From: an uncultured Clostridia bacterium
GTDB taxonomy: Bacteria > Bacillota > Clostridia > TANB77 > CAG-508
Reading direction: 5' to 3'
Assembly (NCBI GenBank): GCA_948560265.1
Contig: CAOXTD010000001.1
Span: forward strand, 73,439-137,438
DNA: 64,000 nt
In this document: one piece after another, positions 1-64,000 of the stretch
Layout: the number at the start of each line of letters is the position of its first letter
How positions within the stretch are numbered: position 1 is the stretch's first letter
Program-made: the position numbers and the translations under genes
Notes under the pieces: generated by a model
What the model saw: the letters and a program-made list of their open reading frames with translations, nothing else
Databases searched by the model: none
Told to the model about the DNA's origin: nothing

Positions 1-1727
1 GTAAATTAGCGTATTCTGATTTAATAGCAAAGGTTGAAGCAGGAGAAGTAAAAGAAATAACACTAGCTGCAAATGGCAAAAAAGCAGAAGTAAAATTGAA
101 AAATGAAAATTTCACAAAGGAAGTTAATATTCCTAGTGTAGATAATTTAATGGAAACATTAACAGATAATATGAAAGCGGGAAGTGTTACAGTAAATGAA
201 AAATCAGAATCTATCTGGATGGTATTTTTAAGTTTACTAACACCATTTGGATTACTAATCATATTCTTTATTTTCTGGTTCCTATTAATGGGAGGAGCAC
301 AAGGAGGCAATGGTGGAAATGGCAAGACTATGTCGTTTGGCAAAAGCCGTGCTAGAATGATAAATCCAGCAGATAAGAATAGAATTACTTTTGATAATGT
401 AGCTGGTGTAGATGAAGAAAAAGAAGAATTAGAAGAAATAGTAGAGTTTTTAAAGAATCCAAGAAAATTTACTGAGATGGGTGCAAGAATTCCGAAGGGA
501 GTATTATTAGTAGGTCACCCAGGAACTGGTAAAACATTATTAGCAAAGGCAGTTGCAGGTGAAGCGGGAGTACCTTTCTTCTTTATCAGTGGTTCAGACT
601 TTGTGGAGATGTTTGTTGGTGTTGGTGCATCACGTGTAAGAGATTTATTTGAAGAAGCTAAGAAAAAAGCTCCTTGTATTATATTTATTGACGAAATTGA
701 TGCTGTAGGACGCCAAAGAGGTGCAGGACTTGGTGGAGGACATGACGAAAGAGAGCAAACATTAAACCAATTATTAGTAGAAATGGATGGTTTCTCAGCT
801 AATGAAGGTGTTATCGTTTTAGCAGCAACTAACAGACCAGATGTATTAGATAAAGCATTACTTAGACCAGGTAGATTTGATAGACAAATTGTAGTATCAA
901 ATCCAGATGTAAAAGCGAGAGAACAAATCTTAGAAGTTCATAGTAGAAAGAAAAAATTAGCAGATGATGTAGACCTAAAAACAATCGCAAAAAACACTTC
1001 AGGTTTCTCAGGAGCAGACTTGGAAAATGTATTAAATGAAGCAGCACTACTTGCAGCAAGGAGGAATCTAGAACAGATTACCATGCAAGAAGTAGAAGAT
1101 GCTATGGTAAAAGTAACAATGGGACCTGAAAAGAGAACAAGAGTAAGAAGTGAGAAAGAACAAAAATTGGTTGCTTTCCATGAAGCTGGTCATGCAGTAG
1201 TAAGCAGATTTTTACCAACACAAGACCCAGTTCATCAAATTTCTATTATTCCAAGAGGTATGGCTGGTGGATATACTATGTATCGTCCAACAGAGGATAA
1301 GAATTTTATGTCTAGAACCGAAATGGTAGAAAATATTGTTTCACTTCTTGGTGGTAGAGTAGCAGAGAAATTAGTATTAGATGATATTTCAACAGGTGCA
1401 AGTAATGATATCGAAAGAGCAACACAAATTGCTAGAAGTATGGTTACGAAATATGGTATGAGTGAAAGAGTAGGAACGATTACACTAGGTTCTAATCAAG
1501 AAGAAGTATTTTTAGGAAGAGACTTAGCACAAGGTAGAGAATACTCAGAGGAAACAGCAGGTATTGTAGATGAAGAAGTAAAGAGTATTATCGATTTTGC
1601 TTATAGAAAAGCAGAAGAATTATTAAAGGCTCATATGGAGCAATTAACAAAAGTAGCTAATGTCTTATTAGAGAAAGAAAAGATTGACGGGGAAGAATTT
1701 GACGAGATTTTTGGAGAAGAACAATAA
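1..1727 (+). CDS. ftsH: ATP-dependent zinc metalloprotease FtsH (5' end outside window)
   Basis: The reading frame is open from the window edge (codons phased from nt 3) into the listed ORF 96..1727. It has a TM segment, Walker [14 protein letters not shown], Walker [10 protein letters not shown] and zinc site HEAGHA. Confidence 0.95.
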
Positions 1728-1737
1728 GGAGTAAGAA

Positions 1738-1989
1738 ATGGAATACAGATTTACACCACAAGGAGTATGTTCAACACAAATTATTGTAGAAGTAGAAGAA
1801 GGAATTATTAAAAAATTGACAGTAGAAAATGGATGTCATGGAAATTTACAAGGAATTTCTAAATTAGTAGAAGGAATGAAAGTAGAAGATGTTATTAAGA
1901 AATTAGAAGGAATTGATTGCAGAGAAAGAGGAACTTCGTGCCCAGATCAGATTGCAAAAGCATTGAAAAAATTAGTTACTATAATTTAA
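1738..1989 (+). CDS. TSCPD-domain small protein (TIGR03905-like, Cys-rich)
   Basis: 83 aa with GVCS...NGCHGN...GTSCPDQ, the pattern typical of the small TSCPD family. It starts 8 nt after the ftsH stop, and GGAG precedes the ATG. Confidence 0.7.
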   Translation: MEYRFTPQGVCSTQIIVEVEEGIIKKLTVENGCHGNLQGISKLVEGMKVEDVIKKLEGIDCRERGTSCPDQIAKALKKLVTII

Positions 1990-2001
1990 GAAAACTAAAT
2001 G

Positions 2002-2032
2002 AGGACATATATTAATTTTTAATATATGTCCT
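2002..2032. terminator. bidirectional intrinsic terminator between convergent genes
   Basis: 12-bp stem AGGACATATATT / AATATATGTCCT with a 7-nt loop, followed by a T-run. Confidence 0.75.
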
Positions 2033-2043
2033 TTATTTTATAA

Positions 2044-4254
2044 CTAATTTCCCATTGTTACTTTGATAATGGTTCCTTCTTCCACAGATGTTCCTTGAAT
2101 AGGGTCCTGACTGACTACAATGCCAGAGCCAGTAACACTTAAGTTCAAGTTACTTTTTTTCAATTCTTCTTTTACCTGAGAAAGGTTTTTATTAATTAAG
2201 TTTGGTACTTTTTTAGAGACACGTGTATTTTCAGTTTCTGTATATAGTTTTACAATTGAGTCTTTTGTTAGTTGAGAACCTTTTACAGGGAATTGGTCTG
2301 TTACTAATTCATCAGATTTACCAGAAGTGCTACAAGTAAATCCAGCTTTTTCTAATATCTTCTTTGCCTCTGCAACAGTTTTATTTGTTACATTTGGTAA
2401 AGTAGTAGTATTACTAGTAGTGTTATTAGTAGTATCTACAGGAACTTGCATGTATGGTAATATCTCCTTAAGCATTTGTTGAGACGCAATAGCTGCAATA
2501 GGTGTTCCTACTGAATTAGCATTTCCTTTTGTAGGATTATATAAAGTAACAAGCATTACTATTTCTGGATTTTCTAATGGAGAAACAGATACGAAGGAAA
2601 AAGTAAGTCCTTCATCTGGATTTCCTGGGTCAGGTTCTGAGGTACCAGTTTTACCGCCAATAGAGTATCCCTTAATTTGTGCATATCTACCAGTGCCGTT
2701 TGTTACAACTGTTTCCATCATTGATAGTACTTCTTCAGCAGTTTCTTTGGAAATAACTTGTCTTACTTGAACTGGAGAAATAGTAGTAACTGCTCCATTA
2801 TCTGTATTTTTCATTTCACTTACAATTCTGGGCTTCATAAGCATGCCATTATTTGCTATGCTAGATACTGCTGTAATCATTTGTAATGGTGTAATTTTAA
2901 ATCTCTGACCAAATGACATAGTAGCAAGCTCAATAGGACCCACATTATCTACATTCCAGAAAATAGGGGAACCATTTTCTTCAGCAGTTTCTATTCCTGT
3001 TTTTTGGAAGAATCCAAAAGCATCATAGTATTTATAGAATGTATTAGCTCCTACCTTTTGCCCTAATTGGATAAAAGAGGGGTTACAAGAATGTGCTAAA
3101 GCATCTCTTAAACTTTGATATCCATGTTTTGTACGGTGGGCACAGTTTATATTAATTCCAGCTACTGTTTGGTATCCTTTACAATAGTATACTTTAGATT
3201 TATCAGTACTTGCTTTGTCCTCTTCTAATGCAACAGCGGCAGATATAATTTTAAATACAGAACCAGGTTCATAAGTATCTGAAACAGCACGATTACGATA
3301 GATGGAATATAATGTTTTTGTTTGGTCCTCAGAAGACATTTTTTTCCATTCTTTTTCTTTCAGATAACTTGGCATTTCAAAAGGAGTGTTTAGGTTATAG
3401 TCAGGGTAGGTAGCCATTGCTAAAATATCACCAGTTTTAGGGTTCATAGCAATTACATTACCACCACGTTCACAACCGTTTTCAATACAGGCTTTTTTTA
3501 AGTATTTTTCTACAATAGCTTGAATATTAGCATCAATTGTTAAAGTAAGGTCATATCCGTTTTCAGCAGGAATATAAGTTTGATTTTCATCTGGTATAAA
3601 GTCTTGGAAAGCATCTTGGGAAGTAACTACTTTACCAGGAGTACCAGTTAAAATATTATCCCAATAAAGTTCTAATCCATATAAACCTTGATTATCATTT
3701 CCGCAAAAACCAATCAAAGAAGAAGCTAAATTTTCATAAGGATATGATCTTTTGGTATCTTCTTCAATATTAATTCCACTAGAACATTTTTCTTCTTTCA
3801 TCCAAGCTTTTAAGGTATCTACTTTATCTTTCTCCACTTTTCTTACAATGGTTTCATAAGAGTTTTCACTAGATACTTTTTTAAAAGTTGCCTCATAATC
3901 TATTTCAAAAATATCTGAAAAAGCTTTTGCAACTTTTTCTTTTAAAGCCTTAGTAGCACCTTCATCTAATTTGCCACCATTTAAGACAACAATACTTTTG
4001 GGATTAATTGTGATAGTATCTACTGGTGCGCTAACAGCAAGTGTTTTTCCATTAGTGTCGTAAATGGTACCTCTGTGTGGATTAACTAACCTACTAGTAA
4101 TAAGTTGATTATACATTTGCTCCTTTAAATCAGCGCCTTGTACAAATTGAAGAAAACCAAGACGAATGATTAACAAAATTAATAAAGCAAAGAATACTAG
4201 CATAATTACTGTTAATTTTTTAGAAGTAGTATATAATTTTTTTACTCTGCTCAT
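2044..4254 (-). CDS. class B penicillin-binding protein with C-terminal PASTA domains (SpoVD/FtsI-like)
   Basis: N-terminal TM anchor. Transpeptidase motifs are SVFK (SxxK), SCN (SxN) and KTGT. Two PASTA-like repeats lie at the C-terminus. Confidence 0.9.
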   Translation of the reverse strand: MSRVKKLYTTSKKLTVIMLVFFALLILLIIRLGFLQFVQGADLKEQMYNQLITSRLVNPHRGTIYDTNGKTLAVSAPVDTITINPKSIVVLNGGKLDEGATKALKEKVAKAFSDIFEIDYEATFKKVSSENSYETIVRKVEKDKVDTLKAWMKEEKCSSGINIEEDTKRSYPYENLASSLIGFCGNDNQGLYGLELYWDNILTGTPGKVVTSQDAFQDFIPDENQTYIPAENGYDLTLTIDANIQAIVEKYLKKACIENGCERGGNVIAMNPKTGDILAMATYPDYNLNTPFEMPSYLKEKEWKKMSSEDQTKTLYSIYRNRAVSDTYEPGSVFKIISAAVALEEDKASTDKSKVYYCKGYQTVAGININCAHRTKHGYQSLRDALAHSCNPSFIQLGQKVGANTFYKYYDAFGFFQKTGIETAEENGSPIFWNVDNVGPIELATMSFGQRFKITPLQMITAVSSIANNGMLMKPRIVSEMKNTDNGAVTTISPVQVRQVISKETAEEVLSMMETVVTNGTGRYAQIKGYSIGGKTGTSEPDPGNPDEGLTFSFVSVSPLENPEIVMLVTLYNPTKGNANSVGTPIAAIASQQMLKEILPYMQVPVDTTNNTTSNTTTLPNVTNKTVAEAKKILEKAGFTCSTSGKSDELVTDQFPVKGSQLTKDSIVKLYTETENTRVSKKVPNLINKNLSQVKEELKKSNLNLSVTGSGIVVSQDPIQGTSVEEGTIIKVTMGN

Positions 4255-4302
4255 TGTACCTCCTTACATCATAAGCAAAGTTGCTTATGGTAAATCTTTT
4301 GT

Positions 4303-5242
4303 TTAAACTCTCAATTTTTTGATAATTTTAATTTCATCATATAATTGCTTAATGACATTTTGCCTAATTACTAAGGCATTTTTATATTCTTCTAAAATTT
4401 GTGTATAGTTTTCGATTGTTTCTCCATCTTGCAATAACAAATGGATACCTTCTAGATAATATTCTTTTGTGTTTTCCTTATTAGAAGCCTCTGCTTTTTT
4501 TTGATAACTTTGCATTAATTCTAAACGTTTGACTTGTTGTTTTAAATATTCTACATAGTCCATAACGCCACTAATTTCATATAGGGTGTCATCAATAACA
4601 ACTTTAAAAAGTTTTTTCAAAATTAGTCCATTAATTTTGCCATCTTTTTCTTTTGATGCTAATTGATCCAAAGCCACGAATTTAGGATCTGGCTGGGCAT
4701 CTTTGATTAATTCTTTTAATGTTTCAGAGATATTGACGTGTGTTTTATATTGTCTCTTTGTAATTAAAGCATCATATTCATCTGCAACGCGCACAATTTG
4801 AGCTTCATAAGGAATATCTTTTTTCTTAATCCCGCTTGGATATCCGAGAACCATCTAATGCTTCGTGATGATCTAAAGCAGCTAGAGCATAAGGACGCAA
4901 TTTTGGTTCTTGCATGCATATTTTATAACCTAAAGTAGTATGGGTTTTCATAATTTCATACTCCTCTTCAGTTAATTTATCAGGTTTATTTAAAATTTTA
5001 GTAGGAATTTGCATTTTTCCAACATCATGCAAATAGCCACAAATAGTACAGTGTATAGTAAAAGATTTTTTGCAATGTAAATATTCGCAAATTCTACAAC
5101 ATAGATTTGCTACATTTTCACTATGCTTTCTAGTAAAAAGATCAAGTCTTTCTAAAATGTCAAGTTGATAGCGGACAGTTTGCTCTAAATTGTAGGTTTT
5201 TAAATCTATAGGACTATAAAAGTCAATTTTTTCATTTTTCAT
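4303..5242 (-). pseudogene. HD-GYP domain protein interrupted by a single extra nucleotide (pseudogene or recoded gene)
   Basis: ORFs 4826..5242 and 4303..4854 overlap and are two halves of one HD-GYP protein: HDVGK...HHEALDGS | GYPSGIKKKDIPYEAQIVRVADEYDAL. The halves join if the C of the sense codon CGG (complement of 4844..4846) is skipped. Confidence 0.85.
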
Positions 5243-5370
5243 ATTTTCACCTTATCTTCTTTTGTTATTTCTTAATGTAATCATACTATAAAAGAGAAAA
5301 ATTGGCAAGTGGAAAATAAGGCGGTTCTAATTTTGAAAGAAATTTGAAATCAAAGTGCTCAATTTTTTAC

Positions 5371-5399
5371 TTGCAACATGAAATAAATTGATATATAAT
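5371..5399 (+). promoter_or_regulatory. sigma-A-type promoter upstream of the XRE regulator
   Basis: TTGCAA, 17-nt spacer, TATAAT. Confidence 0.55.
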
Positions 5400-5513
5400 A
5401 CCCATATACTTCCTTTTATTTGAAGTGTCATTTTGATATCATATTTCCATTAAAGACAAGAGCGAATGGCAATAGAAGCAATTTTTGAACGTTGAAAGAG
5501 GGAATATTATAAA

Positions 5514-5849
5514 ATGAGAAAGCAAAAGGAAATTATGATAGGCGATAAGCTAAAAGCACTTAGGAAAAGCTATGGATATACACAAGAAAAACTATCGGAA
5601 TCAATTGAATGTTCAACAAGATATATTGGCAATATTGAGCAAAACAAGTCAAAACCATCTTATGAAATATTAGTGAAAATTTGTAACTTATTTCATGTGG
5701 GGACAGATACGATATTTAGTGAATACTTAGAAAAAGCAAGTAAAAAGAATCAGGATTTGGGACTTGCGGGTTTTGAAAAATTGAAACCAGAAAATCAAGA
5801 AATGATTTTACATTTAATTGAATATTTTAATAGGAACAATGAAGAGTAA
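5514..5849 (+). CDS. XRE-family helix-turn-helix transcriptional regulator
   Basis: The N-terminal segment LKALRKSYGYTQEKLSESIECSTRYIGNIEQNKSKPS matches the HTH_3 pattern. GAGGGA lies upstream of the ATG. Confidence 0.85.
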   Translation: MRKQKEIMIGDKLKALRKSYGYTQEKLSESIECSTRYIGNIEQNKSKPSYEILVKICNLFHVGTDTIFSEYLEKASKKNQDLGLAGFEKLKPENQEMILHLIEYFNRNNEE

Positions 5850-6054
5850 TTTAAATGAACTAAAAAAGGAAGAAATAGAAAGGTAGGGTGCCATTTTGTG
5901 ACATCATATTTTTCTATTTTTGTCTATTCTAGGAAGAAAGATATCCAAAGGTTCTTTTAGTAAATAAAAGGAAGTCTAGCATAAAAAGCAGAAAAGGGGG
6001 AACAGTAGTAATAAGGAGAGGAGGAAGCCTTTCTAGTAAAAGGCAAGTACAAAT

Positions 6055-6195
6055 ATGAAAGATAGGAAAAAGGAAATCAATGAACTACTAAAAAAACTAG
6101 ACGAAATGCTAAAAGAAAATAAGCCAAAAGAAGAGACAGAGAGTGTGATTAACGAACTAGAAAAACTATTAAAAGAATATCTAGAAGAAGAATAA
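6055..6195 (+). CDS. possible 46-aa charged helical small protein
   Basis: ORF below the track cutoff: MKDRKKEINELLKKLDEMLKENKPKEETESVINELEKLLKEYLEEE. The nearest SD-like GGAGAGGAGG is about 27 nt upstream, which is poor spacing. Confidence 0.3.
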   Translation: MKDRKKEINELLKKLDEMLKENKPKEETESVINELEKLLKEYLEEE

Positions 6196-6267
6196 AATGA
6201 CTTGAAAATAGTAAATAAATTAAATATAATGGGAGCATAATAAGAACTAAAAAATGGAGTGAAGAAA

Positions 6268-7560
6268 ATGCAAGATTTATTAATCAAAGGTGGAAGAGTA
6301 TTACTATTTGAAGATAATGATGTAGTGATAGAAGAAAAGGATATACTAATAAAAGATGGTAAGATTGTTCAAATAAAAGAGAAAATAGAAGAAGATAATA
6401 TAAAAGTAATAGAGGCAGTAAATAATATTGTTATGCCAGGTCTTATTAATACACACGCTCATATTCCAATGAGCATTTTTAGAGAAACAACAGAAGGTTG
6501 TAAATTATACGAATGGTTGAATGAAAAGATTTGGCCAAGGGAAGAAAAACTGACGAAGGAAGATGTTTATTGGGCAAGTATGTTGTCCTATTATGAAATG
6601 ATTTCAACTGGGACAACAACTATTAATGATCAATATTTTATGTCAGAGGAAATTAGAAAAGCAGCTGAAGATTGCAAGATAAGAGCAGTTATCACTAGAA
6701 CAATTATGGATACAGATGGCAGTTTTGAACAGAGGATACAAGAGTTTAAAGATTTTTATGAGTCTAGAGACAAAACGAATAACTTAATTACCTATTCTGT
6801 TGCACCACATAGCTTATACACTTGCTCAGATGAATGCTTACAAGCTGCGGCAGATTTAGCAAAAGAATATCATTTGCCAATTCATGTACATTTTTTAGAG
6901 AGCATTGATGAAATTCAAGATATTCAAAAACAACATGGAAAGAAAGGGGTAGAAGTATTAAAGCAATACTTTAATGGCATTCATACCATTTTAGCACATG
7001 GTGTGCATTTAGATGATGAAGATATTAAGATATTAAAAACTATGGACTGTGGAATTGCCCATAATCCAATTTCAAATTTAAGATTAGGTTGCACAATTGC
7101 TGATACTACCAAATATTTGCAAGAGGGAATTAATGTAGCTATAGGAACAGATGGACAAGGTTCGGGAAGTAATTTGGATATGTTTGAAGCCATGAGAGTA
7201 GCTTGCTTAATTCAAGGTGGTATTCACGAAAATGAAGAGAGAATTACTGCTAAAGATGTACTCCATATGGCAACTATCAATGGAGCCAAATTATTAGGAT
7301 TAGAGGACAAAGTAGGTAGCATAGAAGTAGGAAAAGATGCAGATTTAATTTTAGTAAATGTAGAAGAAAATTTGGATAATATTACTATGTTGCCAAATCT
7401 TAATGAAATAGCCAACTTAGTGTACAATACCAGTGGTAGAAATGTACAGACAATGATTGTAAAAGGTGAGGTACTAATGGAAAATAGGCAGATGAAAATC
7501 GGAAATGTGCAAGAAGTAATAGATCATTGCAATGAAATTGTGAAGAGAATTGCACAATAA
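6268..7560 (+). CDS. mtaD: amidohydrolase, MtaD-like (5-methylthioadenosine/S-adenosylhomocysteine deaminase family)
   Basis: Metal-binding NTHAHIPMS, plus internal HVHF...AHG and GTDG motifs typical of the family. ATG 6268 has GGAG 8 nt upstream and is preferred over GTG 6259. Confidence 0.8.
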   Translation: MQDLLIKGGRVLLFEDNDVVIEEKDILIKDGKIVQIKEKIEEDNIKVIEAVNNIVMPGLINTHAHIPMSIFRETTEGCKLYEWLNEKIWPREEKLTKEDVYWASMLSYYEMISTGTTTINDQYFMSEEIRKAAEDCKIRAVITRTIMDTDGSFEQRIQEFKDFYESRDKTNNLITYSVAPHSLYTCSDECLQAAADLAKEYHLPIHVHFLESIDEIQDIQKQHGKKGVEVLKQYFNGIHTILAHGVHLDDEDIKILKTMDCGIAHNPISNLRLGCTIADTTKYLQEGINVAIGTDGQGSGSNLDMFEAMRVACLIQGGIHENEERITAKDVLHMATINGAKLLGLEDKVGSIEVGKDADLILVNVEENLDNITMLPNLNEIANLVYNTSGRNVQTMIVKGEVLMENRQMKIGNVQEVIDHCNEIVKRIAQ

Positions 7561-7570
7561 AATTTAACTA

Positions 7571-7599
7571 TTGACAAAAAGCAAATTAATAAGTATAAT
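7571..7599 (+). promoter_or_regulatory. consensus sigma-A promoter for a small non-coding transcript
   Basis: Perfect TTGACA, 17-nt spacer, TATAAT. Confidence 0.7.
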
Positions 7600-7605
7600 A
7601 AATAT

Positions 7606-7692
7606 AGAAATAGGAAGCCACAAAAGTGGTCGCCTGTTAAAATGGTATTAATACACACTCTAACCGGGAAGCAGAGTGTGTATTTGTTTTTA
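7606..7692 (+). ncRNA. candidate antisense small RNA (type I antitoxin-like)
   Basis: An approximately 85-nt unit runs from the consensus promoter to the intrinsic terminator. It has no ORF and a 5' hairpin GCCAC-AAAA-GTGG. It converges on the 3' end of the small hydrophobic ORF on the other strand. Confidence 0.5.
7652..7692. terminator. bidirectional intrinsic terminator shared by convergent small RNA and small ORF
   Basis: 10-bp stem TACACACTCT / AGAGTGTGTA with an 11-nt loop, followed by TTTGTTTTT. Confidence 0.75.
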
Positions 7693-7800
7693 TTTGCTTA
7701 ATATATGTACAAGTACAATAATTAAGGCAATTGTAATGATAGTTACTGACACAAGGCCAGCAAAAAGTAAAATAACTAATTGTAATAAAATATCTACCAT
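7690..7800 (-). CDS. 36-aa hydrophobic peptide, type I toxin-like
   Basis: Below the track cutoff: MVDILLQLVILLFAGLVSVTIITIALIIVLVHILSK. A strong SD (AGGAGGTGA) lies 8 nt upstream and can be locked in a 9-bp hairpin, UCGCCUCCU-AAA-AGGAGGUGA. Confidence 0.55.
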   Translation of the reverse strand: MVDILLQLVILLFAGLVSVTIITIALIIVLVHILSK

Positions 7801-7856
7801 ACACATCACCTCCTTTTAGGAGGCGACACACTCTTGCATTTCCTATTCCATATAAT

Positions 7857-7885
7857 ATTATACAAATAAGTAAAAAGTAAGTCAA
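7857..7885 (-). promoter_or_regulatory. sigma-A-type promoter for the small hydrophobic ORF
   Basis: On the minus strand: TTGACT, 17-nt spacer, TATAAT, about 50 nt upstream of the ATG. Confidence 0.65.
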
Positions 7886-8026
7886 TAATCAAACTAAAGA
7901 TAAAACAAATTTTTTGTCTATAAGAAATAAAATCACTTGCAAAATTCATACAAATCCAGTATAATAAAGTCGAAATATGGAACTTTTCTCTGTTTAAGGA
8001 GAAATTCCTACTATATAGAAAAATAG

Positions 8027-11000
8027 GTGAAAAAGTTGTATTTAAAAAGAATGGAATTGCAAGGTTTTAAATCCTTTGCAGATAAAACAGTATTAGAATT
8101 TAAACCAGGTATCACTTCTGTAATTGGTCCCAATGGCTCGGGGAAAAGTAACATTTCAGATGCAATTCGTTGGGTACTTGGTGAGCAAAGTATGAAATCC
8201 TTAAGAGGTGCAAAATCTGAGGATATTATTTTTGCGGGAACACAAGCTAGAAAATCACTAGGTTTCGCAGAAGTTTCTATTGTCATTGATAACTCAGATA
8301 GCAAACTACCAGTAGAATATACAGAAGTAACCGTGACCAGAAAAATTTATCGTAGCGGAGAAACAGGGTATTTTATTAACAAAACACCTTGCCGTTTGAA
8401 AGACATTTTGGAATTGTTCATGGATACTGGAATTGGAAAAGATGGATATAGTATCATTGGACAAGGTAAAATTGATGAGATTTTAAGTAATAAATCAGAA
8501 GATAGAAGACATATTTTTGAAGAAGCAGCAGGAATTGTAAAATATAGAACAAGAAAAGCAGAGTCTGAAAAGAAGTTAGAACAAACAAAATTAAACTTAC
8601 TTCGTATTAATGACATTTTATCAGAAGTAGAAGCGACTATTGAACCACTTAAAATGCAAGCTGATAAAGCAAAGCAATTTTTGGATTTAAGAGAAGAACT
8701 AAAGTCTATTGAAGTAGGCCTTTTTGTATATAATATTGCTACTTACAAAGAAAAGCTAGAACAAATTGTAAAAGACTATGACATTTTAGTTTCTCAAAAA
8801 GAGCTAGAAGATACCAAGATGGAAACTTTGCAAGCAAGTAAAGAGGAATTAAGACAAGCTATTGATGATATCACTAGACAAATTGAAGAAATGCAAAATT
8901 TAGGATTTGAAAGTAGTAATAAAATTGAAAAAATCAATTCAGAAATAGGAATTCACAAAGAGAGAATTCAAAATAATAGCAATAATCAAGAAAGATTAGT
9001 TGAGGAAATAGAAGAAGTAAAAGCAAGAATTTCAGAATTGCAAGAAGAACAAAAGCAAAAATTAGAAAAGAAAACAAGTTTAGGTTCTAATAAGGAAAAG
9101 TTTGAAAAAGAATTAGCCGAAAAAGAAGCAGAGCTACTAGAGCTAACGAAGAAGTTATCAGATAAAGAGCTAGAAATCGAAGGAAAGAAACAAGCAGTTG
9201 AGCAATACACAGATAAAAAATATGAGTTGGCAAGTGAAGTAAATACTTTAGAGGTTAATTTTGAAAACTTAGAAAAACGTAAAAAACAAGTGCAAAATGA
9301 GATTAGTGCTACGATTTCAGAATTGGATAGCACAAGAATGGAAAAGCAAGAACTTTCCAAAGGATTTTATGAAATTGAGTCTAAAAGAAATGTAGCAGCG
9401 GCCAATTTAGAGAAAAAGCAAACAGTTAAAAATGAGAGTATGCAAAAGGTAAAGCAGTTTGAAGAAGAAGTTAGCAAGCTAGAATACAACCAGAGAATGA
9501 AACAAGCTAGACATCAATTTTTAGTGGAAACAGAAAAGGAAAAAGAGGGATACAACAGAACTGTCAAATCTCTATTATTCCATTGTGAAAAAGATAGTAG
9601 CTTAAACAAAGGAGTTCATGGAGTTTTAGCTAATTTAGTATCCGTGGACAAAGAATATGAAATGGCAATTGAGATGTGCTTAGGACAAGCTTTGCAAAAT
9701 GTGGTTACAGAAACAGAGCAAGATGCTAAAAAGTTAATTGAGCATTTAAGAAAAAATAGCTTAGGTAGGGCGTCATTTTTACCGATTTCGTCTGTACAAG
9801 GTAGAAAACTGGACAAGTTGACTAGAATGGAAGGTGTCATTGGCATTGCTTCTGATTTAGTAAAATGTAATAAAAAGTATGAACAAATTGTATTAAATTT
9901 GTTAGGAAGAACAGTAGTTGTAAAAGACATGGACACAGCGATTAACCTAGCAAAAAAAGATAAATATTCTTTTAGAATTGTGACCTTGCAAGGAGATATT
10001 ATCAGTTCTACTGGTTCTATTTCAGGTGGTAGTGTTCAGACAAAAAGTGTCAACATTTTAGGTAGAAGTAGAGAAATTGAAGAACTTGAAAAAGAATTAA
10101 AGAAAATAGAAAAACAAATTGAGGATAAGAAAAAAGAACAAGAGGATTATGCGGCTTCTATTGGTGATTTAATTGAGGAAACAGCTAAACTAGAAAGAGA
10201 ATTACAAGAAATTGAAATTGTTTATGCTACCGAAAAGCAGAAGATGGTTGCTATCGAGGAAAATATCAGCCGTTTAGAAGAAAGACGTGATAAATTAAAA
10301 CAAGAGGAAGTGACCATAGAAGAACAGAAGGCAGAAAATAGGAAACAAAAAGAAGCAAAAGAGCAAGAAAGTGTTTCTATTGTCAAAGAAATGGAAGAGC
10401 TAAATACGGTTATTGAGCAATTTGCGGTAAATAATAAAGATAATCAGAAATATATTGATGATTTGAATTTAGATATTACGAACTTGAAGATTTCTGTTAG
10501 TTCTTTTGATGAAAGTGAAAACTCTATTGATGAGATGGTTGCTAGAATTGAGCAAGATATTGAAAATCAGAAAAAGAGTATGGAGTCTAAGCAAGCTACC
10601 ATAGAAGAAAACAAAAAGGATAATCAAGAACTAGAAGTAGCTATTCAGAACTTAGAAGCACAAATTGAGCAAATTAAGTTAGAGGTTAGCAATAGTTCCA
10701 ACAAAGTAGAGGAGTTAAAACAAGAAAGAACTCAAAAAAATGAAAAGATGACACAAACAGAAACTGAAATTACAAGTCAGTTTGGCGTGTTAGAAGGCTT
10801 GAAAGAACAAATTGTGAAACTTGAAGTAAAAAAGACAAAAGTAGAACAAGATTTGCAGCAAGTGACAGAACAATTATGGGAAGAGTATGAATTAACACCT
10901 AACAATACGGAGGAATATCCAAAGCCAAGTAATGTGGCAACAGCACAAAAGCAAGTGAATAGTTTAAGAAGCAAAATGAAAGATTTAGGCAGCATTAATA

Positions 11001-11578
11001 TTGATTCTATTGAAGAATATAAGAAGACGAAGGAAAGATATGATTTTATGTCTGAGCAACGTTTAGATTTAGAAAATACTGCCACAAAATTAAGAGGAAT
11101 TATTAATGACATGACAGAAACTATGCAACAACAATTTAAAGAGAAATTTGCTATTATCAGCAAAAACTTTAATGAAGTATTTGTGGAGTTATTTGGTGGG
11201 GGAAAGGCAGAACTAATTTTAGAAGATGAAAACAATATTTTAGAATGTGGTATTGATATTCGTGTACAACCAACCGGTAAGAAACTACAAAACATGATGC
11301 TACTATCAGGTGGAGAAAAGGCATTCACTGCCATTGCACTATTATTTGCTATTCTAAAAATGAGCCCAGCTCCATTCTGTATTTTAGACGAAATTGAAGC
11401 GGCTTTAGATGATGTTAACGTATATCGTTTTGCAGAATACTTAAAGAAGTTCTGCAAAGAAACACAGTTCTTAGTGATTACTCATAGAAAGGGTACTATG
11501 GAAGCAGCCGATACGGTTTATGGTGTTACGATGGAGGAAAATGGAATTAGTAAATTGTTGTCAATAAAACTTAAATAA
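8027..11578 (+). CDS. smc: chromosome segregation protein SMC
   Basis: Walker A GPNGSGKSN, long coiled coils, a hinge, signature LSGGEK and Walker B ILDEIEAALD. The true start is probably TTG 8036 (M-YLKRMELQGFKSF), with AGGTGA upstream. Confidence 0.95.
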   Translation: MKKLYLKRMELQGFKSFADKTVLEFKPGITSVIGPNGSGKSNISDAIRWVLGEQSMKSLRGAKSEDIIFAGTQARKSLGFAEVSIVIDNSDSKLPVEYTEVTVTRKIYRSGETGYFINKTPCRLKDILELFMDTGIGKDGYSIIGQGKIDEILSNKSEDRRHIFEEAAGIVKYRTRKAESEKKLEQTKLNLLRINDILSEVEATIEPLKMQADKAKQFLDLREELKSIEVGLFVYNIATYKEKLEQIVKDYDILVSQKELEDTKMETLQASKEELRQAIDDITRQIEEMQNLGFESSNKIEKINSEIGIHKERIQNNSNNQERLVEEIEEVKARISELQEEQKQKLEKKTSLGSNKEKFEKELAEKEAELLELTKKLSDKELEIEGKKQAVEQYTDKKYELASEVNTLEVNFENLEKRKKQVQNEISATISELDSTRMEKQELSKGFYEIESKRNVAAANLEKKQTVKNESMQKVKQFEEEVSKLEYNQRMKQARHQFLVETEKEKEGYNRTVKSLLFHCEKDSSLNKGVHGVLANLVSVDKEYEMAIEMCLGQALQNVVTETEQDAKKLIEHLRKNSLGRASFLPISSVQGRKLDKLTRMEGVIGIASDLVKCNKKYEQIVLNLLGRTVVVKDMDTAINLAKKDKYSFRIVTLQGDIISSTGSISGGSVQTKSVNILGRSREIEELEKELKKIEKQIEDKKKEQEDYAASIGDLIEETAKLERELQEIEIVYATEKQKMVAIEENISRLEERRDKLKQEEVTIEEQKAENRKQKEAKEQESVSIVKEMEELNTVIEQFAVNNKDNQKYIDDLNLDITNLKISVSSFDESENSIDEMVARIEQDIENQKKSMESKQATIEENKKDNQELEVAIQNLEAQIEQIKLEVSNSSNKVEELKQERTQKNEKMTQTETEITSQFGVLEGLKEQIVKLEVKKTKVEQDLQQVTEQLWEEYELTPNNTEEYPKPSNVATAQKQVNSLRSKMKDLGSINIDSIEEYKKTKERYDFMSEQRLDLENTATKLRGIINDMTETMQQQFKEKFAIISKNFNEVFVELFGGGKAELILEDENNILECGIDIRVQPTGKKLQNMMLLSGGEKAFTAIALLFAILKMSPAPFCILDEIEAALDDVNVYRFAEYLKKFCKETQFLVITHRKGTMEAADTVYGVTMEENGISKLLSIKLK

Positions 11579-11714
11579 AAGAGTATAACCTATAACATCG
11601 CTTGACCTTACTGGACATTGCTTTCTATTTTAAAATAAAAATTAAAGAAAGCAATGTCAGGCGCTCGCAAGCTCGCCTTGCGCGGTCTACGCTTTTGTTA
11701 TAGATTATACTCTT
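11579..11714. repeat. structured GC-rich intergenic element, copy A (fills the whole smc/murE gap)
   Basis: 19-bp outer inverted repeat (11579..11597 / 11696..11714, one mismatch). Inside are TTGACCTT, a 13-bp inner hairpin and the conserved block AGGCGCTCGCAAGCTCGCCTTGCGCGGTCTAC. The second copy is at 49382..49490. Confidence 0.6.
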
Positions 11715-13234
11715 TATTTTATTTTATTATTATACTCTTCTAGTGCCTCTTGTGCATATTGTGTATCTGTTAAACAAGGAACATACTGTGTACCTATTTT
11801 TTGTCTAGTTTCATTTCCTTTTCCAGTAATTAAAATAACACTATTAGGATTTTCTAAAATTGCTTGTTTAATGGCTTCTCCACGATCGTCTATAATCTTG
11901 TATTTTCCATGTTCTTCAGCAACATGAGTTGCAATTTCTTTGCTAATATCACAAGCTTCTTCAGGTCCTGGATCTTCAGCAGTTAAATAAGTGATAGCTG
12001 AATTTTTGCCAGATAGACGACCTAAATCCTTTCTACGAAGAAAAGCTTTTCCACCAGGACAACCAAATACAGTAATGATTTTTTTATCTGGATATTCTTG
12101 TTTGGTAGACTCATATAATTTTTCAAAACTTAATTTATTATGAGCGTAATCAACAATAACTATAATGCTACCATCTTTGCTCATATGAGATTCCATTCTA
12201 CCGCTAGCTCTAGCAACCTTTAATCCCTCATAAATATTCTCATAAGGAATATCAAGGCTAATTGCTGTGCAAATGGCAGCTAAAGCATTTTCAACATTAA
12301 ATAGACCTGGCATAGTAAGTAAGATTTTGTTTTCCCACTCAGGAGTTTTCACTTGAAAACTGATAGAAGTATGAGTTGGTTTTTGAATATTGTATGCATA
12401 TACATCTGCTTTAGCATTTTTACTACTAAAAGTAACTATCTTTTGGGAAGCTTGTGCTTCTTTTAAAATTCTGTCAATGTGGTCACTATCTAAGTTCACA
12501 CATGCAGTTTCTACTTGTTTGAAGAATGTAAGTTTAGAAGCAAAATAGTCTTCAAAGTCAGGGTGTTCAATGGTACTGATATGGTCCTCAGAGATATTCA
12601 TAAATACTCCTACTTTGTAGATTACATCATGAACCCTATCTAGTTTTAAGGCCTGGCTACTAACTTCCATGACTAGATTTTGAATCTTACAATCTACAGC
12701 ATTTGCAATATGTTCTTGTAAATCAATAGATTCAGGACTTGTAATTAATGATTCTTTGCAAGTTTTACCATCATAGGTATCAATAGAAGAAATAATGGCT
12801 GTATCAGGCAAGTTTTTAGACTTCATATAACTATCAAAAATACTTTTGATATAATACGCAGTAGTTGATTTTCCCTTAGTACCAGTCAAACCTATCATAT
12901 TTAATTTTGTAGCAGGGAAGTCGTAAAATAGGATAGAGATGGCAGCTAATGATTTTCGAATATTGTTTACTACAATATGTGGAAAATCAGGTTTTGAAAC
13001 ATTTTCTCTTTCTGCGATATAAACTATAGCACCATTAGCAAGTGCTTCTGAAAGATATTCAGGCTTATATTTAATCCCTTTACAAATATATAAAGTGTTT
13101 GCTGTTACATTTTTAGAGTTGTGAGCAATCTGAGAAACAGGAGTAGAGAGATTTAAATCATTTACCACAATTTCATCTATTAAATTTTCTTTTTCTAAAA
13201 TATCAATATAATCTTTTAGAGTATATGTTTTCAT
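11714..13234 (-). CDS. murE: Mur ligase, MurE-type (UDP-MurNAc-L-Ala-D-Glu:diamino acid ligase), probably not mDAP-specific
   Basis: ATP-binding GLTGTKGKSTT and the Mur ligase central and C-terminal domains. The position of the DAP-specific DNPR motif reads EDPG (LTAEDPGPEE). Confidence 0.85.
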   Translation of the reverse strand: MKTYTLKDYIDILEKENLIDEIVVNDLNLSTPVSQIAHNSKNVTANTLYICKGIKYKPEYLSEALANGAIVYIAERENVSKPDFPHIVVNNIRKSLAAISILFYDFPATKLNMIGLTGTKGKSTTAYYIKSIFDSYMKSKNLPDTAIISSIDTYDGKTCKESLITSPESIDLQEHIANAVDCKIQNLVMEVSSQALKLDRVHDVIYKVGVFMNISEDHISTIEHPDFEDYFASKLTFFKQVETACVNLDSDHIDRILKEAQASQKIVTFSSKNAKADVYAYNIQKPTHTSISFQVKTPEWENKILLTMPGLFNVENALAAICTAISLDIPYENIYEGLKVARASGRMESHMSKDGSIIVIVDYAHNKLSFEKLYESTKQEYPDKKIITVFGCPGGKAFLRRKDLGRLSGKNSAITYLTAEDPGPEEACDISKEIATHVAEEHGKYKIIDDRGEAIKQAILENPNSVILITGKGNETRQKIGTQYVPCLTDTQYAQEALEEYNNKIK

Positions 13235-13254
13235 AGTACAAAAGGTCCTTTCTA

Positions 13255-13959
13255 TTAATCTTCTTGATATATTTTACCACTTTTTTCAATGCAAGCTTTT
13301 ACGAGATAATCCATAGGGTCAATGCTATAAGCTTTAAAACATTGCTTAAATCCAGAAAGTTCAGTGCAACCTAAGATAACATGGTCACATCCACTTTGCA
13401 AAAAGTAGGTTAATATTTTTTTGAATTTTTCATTATCATAAATTCCTTTGGCTTTTATATCTTGATAAATCATATCCATTATTTGCGACTGGATATCTTT
13501 TTGTGGTGCATGCAAACTTAATCCATAAGTATTAAACCACTTTTGATACATACCAGATAAAATAGTGCCATCAGTAGCCATTAATCCAATTTTTTTATAA
13601 TTATTTTTATGCTCTGCAATATACTTTACTGTTTCCTCAATCATATTAATAATAGGAATAGAAGTAAGACGCTGAATTTGGTCTAAAACAGTGTGGCAAG
13701 TATTACAAGGAATAGCTATATTGCTAACATGTGTATGTTCCAAAATTTGAATATCTTGTTTTAAACTATCTAAAAGTTCCTGTTCAAGTCCATTTTTGAT
13801 AGCATAAGTTCTATCTATGATAGAAGCATGATTTAAAATAACCATATCAATATGCTCCTGGTCACAATTTGCCACAGTATGTTTTACAATCCTATGATAA
13901 AAATCAACAGTTGCTTCAGGACCCATGCCGCCAATAATTCCTAATTTTACCAAATTCAT
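13255..13959 (-). CDS. aspartate/glutamate-family amino acid racemase
   Basis: 234 aa with N-terminal IIGGMGPEAT and two Cys-containing half-sites (IPCNTCH and LGCTEL), typical of Asp/Glu racemases. Confidence 0.85.
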   Translation of the reverse strand: MNLVKLGIIGGMGPEATVDFYHRIVKHTVANCDQEHIDMVILNHASIIDRTYAIKNGLEQELLDSLKQDIQILEHTHVSNIAIPCNTCHTVLDQIQRLTSIPIINMIEETVKYIAEHKNNYKKIGLMATDGTILSGMYQKWFNTYGLSLHAPQKDIQSQIMDMIYQDIKAKGIYDNEKFKKILTYFLQSGCDHVILGCTELSGFKQCFKAYSIDPMDYLVKACIEKSGKIYQED

Positions 13960-13981
13960 ATTTCCTCCTCAAGTGAAATAG

Positions 13982-15196
13982 CTATTTTCCTAAATATTTT
14001 TTAAAGTTTCCAAATTGACGTAATTGTCTTCTTTTTTCCTTTAGAAACCTAATAAAATGATTATCTCCCTTATAGAATAAAGGATTAACAAATTGTTTGC
14101 TTTTTACTAATCTTTTCATCTGCTGTACATAATCTGGATTTTTGACATAGGTATAAGCAATTTTAAGTGGGATCATAGACCATAAATGCTCTTTATTGCT
14201 AATGGTAAAGCCAGTATCTTGTCCATAAATTGTATCCTCCACAAGATATTTTGCTAAATTGTAGCCAGCACCTGTTACATAAAAGTTACTTCTACCTTGT
14301 CTTAGATTAATTTCAAATACATTATAGGTATCATTTCTCTCGTCATATTTAATGTCGAAATTAGAAAAGCCAACATAATGAATCGATTCCAAAAATTCCT
14401 TTAATTGGTTTGCCAAAGGCTCATTGTATTCATTTATAATAACAGCGTGATTTCCAATTCCATGTGGTGTGTGCTCTTCTAACATAGTGTGGCCTAAGCA
14501 CATTAATTTCACTTTTCCGTTTTGGTCAGAATAGCAGGTCATAACATGCATATAGGTATCATCGCCAGGAATGAAGTCTTGCAAAATCAACGTGTCAGAA
14601 TATCCAGCTTCATAAATGTCATGAATGACGGATTCTAACTCTTCACGATTTTTAATTTTATATACTTTATTTTGTGTTGGAAATTCATGTGCAAAATAAT
14701 CAACACTATTAGAAGGCTTTAAAATCATAGGAAAGTCAAAATCAGTGGTAAAATCATTTCCCATTTCCTGACGATAGATAAATGTTTTAGGGTAAGAAAT
14801 ACCATGTTTTTCACACATTTCATAAAAAGCCTCTTTTTTAATTAAAGTTTCCATTAAATCTTGGTCTATGTAAGGGATAATATAATTGGAGGCTAATTCA
14901 TCTCTATTTTCAATAATTTGTCTTACATAATTATCGCCACAACCTAGTAAAATCAGCTTCTTATTAGAGTGCTGTGTTGCAAAATCATTTAATACTTTCA
15001 CAAAAACTTCCTTCTGATCAATATCAGGTCTAGCATAGAAATCTACGATTTTACTCTGATAACTAGGTCCAGTATAGAATTTCCCAATGACTTTACTTTT
15101 AATTTGATAAGCTTCATGGAAAGCTCTTGCCATACTATATGTATTAATATCACTGCCCAATAGGACTGCCATAAATTCCTTTTCTTCTATTTTCAT
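13982..15196 (-). CDS. ATP-grasp carboxylate-amine ligase (D-aspartate ligase-like)
   Basis: 404 aa. The N-terminus VLLGSDINTYSMARAFHEAYQIKS and the ATP-grasp core resemble the Asl-type D-Asp ligases, as far as I recall them. It is the first gene of an operon with the racemase and murE. Confidence 0.75.
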   Translation of the reverse strand: MKIEEKEFMAVLLGSDINTYSMARAFHEAYQIKSKVIGKFYTGPSYQSKIVDFYARPDIDQKEVFVKVLNDFATQHSNKKLILLGCGDNYVRQIIENRDELASNYIIPYIDQDLMETLIKKEAFYEMCEKHGISYPKTFIYRQEMGNDFTTDFDFPMILKPSNSVDYFAHEFPTQNKVYKIKNREELESVIHDIYEAGYSDTLILQDFIPGDDTYMHVMTCYSDQNGKVKLMCLGHTMLEEHTPHGIGNHAVIINEYNEPLANQLKEFLESIHYVGFSNFDIKYDERNDTYNVFEINLRQGRSNFYVTGAGYNLAKYLVEDTIYGQDTGFTISNKEHLWSMIPLKIAYTYVKNPDYVQQMKRLVKSKQFVNPLFYKGDNHFIRFLKEKRRQLRQFGNFKKYLGK

Positions 15197-15353
15197 ATAA
15201 ATTTACCTCTCTTTTTTGCTGTGTATATCTTACAACAAATGAACCTAAAAATCAATAGAAAAGTCATAATACAAAGACAAGCTACATATATATTACTAAA
15301 ACCAAACAAAGGAGGGTTAATAAATTTAAAACACAAAGGAGGGTGTTATATTT

Positions 15354-17996
15354 ATGTGGCACACATTATCTACAAAGGAAGTAGAGAGAAAAATGGGGAC
15401 AAACCTACAACTTGGACTAAGTCATAGGCAAGTAGAAGAAAGAAGACAAAAATATGGCATAAACCAGTTAGAAGAGCAAAAGAAAAAGCCGATATTCATC
15501 AAATTCTTAGAACAATTCAAAGACTTTATGATTATTATTCTACTGATTGCCTCAGTTATTTCAGCGGTAGTTACCAAGATGGAAGGTGGAAATGACTATT
15601 TTGATTCCATTATCATTATTGCAATTGTGGTATTTAATGCAATTATGGGATTGGTACAAGAAGCAAAGGCAGAAAAATCCTTAGAGGCATTGAAGAAAAT
15701 GTCTGCTCCTACTTGTAAAGTAAGAAGAGGGGGAGAAATTGTTACCATTAAAGGAGAAGATGTAGTTCCTGGTGATGTTATTTTGTTAGAAGCAGGGAAC
15801 TATGTACCAGCAGATTGTAGATTGATTTCTGCTTCAGATTTAAAAATAGAAGAGTCTAGTTTAACAGGGGAGACAATGCCTTGTTTAAAAGAGGCAGATA
15901 ATATCTTACCAGAAAAAACAGCTTTAGGGGATATGAATAACTTAGCATTTGCTACAACAGTGGTGGTAAATGGACATGGGGAAGCTATTGTGACCGATAT
16001 TGGAATGAATACAAAAGTTGGAAAGATAGCAAAGATGATTATTACTAATGAAACACCAGAAACGCCAATTCAGAAAAAGCTAGGACAAGTAGGAAAAAGT
16101 TTAGGAATTGGTTGTCTCATGATTTGTCTATTCATTTTTGTCATTGGTATTTTAAAGAAAATAGAACCAATTGAAATGTTTATGACCTCGGTAGGACTTG
16201 CTGTGGCAGCAATTCCAGAGGGATTACCAGCTATTGTTACGATTATGCTTTCCATTGGAGTTACGAAAATGGCAAAAAAGAATAGTATTATTCGAAAATT
16301 GCCAGCAGTTGAAACTTTAGGAAGCAGTAGTGTCATTTGTTCAGACAAAACAGGAACTTTGACACAGAATAAAATGCAGGTTATGAAAATAGTGAATCAT
16401 CAAGGAGAGGTAACAAATGGAGAACTAATCAAGAAAATTTTGGAATTAGGGGCAATGTGTACAGATGTAGAAATTAGCGAAGTATCAAAAGAATTAACAG
16501 GAGAGCCAACAGAGGTTGCAATTGTAGATAGAGCTTTAAAAGAGAGCATTAACAAGCAGGACTTATACAAAATTATGAAAAGAATAGACGATATTCCTTT
16601 TGATTCTAACCGTAAAATGATGACCACCATTCATAAAATGCCAAGTGGTTATCGAATTATTACCAAAGGAGCGCCAGATGTTTTGCTAAAACATTGTACG
16701 CAAGTTTATGAAAATGGAAAAATAATAAGTTTAACAAGTAGTTTGCTAACTCAAATTGAAAGACAGAATAATCAAATGGCAGACCAAGCATTGCGTGTAC
16801 TTGCCATAGCTTATTTAGATATAGATATGATGCCTAGCAAGAAGGAAATAGAGCAGAATTTAGTTTTTGTGGGATTAGTAGGAATGATTGATCCGCCGAG
16901 AGAAGGTGTCAAAGAAGCGGTAGCAACTTGTCGAAGAGCAGGAATTAAAACAGTTATGATTACAGGTGACCATATTGCCACAGCCAAAGCAATTGCAAAA
17001 GAATTAGGTATTTTAAAAGGGCAAGATTTAGCCATTACAGGGGAGGAATTAGATAGAATTTCACAACCTGTGTTACAGAAAAGCATTATGCAGTATTCTG
17101 TATTTGCTAGAGTAACGCCAGAGCATAAAGTAAGAATTGTGCAAGCCTATCAGTCCACAGGGGCAGTAGTTGCCATGACAGGGGATGGGGTAAATGATGC
17201 ACCAGCGCTCAAAAACGCAGATATTGGAATTGCTATGGGAAAGAATGGCACAGATGTAGCAAAAAATGCGGCAGATATGGTCTTAACAGATGACAATTTT
17301 GTGACAATTGTAGAGGCAGTGAAACAGGGAAGAAATATTTTTGATAATATTAAAAAAGCAGTTCATTTCTTAATTGCTACTAATATTGGAGAAATTGTGA
17401 CGATCTTTTTAGGACTATTATTAGGTTTAAAGTCACCATTGTTAGCTATTCAGTTACTATGGGTAAATCTTGTAACAGACTCACTTCCAGCAATAGCATT
17501 AGGATTAGAATCTCCTGATAAGGATATTATGAATAGAAAACCAAGAGATAACAAAAAGGGAATTTTTGCAGATGGTTTATGGAGTAAAATTTTTGTAGAA
17601 GGAACTATGCTGGGGGTTCTAACCTTAGTAGCATTTAGCATTGGAAATTCTTTGTATGGAGTAGAAGTTGGAAGAACAATGGCCTTTGTTAGTTTAGGAT
17701 TACTAGAATTAGTGCATAGCTTTAATATTAAAAGTGAAGAATCTATCTTTAGAACAGGAATATTAGAAAATAAATATCTAGTAGGAGCATTTCTTTTAGG
17801 AGCTATTTTACAAGTTGTTGTGGTACTAATTCCAACAGTAGCAGACCTATTTAGCCTAGTTCCATTGAATGGTACACAATGGCTATATACCTTTGGTATT
17901 TCCATTTTACCACTTGTGATTATGGAACTACAAAAGAAAGTCAATGAGTTGAGGTTTGGAAAAGAGGTATATGGAATAAAAAAAGCAGCCATTTAA
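15354..17996 (+). CDS. P-type Ca2+-transporting ATPase (PMCA/SERCA-like)
   Basis: LTGE, phosphorylation site CSDKTGTLT, hinge TGDGVNDAPALK and about 10 TM helices. Confidence 0.93.
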   Translation: MWHTLSTKEVERKMGTNLQLGLSHRQVEERRQKYGINQLEEQKKKPIFIKFLEQFKDFMIIILLIASVISAVVTKMEGGNDYFDSIIIIAIVVFNAIMGLVQEAKAEKSLEALKKMSAPTCKVRRGGEIVTIKGEDVVPGDVILLEAGNYVPADCRLISASDLKIEESSLTGETMPCLKEADNILPEKTALGDMNNLAFATTVVVNGHGEAIVTDIGMNTKVGKIAKMIITNETPETPIQKKLGQVGKSLGIGCLMICLFIFVIGILKKIEPIEMFMTSVGLAVAAIPEGLPAIVTIMLSIGVTKMAKKNSIIRKLPAVETLGSSSVICSDKTGTLTQNKMQVMKIVNHQGEVTNGELIKKILELGAMCTDVEISEVSKELTGEPTEVAIVDRALKESINKQDLYKIMKRIDDIPFDSNRKMMTTIHKMPSGYRIITKGAPDVLLKHCTQVYENGKIISLTSSLLTQIERQNNQMADQALRVLAIAYLDIDMMPSKKEIEQNLVFVGLVGMIDPPREGVKEAVATCRRAGIKTVMITGDHIATAKAIAKELGILKGQDLAITGEELDRISQPVLQKSIMQYSVFARVTPEHKVRIVQAYQSTGAVVAMTGDGVNDAPALKNADIGIAMGKNGTDVAKNAADMVLTDDNFVTIVEAVKQGRNIFDNIKKAVHFLIATNIGEIVTIFLGLLLGLKSPLLAIQLLWVNLVTDSLPAIALGLESPDKDIMNRKPRDNKKGIFADGLWSKIFVEGTMLGVLTLVAFSIGNSLYGVEVGRTMAFVSLGLLELVHSFNIKSEESIFRTGILENKYLVGAFLLGAILQVVVVLIPTVADLFSLVPLNGTQWLYTFGISILPLVIMELQKKVNELRFGKEVYGIKKAAI

Positions 17997-18010
17997 TGGC
18001 TGCTTTCGAA
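17984..18010 (+). terminator. intrinsic terminator overlapping the ATPase stop codon
   Basis: Stem AGCAGCCAT / ATGGCTGCT with a 3-nt loop, followed by TTCG. Confidence 0.7.
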
Positions 18011-18198
18011 AATAAAAGGGGATGTTTTACTAATCTATAGTCAATAACGGAGTAACTTATTATTGACTACATCTATAATATACCAATCCATTTTGTCCTT
18101 TTTGTGAACTGTAAGTGATTATCTGGCAAAATAAGTATTAAGAAATTATTTATGATAAACCATATAATGATTTGTAAGTGGCAAAGCCACTAACACAA

Positions 18199-19215
18199 TC
18201 ATTTATAAATATAATTTTGTGGGTTAACGGAAACGCCATTAATTTGGATTTCAAAGTGTAAATGGTTACCATTTGAATTACCAGTAGAACCTACTTGTGC
18301 AAGAACATCTCCAGCTTTTACTTTGGTTCCCACTTTTACTAGTAATTTACTACAATGACCATAATAAATTTTTACACCATTACCACAGTCAACAATTACT
18401 AAGTTTCCATAGCTTCCTTGCCAACCAGAAAAGGATACCTTACCTTCAGTGGCTGATTTGATTTTAGTTCCATAAGGTGCTGCAATGTCTAACCCATTAT
18501 GAGGAAAACTACGAATACTTTCCATACTACCAAAACGAGAAGTAATAATACCTGTAATTGGTTTTTGAGCTAAATAAACCCCATTTACAGAAGAACTTTC
18601 CATTTTTTGTAGTTCTTTAGATACTTGCTTTTCAGCTTTAGCAATTGCTACTGGGCTATATTCTTTTCCATCTTCTGAATGAACTTTATTAATTCCAATA
18701 GAGAATTTAACACTATCTTTATATTCCTTTTTCATCTCTGCAACAATTGTTTCAGCTTCTTCTAATGAAGCTACTACGGATTGTTCTTTACCATTTAGAG
18801 TAACTGCATAATATTCATAAGTAATTTTGGCTGAATCTTCAATTTGAGCAAGAACTTCAGTATCATTTAATTCTTTATTTTTGCTAACAAAAGCCAATTT
18901 ATATTCAGGAGCTTCTGGTAAATCTACATATGCAATATTATCTGTTCCTTCTTTGTTATATAATTCTTGTATTTGATTCTCAAGAACTTTTTTATCTTTT
19001 ACATATCCAATACTTTCTCCTGCAACGTATACTTCGCATACTAATTGATACTTGAGAAGAAAGATACCACCTATGATAAATAAAGCAATCGAAATAAGAC
19101 GTATCCACTTAAATGTTTCTTTTGTATAGTATTTAATACGTTTATTTAAAATAAACTTCACTCTCCTTTTTTGGGTGATAATTAGGAAAAAAATTCCTCT
19201 TTTCATCATACCCAT
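18199..19215 (-). CDS. membrane-anchored M23 family metallopeptidase
   Basis: TM helix, then HNGLDIAA ... GNHLHFEI (LytM/M23 motifs). The start codon is uncertain because the predicted promoter lies only 5 nt from ATG 19215, so the transcript may be leaderless. Confidence 0.85.
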   Translation of the reverse strand: MGMMKRGIFFLIITQKRRVKFILNKRIKYYTKETFKWIRLISIALFIIGGIFLLKYQLVCEVYVAGESIGYVKDKKVLENQIQELYNKEGTDNIAYVDLPEAPEYKLAFVSKNKELNDTEVLAQIEDSAKITYEYYAVTLNGKEQSVVASLEEAETIVAEMKKEYKDSVKFSIGINKVHSEDGKEYSPVAIAKAEKQVSKELQKMESSSVNGVYLAQKPITGIITSRFGSMESIRSFPHNGLDIAAPYGTKIKSATEGKVSFSGWQGSYGNLVIVDCGNGVKIYYGHCSKLLVKVGTKVKAGDVLAQVGSTGNSNGNHLHFEIQINGVSVNPQNYIYK

Positions 19216-19220
19216 TCTTA

Positions 19221-19249
19221 ATTATACCATATATTGTAACCAAAAGCAA
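19221..19249 (-). promoter_or_regulatory. sigma-A-type promoter for the M23 peptidase gene
   Basis: On the minus strand: TTGCTT, 17-nt spacer, TATAAT. Confidence 0.5.
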
Positions 19250-19271
19250 ATTTAGTATACATAAAGACAAG

Positions 19272-19298
19272 AAAAATAGGCTAATTTTGCCTATTTTT
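19272..19298 (-). terminator. intrinsic terminator after htrA-like gene
   Basis: Stem ATAGGC / GCCTAT with a 7-nt loop, flanked by A- and T-runs. Confidence 0.6.
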
Positions 19299-19308
19299 CT
19301 TAAGTATC

Positions 19309-20616
19309 TTATGGTTGTTCTTGTAATGTTACAGTGATATCTTTTTCTTTACCATCACGATAAATTTTTAATTTCAAAGTATCACCAATTTGTTTTTTAT
19401 TTTTTATTTCATTTAATTCGTCCATTTTGGTAATTTTCTTTCCTTCAGCTTCAATAATAACGTCTCCTGGTTTCATACCAGCTTTTTCTGCTGCTGAGAA
19501 ATCATCTACAGTTTTAACATAAACTCCAATTACTAAGTTATTTCTTTCGGCAGTTTCCTTATCTAAGTCAATACCACTAATTCCAACATAAGGACGTTTT
19601 ACTTTGCTATATTGAATTAATTGATTATAAATATCTTTGGTAGCATTAATAGGAATAGCAAACCCAATACCTTCCACAGATGTTCCAGATAGTTTTAAAG
19701 TATTTACACCAATAACCTGCCCTTTGCTGTTAACTAAGGCACCACCACTATTTCCTGAGTTGATAGCGGCGTCTGTTTGAATAGCAACATATTTGTTACC
19801 GTCTTCATCAGATACTTCACGATTTACTGCACTGATAATACCAGCAGTAACGCTGTTATCTAAGCCTAGTGGACTACCCATAGCCATTGAAAATTCTCCT
19901 ACTTGAACACTGTCAGAATCTCCAAGTTCAGCAGCTGTTAAATCTGTTTTATCAATTTTAATAACAGCTAAATCAGTTTGAGAATCAGTACCAATAATTT
20001 CTCCTTTATATTCAGTATCGTCATTATATAGTTTGACTGTTACCTTGTTGGCTTTTCCAATTTCATAAAAAGAGTTATTACTAGAGCTAGAAGAATTAAT
20101 AACATGATTGTTAGTTAAAATATATCCATCTTCACTAATAATAATTCCAGAACCTCTTGCTGTTGCTGTACTAGGTGTTCTGTTAAAAATAGAATTTACA
20201 GAATATTCTACAGTAATAGCAACAATAGAAGGTTGTACTTTTTTAGCAACTCCAACACCTGTGTCAGAATATCCTTGTAAAGAAATTAATTGAGTATTTA
20301 TATTAGAAGTACTAGAGTTCTCTTCTCCGCCTTTACCAGAATCTGTGTAAGGAGATGTACTTACTAATTGTCTAATAATTTGTTCTTTTACACTTGGTAC
20401 ACTAATACAAGTTCCAATTACTAACACAGTTCCTAAAATTCCACAAAAAAATGGAAGGATAACTGTTTTTCCAAAACCACTGTTACTTGATTTTTGCTTT
20501 TTTTCGCTATTACGAAATTCTTTATAGCTAGTTTCAGTTACAGTTGGTTTAGGGTTTTTAAAAGTTTGACTATTTTCAGTTACATTATTGTTTTCATTTG
20601 ATTGATTTTGTTCCAT
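19309..20616 (-). CDS. HtrA/DegP-family serine protease with PDZ domain
   Basis: TNNHVI, D and GNSGGAL form the catalytic triad context, and a PDZ domain lies at the C-terminus. The start is set at MEQNQSN (ATG at 20616) because GGAGGTAAAACC precedes it; the longer listed ORF has no RBS. Confidence 0.9.
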   Translation of the reverse strand: MEQNQSNENNNVTENSQTFKNPKPTVTETSYKEFRNSEKKQKSSNSGFGKTVILPFFCGILGTVLVIGTCISVPSVKEQIIRQLVSTSPYTDSGKGGEENSSTSNINTQLISLQGYSDTGVGVAKKVQPSIVAITVEYSVNSIFNRTPSTATARGSGIIISEDGYILTNNHVINSSSSSNNSFYEIGKANKVTVKLYNDDTEYKGEIIGTDSQTDLAVIKIDKTDLTAAELGDSDSVQVGEFSMAMGSPLGLDNSVTAGIISAVNREVSDEDGNKYVAIQTDAAINSGNSGGALVNSKGQVIGVNTLKLSGTSVEGIGFAIPINATKDIYNQLIQYSKVKRPYVGISGIDLDKETAERNNLVIGVYVKTVDDFSAAEKAGMKPGDVIIEAEGKKITKMDELNEIKNKKQIGDTLKLKIYRDGKEKDITVTLQEQP

Positions 20617-20728
20617 TGGTTTTACCTCCAAAAATTTTTTGAAATTATTTATATCATATCCTAAAACAAATATATCATACAAGACTTTTGTGAAAAAAGT
20701 GTGAAAAAAATCTGAATAACATGCGAAC

Positions 20729-20757
20729 TTGACAGTAGCTATGGAATTGAATATAAT
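20729..20757 (+). promoter_or_regulatory. consensus sigma-A promoter
   Basis: TTGACA, 17-nt spacer, TATAAT. Confidence 0.65.
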
Positions 20758-20848
20758 AAATAACAAAATATCATACAAAGGAAGATAATAAAAAAGGGAG
20801 TAAGAAAATATATTTACTATGAAGAAATAAAAAGGAGCAAGTAAAAAA

Positions 20849-21397
20849 ATGAAGAGTGAAAAAGGGCTGACCTTTATTAGTACAGCTATTTTAGTGGTTG
20901 TTATTGCAGCTATAACTTTTGGTGTAGTCTATTTTGTAAGACTTCAATTAGACAAAGGAAAAAATGAAGATATTAAAACAGATATGTTATTAGTGGAAGC
21001 AAAAGTGCAAAAACTATCAGGGGAATACATTTTGGAAAAGGAAGAAGATATCCTAATAGGAACAAAATTAAAGGATATGGAAGAAGAGACTATCATTAAA
21101 GAGTTTTTAGAAAAAGAAATTTTGAATAAAGACGAAAAAGAAGCAAAATATTATGTGCTAGATCAAAATAATATTAATGAAATGGAATTAGAAAATGTAG
21201 AACTGGAAAAAGACAGTTATTACATAGTAGATTATAATTCTAGTAAAGTATATTATACAAAAGGCTATAGTGATGAAGAAGGAGAAGTTCATTATTTAGT
21301 AGAAAAGGAAGAAAAACAAAGCAGCCAAGAAGAGAAGGAAGTAGGAAACAAAGAAGAGAAAAAAGAAGATAGCAAGAAGGTGGACGAAAAGAAATAA
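20849..21397 (+). CDS. hypothetical membrane-anchored protein with Glu/Lys-rich tail
   Basis: N-terminal TM helix, good RBS (AAAGGAG). I recognised no family. Confidence 0.6.
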   Translation: MKSEKGLTFISTAILVVVIAAITFGVVYFVRLQLDKGKNEDIKTDMLLVEAKVQKLSGEYILEKEEDILIGTKLKDMEEETIIKEFLEKEILNKDEKEAKYYVLDQNNINEMELENVELEKDSYYIVDYNSSKVYYTKGYSDEEGEVHYLVEKEEKQSSQEEKEVGNKEEKKEDSKKVDEKK

Positions 21398-21408
21398 GGG
21401 AGAAACAA

Positions 21409-21591
21409 ATGAAGGAAGAAAAAATAGAGAGTCAGGAAGTAGATGAAATTCGAGAGAAGATTAAAAAGAATAAAAGAATTAATTTGATTTTAAAGATTAT
21501 ATTTTTCTTAGTTTTTGCAGTAGCGTTAGGAGTTAGTATTTCAATGGTAATAGATTTACAGAGAGAACCTACTTCAATAATGAATTCATAG
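21409..21591 (+). CDS. hypothetical 60-aa single-TM protein
   Basis: Charged N-terminus plus one TM helix. RBS GGGAGAAAC. Tightly spaced after the previous gene. Confidence 0.5.
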   Translation: MKEEKIESQEVDEIREKIKKNKRINLILKIIFFLVFAVALGVSISMVIDLQREPTSIMNS

Positions 21592-21622
21592 TTGAAAAGA
21601 ACAGAAGAGGAATAGAGAAAAT

Positions 21623-22126
21623 ATGGAAGAATTAAAGAAAATTAGAAGAAGTAATATAAGAGTTATTGTTGCTATTATATTAGTTATTATTGACTTTAGC
21701 ATAGTTACAAATTGGTATTACAAGGAATCAGAAGCATTGAGACAAAAAGCAAATGATTGGCAAACAGTGAGAGAGGTAGAAAAAATTTTTGGTAATATAG
21801 GCTCTTATATTGGAAATAATAAAATGGGTATTGTTGTTAAAGAATTATGTGATAAAGTGCTAAGAGGAAATTCACAAATAATAGGTTCTAAGCAGATAGT
21901 AAATCTGAATGAAATTAAATTAATATATATCAAAGAGGGTGACACTAATCAGTTAAAAACAAGAGAAGATTGGAAGAATAGTGGTGCTTTTTATAAGCCA
22001 GAGGATATTATAAAATTTAGAGATGCGATTTCTACTGATTGTAAATATGATATAAAGATGAGTGGCGATGAGCAAGGACTTATTATAGGAATTGGAATTA
22101 TAAAAAAGGTAGAATTCAAAATATAG
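21623..22126 (+). CDS. hypothetical membrane-anchored protein
   Basis: N-terminal TM helix, 167 aa. I recognised no family. Confidence 0.6.
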   Translation: MEELKKIRRSNIRVIVAIILVIIDFSIVTNWYYKESEALRQKANDWQTVREVEKIFGNIGSYIGNNKMGIVVKELCDKVLRGNSQIIGSKQIVNLNEIKLIYIKEGDTNQLKTREDWKNSGAFYKPEDIIKFRDAISTDCKYDIKMSGDEQGLIIGIGIIKKVEFKI

Positions 22127-22154
22127 AAAATGAATAATAAAAGGGACAAAGCAA

Positions 22155-22817
22155 ATGAAAGAAAAAGAATTAATTAGATTGACAGAACTGAAAAAGGTAG
22201 AAGAAGAATTATATGAGCAAAATCATTTAACAGCTATTGCAGGAATTGATGAAGCGGGAAGAGGACCGCTTGCAGGACCTGTTGTGGTAGCTTGTTGTAT
22301 TATGCCAAGAGAGTCTATGATAGAGGGAGTAAACGATTCTAAAAAAATAGCAGAGAAGAAAAGAGAAAAGCTTTATGAATTGATTGCAGAAGAAGCAATT
22401 AGCTATGGCGTGGGAATTATTGGGCAAAATGAAATTGACGAAATTAATATTTTGCAGGCAACAAAAAAAGGTTTAACTATGGCGATTAAAGATATGGAAG
22501 AAAAGCTAAAAGAAAAGCCAGAACTAGGAATAGCAAAACCTGATGCTATTTTAGTAGATGCCCTAACCAAAATTGATACAGATGGTATACCATATAAATC
22601 TATTGTTCATGGTGATGCAATCAGTTATTCTATTTCATGTGCTTCTATTATTGCAAAAGTAACAAGGGATAGAATTATGAGGCAATGGAACGAGGTGTAT
22701 CCACAGTATGGGTTTGAAAAACATAAAGGCTATGGAACAGCAGCACATATTCAAGCAATTAAGGAATATGGACTTTGCCCATTACATCGTCGTAGTTTTA
22801 CTAAAAATTTTGTGTAG
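22155..22817 (+). CDS. rnhB: ribonuclease HII
   Basis: GIDEAGRGPLAGPVV catalytic motif; 220 aa. Confidence 0.92.
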   Translation: MKEKELIRLTELKKVEEELYEQNHLTAIAGIDEAGRGPLAGPVVVACCIMPRESMIEGVNDSKKIAEKKREKLYELIAEEAISYGVGIIGQNEIDEINILQATKKGLTMAIKDMEEKLKEKPELGIAKPDAILVDALTKIDTDGIPYKSIVHGDAISYSISCASIIAKVTRDRIMRQWNEVYPQYGFEKHKGYGTAAHIQAIKEYGLCPLHRRSFTKNFV

Positions 22818-22836
22818 AACATAAAGGGAGGTACAT

Positions 22837-24135
22837 TTGAATATACAAGAGATTATTGCAAAAAAAAGAGATAGACAAGAACTAAGTAAAGAAGAAATAG
22901 AATATTTTGTAACCAATTACACAAATGGAACTATTTCTGATTATCAAGCAGCAGCTTTAACAATGGCAATTTATATAAATGGAATGACGGAAGAAGAAAC
23001 AACCAATTTAACATTGGCAATGGCACATTCAGGAGATATTTTAGATTTATCAGAATTTGGAGTAGTTGTAGACAAACATAGTACAGGTGGAATAGGGGAT
23101 AAAGTGACTTTAATTTTAGCTCCGATTATAGCTTCTTTAGGAATTCCAGTAGCTAAAATGTCGGGTAGAGGATTAGGATATACAGGAGGAACTATTGATA
23201 AACTAGAAGCGATACCAGGGTATTGTACCAATATTACCATAGAGGAATTTAGAAAAAATGTTGGAGAAATTGGAATTAGTTTAATGGGGCAAACTTTAAA
23301 TTTAGCGCCAGCCGATAAAAAGCTCTATGCTTTGCGTGACACGATTGCAGCAACGGAAAGCATTCCACTCATTAGTTCTAGTATTATGAGTAAAAAGATA
23401 GCAGCAGGAGCAAATAAGATTGTGCTTGATGTAACTTGTGGAAGCGGAGCATTTATGAAAGATTTGAGTCAAGCTGTTAAACTAGCCGAAACTATGAAAA
23501 AGATAGGAGAATTAGCGCAAAAGGAGACAGTATGTGTTATTACTTCTATGGAGGAGCCCTTGGGTGAAGCAGTAGGTAACTCACTAGAAGTAGTGGAAGC
23601 AGTTCAGGCATTACAAGGAAATATGGCAGAAGATGTAAGAGAAGTTGTCTTAACTTTGGGTGCTTATATGATGAAATTAGCAGGTAAGGGGAATGACATA
23701 GAAGGAAATAAACAAGAAATGTTAACGCAAATTCAAAATGGCAAGGCTTTGAAAAAGTTGAAAGAATTAATTCAAATGCAAGGTGGAGATATTTCATATA
23801 TTGAGAATGTAGACTTGTTATCAAAAGCAAAATATGTTATGCCAGTTTTAGCAACAAAACATGGATATATTAGAAGTTTAGAGGCTAAAAGTGTAGGAGA
23901 GATATCTATGCATTTAGGAGCAGGCAGAGAAAGAAAAGAAGATGCAATTGACCCCGCAGTGGGAATTGTTCTAAAAAAGAAAATTGGTGATTATGTAGAA
24001 GAAAATGAGGTATTAGCATATATTCATGCTAATAATGAAGAGAAAGGAAAAGAAGCAGTAAAACTACTAGAGGCATGTTATGAGATTGCAGAAGAAAAAA
24101 TAGAAAAGAAAAGTTGTATTTTGAAGGTATTATAG
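22837..24135 (+). CDS. pdp: pyrimidine-nucleoside (thymidine) phosphorylase
   Basis: KHSTGGIGDK and SGRGLGYTGGTIDKLE motifs. TTG start with GGGAGG upstream. Confidence 0.92.
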   Translation: MNIQEIIAKKRDRQELSKEEIEYFVTNYTNGTISDYQAAALTMAIYINGMTEEETTNLTLAMAHSGDILDLSEFGVVVDKHSTGGIGDKVTLILAPIIASLGIPVAKMSGRGLGYTGGTIDKLEAIPGYCTNITIEEFRKNVGEIGISLMGQTLNLAPADKKLYALRDTIAATESIPLISSSIMSKKIAAGANKIVLDVTCGSGAFMKDLSQAVKLAETMKKIGELAQKETVCVITSMEEPLGEAVGNSLEVVEAVQALQGNMAEDVREVVLTLGAYMMKLAGKGNDIEGNKQEMLTQIQNGKALKKLKELIQMQGGDISYIENVDLLSKAKYVMPVLATKHGYIRSLEAKSVGEISMHLGAGRERKEDAIDPAVGIVLKKKIGDYVEENEVLAYIHANNEEKGKEAVKLLEACYEIAEEKIEKKSCILKVL

Positions 24136-24165
24136 AAAAAACCGCAATTTATTTTGCGGTTTTTT
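24136..24165. terminator. bidirectional intrinsic terminator
   Basis: AAAAACCGCAA / TTGCGGTTTTTT hairpin between convergent genes. Confidence 0.85.
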
Positions 24166-24170
24166 AATCA

Positions 24171-24437
24171 TTATAACTGAATTCCCATATTTTCAGGAGT
24201 CTGTTGAATTTGTTCAGAAAAATTGGCAAATTGCTCCTGACTAAGAAAACGATTTAGATTTTTTACAGTAATTCCAGTAGAAGCAGATAAGTTATCTAGA
24301 TTGATTTGATTTGTATTTTCTTCTAAAAAATTTTTTAATTGCCCCATTTCATATTGGTCTTTAGGTTGACAGTTTGGACATACACTAGAGTTAGTCATAA
24401 AGAAACAGCCACAACGGCTACATTTGTTAAAATTCAT
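24171..24437 (-). CDS. small zinc-ribbon protein (CxxC...CxxC), weakly YvyF/TIGR03826-like
   Basis: MNFNKCSRCGCFF...CPNC followed by a helical region. RBS GGAGGT. Confidence 0.6.
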   Translation of the reverse strand: MNFNKCSRCGCFFMTNSSVCPNCQPKDQYEMGQLKNFLEENTNQINLDNLSASTGITVKNLNRFLSQEQFANFSEQIQQTPENMGIQL

Positions 24438-24590
24438 AATATTACCTCCGAATTTTTTATCATTTGTGAAGACAGTATATCACAAATTCTGACAAATTTG
24501 TATAAAAAATAAAAAAATAGTTGAAATTTATAAAATAAATGAGTAAAATAGGTATGATTAAAAAATATAGTAATTGAAGGAGGAAAAAAT

Positions 24591-25142
24591 ATGAAAGCAT
24601 ATGTATGTAAAGTATGTGGTTATGTTCACTTTGGAGAAGAGGCACCAGAAAAATGCCCACAATGTGGAGCAAGCCAAGATAAATTTGAATTAAGAAACGA
24701 AACAGAGGAAAAAAGTTATTCAGATGAGCATAGAATAGGTGTTGCACAAGGTTTAGACGAAGAAGTAGTAAAAGGATTAAAAGATAATTTTATGGGAGAA
24801 TGTACAGAAGTGGGAATGTACATTGCAATGAGTCGTCAAGCAGATAGAGATGGATACCCTGAAATAGCAGAAGCATTTAAGAGATATGCATGGGAAGAGG
24901 CAGAACATGCAGCTAAATTTGCAGAATTATTAGGAGAAGTAGTTTACCCAGATACGAAAAAGAATGTTAGTTTAAGAGCAATAGCAGAACATGGAGCTTG
25001 TGATGGTAAAAAAATGCTTGCTACAAGAGCAAAAGAGCTTGGATATGATGCTATTCATGATACAGTACATGAAATGTGTAAAGATGAGGCTCGTCATGGA
25101 AGAGGATTTGACGGATTATTAAAAAGATATTTTGAAAATTAA
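24591..25142 (+). CDS. reverse rubrerythrin (N-terminal rubredoxin-like domain plus ferritin-like domain)
   Basis: CKVCGY...CPQCG at the N-terminus, followed by the diiron four-helix motifs E..EH. Confidence 0.9.
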
Positions 25143-25206
25143 GGAATAAAATATCAAAAGAGGTATACAATAAAGAAAATGAATAGGAATAAGGAGGTTT
25201 CATGCA

Positions 25207-25347
25207 ATGAATAAATATGTTTGTTTATTATGCGGATATGTATATGATGAAGAAGAACAAGGTGTAAAATGGGAAGAGTTACCAGAGGATTGGACTTGCC
25301 CACTATGTGGAGCACCAAAAGACCAATTTCAAAAAGTAGAAGATTAG
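25207..25347 (+). CDS. rubredoxin (46 aa, absent from ORF track)
   Basis: [46 protein letters not shown]. It has the classic CxxCG ... CPxCG pairs and AAGGAGG upstream. Confidence 0.85.
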
Positions 25348-25491
25348 AATATTTTTTACTTAGAAAAAGAAACACGCATTGCTAGTAGTAGTGTGTGTTT
25401 TTGTGTTTATAGGAGCCTTGCTAATTGTTGTAAAATATGCTAAAATACGTTTATATAAAACTTTAGCGTAAAAGAGAAGGCAGGAGGAAAA

Positions 25492-26154
25492 ATGAGAATT
25501 AGATATAAACCATGGGCAAGAAAAGAGCTAGAAGAAAGTAGATTTTATAGAGAAAATGCAGAAGAATTAAAGGGAAGATGGAGACAAGAATTTATAAGAC
25601 CAAACCAACCACTCTATATTGAACTGGGGTGTGGCAAAGGAGGTTTCATTTCGCAAATAGCGTGTAAACACCCAGAGAATAACTATATAGGCATAGACTT
25701 AGTTGACCCCATGCTGGGGTTAGCCAAAAGAAAAATAGAAGAAGTTTATCAAGAACAAAATAAAGAAATAGATAATGTGTTATTAACTAGATTTGACATT
25801 GAACGTATTTTACTCATATTGAGTGAAGAAGATAGCGTTGATAGAATTTATATCAATTTTTGTAATCCTTGGCCAAGGGGAAAGCATCATAAAAAAAGGT
25901 TAACACATACAAGACAGCTAGAGAAGTATAAACAAATTTTGAAAAGAGATGGAAGTATTTATTTTAAAACAGATGATGACAATTTGTTTGAGGAAAGTAT
26001 TGGATATTTTGAACAGGCAGAATTTAAGATAGAAAAAGTCACTAGAGATTTACATCAAGAACCAAACTTTTGGGAAAATATAGAAACAGAACATGAGAAA
26101 ATGTTTTCAGAACAAGGGATAAAAATCAAGGCATTGATTGCTCAAAATAGTTAG
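25492..26154 (+). CDS. trmB: tRNA (guanine-N7)-methyltransferase
   Basis: ELGCGKGGF SAM motif and FCNPWP; 220 aa. Confidence 0.9.
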   Translation: MRIRYKPWARKELEESRFYRENAEELKGRWRQEFIRPNQPLYIELGCGKGGFISQIACKHPENNYIGIDLVDPMLGLAKRKIEEVYQEQNKEIDNVLLTRFDIERILLILSEEDSVDRIYINFCNPWPRGKHHKKRLTHTRQLEKYKQILKRDGSIYFKTDDDNLFEESIGYFEQAEFKIEKVTRDLHQEPNFWENIETEHEKMFSEQGIKIKALIAQNS

Positions 26155-26230
26155 CAATTGTTCACATTTAGGACATAAAAAAACTGTAAAATAGTAATGG
26201 GTAATTACAAGGAAAGGATTAAGAAGAGCT

Positions 26231-26914
26231 ATGAATAATATTACTGTTTTAGTAGTAGATGATGAATCTAGAATGAGAAAATTAATTAAAGACTTCTTAG
26301 CACAAAAAGGATATAGCATTTTAGAAGCAGGAGATGGAGAAGAAGCACTTAAAGTATTTGAAGAGAACCAGAGTCAAATTAACTTAATACTATTAGATGT
26401 TATGATGCCGAAATTAGATGGTTGGTCAGTTCTTCGCCAAATTAGGCAAAATTCTAAAGTACCAATTATGATGCTTACTGCAAGAGGAGAAGAACAAGAT
26501 GAATTATTTGGTTTTGAGTTAGGCGTAGATGAATATATTTCAAAGCCGTTTAGTCCTAAGATTTTAGTGGCAAGAGTGGAAGCTATTTTAAAGAGAACTA
26601 TGGGAGAAAAAACAGAAATTAAAGATTTTGGTGGAATTACCATAGACCCAGAGGGAAGAACAGTAAAAGTAGACAATAAGCAAATTGAGATGAGTTTAAG
26701 AGAATACGAATTATTAAAATATTTAATTGATAACCAAGGGATTGCTCTATCAAGGGATAAAATTTTAAATAATGTATGGAACTATGACTACTATGGAGAT
26801 TCTAGAACCATAGACAGTCATATAAAAAAGATACGTCATAAACTAGGCAAAAAAGGAAAATACATTGAAACAATGCGTGGAGTAGGTTACAAATTTGAAG
26901 TAAAGGAAAAATAG
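26231..26914 (+). CDS. OmpR-family response regulator
   Basis: Receiver domain (DD...D in LDVMMPKLDG) plus a winged-helix output domain (RGVGYKF). Confidence 0.92.
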   Translation: MNNITVLVVDDESRMRKLIKDFLAQKGYSILEAGDGEEALKVFEENQSQINLILLDVMMPKLDGWSVLRQIRQNSKVPIMMLTARGEEQDELFGFELGVDEYISKPFSPKILVARVEAILKRTMGEKTEIKDFGGITIDPEGRTVKVDNKQIEMSLREYELLKYLIDNQGIALSRDKILNNVWNYDYYGDSRTIDSHIKKIRHKLGKKGKYIETMRGVGYKFEVKEK

Positions 26915-26916
26915 AA

Positions 26917-28410
26917 ATGGAAAAGCTAAAAGATAAATTCAAATCAGTTCGATTTCGATTATTCGCAGTACTGTGTGCTGTGATTATCTTTTTAGTGCTT
27001 TGTTTAATATTAATTAACAGTATTGTATTGGAGAACTTCTATGTTTACTCTAAAACCAATACAGTCAAAAAGTTATATCATAAAATTGACAACTATTATG
27101 CTTCACCAAATTTAAATACCAATCTAGAGAATGAACTTCGAAGAAGTGCGTTTATCAATAATTTTGATATTTTGATTAAAACAGATACGGATTTAATATT
27201 ATTCACAACAGACAGAGATTTTTTGTCTTCTTTAAATCGAATTCAAAGTAGTAATCAATTAAAAGAGCAAGAAGAGAGTGCTATTCTTTATAAAGATGAG
27301 AACATGCAAATTTGTAGAGTAAATGATAAAACTTCAAATTTAACCTATATTTTACTAACAGGAAATTTGGTAAATGGCTATAGTTTGTTTATTCGAATTC
27401 CAGTTGCACCAATAGAAGAAAGCGTTAATATTTCGAATAAAGTTTTGATGTTAATTGGACTTTTAACTATTATCATGGCAGCACTTGCAGTTTCTATCAT
27501 TTCTCGTAAATTTACAGAGCCAATTTTAGAATTAAATGACATTACGAAGAAAATGTCTAAATTAGATTTTTCAAAGAAATATCGTATTAAAGATTCAAGT
27601 GATGAAATCAATGAATTAGGAAGAAATATTAACACTATGTCTGATAAGCTAGAAGGAACTATCAAACAATTAAGAGATAATAATAAAGAACTAGAAAAAG
27701 ACATTGAAGAAAAATCTAAAATTGATGAAATGCGTAAACAATTTATTTCAGATGTATCACATGAATTAAAAACGCCAATTGCTCTAATTCAAGGATATGC
27801 AGAAGGCTTGGTAGAAAATGTCAATAGTGATGAGGAATCTAAAAAATTCTATGCAGAGGTTATTTTAGATGAGACAAATAAAATGGACAATCTGGTAAAG
27901 CAATTATTAGAATTAATGAAATTGGAATATGGAAAAAGGGAATTTCATGATAAGGAATTTAATCTAGTAGAGTTAATTCAAGGAGTTATTCAAAATTGCC
28001 ATGTAATGCTAGAGGAGAAAAACATCGAGGTGTTATTTGATACAAAAGAGTCTATCTATGTTAAAGCAGATGATTTTTACATAGAGCAAATTATTACAAA
28101 TTATTTTACAAATGCGATTAAGCACACAGAAGAAAAAGAAGGCAAAAAGCAAATACAAATTAGTGTTAAAATACAAGAAGAAAAGGCAAGAGTATCCGTA
28201 TTTAATACTGGAAATCAAATTGCAGAAGAGGAATTAGACAGAATTTGGGGTAGATTTTATAAAGTGGATAGTTCTAGAAACAGAGAAGATGGCGGAAGTG
28301 GAATAGGATTATCTTTGGTAAAGGCAATCCAGAATAATTATAAGAATGCTTATGGTGTAGAAAATAAGCCTAATGGAGTAGAGTTTTATTTTGATACCAA
28401 TATAAGTTAG
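26917..28410 (+). CDS. sensor histidine kinase (2 TM, HAMP, HisKA, HATPase)
   Basis: H-box SHELKTP, N-box and the G-box GGSGIGLS. Confidence 0.9.
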   Translation: MEKLKDKFKSVRFRLFAVLCAVIIFLVLCLILINSIVLENFYVYSKTNTVKKLYHKIDNYYASPNLNTNLENELRRSAFINNFDILIKTDTDLILFTTDRDFLSSLNRIQSSNQLKEQEESAILYKDENMQICRVNDKTSNLTYILLTGNLVNGYSLFIRIPVAPIEESVNISNKVLMLIGLLTIIMAALAVSIISRKFTEPILELNDITKKMSKLDFSKKYRIKDSSDEINELGRNINTMSDKLEGTIKQLRDNNKELEKDIEEKSKIDEMRKQFISDVSHELKTPIALIQGYAEGLVENVNSDEESKKFYAEVILDETNKMDNLVKQLLELMKLEYGKREFHDKEFNLVELIQGVIQNCHVMLEEKNIEVLFDTKESIYVKADDFYIEQIITNYFTNAIKHTEEKEGKKQIQISVKIQEEKARVSVFNTGNQIAEEELDRIWGRFYKVDSSRNREDGGSGIGLSLVKAIQNNYKNAYGVENKPNGVEFYFDTNIS

Positions 28411-28440
28411 TTATAAGAATGGAATCAAAATTTTTAGATT

Positions 28441-28476
28441 GGTCGAACTTTGTCACAAAAGGTCGACCGATTTTTC
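28441..28476 (+). terminator. intrinsic terminator after the two-component operon
   Basis: GGTCGAAC pairs with the palindromic GGTCGACC (12-nt loop), followed by GATTTTTCTTT. Confidence 0.6.
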
Positions 28477-28557
28477 TTTACAAATGTTAAATAGGGTAGT
28501 AGAATAAGAACAATTTAGAATTGCAATTTTATATTTTTAGTTCACAGAAAGGCAGGT

Positions 28558-29163
28558 ATGAGGTATGGTATGAGTTATACAAAAAAGAACTTAGACACCT
28601 TAAGTCTTCTGCTGACAATTTCTATTTTAATGATTTTATATTTGACTTATTCAAACATTTCTTTAGCGATTATTTCGAACAATAACTTAAATTCGAATAT
28701 GGTTTATTCTCAAAAAATTCCAATCGAAAGTCAAACACAAAGACAAATTGTACAAGCTAATTTATCTAATCAATGGAGACTTCAAATTCCGAAGTTAAAT
28801 TTAAATGCCCATATAGAAGAAGGAACTACTGGAGATGTTTTATTAAGAGCAGTAGGTCATTTTGAAGATACAAATCAATGGAATGGAAATGTATGCCTAG
28901 CAGGACATAACAGAGGGTATCAGTGCAACTTTTTCCAAAAGATTAAAACTCTAAATTTAGGAGATGAAATTATTTATTGCACGAAACAAGGAAAAAAAGT
29001 TTATCAAGTGCAAACCAATAAAATCGTTTTAGAAACAGACTGGAGTTATCTGAAAGATACAAAGGATAATAGAATTACATTAATTACATGTGAAGAAAAC
29101 CGAGGAGAATACAGAAGATGTATACAAGCAGTACAAGTATCAGAAACAAAGGAGATATTTTAG
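28558..29163 (+). CDS. sortase family transpeptidase
   Basis: TM anchor, LAGHN (His), TLITC (Cys) and a downstream conserved Arg. Confidence 0.85.
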   Translation: MRYGMSYTKKNLDTLSLLLTISILMILYLTYSNISLAIISNNNLNSNMVYSQKIPIESQTQRQIVQANLSNQWRLQIPKLNLNAHIEEGTTGDVLLRAVGHFEDTNQWNGNVCLAGHNRGYQCNFFQKIKTLNLGDEIIYCTKQGKKVYQVQTNKIVLETDWSYLKDTKDNRITLITCEENRGEYRRCIQAVQVSETKEIF

Positions 29164-29198
29164 AGAGAAAAATCAAAGCGAAAAAGGAGAGAATTTAA

Positions 29199-30983
29199 GT
29201 GAAAAAAGTAATCAGTATATTAATACTAACAGTAATGTTCATTTCTGTATTTCAAAGCATTGCATTTGGAGCAATGGAAGTGGAGTATGCTAATATTAAA
29301 AAAGGAGGGGACATTAATACAGAAGTAGAGTTTTTTGATGATGGCAGATGGTATCCTATTGAAGCGAACTATGTTTATTATAGAAGCCCAGAAGGAGATT
29401 TTCCAGCTTATTGCATTAGTAATGGCAAAGATGGTGTGGAAGAAGCAGGAAATTATCGAGTAAATGTAGATAAATTAATACTAGACGCAGTGCAACCAGG
29501 AGTAAATTATACGCAAGTATGGAGAACTATTGTAAATGGTTATCCATACAAAACGCCAAAAGAAATGGGAGTTAACACAAAAGAAGAGGCATATTTTGTA
29601 ACAAAACAAGCTATTTATTGTGTTATGTTAAAAAGAAGTATGACCTTGTATAGAGGAACTACAGATAGAGGTAAGAAGATTGTAAATGCAATAGAAAGAT
29701 TGTACATTATAGGAAGAGATGGAGGACAGAATCCTGAAGATGTTAGGTTACGTATTGCCAAAAAAGGAGATTTTGAAAGGGAAGGAGAGTATTATTATCA
29801 AACCTATACTGTAACAGCTGAGGTTGATGTGAGCCAATATGAAGTGAAAATAGAAAGCAAAGATAAGGGAGGTATATTTGTTGCAGATAATTCAGGGAAA
29901 GCAAAAACAAAATTTAAGATAAACGAAAACTTTAGAATTATGATACCAAAAACGCAAATAAATAAGAAAACAGAATTGAAAATGACAATTAATGCAAAAT
30001 GCAAAACTTATCCTGTTTTTTATGGAGTTACGACTGTAAAGGACACACAAGATTATGCCCTTACCTATGGTAATTATGGGGACTTTTCAAAGGATGCAAA
30101 ATTAATTGTGAATCTTAATACAGGGGAGTTACAAATTCAAAAAATAAATGAAGAAACTAGAGAGCCAATTGCAGGAGTGACTTTTGAATTATTTAATGAA
30201 AAAGATGAATCTGTTGGAATTGCTACTACAGACGAAAAGGGAATGATATTTTTTGAGAATTTGTATCCTGGTAATTACTATGTTAGAGAAATCGCAACAA
30301 GAGAAGATTTAACTTTAAATCCAGAAAAAATTCCTATTGCAGTTGAGTACGACAAAATTACAACAAAAACGATTACCAATAGCTACCAAAAGGGAAGTCT
30401 GAAAGTTATCAAAACAGATAAAGAAACTGCTAAACCAATTGCGGGTGTTAGTTTTGATTTACTAGATATAGATGGAAATGTTGTTCAAACTGGCATGACA
30501 AATGAGCAAGGAGAAATTCTTTTTCAAGACTTAACAGTAGGAAGATATCTATTAAAAGAAAAGAAGACAAACGAAGACTATACAGTGAAAGTAGAAGCAG
30601 TAAATGTAGAAATCGAATATAATCAAACTACCATTCAAGAAATAAAAAACGAAAAGAAAAAGGGTAGTCTACAAATCCATAAAGTAGATAAAGAAAATCA
30701 TAAAATAGCATTAAGTGATGTAATTTTTGAGCTATACAGTAAAGAATTAGAAAAGGTAATTGGAACTTATACCACTGATAAGGAGGGAAAGATTTACATA
30801 GAAAATTTAAGAATAGGAGACTATGAATTAAGAGAAATTACAACAAAAGAAGGATATGAAATTGGAGAAAACATGAATATTTCTATTCAAGCTGAGAAAA
30901 CTACAAACATAATAGTTAAAAATAAAAAAGTACCAACGACACTTAAAAAGGAAGTTAAAAAGTTACCTAAAACAGGATTTTAA
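29199..30983 (+). CDS. surface adhesin: signal peptide, thioester-like domain, four Cna-B/SpaA-type repeats, LPKTG at the extreme C-terminus
   Basis: AYCIS and TKQAIY resemble the Cys and Gln motifs of thioester domains. The repeat pattern is GSL.I.K.D.E...PIAGV.F.L...G.Y.L.E. The ORF ends ...KKLPKTGF-stop. Confidence 0.8.
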   Translation: MKKVISILILTVMFISVFQSIAFGAMEVEYANIKKGGDINTEVEFFDDGRWYPIEANYVYYRSPEGDFPAYCISNGKDGVEEAGNYRVNVDKLILDAVQPGVNYTQVWRTIVNGYPYKTPKEMGVNTKEEAYFVTKQAIYCVMLKRSMTLYRGTTDRGKKIVNAIERLYIIGRDGGQNPEDVRLRIAKKGDFEREGEYYYQTYTVTAEVDVSQYEVKIESKDKGGIFVADNSGKAKTKFKINENFRIMIPKTQINKKTELKMTINAKCKTYPVFYGVTTVKDTQDYALTYGNYGDFSKDAKLIVNLNTGELQIQKINEETREPIAGVTFELFNEKDESVGIATTDEKGMIFFENLYPGNYYVREIATREDLTLNPEKIPIAVEYDKITTKTITNSYQKGSLKVIKTDKETAKPIAGVSFDLLDIDGNVVQTGMTNEQGEILFQDLTVGRYLLKEKKTNEDYTVKVEAVNVEIEYNQTTIQEIKNEKKKGSLQIHKVDKENHKIALSDVIFELYSKELEKVIGTYTTDKEGKIYIENLRIGDYELREITTKEGYEIGENMNISIQAEKTTNIIVKNKKVPTTLKKEVKKLPKTGF

Positions 30984-31045
30984 AAATATAAAAATTGTAT
31001 ATTAAATAGAACAATTTTTAAAAATACTAGAATTACTGCAAAGTA

Positions 31046-31075
31046 TTGACTTTCAAGTGGTTTGTAGCATATAAT
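31046..31075 (+). promoter_or_regulatory. sigma-A-type promoter
   Basis: TTGACT, 18-nt spacer, TATAAT. Confidence 0.55.
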
Positions 31076-31113
31076 AATATCGATAAAAAACATAGGATAA
31101 GAAAGGAAAATTT

Positions 31114-32436
31114 ATGTTTTCACAAATACTATTTTTAATCATTTTAATCTTATTAAATGCTTATTTTGCAGCGACTGAAATTGCCTTTATTTCTTTAAAT
31201 GATGCCAAAATTGAAAAACAAGCTAAAGAGGGAAATAAAAGAGCAAAACAAATTCAGAGAATGTTAAGAAATCCAAGCAAATTTTTAGCAACTATTCAAA
31301 TTGGAATTACTCTAGCAGGATTTTTATCTAGTGCATTTGCATCAGATGCTTTTGCAGACAAATTAGCACCAGTCTTAAATAATGCAATGCCATTTTTAAG
31401 TATTGGAGTTTGGAGAAATATTTCTATTATCATTATTACCATGATTTTATCTTTTTTTACATTAGTCTTTGGAGAGCTAGTACCAAAACGATTAGCAATG
31501 AAATACTATGAGAAAATTTCTTATGCAACTATTGGTGTGATTAGGTCAATTTCTATTGTAACAGCACCTTTTGTAAAACTTCTAACATGGTCTACTAATT
31601 TAATTTCAAAATTATTTGGAGTAGGAGAACAGGAAGAAGAAACAGTAACAGAAGAAGAAATCAAAATGATGGTTGATCAAGGAGAAGAAAAAGGAGTTAT
31701 TGAAGAGACTGAAAAGGAAATCATTAATAATGTTTTTGCTTTAAATGATATTATAGCATCAGAAATTATGATGCATAGAAAAGATGTATTTGCTATTGAA
31801 ATTAATGAGAACATATATGAACTTTTAAATAAGATTGATGATTATAAGTATAGCAGAATTCCGGTTTATGAAGAAACGATTGATGATATCAAAGGAATTT
31901 TATACCTAAAAGATATCTTAAAGTTAGTAAGTATCCAACAACAATTTAAGATAGCAGATATTTTAAAAGAGGCATATTTTGTACCAGAGTCAAAGCCAAT
32001 TGATGAAATTTTTAAAGAATTGCAGAGCAATAAGATGCAAATGGCAATTGTAGTTGACGAGTATGGTGGAACAGCAGGATTACTAACAATGGAAGATATT
32101 TTAGAAGAACTAGTTGGAAATATCTTTGATGAATATGATGAGGAAGAGTTTGAATATAAAAAATTAGATGAGAATACCTATCTTATGGAAGGCAGTGTTT
32201 CACTTTATGAAGTGAAAAAGATTTTAGACATTGAATTACCAGACGGAGATTATGAGACTTTATCAGGATATTTAATAGAACAATTAGGAAGGCTACCAGA
32301 AGAGCAAGAGCACCCTATTATAGAAGATGAAAAACTAACTTATAAGATTGAGCATGTGGAAGATAGACGTATTAAATGGGTAAAAGTATGTAAGAATCAA
32401 CCAGCAGTTCCAGAAAAAGAAGAAAAAGAAAAATAA
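31114..32436 (+). CDS. CNNM/DUF21-CBS-CorC_HlyC family membrane protein (hemolysin/TlyC-like)
   Basis: Four N-terminal TM helices, a CBS pair, and a C-terminal transporter-associated domain. Confidence 0.9.
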   Translation: MFSQILFLIILILLNAYFAATEIAFISLNDAKIEKQAKEGNKRAKQIQRMLRNPSKFLATIQIGITLAGFLSSAFASDAFADKLAPVLNNAMPFLSIGVWRNISIIIITMILSFFTLVFGELVPKRLAMKYYEKISYATIGVIRSISIVTAPFVKLLTWSTNLISKLFGVGEQEEETVTEEEIKMMVDQGEEKGVIEETEKEIINNVFALNDIIASEIMMHRKDVFAIEINENIYELLNKIDDYKYSRIPVYEETIDDIKGILYLKDILKLVSIQQQFKIADILKEAYFVPESKPIDEIFKELQSNKMQMAIVVDEYGGTAGLLTMEDILEELVGNIFDEYDEEEFEYKKLDENTYLMEGSVSLYEVKKILDIELPDGDYETLSGYLIEQLGRLPEEQEHPIIEDEKLTYKIEHVEDRRIKWVKVCKNQPAVPEKEEKEK

Positions 32437-32462
32437 AATGTAGAAAGGTTTAGGTGGCATAA

Positions 32463-34214
32463 GTGAAGGGAAAGATGAAATGGGTTATACTAGGTATTAT
32501 TGTAATCATTATTGCAGTAGCGGTAGTTTTGGCTGTAAATGAAATGCAATTTGCGTATGAAATAGAGGAAATCAAAGAAATTAATTATGTGACTTTAGAA
32601 CAAGACAACAAATATGGAGTAATTGATAAAACAGGAAAAATTGTAGTAGAGCCAACTTACAATGGAATACAAATTCCAAATCCATCTAAACCAGTTTTTA
32701 TTTGTATCGGCGAGTATGATAAAGAAGCAAAAGAATATGATACAAAGGCATTTAATGATAAAGGTGAGCAATTATTTAGTGAATATGATAAAATCGAAAC
32801 GATTTCAGTAGAAACAAATATTGAAACAACTCCTTATGAAAAAAGCACTTTAATTTATCGCAAAAATGGAAAATATGGATTGATTACTTTAGAAGGTAAA
32901 CAAATTACAGAGCCAATTTATGAAGAAATTAATAGTATTAATTATAAAGAAGGTACTTTTGCAGTTAAGTTTGAAGGAAAGTTTGGAGCTATTAATTTAA
33001 AAGGAAAAGAAATTATTAAGCCAGAATATGAAACGATTACTTCAGATAATTACTATAATGAGAAAACAAAAAATAAGACAACAGGTTTTATTGTAAGTAA
33101 AAAAACAGAAAATGGTTATCGATATGGATATATTAATTATCGTGGAAAAGTAATTTTAAAAACAGAATATACAGAACTTGAAAGAATAACAGAAATTGCA
33201 AATGAAAAGGATTTATATTTTATTGCTTTTAGAGAAGGACAAGCAGGGCTATTAAAGAAGACAAAAGTAATTTTAAATTATGAGTATGAAGATATTCAGT
33301 ATAGTTCTTTAAATGATGTTTTTGTCATACAAAGAAATGGAAAACAGGGTGTTGTATCAAAAAAGGGAGAGACTATTGTTAATGCAGAGTATGATACTAT
33401 CACATTTGGTGGAATGTATATTGCTGCTAGGAAAGGAAATAATACATATTTATTTGATTTATTAGGAGCCTCTATTGAAAGTAAAGAAATTGTTAGCAAA
33501 ACAGCTACTACAAATCCAAATTATTTTATTACGGTTGACCAAAATGATATTTATAATGTAATAGACAGTGAGGGAAAAATAGTTATTGACAATAACTATA
33601 GTTATATTGAGTATTTGTCAGGAGATTATTTTATAGTAGCAAAAGATGGAAAAAATGGAGTTATTGATATTACTGGAAAGTCTGTTGTTGATTTAGCTTA
33701 TACAAGTATTTTCCGTTTAAATGATACAGAGATTATACAAGCTGAGAAAATAGAGAGTAAAACGATAGATTTATACAGTAGCAATATGCATAAAATTGCC
33801 AGTCAGGAAAATGCCAGCATTATAACAGGAAAGGATTATATCTTATTGGCATCAGATAAGGAGTTTGCTTATTACGACTTTTCCGGTAATAAATTAGATG
33901 CAAAAGATGTATTTCCAAACAATCAATTATTTGCAAAAAAAATAAATGATAAGTGGGGATTTGTTGATAAAAATGGAAATGTTGTGATTCAAAATGAATA
34001 TGAAATGGTGACTGATTTTAATGAATATGGATTTGCAGGAATTAAGCAAGATGGTAAGTGGGGAGTTATTGAGCAAAATGAGAAAAAAATGATTCAGGAG
34101 CCAGTATATGAGTTAGAGTGGACACAGCCAAGTTTTATCGGAAAATACTATCAAATTCGTAATTGGCATGGTGGTGCAAGATATAGTGCTGATGTTTCAG
34201 AAGAAGATGTGTAA
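32463..34214 (+). CDS. WG-repeat (KWG) protein with N-terminal TM anchor
   Basis: Many repeats of the G(K/R)(Y/W)G.I...GK.V..P.Y..I type. The alternative start ATG 32475 is possible. Confidence 0.8.
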   Translation: MKGKMKWVILGIIVIIIAVAVVLAVNEMQFAYEIEEIKEINYVTLEQDNKYGVIDKTGKIVVEPTYNGIQIPNPSKPVFICIGEYDKEAKEYDTKAFNDKGEQLFSEYDKIETISVETNIETTPYEKSTLIYRKNGKYGLITLEGKQITEPIYEEINSINYKEGTFAVKFEGKFGAINLKGKEIIKPEYETITSDNYYNEKTKNKTTGFIVSKKTENGYRYGYINYRGKVILKTEYTELERITEIANEKDLYFIAFREGQAGLLKKTKVILNYEYEDIQYSSLNDVFVIQRNGKQGVVSKKGETIVNAEYDTITFGGMYIAARKGNNTYLFDLLGASIESKEIVSKTATTNPNYFITVDQNDIYNVIDSEGKIVIDNNYSYIEYLSGDYFIVAKDGKNGVIDITGKSVVDLAYTSIFRLNDTEIIQAEKIESKTIDLYSSNMHKIASQENASIITGKDYILLASDKEFAYYDFSGNKLDAKDVFPNNQLFAKKINDKWGFVDKNGNVVIQNEYEMVTDFNEYGFAGIKQDGKWGVIEQNEKKMIQEPVYELEWTQPSFIGKYYQIRNWHGGARYSADVSEEDV

Positions 34215-34243
34215 TTTTAAATTGTTTAAAGAAAGGTAGAAAA

Positions 34244-35476
34244 ATGGAACTAAGTGAAGATGTAATAGAGCTAGGAAGAAAAGCAGAAGCTGAAGTACAA
34301 AAGGAATTGAAAGAAATAGATGAACTTTGCGAATATCATAGTTTACGAGTATTACAGGCATTTCAAAAGTATCATGTTTCAGATATTCATTTTAATAGTA
34401 CCACAGGGTATGGTTATTCGGATGTAGGAAGAGACACTATTGAAAAGATTTTTGCAGAGGTTTTACATACAGAAGATAGTTTAGTAAGAAGTCAGTTTAT
34501 TTCAGGTACTCATGCTTTAACAGTTGCTTTATTTGCCTTTTTACGTCCAAATGATACTATGATTAGTATTTGTGGAAAGCCATATGATACATTAGATGAA
34601 GTAATTGGAATTGTGCCAAATCCAAGTTCTCTTCAAGCTTATGGTGTAAAATATGAGCAAATTGATTTAATAGCAAATGACTTTGACTATGAAGCAATTC
34701 GAAATCGAATGAGTAAAAAAGATGTAAAGCTAATTGAGATTCAACGTTCAAGAGGATATAGTTTAAGAGACAGTATAGCGCTAGATAAAATGAAAAAGGC
34801 TATTCAAGTGATTCGTGAGGTAAATGATGAAGTCATTATCATGGTGGATAATTGTTATGGAGAATTTGTTGATAAAATAGAACCAACTCAAATTGGTGCA
34901 GATGTTATGGTAGGGTCTTTAATTAAAAATTTAGGCGGAGGTTTGGCACCAAATGGAGCCTATATTGCAGGAAAGAAAGAGTTAGTGGCATTAGCAGCAG
35001 AGAGATTGACAGCACCAGGACTTGGAAAAGAAGTGGGACCTACATTAGGAATTAATAAGCAAATTTTGCAAGGACTTTTCTTTGCTCCAAGTGTTGTAGC
35101 AAGTAGTTTAAAAACAGCAATATTTGCTAGTAAATTATTAGAGAATTTAGGATATAAACCACGTCCAAGATATAACGAAAAAAGATCAGATATTGTACAG
35201 ACAATTGAATTTGGAAATCCTGAAAAATTAATTGCTTATTGTCAAGGAATTCAAATGGGTTCTCCTATTGACAGTAATGCAATTCCAGAACCATGGGATA
35301 TGCCAGGATACACGGATAAAGTCATTATGGCAGCAGGAGCTTTTACACAAGGGTCTTCTATTGAACTTTCTTGTGATGCCCCTATTCGAGAACCATATGT
35401 TGCCTTTATGCAAGGTGGACTAACTTATCCATATGGAAAATTAGGGGTGCTACATGCAGTACAAAATATATTATAA
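34244..35476 (+). CDS. YnbB-type PLP-dependent enzyme (methionine gamma-lyase / aluminium-resistance family)
   Basis: 410 aa. The N-terminus and the GSLIKNLGG region match the family as I recall it. Confidence 0.8.
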   Translation: MELSEDVIELGRKAEAEVQKELKEIDELCEYHSLRVLQAFQKYHVSDIHFNSTTGYGYSDVGRDTIEKIFAEVLHTEDSLVRSQFISGTHALTVALFAFLRPNDTMISICGKPYDTLDEVIGIVPNPSSLQAYGVKYEQIDLIANDFDYEAIRNRMSKKDVKLIEIQRSRGYSLRDSIALDKMKKAIQVIREVNDEVIIMVDNCYGEFVDKIEPTQIGADVMVGSLIKNLGGGLAPNGAYIAGKKELVALAAERLTAPGLGKEVGPTLGINKQILQGLFFAPSVVASSLKTAIFASKLLENLGYKPRPRYNEKRSDIVQTIEFGNPEKLIAYCQGIQMGSPIDSNAIPEPWDMPGYTDKVIMAAGAFTQGSSIELSCDAPIREPYVAFMQGGLTYPYGKLGVLHAVQNIL

Positions 35477-35525
35477 ATTAGTTAGTATACATTATATTAA
35501 TTAGATAAAAGTTAGAAAGGAAAAC

Positions 35526-36804
35526 ATGAAAACAGTTATAATTGGTGGTGGACCTGCTGGAATATTAGCAGCATATAGTGCTAGTAAAAAGGGAGACCAG
35601 GTCACAGTTTTAGAAAAAATGAATTCCATTCGGAAAGAAGTTATTAATTACTGGTAAGGGTAGATGTAATATTACCAGTTCTTTTCCTATGGAAGAGTTT
35701 ATTTCTAATATACCAGGAAATGGAATGTTTTTGTATAGCTCATTTCAGAGGTTTACGAATCAAGATATTATTAAAATTCTAAAACAACAAGGTGTAGAAG
35801 TGAAAGAAGAAAGAGGACATCGTATTTTTCCAGTAACTGACCAAGCAAAAGATGTTTTAGAGGCTTTTGAGAGGATATTAAAGAAACAAAAGGTACAAAT
35901 TCAAACGGATAGAAAGGTAGAAGAAATTCTAGTAGATAAAGGCAAAGCAATTGGTGTGCGATGCCTTTTTCATGGGCAAGAGGAAAGCTATTTTGCAGAT
36001 AAAGTGATTTTAGCAACTGGTGGAAAAAGCTATCCAGTGACAGGTTCAACAGGAGATGGATATAAATTGACCGAAAAGTTAGGACATACTGTAACTAAGT
36101 TACAACCTTCTTTAATTCCATTGACAGTGAACAAGACATCATTAGCATTGTGCAAACAATTACAAGGACTTAGTTTGAGAAATATAGCGATTCAAATTAA
36201 GGATACTGAGAGAAATAAGGTAGTTTATGAAGATTTTGGAGAAATGCTATTTACTCATTGGGGAGTTTCAGGACCAGTTATTTTAAGTGGTTCAGCACAT
36301 TTACTCCGTTATCCCAAAATACAAGAATTATTAGAAAAAGATAAAGTAAAGCTTTGCATTGATTTAAAACCAGCTTTGACAGAAGAAAAGCTAGAAGAGA
36401 GAGTCTTAAGAGACTTTGAGCAAGAAAAAAATAAGGAATTTAGAAATAGTTTAAATGGATTATTACCAAATAAGATGATAGAACCAATGATAGAACTATC
36501 AGGTATTGATAGAAATAAAAAAGTGAATTCTATTACGAAAGTAGAAAGAAAAAGATTAGTAAAGTTATTCAAAAATTTTGAAATCATATTGAAGGGGTTT
36601 AGACCAATTGAAGAAGCAATTATTACTTCAGGTGGAATTGCAATACGTGAGATTAATCCTAAAACAATGGAGTCTAAATTAGTCAAAGGACTATATTTTG
36701 CTGGTGAAATTATTGATGTAGATGCTTATACAGGTGGATTTAATTTACAAATAGCTTATTCAACAGGATTTGTAGCAGGAGGATATCAAAATGAAGACAA
36801 TTGA
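35526..36804 (+). pseudogene. HI0933/YhiN-like FAD-dependent oxidoreductase interrupted by one extra nucleotide (pseudogene or recoded gene)
   Basis: A 43-codon N-terminal ORF (MKTVIIGGGPAG...EKMNSIR..stop at 35655..35657) continues in the +1 frame as GKKLLITGKGRCNITSSFPMEEF..., which is the listed ORF 35689..36804. The break is at in-frame CGG 35631..35633. Confidence 0.85.
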
Positions 36805-37426
36805 AAAAGAAGTATCAGCAGAAATAGTAGAAAAAAAATCGAAGTTTATAGGAAACCTCTTTTATGTAGGAAGTGTGCAAGAAGCAGAAGACAAGATTGA
36901 GGAAATTCGCAAAAAATATCATGATGCAAGGCACCACTGTTTTGCCTATCGTGTGATAGAAGAAAATCATGTGCTAGAAAGAGCAAGTGATGATGGTGAG
37001 CCAAGTGGTACAGCAGGAGCTCCAATGTTACAATTACTAAATAAAAATGAAGCCGTTAATGTTTTAATAGTAGTTACAAGATATTTTGGAGGAGTACTAC
37101 TTGGCACAGGTGGGTTAGTAAGAGCTTACTCGCAAGCAACTGCAGAACCAATGCAAAAGGCAAACTGGATAAGTTTAGAAAAAGGTGAGGTAATAAAGCT
37201 GCCAGTATCTTATCAAAATTTAGCTTATTTACAATATTACTGCAGAAAAAATGATATTTCTATTTTAGAAACGAATTTTGACAAAGAGCCTTATGTTATT
37301 CTTGAAATTGTAATAGATAAAAAAGGTAAATTCTTACAAGAAATAGAAGAAAAACAGTTTTGTATACAAAAAATGGAAGTTTTACAAGAAAAGTATATTC
37401 AAAAGAAAATACAAGAAAATGCATAA
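36791..37426 (+). CDS. YigZ/IMPACT family protein
   Basis: KSKFIG...HHCFAY...DDGEPSGTAG motifs. Confidence 0.85.
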   Translation: MKTIEKEVSAEIVEKKSKFIGNLFYVGSVQEAEDKIEEIRKKYHDARHHCFAYRVIEENHVLERASDDGEPSGTAGAPMLQLLNKNEAVNVLIVVTRYFGGVLLGTGGLVRAYSQATAEPMQKANWISLEKGEVIKLPVSYQNLAYLQYYCRKNDISILETNFDKEPYVILEIVIDKKGKFLQEIEEKQFCIQKMEVLQEKYIQKKIQENA

Positions 37427-37592
37427 AAATTAACACTTTTACAACAAAATGGAAAATATTTCCAAAAATACTTGCAAATTGTAATAAAGCATAATATAAT
37501 TTCGAAAGTGAAAGTGAGGTTTCGAATTTCCAAAAAATGGAATTTTAAAAATCTTCTTTGCAAAATTTTGAAGAAAATAGGGGGAAGAAACC

Positions 37593-38408
37593 GTGAGTGA
37601 AAAGATTACAATATTGGTAGCAGATGATAATAATGATTTTACAGCCACATTGTCAAGTTATTTAGAGCAAGAAGAGGAAATGGAAATTATAGGAATTGCG
37701 AGAGATGGTAATGAAGCATATAACATGGTTCTTGAATTACAACCAGATATCATTTTATTAGATATGATTATGCCACATTTAGATGGATTAGGTGTATTAG
37801 AGAAAATAGTAGATACAGATATGGAAAAAAGACCATTATCTATTATTCTATCAGCAGTAGGACAAGATAAAATTACACAGAAAGCAATTGCACTAGGAGC
37901 ACAATATTATATTGTGAAACCATTTGACATCAATGTATTAGTGAAAAGAATGAAGGAACTTAAGAATTATCAGCCAGCACAATTCAAAAATTTTATTACT
38001 CGTGAAATTAAAAATCAATATATTGATATAGCACCAGAAAGGAAGAAAGACCAAGAAAACCTAGAAGCATTAGTTACAAATATTATTCACGAAGTTGGAG
38101 TACCTGCACATATAAAAGGATACCAATATTTAAGAGAAGCCATTATGATGGTAATCAGAGATACTGATGTAATTAACCAAATTACAAAACAGTTATATCC
38201 TGAAATAGCAGGAAAATATCATACAACACCAAGTAGAGTAGAAAGAGCCATCCGCCATGCGATTGAAGTAGCATGGGGAAGAGGACAAGCTGATACTGTG
38301 GAAAATATTTTTGGCTATACAGTTTCTGCAAATCGTGGAAAGCCTACCAACAGTGAGTTTATAGCAATGATTGCGGATAAGCTAAGGCTTGAGTTAAAGA
38401 GTGCATAA
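37593..38408 (+). CDS. spo0A: sporulation master regulator Spo0A
   Basis: Receiver domain plus the Spo0A C-terminal signature [19 protein letters not shown] ... [20 protein letters not shown] start with GGGGGAAG upstream. Confidence 0.95.
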
Positions 38409-38416
38409 AAAGCAAG

Positions 38417-38446
38417 AAACAAGGTTGAAATATACCTTGTTTTTGT
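38417..38446 (+). terminator. intrinsic terminator after spo0A
   Basis: AACAAGGT / ACCTTGTT stem with an 8-nt loop and a T-run. Confidence 0.8.
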
Positions 38447-38473
38447 TATCACAGATTCAAAAGAATCAATTGA

Positions 38474-38502
38474 TTGACAGAATATATAAATTATGTTACA
38501 AT
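38474..38502 (+). promoter_or_regulatory. sigma-A-type promoter
   Basis: TTGACA, 17-nt spacer, TACAAT. Confidence 0.65.
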
Positions 38503-38509
38503 AAAAATG

Positions 38510-38787
38510 ATGTATATTGAAAGAGGTTGCAATTTTTAAGAGTATTACTTTTGTTAGCAGATAATTGCAAAAGTAAGAAAGGGAAAATTGCCGAAATTGA
38601 AAAGCGAAATCTGTAACTTTTCAGTTGGGCTAATGCAAAATATGTATTAGACTGTCACAAAAAATAATTGTGGGGTGCTTTCAAACAAATAAGAAATGAT
38701 TGATAGATTTTTTATGGGTTTGCGAAGGTAACTTTGCAACCCTTTTTTGATGTATATCAAATAAAAAATAAAAGGGGAATGACAATT
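38510..38787 (+). promoter_or_regulatory. long structured 5' leader with an internal intrinsic terminator (candidate riboswitch or attenuator, class unknown)
   Basis: About 280 nt between the promoter and the ATG. Several hairpins, for example TTGCAATT...AATTGCAA. Terminator GGGTTTGCGAAGG..CTTTGCAACCC plus TTTTTT lies at 38716..38748, 40 nt before the start codon. Confidence 0.4.
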
Positions 38788-39825
38788 ATGAAGAGAGAAT
38801 TATTGGAAAAATTACAACAAGCTTGTGAATTAATGACAAGAGATTATCATATGCAAACTGGAAACAGGCATATTAGATTTAGTGTATTACAACTTTTAGA
38901 AGAAAAATATCCAGAAGTAACTTTAAGAACTGACTTAGTAAGACAAGCAGCGCAACTTTATGATGAATATCAAGGAAACGAAGAATATATCCATATTCCA
39001 GATATCCATCAAATGCTATATAACTTAAGATGTTATCCAGTACTAGGTGCTTTTGATATGCAAAGTGGAGAGTTGGAAGGAGTTGTTACAATTAAATATC
39101 ATGAAAACACTTCAGAAAAAGAAACAGATCCATATTATCCAAAGCCAGATGCAAAATTCTTTTCTATTACAGGAGTTATTGTAAAACAAAGAGAGAATAT
39201 GTTAAATAAGGGATTAGGTAGCAATTTATATGCTTCATCTATATTAGGGTTGCAGGAATATGCTAGTCAACATCCTGAGGAGAACGTAGAATTAAATGTA
39301 GTTATTGACTGTACTAATTTACCGAGTTTATATGCTTTGACAAATGGAAATGAAAAAATAGCAGCAGGTGGATATTTGAGAGCAAATCAAAAGTTACCAG
39401 CAGTTTTAGATGGAATTTATACTGTAAGAGATGAAGAACGCCATTTAATAGAAGCACCAACGTATGTTATTAAAATTCCACTAATGCCACGAAAAATAGA
39501 AGAAGATGAGAGGGAATGCCAAGTTTTTTCATATAATACTAAAAGAGATACACCAAGTTATCAGCAATATGAAGAGTTATTAGATACTATTTTAGAAAAG
39601 ATTAAACAAGATGAAACGTGTATGGTGACACAAATGGAAGATGAAGGAACAGGAACAGTTAGTTATATTCATACAGACAATTTAGAAATTCATTTAGAAG
39701 ATATGAAATTGGAACGAAATGGAACGCAAAATATTGGAAAGAAAAGGATTCCGAGAGGAGATGTTAGTAGCTTCGTAGGTCCAATGCCAGACTTAAGAAA
39801 AGAGATAGAGGAGGACGAAAGATAA
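38788..39825 (+). CDS. hypothetical protein with a possible GNAT-like acetyltransferase core
   Basis: The start is set at ATG 38788 (AAAGGGG 10 nt upstream); the listed TTG 38734 lies inside the terminator hairpin. NKGLGSNLY resembles the GNAT motif A. Confidence 0.7.
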   Translation: MKRELLEKLQQACELMTRDYHMQTGNRHIRFSVLQLLEEKYPEVTLRTDLVRQAAQLYDEYQGNEEYIHIPDIHQMLYNLRCYPVLGAFDMQSGELEGVVTIKYHENTSEKETDPYYPKPDAKFFSITGVIVKQRENMLNKGLGSNLYASSILGLQEYASQHPEENVELNVVIDCTNLPSLYALTNGNEKIAAGGYLRANQKLPAVLDGIYTVRDEERHLIEAPTYVIKIPLMPRKIEEDERECQVFSYNTKRDTPSYQQYEELLDTILEKIKQDETCMVTQMEDEGTGTVSYIHTDNLEIHLEDMKLERNGTQNIGKKRIPRGDVSSFVGPMPDLRKEIEEDER

Positions 39826-39827
39826 AT

Positions 39828-41195
39828 ATGGAATTAAATACAATACAATTCTTTAAAGAAATTGCGAAAATACCAAGAGAGTCAGGCAATGAAAAGCAAA
39901 TTGCAGAATATTTGTGTCGATTTGCAGAAGAAAGAAACTTGTTTTATGAGCAGGATCAATATCATAATGTATTAATTAAGAAAAAAACTGCTCACAAAGA
40001 GCCAATTGTTTTACAAGCACATACAGATATGGTGTGTGAAAAAGAAGAGGGAAAGGTGGTTGACTTTGCTAAAGATGCTATTGAGGTAATAGAAGAAAAT
40101 GGATATTTAAAAGCGAAGGGAACAACTCTAGGAGCTGATAATGGAATAGGCGTAGCACAGATATTAGCCATTTTAGATAGTGACATTCCTTGTAATATAG
40201 AAGCAATTTTTACTGCAACAGAAGAAACCTCTATGATAGGTGCCATGAATTTTGATGTAAGCAAACTGGAAGGAAAGAAATTACTAAATTTAGATGGTTT
40301 TGAAGAAAATGTTATTTTAATAGAAAGTGCATGTTTTTATGATATCATTTTAAAACTGAACAATAGATTTAGTAAGCCAAGAAGACAAAATACATATAAC
40401 ATTATTTTAAGTGGAATGGAAGGAGGACATTCAGGATTTGAAATTGATAAAAAACGTGGGAATAGTAATATAGAATTAGCCAAATTACTAGAGAAAATAG
40501 AAGATATAGAAATAAGTGATTTTGTAGGAGGAACAAAATTCAATGTAATTCCTTTGCAGGCTAAAGCAAAAATTATGACTAATTTAACAGAAATAGAAAT
40601 GGAAAGATTATGTCAAGACATGCAAAAAGAGTTACGAGCAAATTATCCTAAAATTAAAGTTACATCAGTATTTAAAAATATAAAAGAAAAAGTAATTGAT
40701 ACGCAGCAATCAAAAGAATTTTTACAAAAAATAATACAATTTCCACACGGAGTGTTTTATAGAAATGAGAATCAAGAAGTGACTACATCTGTTAATTTAG
40801 GTGTTGTTAATTTGCAAGAGCAAAAATTTAAAGTGGGAATGAGAAGTTCAAAGGAATCAGAAGAGCAGGAATGTTTGAATGTACTTAAAAGTTATAGTGG
40901 GAAATTTCAATTAGACTTTACTATTATAGGATCACAACCAGGTTTTGAATCCAATCCTAATAGTTCACTTATTCAGGAATTGTTAAAATCTCACCCTATA
41001 GAGGAATTTAAAGAGTCTCCAAAATTAAAACCAGTTCATATTACAGTAGAAGTGGGATTTTTTAAACAGAAAATTCCAAATCTTCAAATTGCTATTATTT
41101 CTCCTAATATTCAGGGAGCACATACTACAAAAGAATGTGTAGAAATAGATTCTATTAGAAAAGTAGACAAATGGCTTATGAATTTTATAGAATAA
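39828..41195 (+). CDS. pepD: aminoacyl-histidine dipeptidase (M20 family, PepD-like)
   Basis: IPRESGNE, QAHTDMV and GADNGIG motifs. Starts 2 nt after the upstream stop. Confidence 0.85.
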   Translation: MELNTIQFFKEIAKIPRESGNEKQIAEYLCRFAEERNLFYEQDQYHNVLIKKKTAHKEPIVLQAHTDMVCEKEEGKVVDFAKDAIEVIEENGYLKAKGTTLGADNGIGVAQILAILDSDIPCNIEAIFTATEETSMIGAMNFDVSKLEGKKLLNLDGFEENVILIESACFYDIILKLNNRFSKPRRQNTYNIILSGMEGGHSGFEIDKKRGNSNIELAKLLEKIEDIEISDFVGGTKFNVIPLQAKAKIMTNLTEIEMERLCQDMQKELRANYPKIKVTSVFKNIKEKVIDTQQSKEFLQKIIQFPHGVFYRNENQEVTTSVNLGVVNLQEQKFKVGMRSSKESEEQECLNVLKSYSGKFQLDFTIIGSQPGFESNPNSSLIQELLKSHPIEEFKESPKLKPVHITVEVGFFKQKIPNLQIAIISPNIQGAHTTKECVEIDSIRKVDKWLMNFIE

Positions 41196-41267
41196 ATCCT
41201 TTACTTTTGTTCTTTTTTTGTGTAAAATGGATATGTAAGAATTAAAAAGGTAGAGAGGATAAAATTT

Positions 41268-41624
41268 ATGAAAAAGCAAATCATATCATTGATTACAGCA
41301 GTTACTATTTTCTTTATATTGGGATTGACAGATTGCGTATTAGCAACGAATCAGCCAATTGAAAATGAAGATACACCTATTACTAGTGAAGTAACAAATG
41401 TACAAGAACCAGGAATGACACAAAATCAAGATAATACACAGTGGGTTGGTGCTAATTCTACTCCGACAGATTATATTAATGACATTAATAGCCAATTACA
41501 GAATATAGTATCGAAGCAACAGCCAAAAGACAATAGAAGAGCAGTTGCTGTTACTATCATTATTATTGTTACAGTTGCTCTTATTGCAATGCTTGTAACT
41601 TGGTATTATATGACAAATCGATAA
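41268..41624 (+). CDS. hypothetical protein with signal peptide and C-terminal TM anchor
   Basis: N-terminal hydrophobic segment and a C-terminal VAVTIIIIVTVALIAMLV helix. Confidence 0.6.
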   Translation: MKKQIISLITAVTIFFILGLTDCVLATNQPIENEDTPITSEVTNVQEPGMTQNQDNTQWVGANSTPTDYINDINSQLQNIVSKQQPKDNRRAVAVTIIIIVTVALIAMLVTWYYMTNR

Positions 41625-41679
41625 AAACAAGAATGGTGCTTGAAAAACTTCAAGTACCTTTTCGTTCATAGGAGATAAA

Positions 41680-42204
41680 ATGGAAGAGTTTGATTTTGAA
41701 CAGGCGAATAATCGAGAATATGTGTTAAATATAGTAAAAAAAGATGGAAAATTATTAGACTTTGCTTCTAAGGAGTTGCAAGATGATAAGGAAATTGCAA
41801 TGGCGGCAGTAGAACAAAATCCAATTGCATTAGAATTTGTGAGCACGAGATTAAAAGGAGATAGAGAAATTGTATATAGTTCTGTATCGAGAATAGGGTG
41901 GACAGCTTGTTATGCTAGTGATAAGTTACGAGGCGACAAAGAATTGATGCTAGCGGGGCTAAAGATAGAAGGACAAATTTTATATTATTCTTCTAAAGAG
42001 CTAAGAGATGATAAAGATATCGTTTTACAAGCAGTTACTAAAAAAGGGTTAATTTTGAAATATGCAAGTAGACGTTTGAGAAATGATAAAGAGATAGTGC
42101 TTGCAGCCATTAAACAGGATAAAAGAGCAAAAGAATATATTGATTCAGAAGAATTAAAACAAGATGAAGAGATACAAGCTATTTTAAATCCACCACAGGA
42201 GTAA
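41680..42204 (+). CDS. DUF4116 repeat protein
   Basis: Repeated L(K/R).D(K/R)EIV..AV..(N/G)...L.(F/Y)(A/S)S units. Confidence 0.7.
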   Translation: MEEFDFEQANNREYVLNIVKKDGKLLDFASKELQDDKEIAMAAVEQNPIALEFVSTRLKGDREIVYSSVSRIGWTACYASDKLRGDKELMLAGLKIEGQILYYSSKELRDDKDIVLQAVTKKGLILKYASRRLRNDKEIVLAAIKQDKRAKEYIDSEELKQDEEIQAILNPPQE

Positions 42205-42207
42205 GAA

Positions 42208-42888
42208 ATGGAATCTATTAGAGAAAAATTATTTGAATTACAAGATAAAAAATATCAAGAATTTCATAGTAAATTATGTCCAAATGTAAATGACATCATT
42301 GGGGTCCGCATTCCGAATTTAAGAAAGTTGGCAAAACAAATTGCCAAAGAAAGTCCACAAGAATACTTGAAAAATGCACCCATAGAGTATTATGAAGAAA
42401 GAATGTTACAAGGTTTAGTAATTGGCTATATGAAGGCAGAATTAAAAGAAAGATTGGAATATTTAGATAAATTTGTACCAATTATTGATAATTGGGCAGT
42501 TTGTGATTGTTGCACTTCAACTTATAAATTTACTATCAAATATCCAGAAAAAATGTGGGAATATATTCAAAAATATCTTTCATCTAATCGAGAATTTGAA
42601 TTACGTTTTGCAATTATTATGCTTATGGACTATTATTTAGAAGAAGAATATATTGACCAAGTTTTAGCCATATATGATAGTATTCATAATGAAGGCTATT
42701 ATGTTAAAATGGGAGTAGCATGGGCTTTATCTATGGCATATGTGAAATTTCCAGAAAAGACAATGAAGCTATTACAAAATAATCATTTAGATGATTTCAC
42801 TTATAATAAAACATTACAAAAAATGAGAGAATCTTATCAAGTAGATAGCCAAATGAAAGAAAAATTAAAAAGAATGAAGAGAGGGTGA
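42208..42888 (+). CDS. DNA alkylation repair protein (AlkD-like HEAT-repeat family)
   Basis: The N-terminus (KYQEFHSKLCPN...IGVRIPNLRKLAK) and the length are typical of the family. Confidence 0.75.
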   Translation: MESIREKLFELQDKKYQEFHSKLCPNVNDIIGVRIPNLRKLAKQIAKESPQEYLKNAPIEYYEERMLQGLVIGYMKAELKERLEYLDKFVPIIDNWAVCDCCTSTYKFTIKYPEKMWEYIQKYLSSNREFELRFAIIMLMDYYLEEEYIDQVLAIYDSIHNEGYYVKMGVAWALSMAYVKFPEKTMKLLQNNHLDDFTYNKTLQKMRESYQVDSQMKEKLKRMKRG

Positions 42889-42894
42889 AATGTT

Positions 42895-43581
42895 ATGCCA
42901 TCGTGGGCAATTCATTTAAAAGTAGCAAAAGAGTTAGCAAAAGATATGCCGCAAGAAGAGGAACAACGTTTCTTATTAGGAAATCTTTTGCCAGATGTAA
43001 ATGTAGGATATTTAATTAATCCAATTTCTAAACAAATTCCATATAGTATAACTCATTATGGGAAAATGGAAACATTTGATGGAAAGACGAGGGAGTTCCC
43101 AGACTATGAAACTTTTATAAAAAAATATGTAGATAGTATGAAAGACCCAATTGTGAGAGGTTACTTAGCCCATTTAGCAACTGACTTTTACTGGAATTAC
43201 CAAACCTATATTAAAAAAGGAATTTATAAAAATGGCAAAATGATAGGATTACAGGGAAAGACTAATGTAGTTTTGGGAGAAAGTGAAGTGCTACGCCAAA
43301 CGAAGGTTGGAGATTTTAATAGTCTTTCTTATCATTTATATCATAATAATCTAGTAGAGATTCCGAAGTTTAAAGAAGAGTTTGTTCAGGAGGCACAGAA
43401 GGTAAGTGAAATTCATATTGAAAAAATAGACTTAGAAGGGGTAAATCAATATTTTAAAGAAGTTCCAGAAAAAATACAAAAGGAAAATAAAGCATTTAAA
43501 ATATTTAGCTTAGAAGAAATGGAACAAGATTTAGAGGAAAATGTAGAGTTTATACAAAATCTTTTTAAAAAGATAGAATAA
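42895..43581 (+). CDS. hypothetical protein (possibly zinc-dependent phospholipase C-like fold)
   Basis: N-terminal W.IH and a later HLATD could be His-rich metal sites. The assignment is weak. Confidence 0.6.
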   Translation: MPSWAIHLKVAKELAKDMPQEEEQRFLLGNLLPDVNVGYLINPISKQIPYSITHYGKMETFDGKTREFPDYETFIKKYVDSMKDPIVRGYLAHLATDFYWNYQTYIKKGIYKNGKMIGLQGKTNVVLGESEVLRQTKVGDFNSLSYHLYHNNLVEIPKFKEEFVQEAQKVSEIHIEKIDLEGVNQYFKEVPEKIQKENKAFKIFSLEEMEQDLEENVEFIQNLFKKIE

Positions 43582-43608
43582 TTTGATAAAAATATCAAAG
43601 AATAAGTA

Positions 43609-43866
43609 ATGGTGATAAAAATGAAAATGTCTTGGATTAAATATGAAAAAGATGACAGAAGTTTTCGACTACCAGAAGCTTTAGGCTTTGATGTTTTTAA
43701 ATTGCAGGATTTAGAGCAAACAGATAATACAATTAAGGAGTTAATCGGAAAAAAATATGATACTATTATTATTTCTAATGAAGTAGCAGGATTTTCCGAA
43801 GATATCATAAAAAAGTATCAAAAAGATAAAGAAATTAAAATTGTCATTTCTCTGGACAAAGACTAA
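43609..43866 (+). CDS. hypothetical small protein, weakly V-type ATPase subunit F-like
   Basis: 85 aa. Its ALGFDVF...YDTIIISNEVA segment resembles subunit F, but no ATPase genes are nearby. Confidence 0.45.
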   Translation: MVIKMKMSWIKYEKDDRSFRLPEALGFDVFKLQDLEQTDNTIKELIGKKYDTIIISNEVAGFSEDIIKKYQKDKEIKIVISLDKD

Positions 43867-43893
43867 TAAGATAGAAATAAGGAGAAAGACAAA

Positions 43894-44334
43894 ATGGAAA
43901 AATATATATTTGCATGTATTGGAACTAGCCAATTAATAGAGGATTCTTTTGGACCACGTGTAGGTGAGATTCTAGAAAAGAAATTAAAACAAAATGAAAA
44001 CATTAAAATATTGGGAACCATGAAATGCCCTATTCATTTTCAAAATGCTCCTATTTTTTTAGATTATTTAAGCAATTTACCTGGCAAATTAATTGTAATA
44101 GATTCTGCTTTAGGAGAAGAGAAACTAATTGGTAATACTTATATGAATAGAGGAGGAATAGAAATTGGCAAAGCTTTTGGGAGAAGTCTTTATTTCCCTG
44201 CGCAATGGAACATTAAAACTATTGTAGGAAAACAAGCAAAGCAATTACAGGAAGAAAAAGCAACTTATCAAATAAACCAATTAGCACAAAGATTGGCTAC
44301 ACAAATTGTAGATGTTATGCAAGAATTGACCTAA
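43894..44334 (+). CDS. yyaC: sporulation protein YyaC (GPR-like endopeptidase family, DUF1256)
   Basis: CIGTSQLIEDSFGPRVG ... VIDSALG pattern. Confidence 0.75.
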   Translation: MEKYIFACIGTSQLIEDSFGPRVGEILEKKLKQNENIKILGTMKCPIHFQNAPIFLDYLSNLPGKLIVIDSALGEEKLIGNTYMNRGGIEIGKAFGRSLYFPAQWNIKTIVGKQAKQLQEEKATYQINQLAQRLATQIVDVMQELT

Positions 44335-44422
44335 AGTTTTTCAAAACACCTGTATAAAAAATTACAGAAATGGAAAAAATAGAACTAGTTAATAAAACAC
44401 TAAGAAAGGAAAAAGAAAAAAA

Positions 44423-44782
44423 ATGGATACAGGTGGAATGAAAAATATTGTAATATTAAAGGATTTGCCTTCTAATTTAGTAGAAGAAGCAATTGTATTT
44501 TTAAAGGAAAATCAGAAATTGAAGAAACCAGAATTGGTGGATATCGAAAATAAAAATCAAAAAGGAAAAACTACATCAAAAGTAGAAAAGAGTAAAAAGG
44601 ATTATATTGTAAATGAAGCGCAAATGCTTATTGCAGAATATATCTCTAAGATAGAAAATAACCATAAAAATGAAGAATTTTCTTATAAAAGATTAAAGAA
44701 AAAATATCGATTATTAAAAAAAGTAAGCTGTGTTTTAGCAATAGGGCTTGCAATTAATATTATTTTACTATTTGTTATTTAA
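44423..44782 (+). CDS. hypothetical protein with C-terminal TM helix
   Basis: 119 aa, Lys-rich, ending in the CVLAIGLAINIILLFVI anchor. Confidence 0.55.
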   Translation: MDTGGMKNIVILKDLPSNLVEEAIVFLKENQKLKKPELVDIENKNQKGKTTSKVEKSKKDYIVNEAQMLIAEYISKIENNHKNEEFSYKRLKKKYRLLKKVSCVLAIGLAINIILLFVI

Positions 44783-44852
44783 ATTAAGAATAATACATCT
44801 CTTCTAGGCATATAAATGAAGCAAGAAGCTACAAAGGAAGAGGTGTATTTTT

Positions 44853-45854
44853 GTGGAAAAAACAATATCTCCAGAAGAAAGAATTAGAAGAGCAGAAGAA
44901 ATTTATTATAGAAGAAGAGAAAATAGTAATTCTGTTAGAATGTCTAGTAGTCAGGTAAAAGAGGAAAATGAAAACAGAAGGATTTCTCTTTACAAAAAGA
45001 TGATTATACAAGTTTTAACTTGTATTTTAATTTATCTAATTTTTTCTTTAATTAAAGAAGCAAACTATATTTTCTCAACAGATGTGATGAACAAGACGAA
45101 AGAATTTCTAAGTACAGATATCAACTTTCAAATTATAGCGGAAAATGTAGGACAGTTTTTTCAAGATAACCAAGATAAATTAGACTTCTTAGGGAGTTGG
45201 TTAAAAGAAGATGGAAATGAAGCTAAAAATGAAGAAAATGCAAATCAAGAAAATGAACAAAGCGAAAATGAGAATACAGAAAATAAGGAAAATGCACAAG
45301 TAGAAGATAATACAGAAAAGGAAAACAAAGTGACTAATGAGGCAAAAGACAATACAGCTAATCAAATAGGAATAGGTGGGGCTTCTAATAGTGAAGCGGC
45401 AGTAGCAACATCTTCTAGTGGGAGCAGTAACAAAACACAAATGCAAAAAGATGCGGATTATATTAAAGCAAACTTCAAATTAGAGCTTCCACTCAAAGGA
45501 ACTGTGACATCACATTATGGAAAAAGAGAAGCAACAGAAATTGTATCAGAAAATCATTATGGTATTGATATCGGTGTAAATGAGGGAACAACAGTCGTAG
45601 CGGCAATGGAGGGAAAAGTGAGTTTAGTTTCGACACAAGGAGAGTATGGTACTCATATAAAGATTACCAATAAAGATATTACTACAATTTATGCGCATTG
45701 TAGTAAGATTTTGGTAAAGCAGGGTGCAACAATAAAAAAAGGACAAAAAATAGCTCTTTCTGGAAATACAGGAAGAACAACAGGGCCACATCTGCATTTT
45801 GAAATACGTAGAAGTAATAGAGTAGTTGATCCAGAATTAGTTTTAAAATTTTAA
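44853..45854 (+). CDS. M23/LytM-domain membrane protein, SpoIVFA-like
   Basis: TM helix, an acidic Asn/Glu-rich linker, and C-terminal HYGIDIG ... GPHLHFEI. It lies directly upstream of an M50 site-2 protease gene, as in spoIVFA-spoIVFB. Confidence 0.7.
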   Translation: MEKTISPEERIRRAEEIYYRRRENSNSVRMSSSQVKEENENRRISLYKKMIIQVLTCILIYLIFSLIKEANYIFSTDVMNKTKEFLSTDINFQIIAENVGQFFQDNQDKLDFLGSWLKEDGNEAKNEENANQENEQSENENTENKENAQVEDNTEKENKVTNEAKDNTANQIGIGGASNSEAAVATSSSGSSNKTQMQKDADYIKANFKLELPLKGTVTSHYGKREATEIVSENHYGIDIGVNEGTTVVAAMEGKVSLVSTQGEYGTHIKITNKDITTIYAHCSKILVKQGATIKKGQKIALSGNTGRTTGPHLHFEIRRSNRVVDPELVLKF

Positions 45855-45871
45855 AATGGAAGGGAAATAAT

Positions 45872-46507
45872 ATGAGTATCAAAATAGATTTGAGGATTTT
45901 CCTGTTTGGAATTCTTTTTTTCTGGACAAAGCAAATTGAGATTTATGCAACTATTATGTTCTTTGCTTTTTTACATGAAATAGCACATTTATGTGCTGGA
46001 CTAGCATTGGGATTTAAACCAAAAACTATGAAGATAACGCCAGTTGGATTTCAAATTGCTTTTAAGACTAAAATAGAAGATTATCATAAGAAGATAGTTC
46101 TTTATTTAGCAGGACCAATGACAAATTTTCTTCTAATTTTAGTGTGCTTTTTATGGAAGACAGAACTAATGATTCCAAAGGAAACAATTATTTATAGTAA
46201 TCTATTATTAGCAATTTTTAATTTACTCCCTATTTATCCGTTAGATGGTGGAAGAATTTTAAAAGAAGTTATACATATTTTTAAAGGAAGAAAAGTAGCT
46301 TATCAAAAAAGCAACCTTATTTCATTTATTACAGTTATTATTTTGACAATTATGGTTAGCATTTCTATTTTGTACATTCATAATATTGCATTTTTACTTA
46401 TTTTGATTTATTTATGGTATTTGGTAATCAAAAGCCAAAAAGAGTATGAAATTTATGAGAAAACCATGGAATTAACAAGGTCATTTGACAAAAAAAGGAA
46501 ATCATAG
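45872..46507 (+). CDS. M50 site-2 protease, SpoIVFB-like (short, no CBS domain)
   Basis: HEIAHL in a TM helix and NLLPIYPLDGGR. At 211 aa it is shorter than the roughly 288 aa I recall for B. subtilis SpoIVFB. Confidence 0.8.
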   Translation: MSIKIDLRIFLFGILFFWTKQIEIYATIMFFAFLHEIAHLCAGLALGFKPKTMKITPVGFQIAFKTKIEDYHKKIVLYLAGPMTNFLLILVCFLWKTELMIPKETIIYSNLLLAIFNLLPIYPLDGGRILKEVIHIFKGRKVAYQKSNLISFITVIILTIMVSISILYIHNIAFLLILIYLWYLVIKSQKEYEIYEKTMELTRSFDKKRKS

Positions 46508-46725
46508 TATAATAAGAAACATCGGAATATGTTTTAAGTACGGAGATTAAAACAAGCATATTCATTTTATGTATAAAAAATGAAAATTACTCCATAATTT
46601 CAAAGAGAGAAAAGAAATGTTGAAGAGTAAGAAAGTGTTTAAATTTTAAGACGAGGCGAATTCTGTTCGCTTTTCTTCGACGTTAAAATGTACGGAATTT
46701 AAAATAAAGGAGAGAAAAAACTTAA

Positions 46726-48762
46726 ATGACAAATGAAGTAAAAACAAATGAGACACAAGAAAGCGGTTTACTAAGGAGACAAAACCGTAGAACAAATGAG
46801 AGAACTGATAGAGCGAGTTCAGAAAGAAGAGAAACTAAAACTTCTAGTTACAGACCAAGAAGAAAGGGGGTTAATACTAGAGAGCAAGCACCAAGAGAGA
46901 AAAAGGTGAAAGAAGAAAGTACAAAGACAGTAGAAAAGGTGATAGAAGAAATAAAGGAGGCAAGGAGAACGCCTAGAAATACAGGTGTGGAAACTAGAAA
47001 TGTAAAGACAGAAAATAGAATTTCAAGAGAAACACGTGGTACAGCTAGAGAGACAAAAAGCAGAACGAGAAATGCTAATCAAGAGGTAATGAAGTTTAAT
47101 TTTAAGAAATCAAATTTAAAGATTATTCCATTAGGTGGTTTAGAGGAAATTGGAAAGAATATTACCGTTTTTGAATATGAAGATGAGATTATTTTAGTAG
47201 ACTGTGGATTAGAATTTCCAGGAGATGACATGTTAGGAGTAGATTTAGTTATTCCAGATATCACTTATTTAATCAAAAATCAAGAAAAGATTAAGGGTCT
47301 AGTAATTACTCATGGACATGAAGATCACATTGGTTCTATACCATATATCTTAAAACAAATTAATATACCAATCTATGCAACAAAATTAACAGTGGCTTTA
47401 ATTAATAACAAACTAGAAGAACATCATTTGCAAAGAAGCACAAAAATGCATATTGTAGAACAAGGACAAACTATTAACTTTGGTAAAATGCAAGTGGAAT
47501 TTATTAGAAGTAACCATAGTATTCCAGATGCAGTCATGCTTGCCATTAATACTCCAGTAGGAACTGTATTACATACAGGAGACTTTAAAATTGATTATAC
47601 TCCAATTGATGACAAGGTAGTTGATTTGGGAAGAATTGCAGAACTAGGAAATAGAGGAGTTTTGGCATTACTTTCTGATAGTACGAATAGCGAAAGAAAA
47701 GGTTTTACTATGTCTGAGAGCAGCGTTGGAGAAGTATTTGACAAACTATTTTTAAATAATTCTAAGAGAATAGTTGTAGCAACATTTGCTTCAAATGTAC
47801 ACCGTGTACAACAAATAGTTAATTCTGCAATTAAATATGGTAGAAAAATTGCAGTATGTGGCAGAAGTATGCAAAATATGATAGAAGCAGCGAGAGAACT
47901 AGGATATATTAAAGAAGCAGATACTGTATTTATTGATATTGACAATATTAAGAATTACCGTGATGACCAATTAGTTATTATTACAACAGGAAGCCAAGGG
48001 GAAGCAATGTCAGCTTTAACAAGAATGGCAAATGGAGAGCATAAGAAAGTAACAATTACACCTAATGATATGGTTATTATTTCTGCAACTCCAATTCCAG
48101 GAAATGAAAAATTGGTATCAAAAGTAATTGATGATTTAATGAAAATTGGTGCAGAAGTAATTTATAGTTCACTAGAAGATGTCCATGTATCAGGACATGC
48201 TTGTCAAGAAGAACAAAAATTAATTTTGACATTGACAAAACCAAAATACTTTATTCCAGTTCATGGTGAATATAGACAATTAATTGCACATGCAGAAACT
48301 GCCAAAAAGATGGGAGTAGAAAGCAAAAATATTTTCTTAATGAATAATGGTAGAACTTTAGAATTAAATGAGAATGAAGGAAAACTAACAACTTCTGTTC
48401 CAAATGGAAAAGTATTAGTAGATGGATTAGGAGTAGGAGATGTTGGAAATATTGTATTACGTGATAGACAGCACTTATCCCAAGACGGACTAATTGTAAT
48501 TGTTATGACAATGGATTCTAATACTGGAGAAATTGTCTCTGGTCCAGATGTAGTTTCAAGAGGATTTGTATATGTGAGAGAATCTGAAAACCTAATGGAC
48601 GATTTAAAACGTACTATTCGTGAACGAGTACGTAAATTAGAAGAGAATCATGTAAGTGATTGGTCAACAATTAAATCAACATTAAAAGATGATTTAAGGG
48701 ATTATATTTTCGAAAAGACAAAGAGAAATCCTATGATTTTGCCAATTATTATGGAGATATAG
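46726..48762 (+). CDS. rnj: ribonuclease J with a 121-aa Arg/Thr/Glu-rich N-terminal extension
   Basis: Metallo-beta-lactamase HGHEDHIG, the beta-CASP domain and the C-terminal domain. The canonical N-terminus MKFNFKK begins at 47089, and the frame stays open upstream to ATG 46726, which has a GGAGAG RBS. Confidence 0.9.
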   Translation: MTNEVKTNETQESGLLRRQNRRTNERTDRASSERRETKTSSYRPRRKGVNTREQAPREKKVKEESTKTVEKVIEEIKEARRTPRNTGVETRNVKTENRISRETRGTARETKSRTRNANQEVMKFNFKKSNLKIIPLGGLEEIGKNITVFEYEDEIILVDCGLEFPGDDMLGVDLVIPDITYLIKNQEKIKGLVITHGHEDHIGSIPYILKQINIPIYATKLTVALINNKLEEHHLQRSTKMHIVEQGQTINFGKMQVEFIRSNHSIPDAVMLAINTPVGTVLHTGDFKIDYTPIDDKVVDLGRIAELGNRGVLALLSDSTNSERKGFTMSESSVGEVFDKLFLNNSKRIVVATFASNVHRVQQIVNSAIKYGRKIAVCGRSMQNMIEAARELGYIKEADTVFIDIDNIKNYRDDQLVIITTGSQGEAMSALTRMANGEHKKVTITPNDMVIISATPIPGNEKLVSKVIDDLMKIGAEVIYSSLEDVHVSGHACQEEQKLILTLTKPKYFIPVHGEYRQLIAHAETAKKMGVESKNIFLMNNGRTLELNENEGKLTTSVPNGKVLVDGLGVGDVGNIVLRDRQHLSQDGLIVIVMTMDSNTGEIVSGPDVVSRGFVYVRESENLMDDLKRTIRERVRKLEENHVSDWSTIKSTLKDDLRDYIFEKTKRNPMILPIIMEI

Positions 48763-48763
48763 T

Positions 48764-64000: not shown

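Follow-up and report, generated by a model that had tools for sequence, protein, structure and literature searches.

The window analyzed here, a stretch of 64,000 nucleotides from an uncultured Clostridia bacterium, carries between an amidohydrolase gene and smc a compact cassette (7563-7935) in which two transcription units converge on one terminator. The limits of this insertion were set by alignment with the cassette-free spacer of the closest sister genome (G008; L060) and with a filled site in a further genome (G021; L062). Both strands were read from 7300 to 8100, and each element listed in the original prediction (two promoters, an ORF, a Shine-Dalgarno (SD) hairpin, a terminator, and a repeated 9-mer) was located where it had been placed, which confirms the observation.

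On the minus strand, the promoter scan scores the TTGACT-17-TATAAT element at 11/12 of consensus (7857-7885; -35 at 7885-7880, -10 at 7862-7857). It is followed by a leader, UGGAAUAGGAAA (7839-7850), by a 5' untranslated segment termed here the box, GCAAGAGUGUGU (7826-7838), by the SD hairpin, and by a toxin-like ORF of 36 codons, MVDILLQLVILLFAGLVSVTIITIALIIVLVHILSK (7800 to 7690, MVD...ILSK, stop codon 7692-7690). The transcript, about 210 nt long, would be an mRNA whose product, a membrane peptide of 36 residues in a single helix, is the presumed toxin. The start codon originally chosen is backed by MVE, MVD, and MIE starts in the family alignment; the alternatives, an in-frame GTG and an ATG upstream, fall within the SD or 2 nt past it.

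On the plus strand, the promoter predicted to be perfect, TTGACA-17-TATAAT, does match at 12/12 positions (7571-7599; -35 at 7571-7576, -10 at 7594-7599). This consensus promoter would drive an antisense sRNA of about 88 nt, the presumed antitoxin, whose predicted ends (7606-7694) are taken from the promoter and the U-tract. The sRNA opens with a purine-rich leader, continues through hairpin 1 (GCCAC 7617-7621 folded onto GUGGU 7626-7630) into an anti-SD-like motif (UCGCCU, 7630-7635), and reaches the terminator after an A/U spacer. Its description as ORF-less holds in practice, as the sole plus-strand ORF listed begins at the -35 hexamer, upstream of the transcription start. Both promoters of this copy are near-consensus, which is unusual if the antitoxin must be in excess.

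The terminator shared by the two RNAs, which is also their overlap region, is a palindrome with 11-bp arms (7651-7661 and 7673-7683) and an 11-nt loop (7662-7672). It folds on both strands, and the downstream U-tract is good in the plus-strand RNA but poor in its minus-strand counterpart. A simple terminator scan returned no hit here, because the loop exceeds the 8 nt that the scan permits. The possibility that the hairpin belongs to a genome-wide REP-like family was considered and rejected: the stem occurs once in the genome, and a hairpin scan found no further copy of the palindrome. As the two RNAs converge on one palindrome, their 3' ends are complementary over about 55 nt. In line with the proposed 3' overlap, the cofolded RNAs form an uninterrupted predicted duplex of ~55 bp, for which the net binding energy is about -56 kcal/mol. 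The terminator loops of sRNA and mRNA are exact complements of each other, an arrangement also known from par and from Bacillus systems with 3' overlap, and two strain variants seen in metatranscriptome contigs (C7664T and G7666A) both fall within the loop. The 9-mer ACACACTCT occurs three times in the 64-kb window, each time at the cassette (7653 plus, 7673 minus, 7826 plus), where 0.27 occurrences are expected by chance; none of 100 shuffles reached three.

Folding the 5' untranslated region (UTR), as had been proposed as a check on SD sequestration, places the hairpin (7806-7826) in the minimum free energy (MFE) structure of the mRNA, with the anti-SD UCGCCUCCU (7826-7818) pairing with the SD AGGAGGUGA (7814-7806) across an AAA loop (7817-7815). 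The predicted 211-nt mRNA folds into this 10-bp hairpin and a 13-bp terminator hairpin, at -56.6 kcal/mol (z = -3.9 for the whole transcript). Across the family, MFE folds of the 5' UTR pair the SD in nearly all loci, and in 35 of 43 at least 80% of its nucleotides are paired. Aligned positions of the helix exchange G:C for A:U (25 versus 12 loci), and exchanges among C:G, A:U, and U:A also occur. The predicted SD-sequestering helix is thus supported by covariation. The mRNA would be translationally silent by default, because the upstream anti-SD pairs with the SD sequence.

The cassette is not unique to this site. A search for paralogous copies, another of the checks proposed, found at least four copies in the genome of the window: DNA and peptide searches identified two paralogs on other contigs (C9 and C4), and a whole-genome signature scan added a fourth, more divergent copy (C1:~2100-2450). 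The stop of copy 2 is frame-shifted, so perhaps not every copy is functional. A single peptide query matched 16 of the 23 other genomes of the genus at E <= 1. Within the same order, a profile built from 15 peptides had matches in 176 of 399 genomes. These genomes, nearly all from a single family, represent 31 of 49 genera and carry 1-7 copies each. In a class-level sample, 5 of 401 genomes matched, all five from that order. The carriers bear names such as Clostridium sp. CAG:567 or "uncultured Clostridia bacterium" and come from mouse, human, rabbit, chicken, and deer or other ruminant gut. The family is restricted to one order of uncultured gut Clostridia and was previously unannotated.

The peptide had reminded the original reader of no named toxin family, and database searches agree. 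Fifteen family peptides gave nothing meaningful against Pfam (no match at E <= 10), NCBIfam, PHROGs, and PDB chains; 5.8 billion predicted proteins contained two unnamed entries; and phage and plasmid collections held no real match to the cassette. No Rfam family matches the cassette RNAs above its gathering score. Three sub-threshold candidates were rejected as memberships: LhrC (28.9 bits of 110), whose match reflects just the arrangement as two hairpins with a U-rich tail; rli28 (18.3 of 45); and BsrG (RF01412, 12.9 bits against a gathering score of 55, E = 0.57-1.4). A search of the published literature found no description of the family.

The anatomy of the family was derived from 45 non-identical modules, extracted and oriented. 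In 44 of these, an sRNA promoter (TTGACA-16/18-TATAAT) scoring at least 10.5/12 lies on the strand opposite to the toxin, 83-96 nt beyond its stop codon, regardless of the adjoining genes. Of the two promoters, that of the toxin is the weaker one in most other clades (-35 TAGACA or TTGTAT, -10 TATAGT or TATACT), the clade of the window being an exception. The sRNA elements always keep one order: the leader, rich in purines, is followed by a short hairpin and a motif of the G(U)UGCC type, and an A/U spacer then leads to the terminator. Among relatives, hairpin 1 varies in a compensatory manner (CCAC/GUGG, CACA/UGUG, CGCA/UGCG, ACAC/GUGU). At the locus, the sRNA folds at -30.7 kcal/mol (z = -3.95) into the short 5' hairpin and the palindrome as seen from the other side. 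RNAalifold recovered just three hairpin 1 pairs from a MAFFT alignment of 36 sRNAs, in which indels misalign the terminator; alignment-free tests of each locus were used for this reason.

The family peptides are 36-43 residues long, each with one long hydrophobic helix, and follow the pattern M[VI][ED]..L..IY.LFY.L[VI]G.TII..ALII..V.ILSK(QK). None of the intact peptides contains proline. The C-terminal tail is just SK, SKQK, or HRQ; a charged tail of the sort that many type I toxins carry at the C-terminus is missing. Pairwise Nei-Gojobori comparison of the ORFs gives a median dN/dS of 0.30. Differences at codon positions 1, 2, and 3 number 405, 141, and 559, the third position being the most variable and the second the least. 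Taken together, these values indicate that the frame is translated and under purifying selection.

Comparison with close relatives shows that the cassette is polymorphic at this site. In G008, the N-terminus of Smc is 100% identical and the last 99 residues of the amidohydrolase are 92% identical to those encoded in the window, and the spacer of about 100 nt between the two genes lacks the cassette. What G008 does hold is a solo hairpin, CGCACACTCT-AATCAGGAAGC-AGAGTGTGCG-TTTTGT, homologous to the cassette terminator. More distant members of the genus have unrelated spacers of 40-190 nt, and same-clade cassettes of other species lie in different genomic contexts. Presence here, absence there, and the differing contexts together imply that the cassette has been gained, lost, or moved.

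Mouse-gut metatranscriptome contigs from several independent studies cover the cassette (starting at about 7592, 7622, or 7631 and ending at about 7798, 7837, or 7877), unstranded and at low depth, with the flanking genes barely covered. Three other unstranded contigs (7510-7676, 7491-7643, and 7516-7754) reach from the 3' end of the amidohydrolase gene into the region of the sRNA, where they end in the terminator. The locus is therefore transcribed, and the plus-strand cassette terminator probably also ends the amidohydrolase transcript. Since the contigs are unstranded, they do not tell the strands and ends of the individual transcripts apart.

The original prediction offered two uses for the 9-mer, pairing of the sRNA with the toxin 5' UTR or pairing between the 5' and 3' ends of the mRNA. 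The box is the complement of the 5' terminator arm and loop start of its own mRNA (ACACACUCUGC, 7683-7671, minus strand). The pairing is made up of a conserved AAGCAG:CUGCUU element and a clade-specific distal part, and takes in the arm and the first nucleotides of the loop. At the locus, the duplex of box and own arm has an energy of -19.3 kcal/mol (z = -3.56). Over the family, the mean energy is -17.0 kcal/mol with the own arm, -13.7 with arms of other clades, and -12.5 with the arm of the sRNA. Against shuffled arms, the own arm gives a mean z of -2.70, with 33 of 42 loci below -2; the corresponding mean for the sRNA arm is -1.10. As both energies and z-scores favor the own arm, intramolecular 5'-3' pairing is the better supported of the two options, and pairing of the sRNA with the 5' UTR is the less favored.

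Pairing of the box with the 5' terminator arm would close the mRNA from 5' to 3', in a helix that stacks directly on the SD hairpin. When this closed fold is forced, it lies at a median of 3.3 kcal/mol above the MFE, and in some loci it equals the MFE; in the locus of the window, the terminator hairpin wins by 2.0 kcal/mol. The complementarity itself is plain, and the closed fold may act as a lock or a stabilizer. It could also be imagined that the box acts as a co-transcriptional anti-terminator, yielding a read-through mRNA fully complementary to the sRNA. Such a role would explain the concerted evolution of the cassette arms described below, but is kinetically unlikely.

The two RNAs also resemble each other in the same sense. 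Over their first ~35 nt, which comprise leader and anti-SD motif, sRNA and mRNA are same-sense copies of each other, and a local alignment of the sRNA 5' half with the 5' UTR spans 35 columns, 27 of them identical. The alignment score is 24.1 within a cassette versus 15.5 +/- 3.5 between clades, from which it follows that the two arms, which together form an inverted repeat, undergo concerted evolution. Within the mRNA, the leader lacks any complementary partner (mean z +0.4). A role for it as an anti-anti-SD or in an upstream helix was considered and set aside: other clades do not conserve the UAGGA/UCCUA match found in the clade of the window. The 5' half of the sRNA is complementary to the region of translation initiation to a degree that exceeds shuffles only weakly (mean z -1.3). 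On this modest complementarity, the anti-SD copy that the sRNA carries could occlude the SD in trans.

The locus is a genuine, conserved, and transcribed genetic module. We consider it probable that 7563-7935 constitutes a type I toxin-antitoxin-like cassette of a new family, self-contained and inserted in the chromosome, with toxicity of the peptide and antitoxin action of the sRNA as its putative activities. This reading, which was also that of the original prediction, is strengthened by the paralogs, the order-wide family, the near-invariant antisense promoter, and covariation in the SD helix, as well as by purifying selection on the peptide, presence and absence between sister genomes, and transcription of the locus. 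The sRNA would pair with the mRNA through the fully complementary terminator loops and arms. By analogy with txpA/RatA and bsrG/SR4, the duplex might then be cleaved by RNase III, the mRNA might be kept silent, or both.

Two alternatives concern the nature of the module. It is very improbable that the plus-strand RNA is only the 3' UTR and terminator of the amidohydrolase transcript and that the promoter match is fortuitous. The contigs that run on from the amidohydrolase gene suit this explanation, as do the stretch without another terminator from its stop codon at 7560 to position 7651 and the homologous hairpin that directly follows the amidohydrolase stop in G008. It leaves unexplained, however, why a perfect -35/-10 pair should stand at a constant distance in 44 of 45 modules, next to unrelated genes; why the segment from promoter to terminator should be conserved, with compensatory changes in hairpin 1, and evolve in concert with the toxin 5' UTR; and why the entire segment should be missing from G008 along with the toxin gene. 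An RNA with its own conserved promoter in unrelated genomic contexts is not merely the 3' end of the amidohydrolase transcript, and the case once named as a refutation, in which it would simply be a leader or terminator of that gene, is improbable. It is more conceivable, yet still unlikely, that the cassette is a gene for a small membrane protein with a cis-antisense regulator, in which the peptide has a physiological role at the membrane, such as that of a regulator or subunit, and its expression is just tuned by the sRNA. Purifying selection suits any functional peptide, and the toxicity of this one, which is nearly devoid of a charged tail and without a match among toxin families, is a property that we only infer; the cassette lies, moreover, between core genes, outside any prophage or plasmid. 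Against such a role, one to seven copies per genome, a patchy distribution among close relatives, and unrelated insertion sites are typical of selfish or addictive modules rather than of a housekeeping subunit. Two layers of repression, SD occlusion and an antisense RNA from a consensus promoter, are a hallmark of harmful products, and the family is limited to one order.

A further question is what the resemblance between the two RNAs means for a toxin-antitoxin-like cassette. It is tempting to speculate that the antitoxin acts by mimicry, the sRNA being a permuted, same-sense copy of the toxin's own 5' UTR that replaces its intramolecular contacts, although we regard this as rather unlikely. 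In such a mechanism, the leader and anti-SD motif of the sRNA would be copied from the leader and anti-SD of the 5' UTR, and its 3' terminator arm with the adjoining loop (AAGCAGAGUGUGU) from the box. Beyond plain antisense pairing, the sRNA would substitute the contacts of the box with the 5' terminator arm and of the anti-SD with the SD. A three-way competition among terminator hairpin, 5'-3' closure, and sRNA would result, its outcome setting the fate of the mRNA as storage, degradation, or translation. To our knowledge, no described type I system uses such mimicry in cis and trans. It is also possible, if short of an even chance, that both the similarity of the sRNA to the 5' UTR and the complementarity of the box are leftovers of an inverted duplication, maintained by gene conversion and without regulatory role, in which case the sRNA would work solely through the 3' overlap. 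The promoters are themselves part of the inverted repeat, the leader common to both RNAs is without a partner in the mRNA, and pairing of the sRNA with the SD is weak, all of which such an origin would accommodate. Simple homogenization of the arms does not predict, on the other hand, that the box should fit the arm of its own mRNA better than that of the sRNA, also where the palindrome is imperfect, nor that this preference should extend to the conserved AAGCAG:CUGCUU loop extension. Differences between the sRNA motif and the cis anti-SD, compared by eye, are mostly A/G or C/U exchanges, which likewise speaks against mere leftovers.

The toxin-antitoxin-like cassette belongs to a family that is abundant, occurring in nearly half of the sampled genomes of an uncultured gut order, and practically absent from protein databases. 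Its more than 40 natural variants with covarying RNA elements constitute a data set on communication between the 5' and 3' ends of toxin mRNAs, and bear on whether an antitoxin can imitate the toxin's own leader. For annotation, the cassette accounts for a recurrent "intergenic" element with a strong promoter, and for a terminator that a neighboring gene can use.

Systems of this kind have been described before; what is new is the family, together with the inverted-repeat (mimicry) design of its RNAs. Among known layouts, that of par/Fst comes closest. The par locus of Enterococcus faecalis pAD1 (RNA I/Fst and RNA II) has convergent promoters, a bidirectional intrinsic terminator, an SD stem-loop, and a short antisense RNA (PMC7472228). 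The cassette likewise combines convergent promoters, one bidirectional terminator whose complementary stem-loops give a 3' overlap, a hydrophobic peptide of about 33-36 residues, a 5' intramolecular stem-loop over the SD, and a short antisense RNA. In contrast to Fst and the Fst/Ldr family, the cassette peptides match neither the Pfam Fst_toxin family nor the solved Fst or PepA1 chains, and have neither a PXXXG motif nor a long charged tail. The repeats differ as well. In par, the direct repeats DRa and DRb make the 5' regions of the two RNAs complementary; the cassette has an inverted repeat instead, so that the 5' regions of its RNAs are alike. The extreme 5' end of the cassette mRNA is, in addition, unpaired rather than held in an upstream helix.

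With bsrG/SR4 and txpA/RatA of Bacillus subtilis, the cassette shares a toxin/antisense overlap confined to the 3' ends and an SD enclosed in a stem. SR4 and RatA are far longer than the cassette sRNA (~88 nt). Unlike members of the TxpA/BsrG family, the cassette peptides have no Pfam match of the Hol_Tox/TxpA type, the Rfam BsrG model stays below its gathering score, the overlap is about 55 nt rather than about 75-120 nt, and the cassette lies outside prophage. The architectural likeness to Fst/RNAII (par) and TxpA/RatA that was originally noted stands; the peptide family, a match to the Rfam BsrG model, the direct repeats, and the upstream helix are not shared. The effect of binding at the 3' end reaches the distant upstream SD region in bsrG/SR4 (PMC4147584); pairing of the box with the terminator arm beside the SD hairpin could relay sRNA binding in a similar way.

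The Clostridioides difficile modules (CD2517.1-RCd8 and relatives) are the sole experimentally studied type I modules in Clostridia (PMC6563280). Their toxins have lysine-rich C-terminal regions, and the modules lie mostly in prophages or beside CRISPR arrays, often with Sigma-B promoters (PMC6563280). They resemble the cassette in their convergent overlapping genes and in small membrane peptides missed by annotation (PMC6563280). Compared by architecture only, the cassette differs in its almost absent tail, its core-gene context, and its sigma-70-type consensus promoters.

The cassette peptides have no Pfam Hok/Gef match, and no mok-like leader ORF with its own SD overlaps the toxin ORF, in contrast to hok/sok. 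In both hok/sok of plasmid R1 and aapA1/IsoA1 of Helicobacter pylori, the primary toxin mRNA stays inert through long-distance pairing of its 5' and 3' ends. Their peptides are unrelated to that of the cassette, whose antisense RNA overlaps the 3' end of the mRNA and not its 5' region. The likeness lies in the conserved complementarity between 5' UTR and 3' end and in an SD occluded in the primary transcript. In the cassette, the 3' partner is the terminator arm itself, so that the closed form competes with the terminator hairpin.

The right-hand boundary of the cassette (window 7563-7935), which lies between an amidohydrolase gene and smc, directly abuts the start of the smc promoter (TTGCAA-17-TATAAT, window 7937-7965). 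This promoter is also kept in the sister genome G008, which lacks the cassette; insertion therefore left the smc promoter intact. The G008 counterpart of the cassette site (positions 1398-1501 of L060, its amidohydrolase-smc locus) holds only a solo terminator hairpin, immediately 3′ of the amidohydrolase stop codon and homologous to the cassette terminator. Either this hairpin is a remnant, retained to meet a need of the upstream gene, or it is the form from which the cassette arose. In the window itself, unstranded mouse-gut metatranscriptome contigs covering 7491-7754 span the 3′ end of the amidohydrolase gene and continue through the promoter of the predicted antisense sRNA into the terminator, which suggests that the sRNA sequence is carried within the 3′ UTR of the amidohydrolase mRNA.

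Two further copies lie elsewhere in the window's own genome. In paralogue 2 (contig C9, 53387-53628; positions 1410-1760 of the extracted locus L002), the ORF is no longer in frame with the usual stop codon and extends through the terminator to give 61 aa; possible explanations are an error in the assembly, a pseudogene, or a variant form of the toxin. A divergent fourth cassette is located outside the window, on contig C1 at approximately 2100-2450. It shares the RNA layout of the other copies, with an sRNA promoter of TTGACT-17-TATAAT, and encodes the peptide MVEFLLFLIIELMLSITINIALLCILYIMWTDKQI. The search with a profile built from family peptides missed this cassette.

Two substitutions in the shared terminator, C7664T and G7666A, are read in most of the public runs that contain the locus. 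Both positions fall within the terminator loop, the site of the predicted loop-loop contact between the two RNAs, and the loops remain complementary after these changes because they are exact complements of one another. In the region 7605-7701 of the window (minus strand), the mRNA-sense strand contains, past the shared terminator, a second small hairpin, which is the complement of sRNA hairpin 1, the 5′ hairpin of the sRNA, and is followed by a U-rich stretch. This hairpin could be an additional terminator for read-through toxin transcripts; the arrangement gives a sub-threshold match (28.9 bits) to the Rfam model of LhrC.
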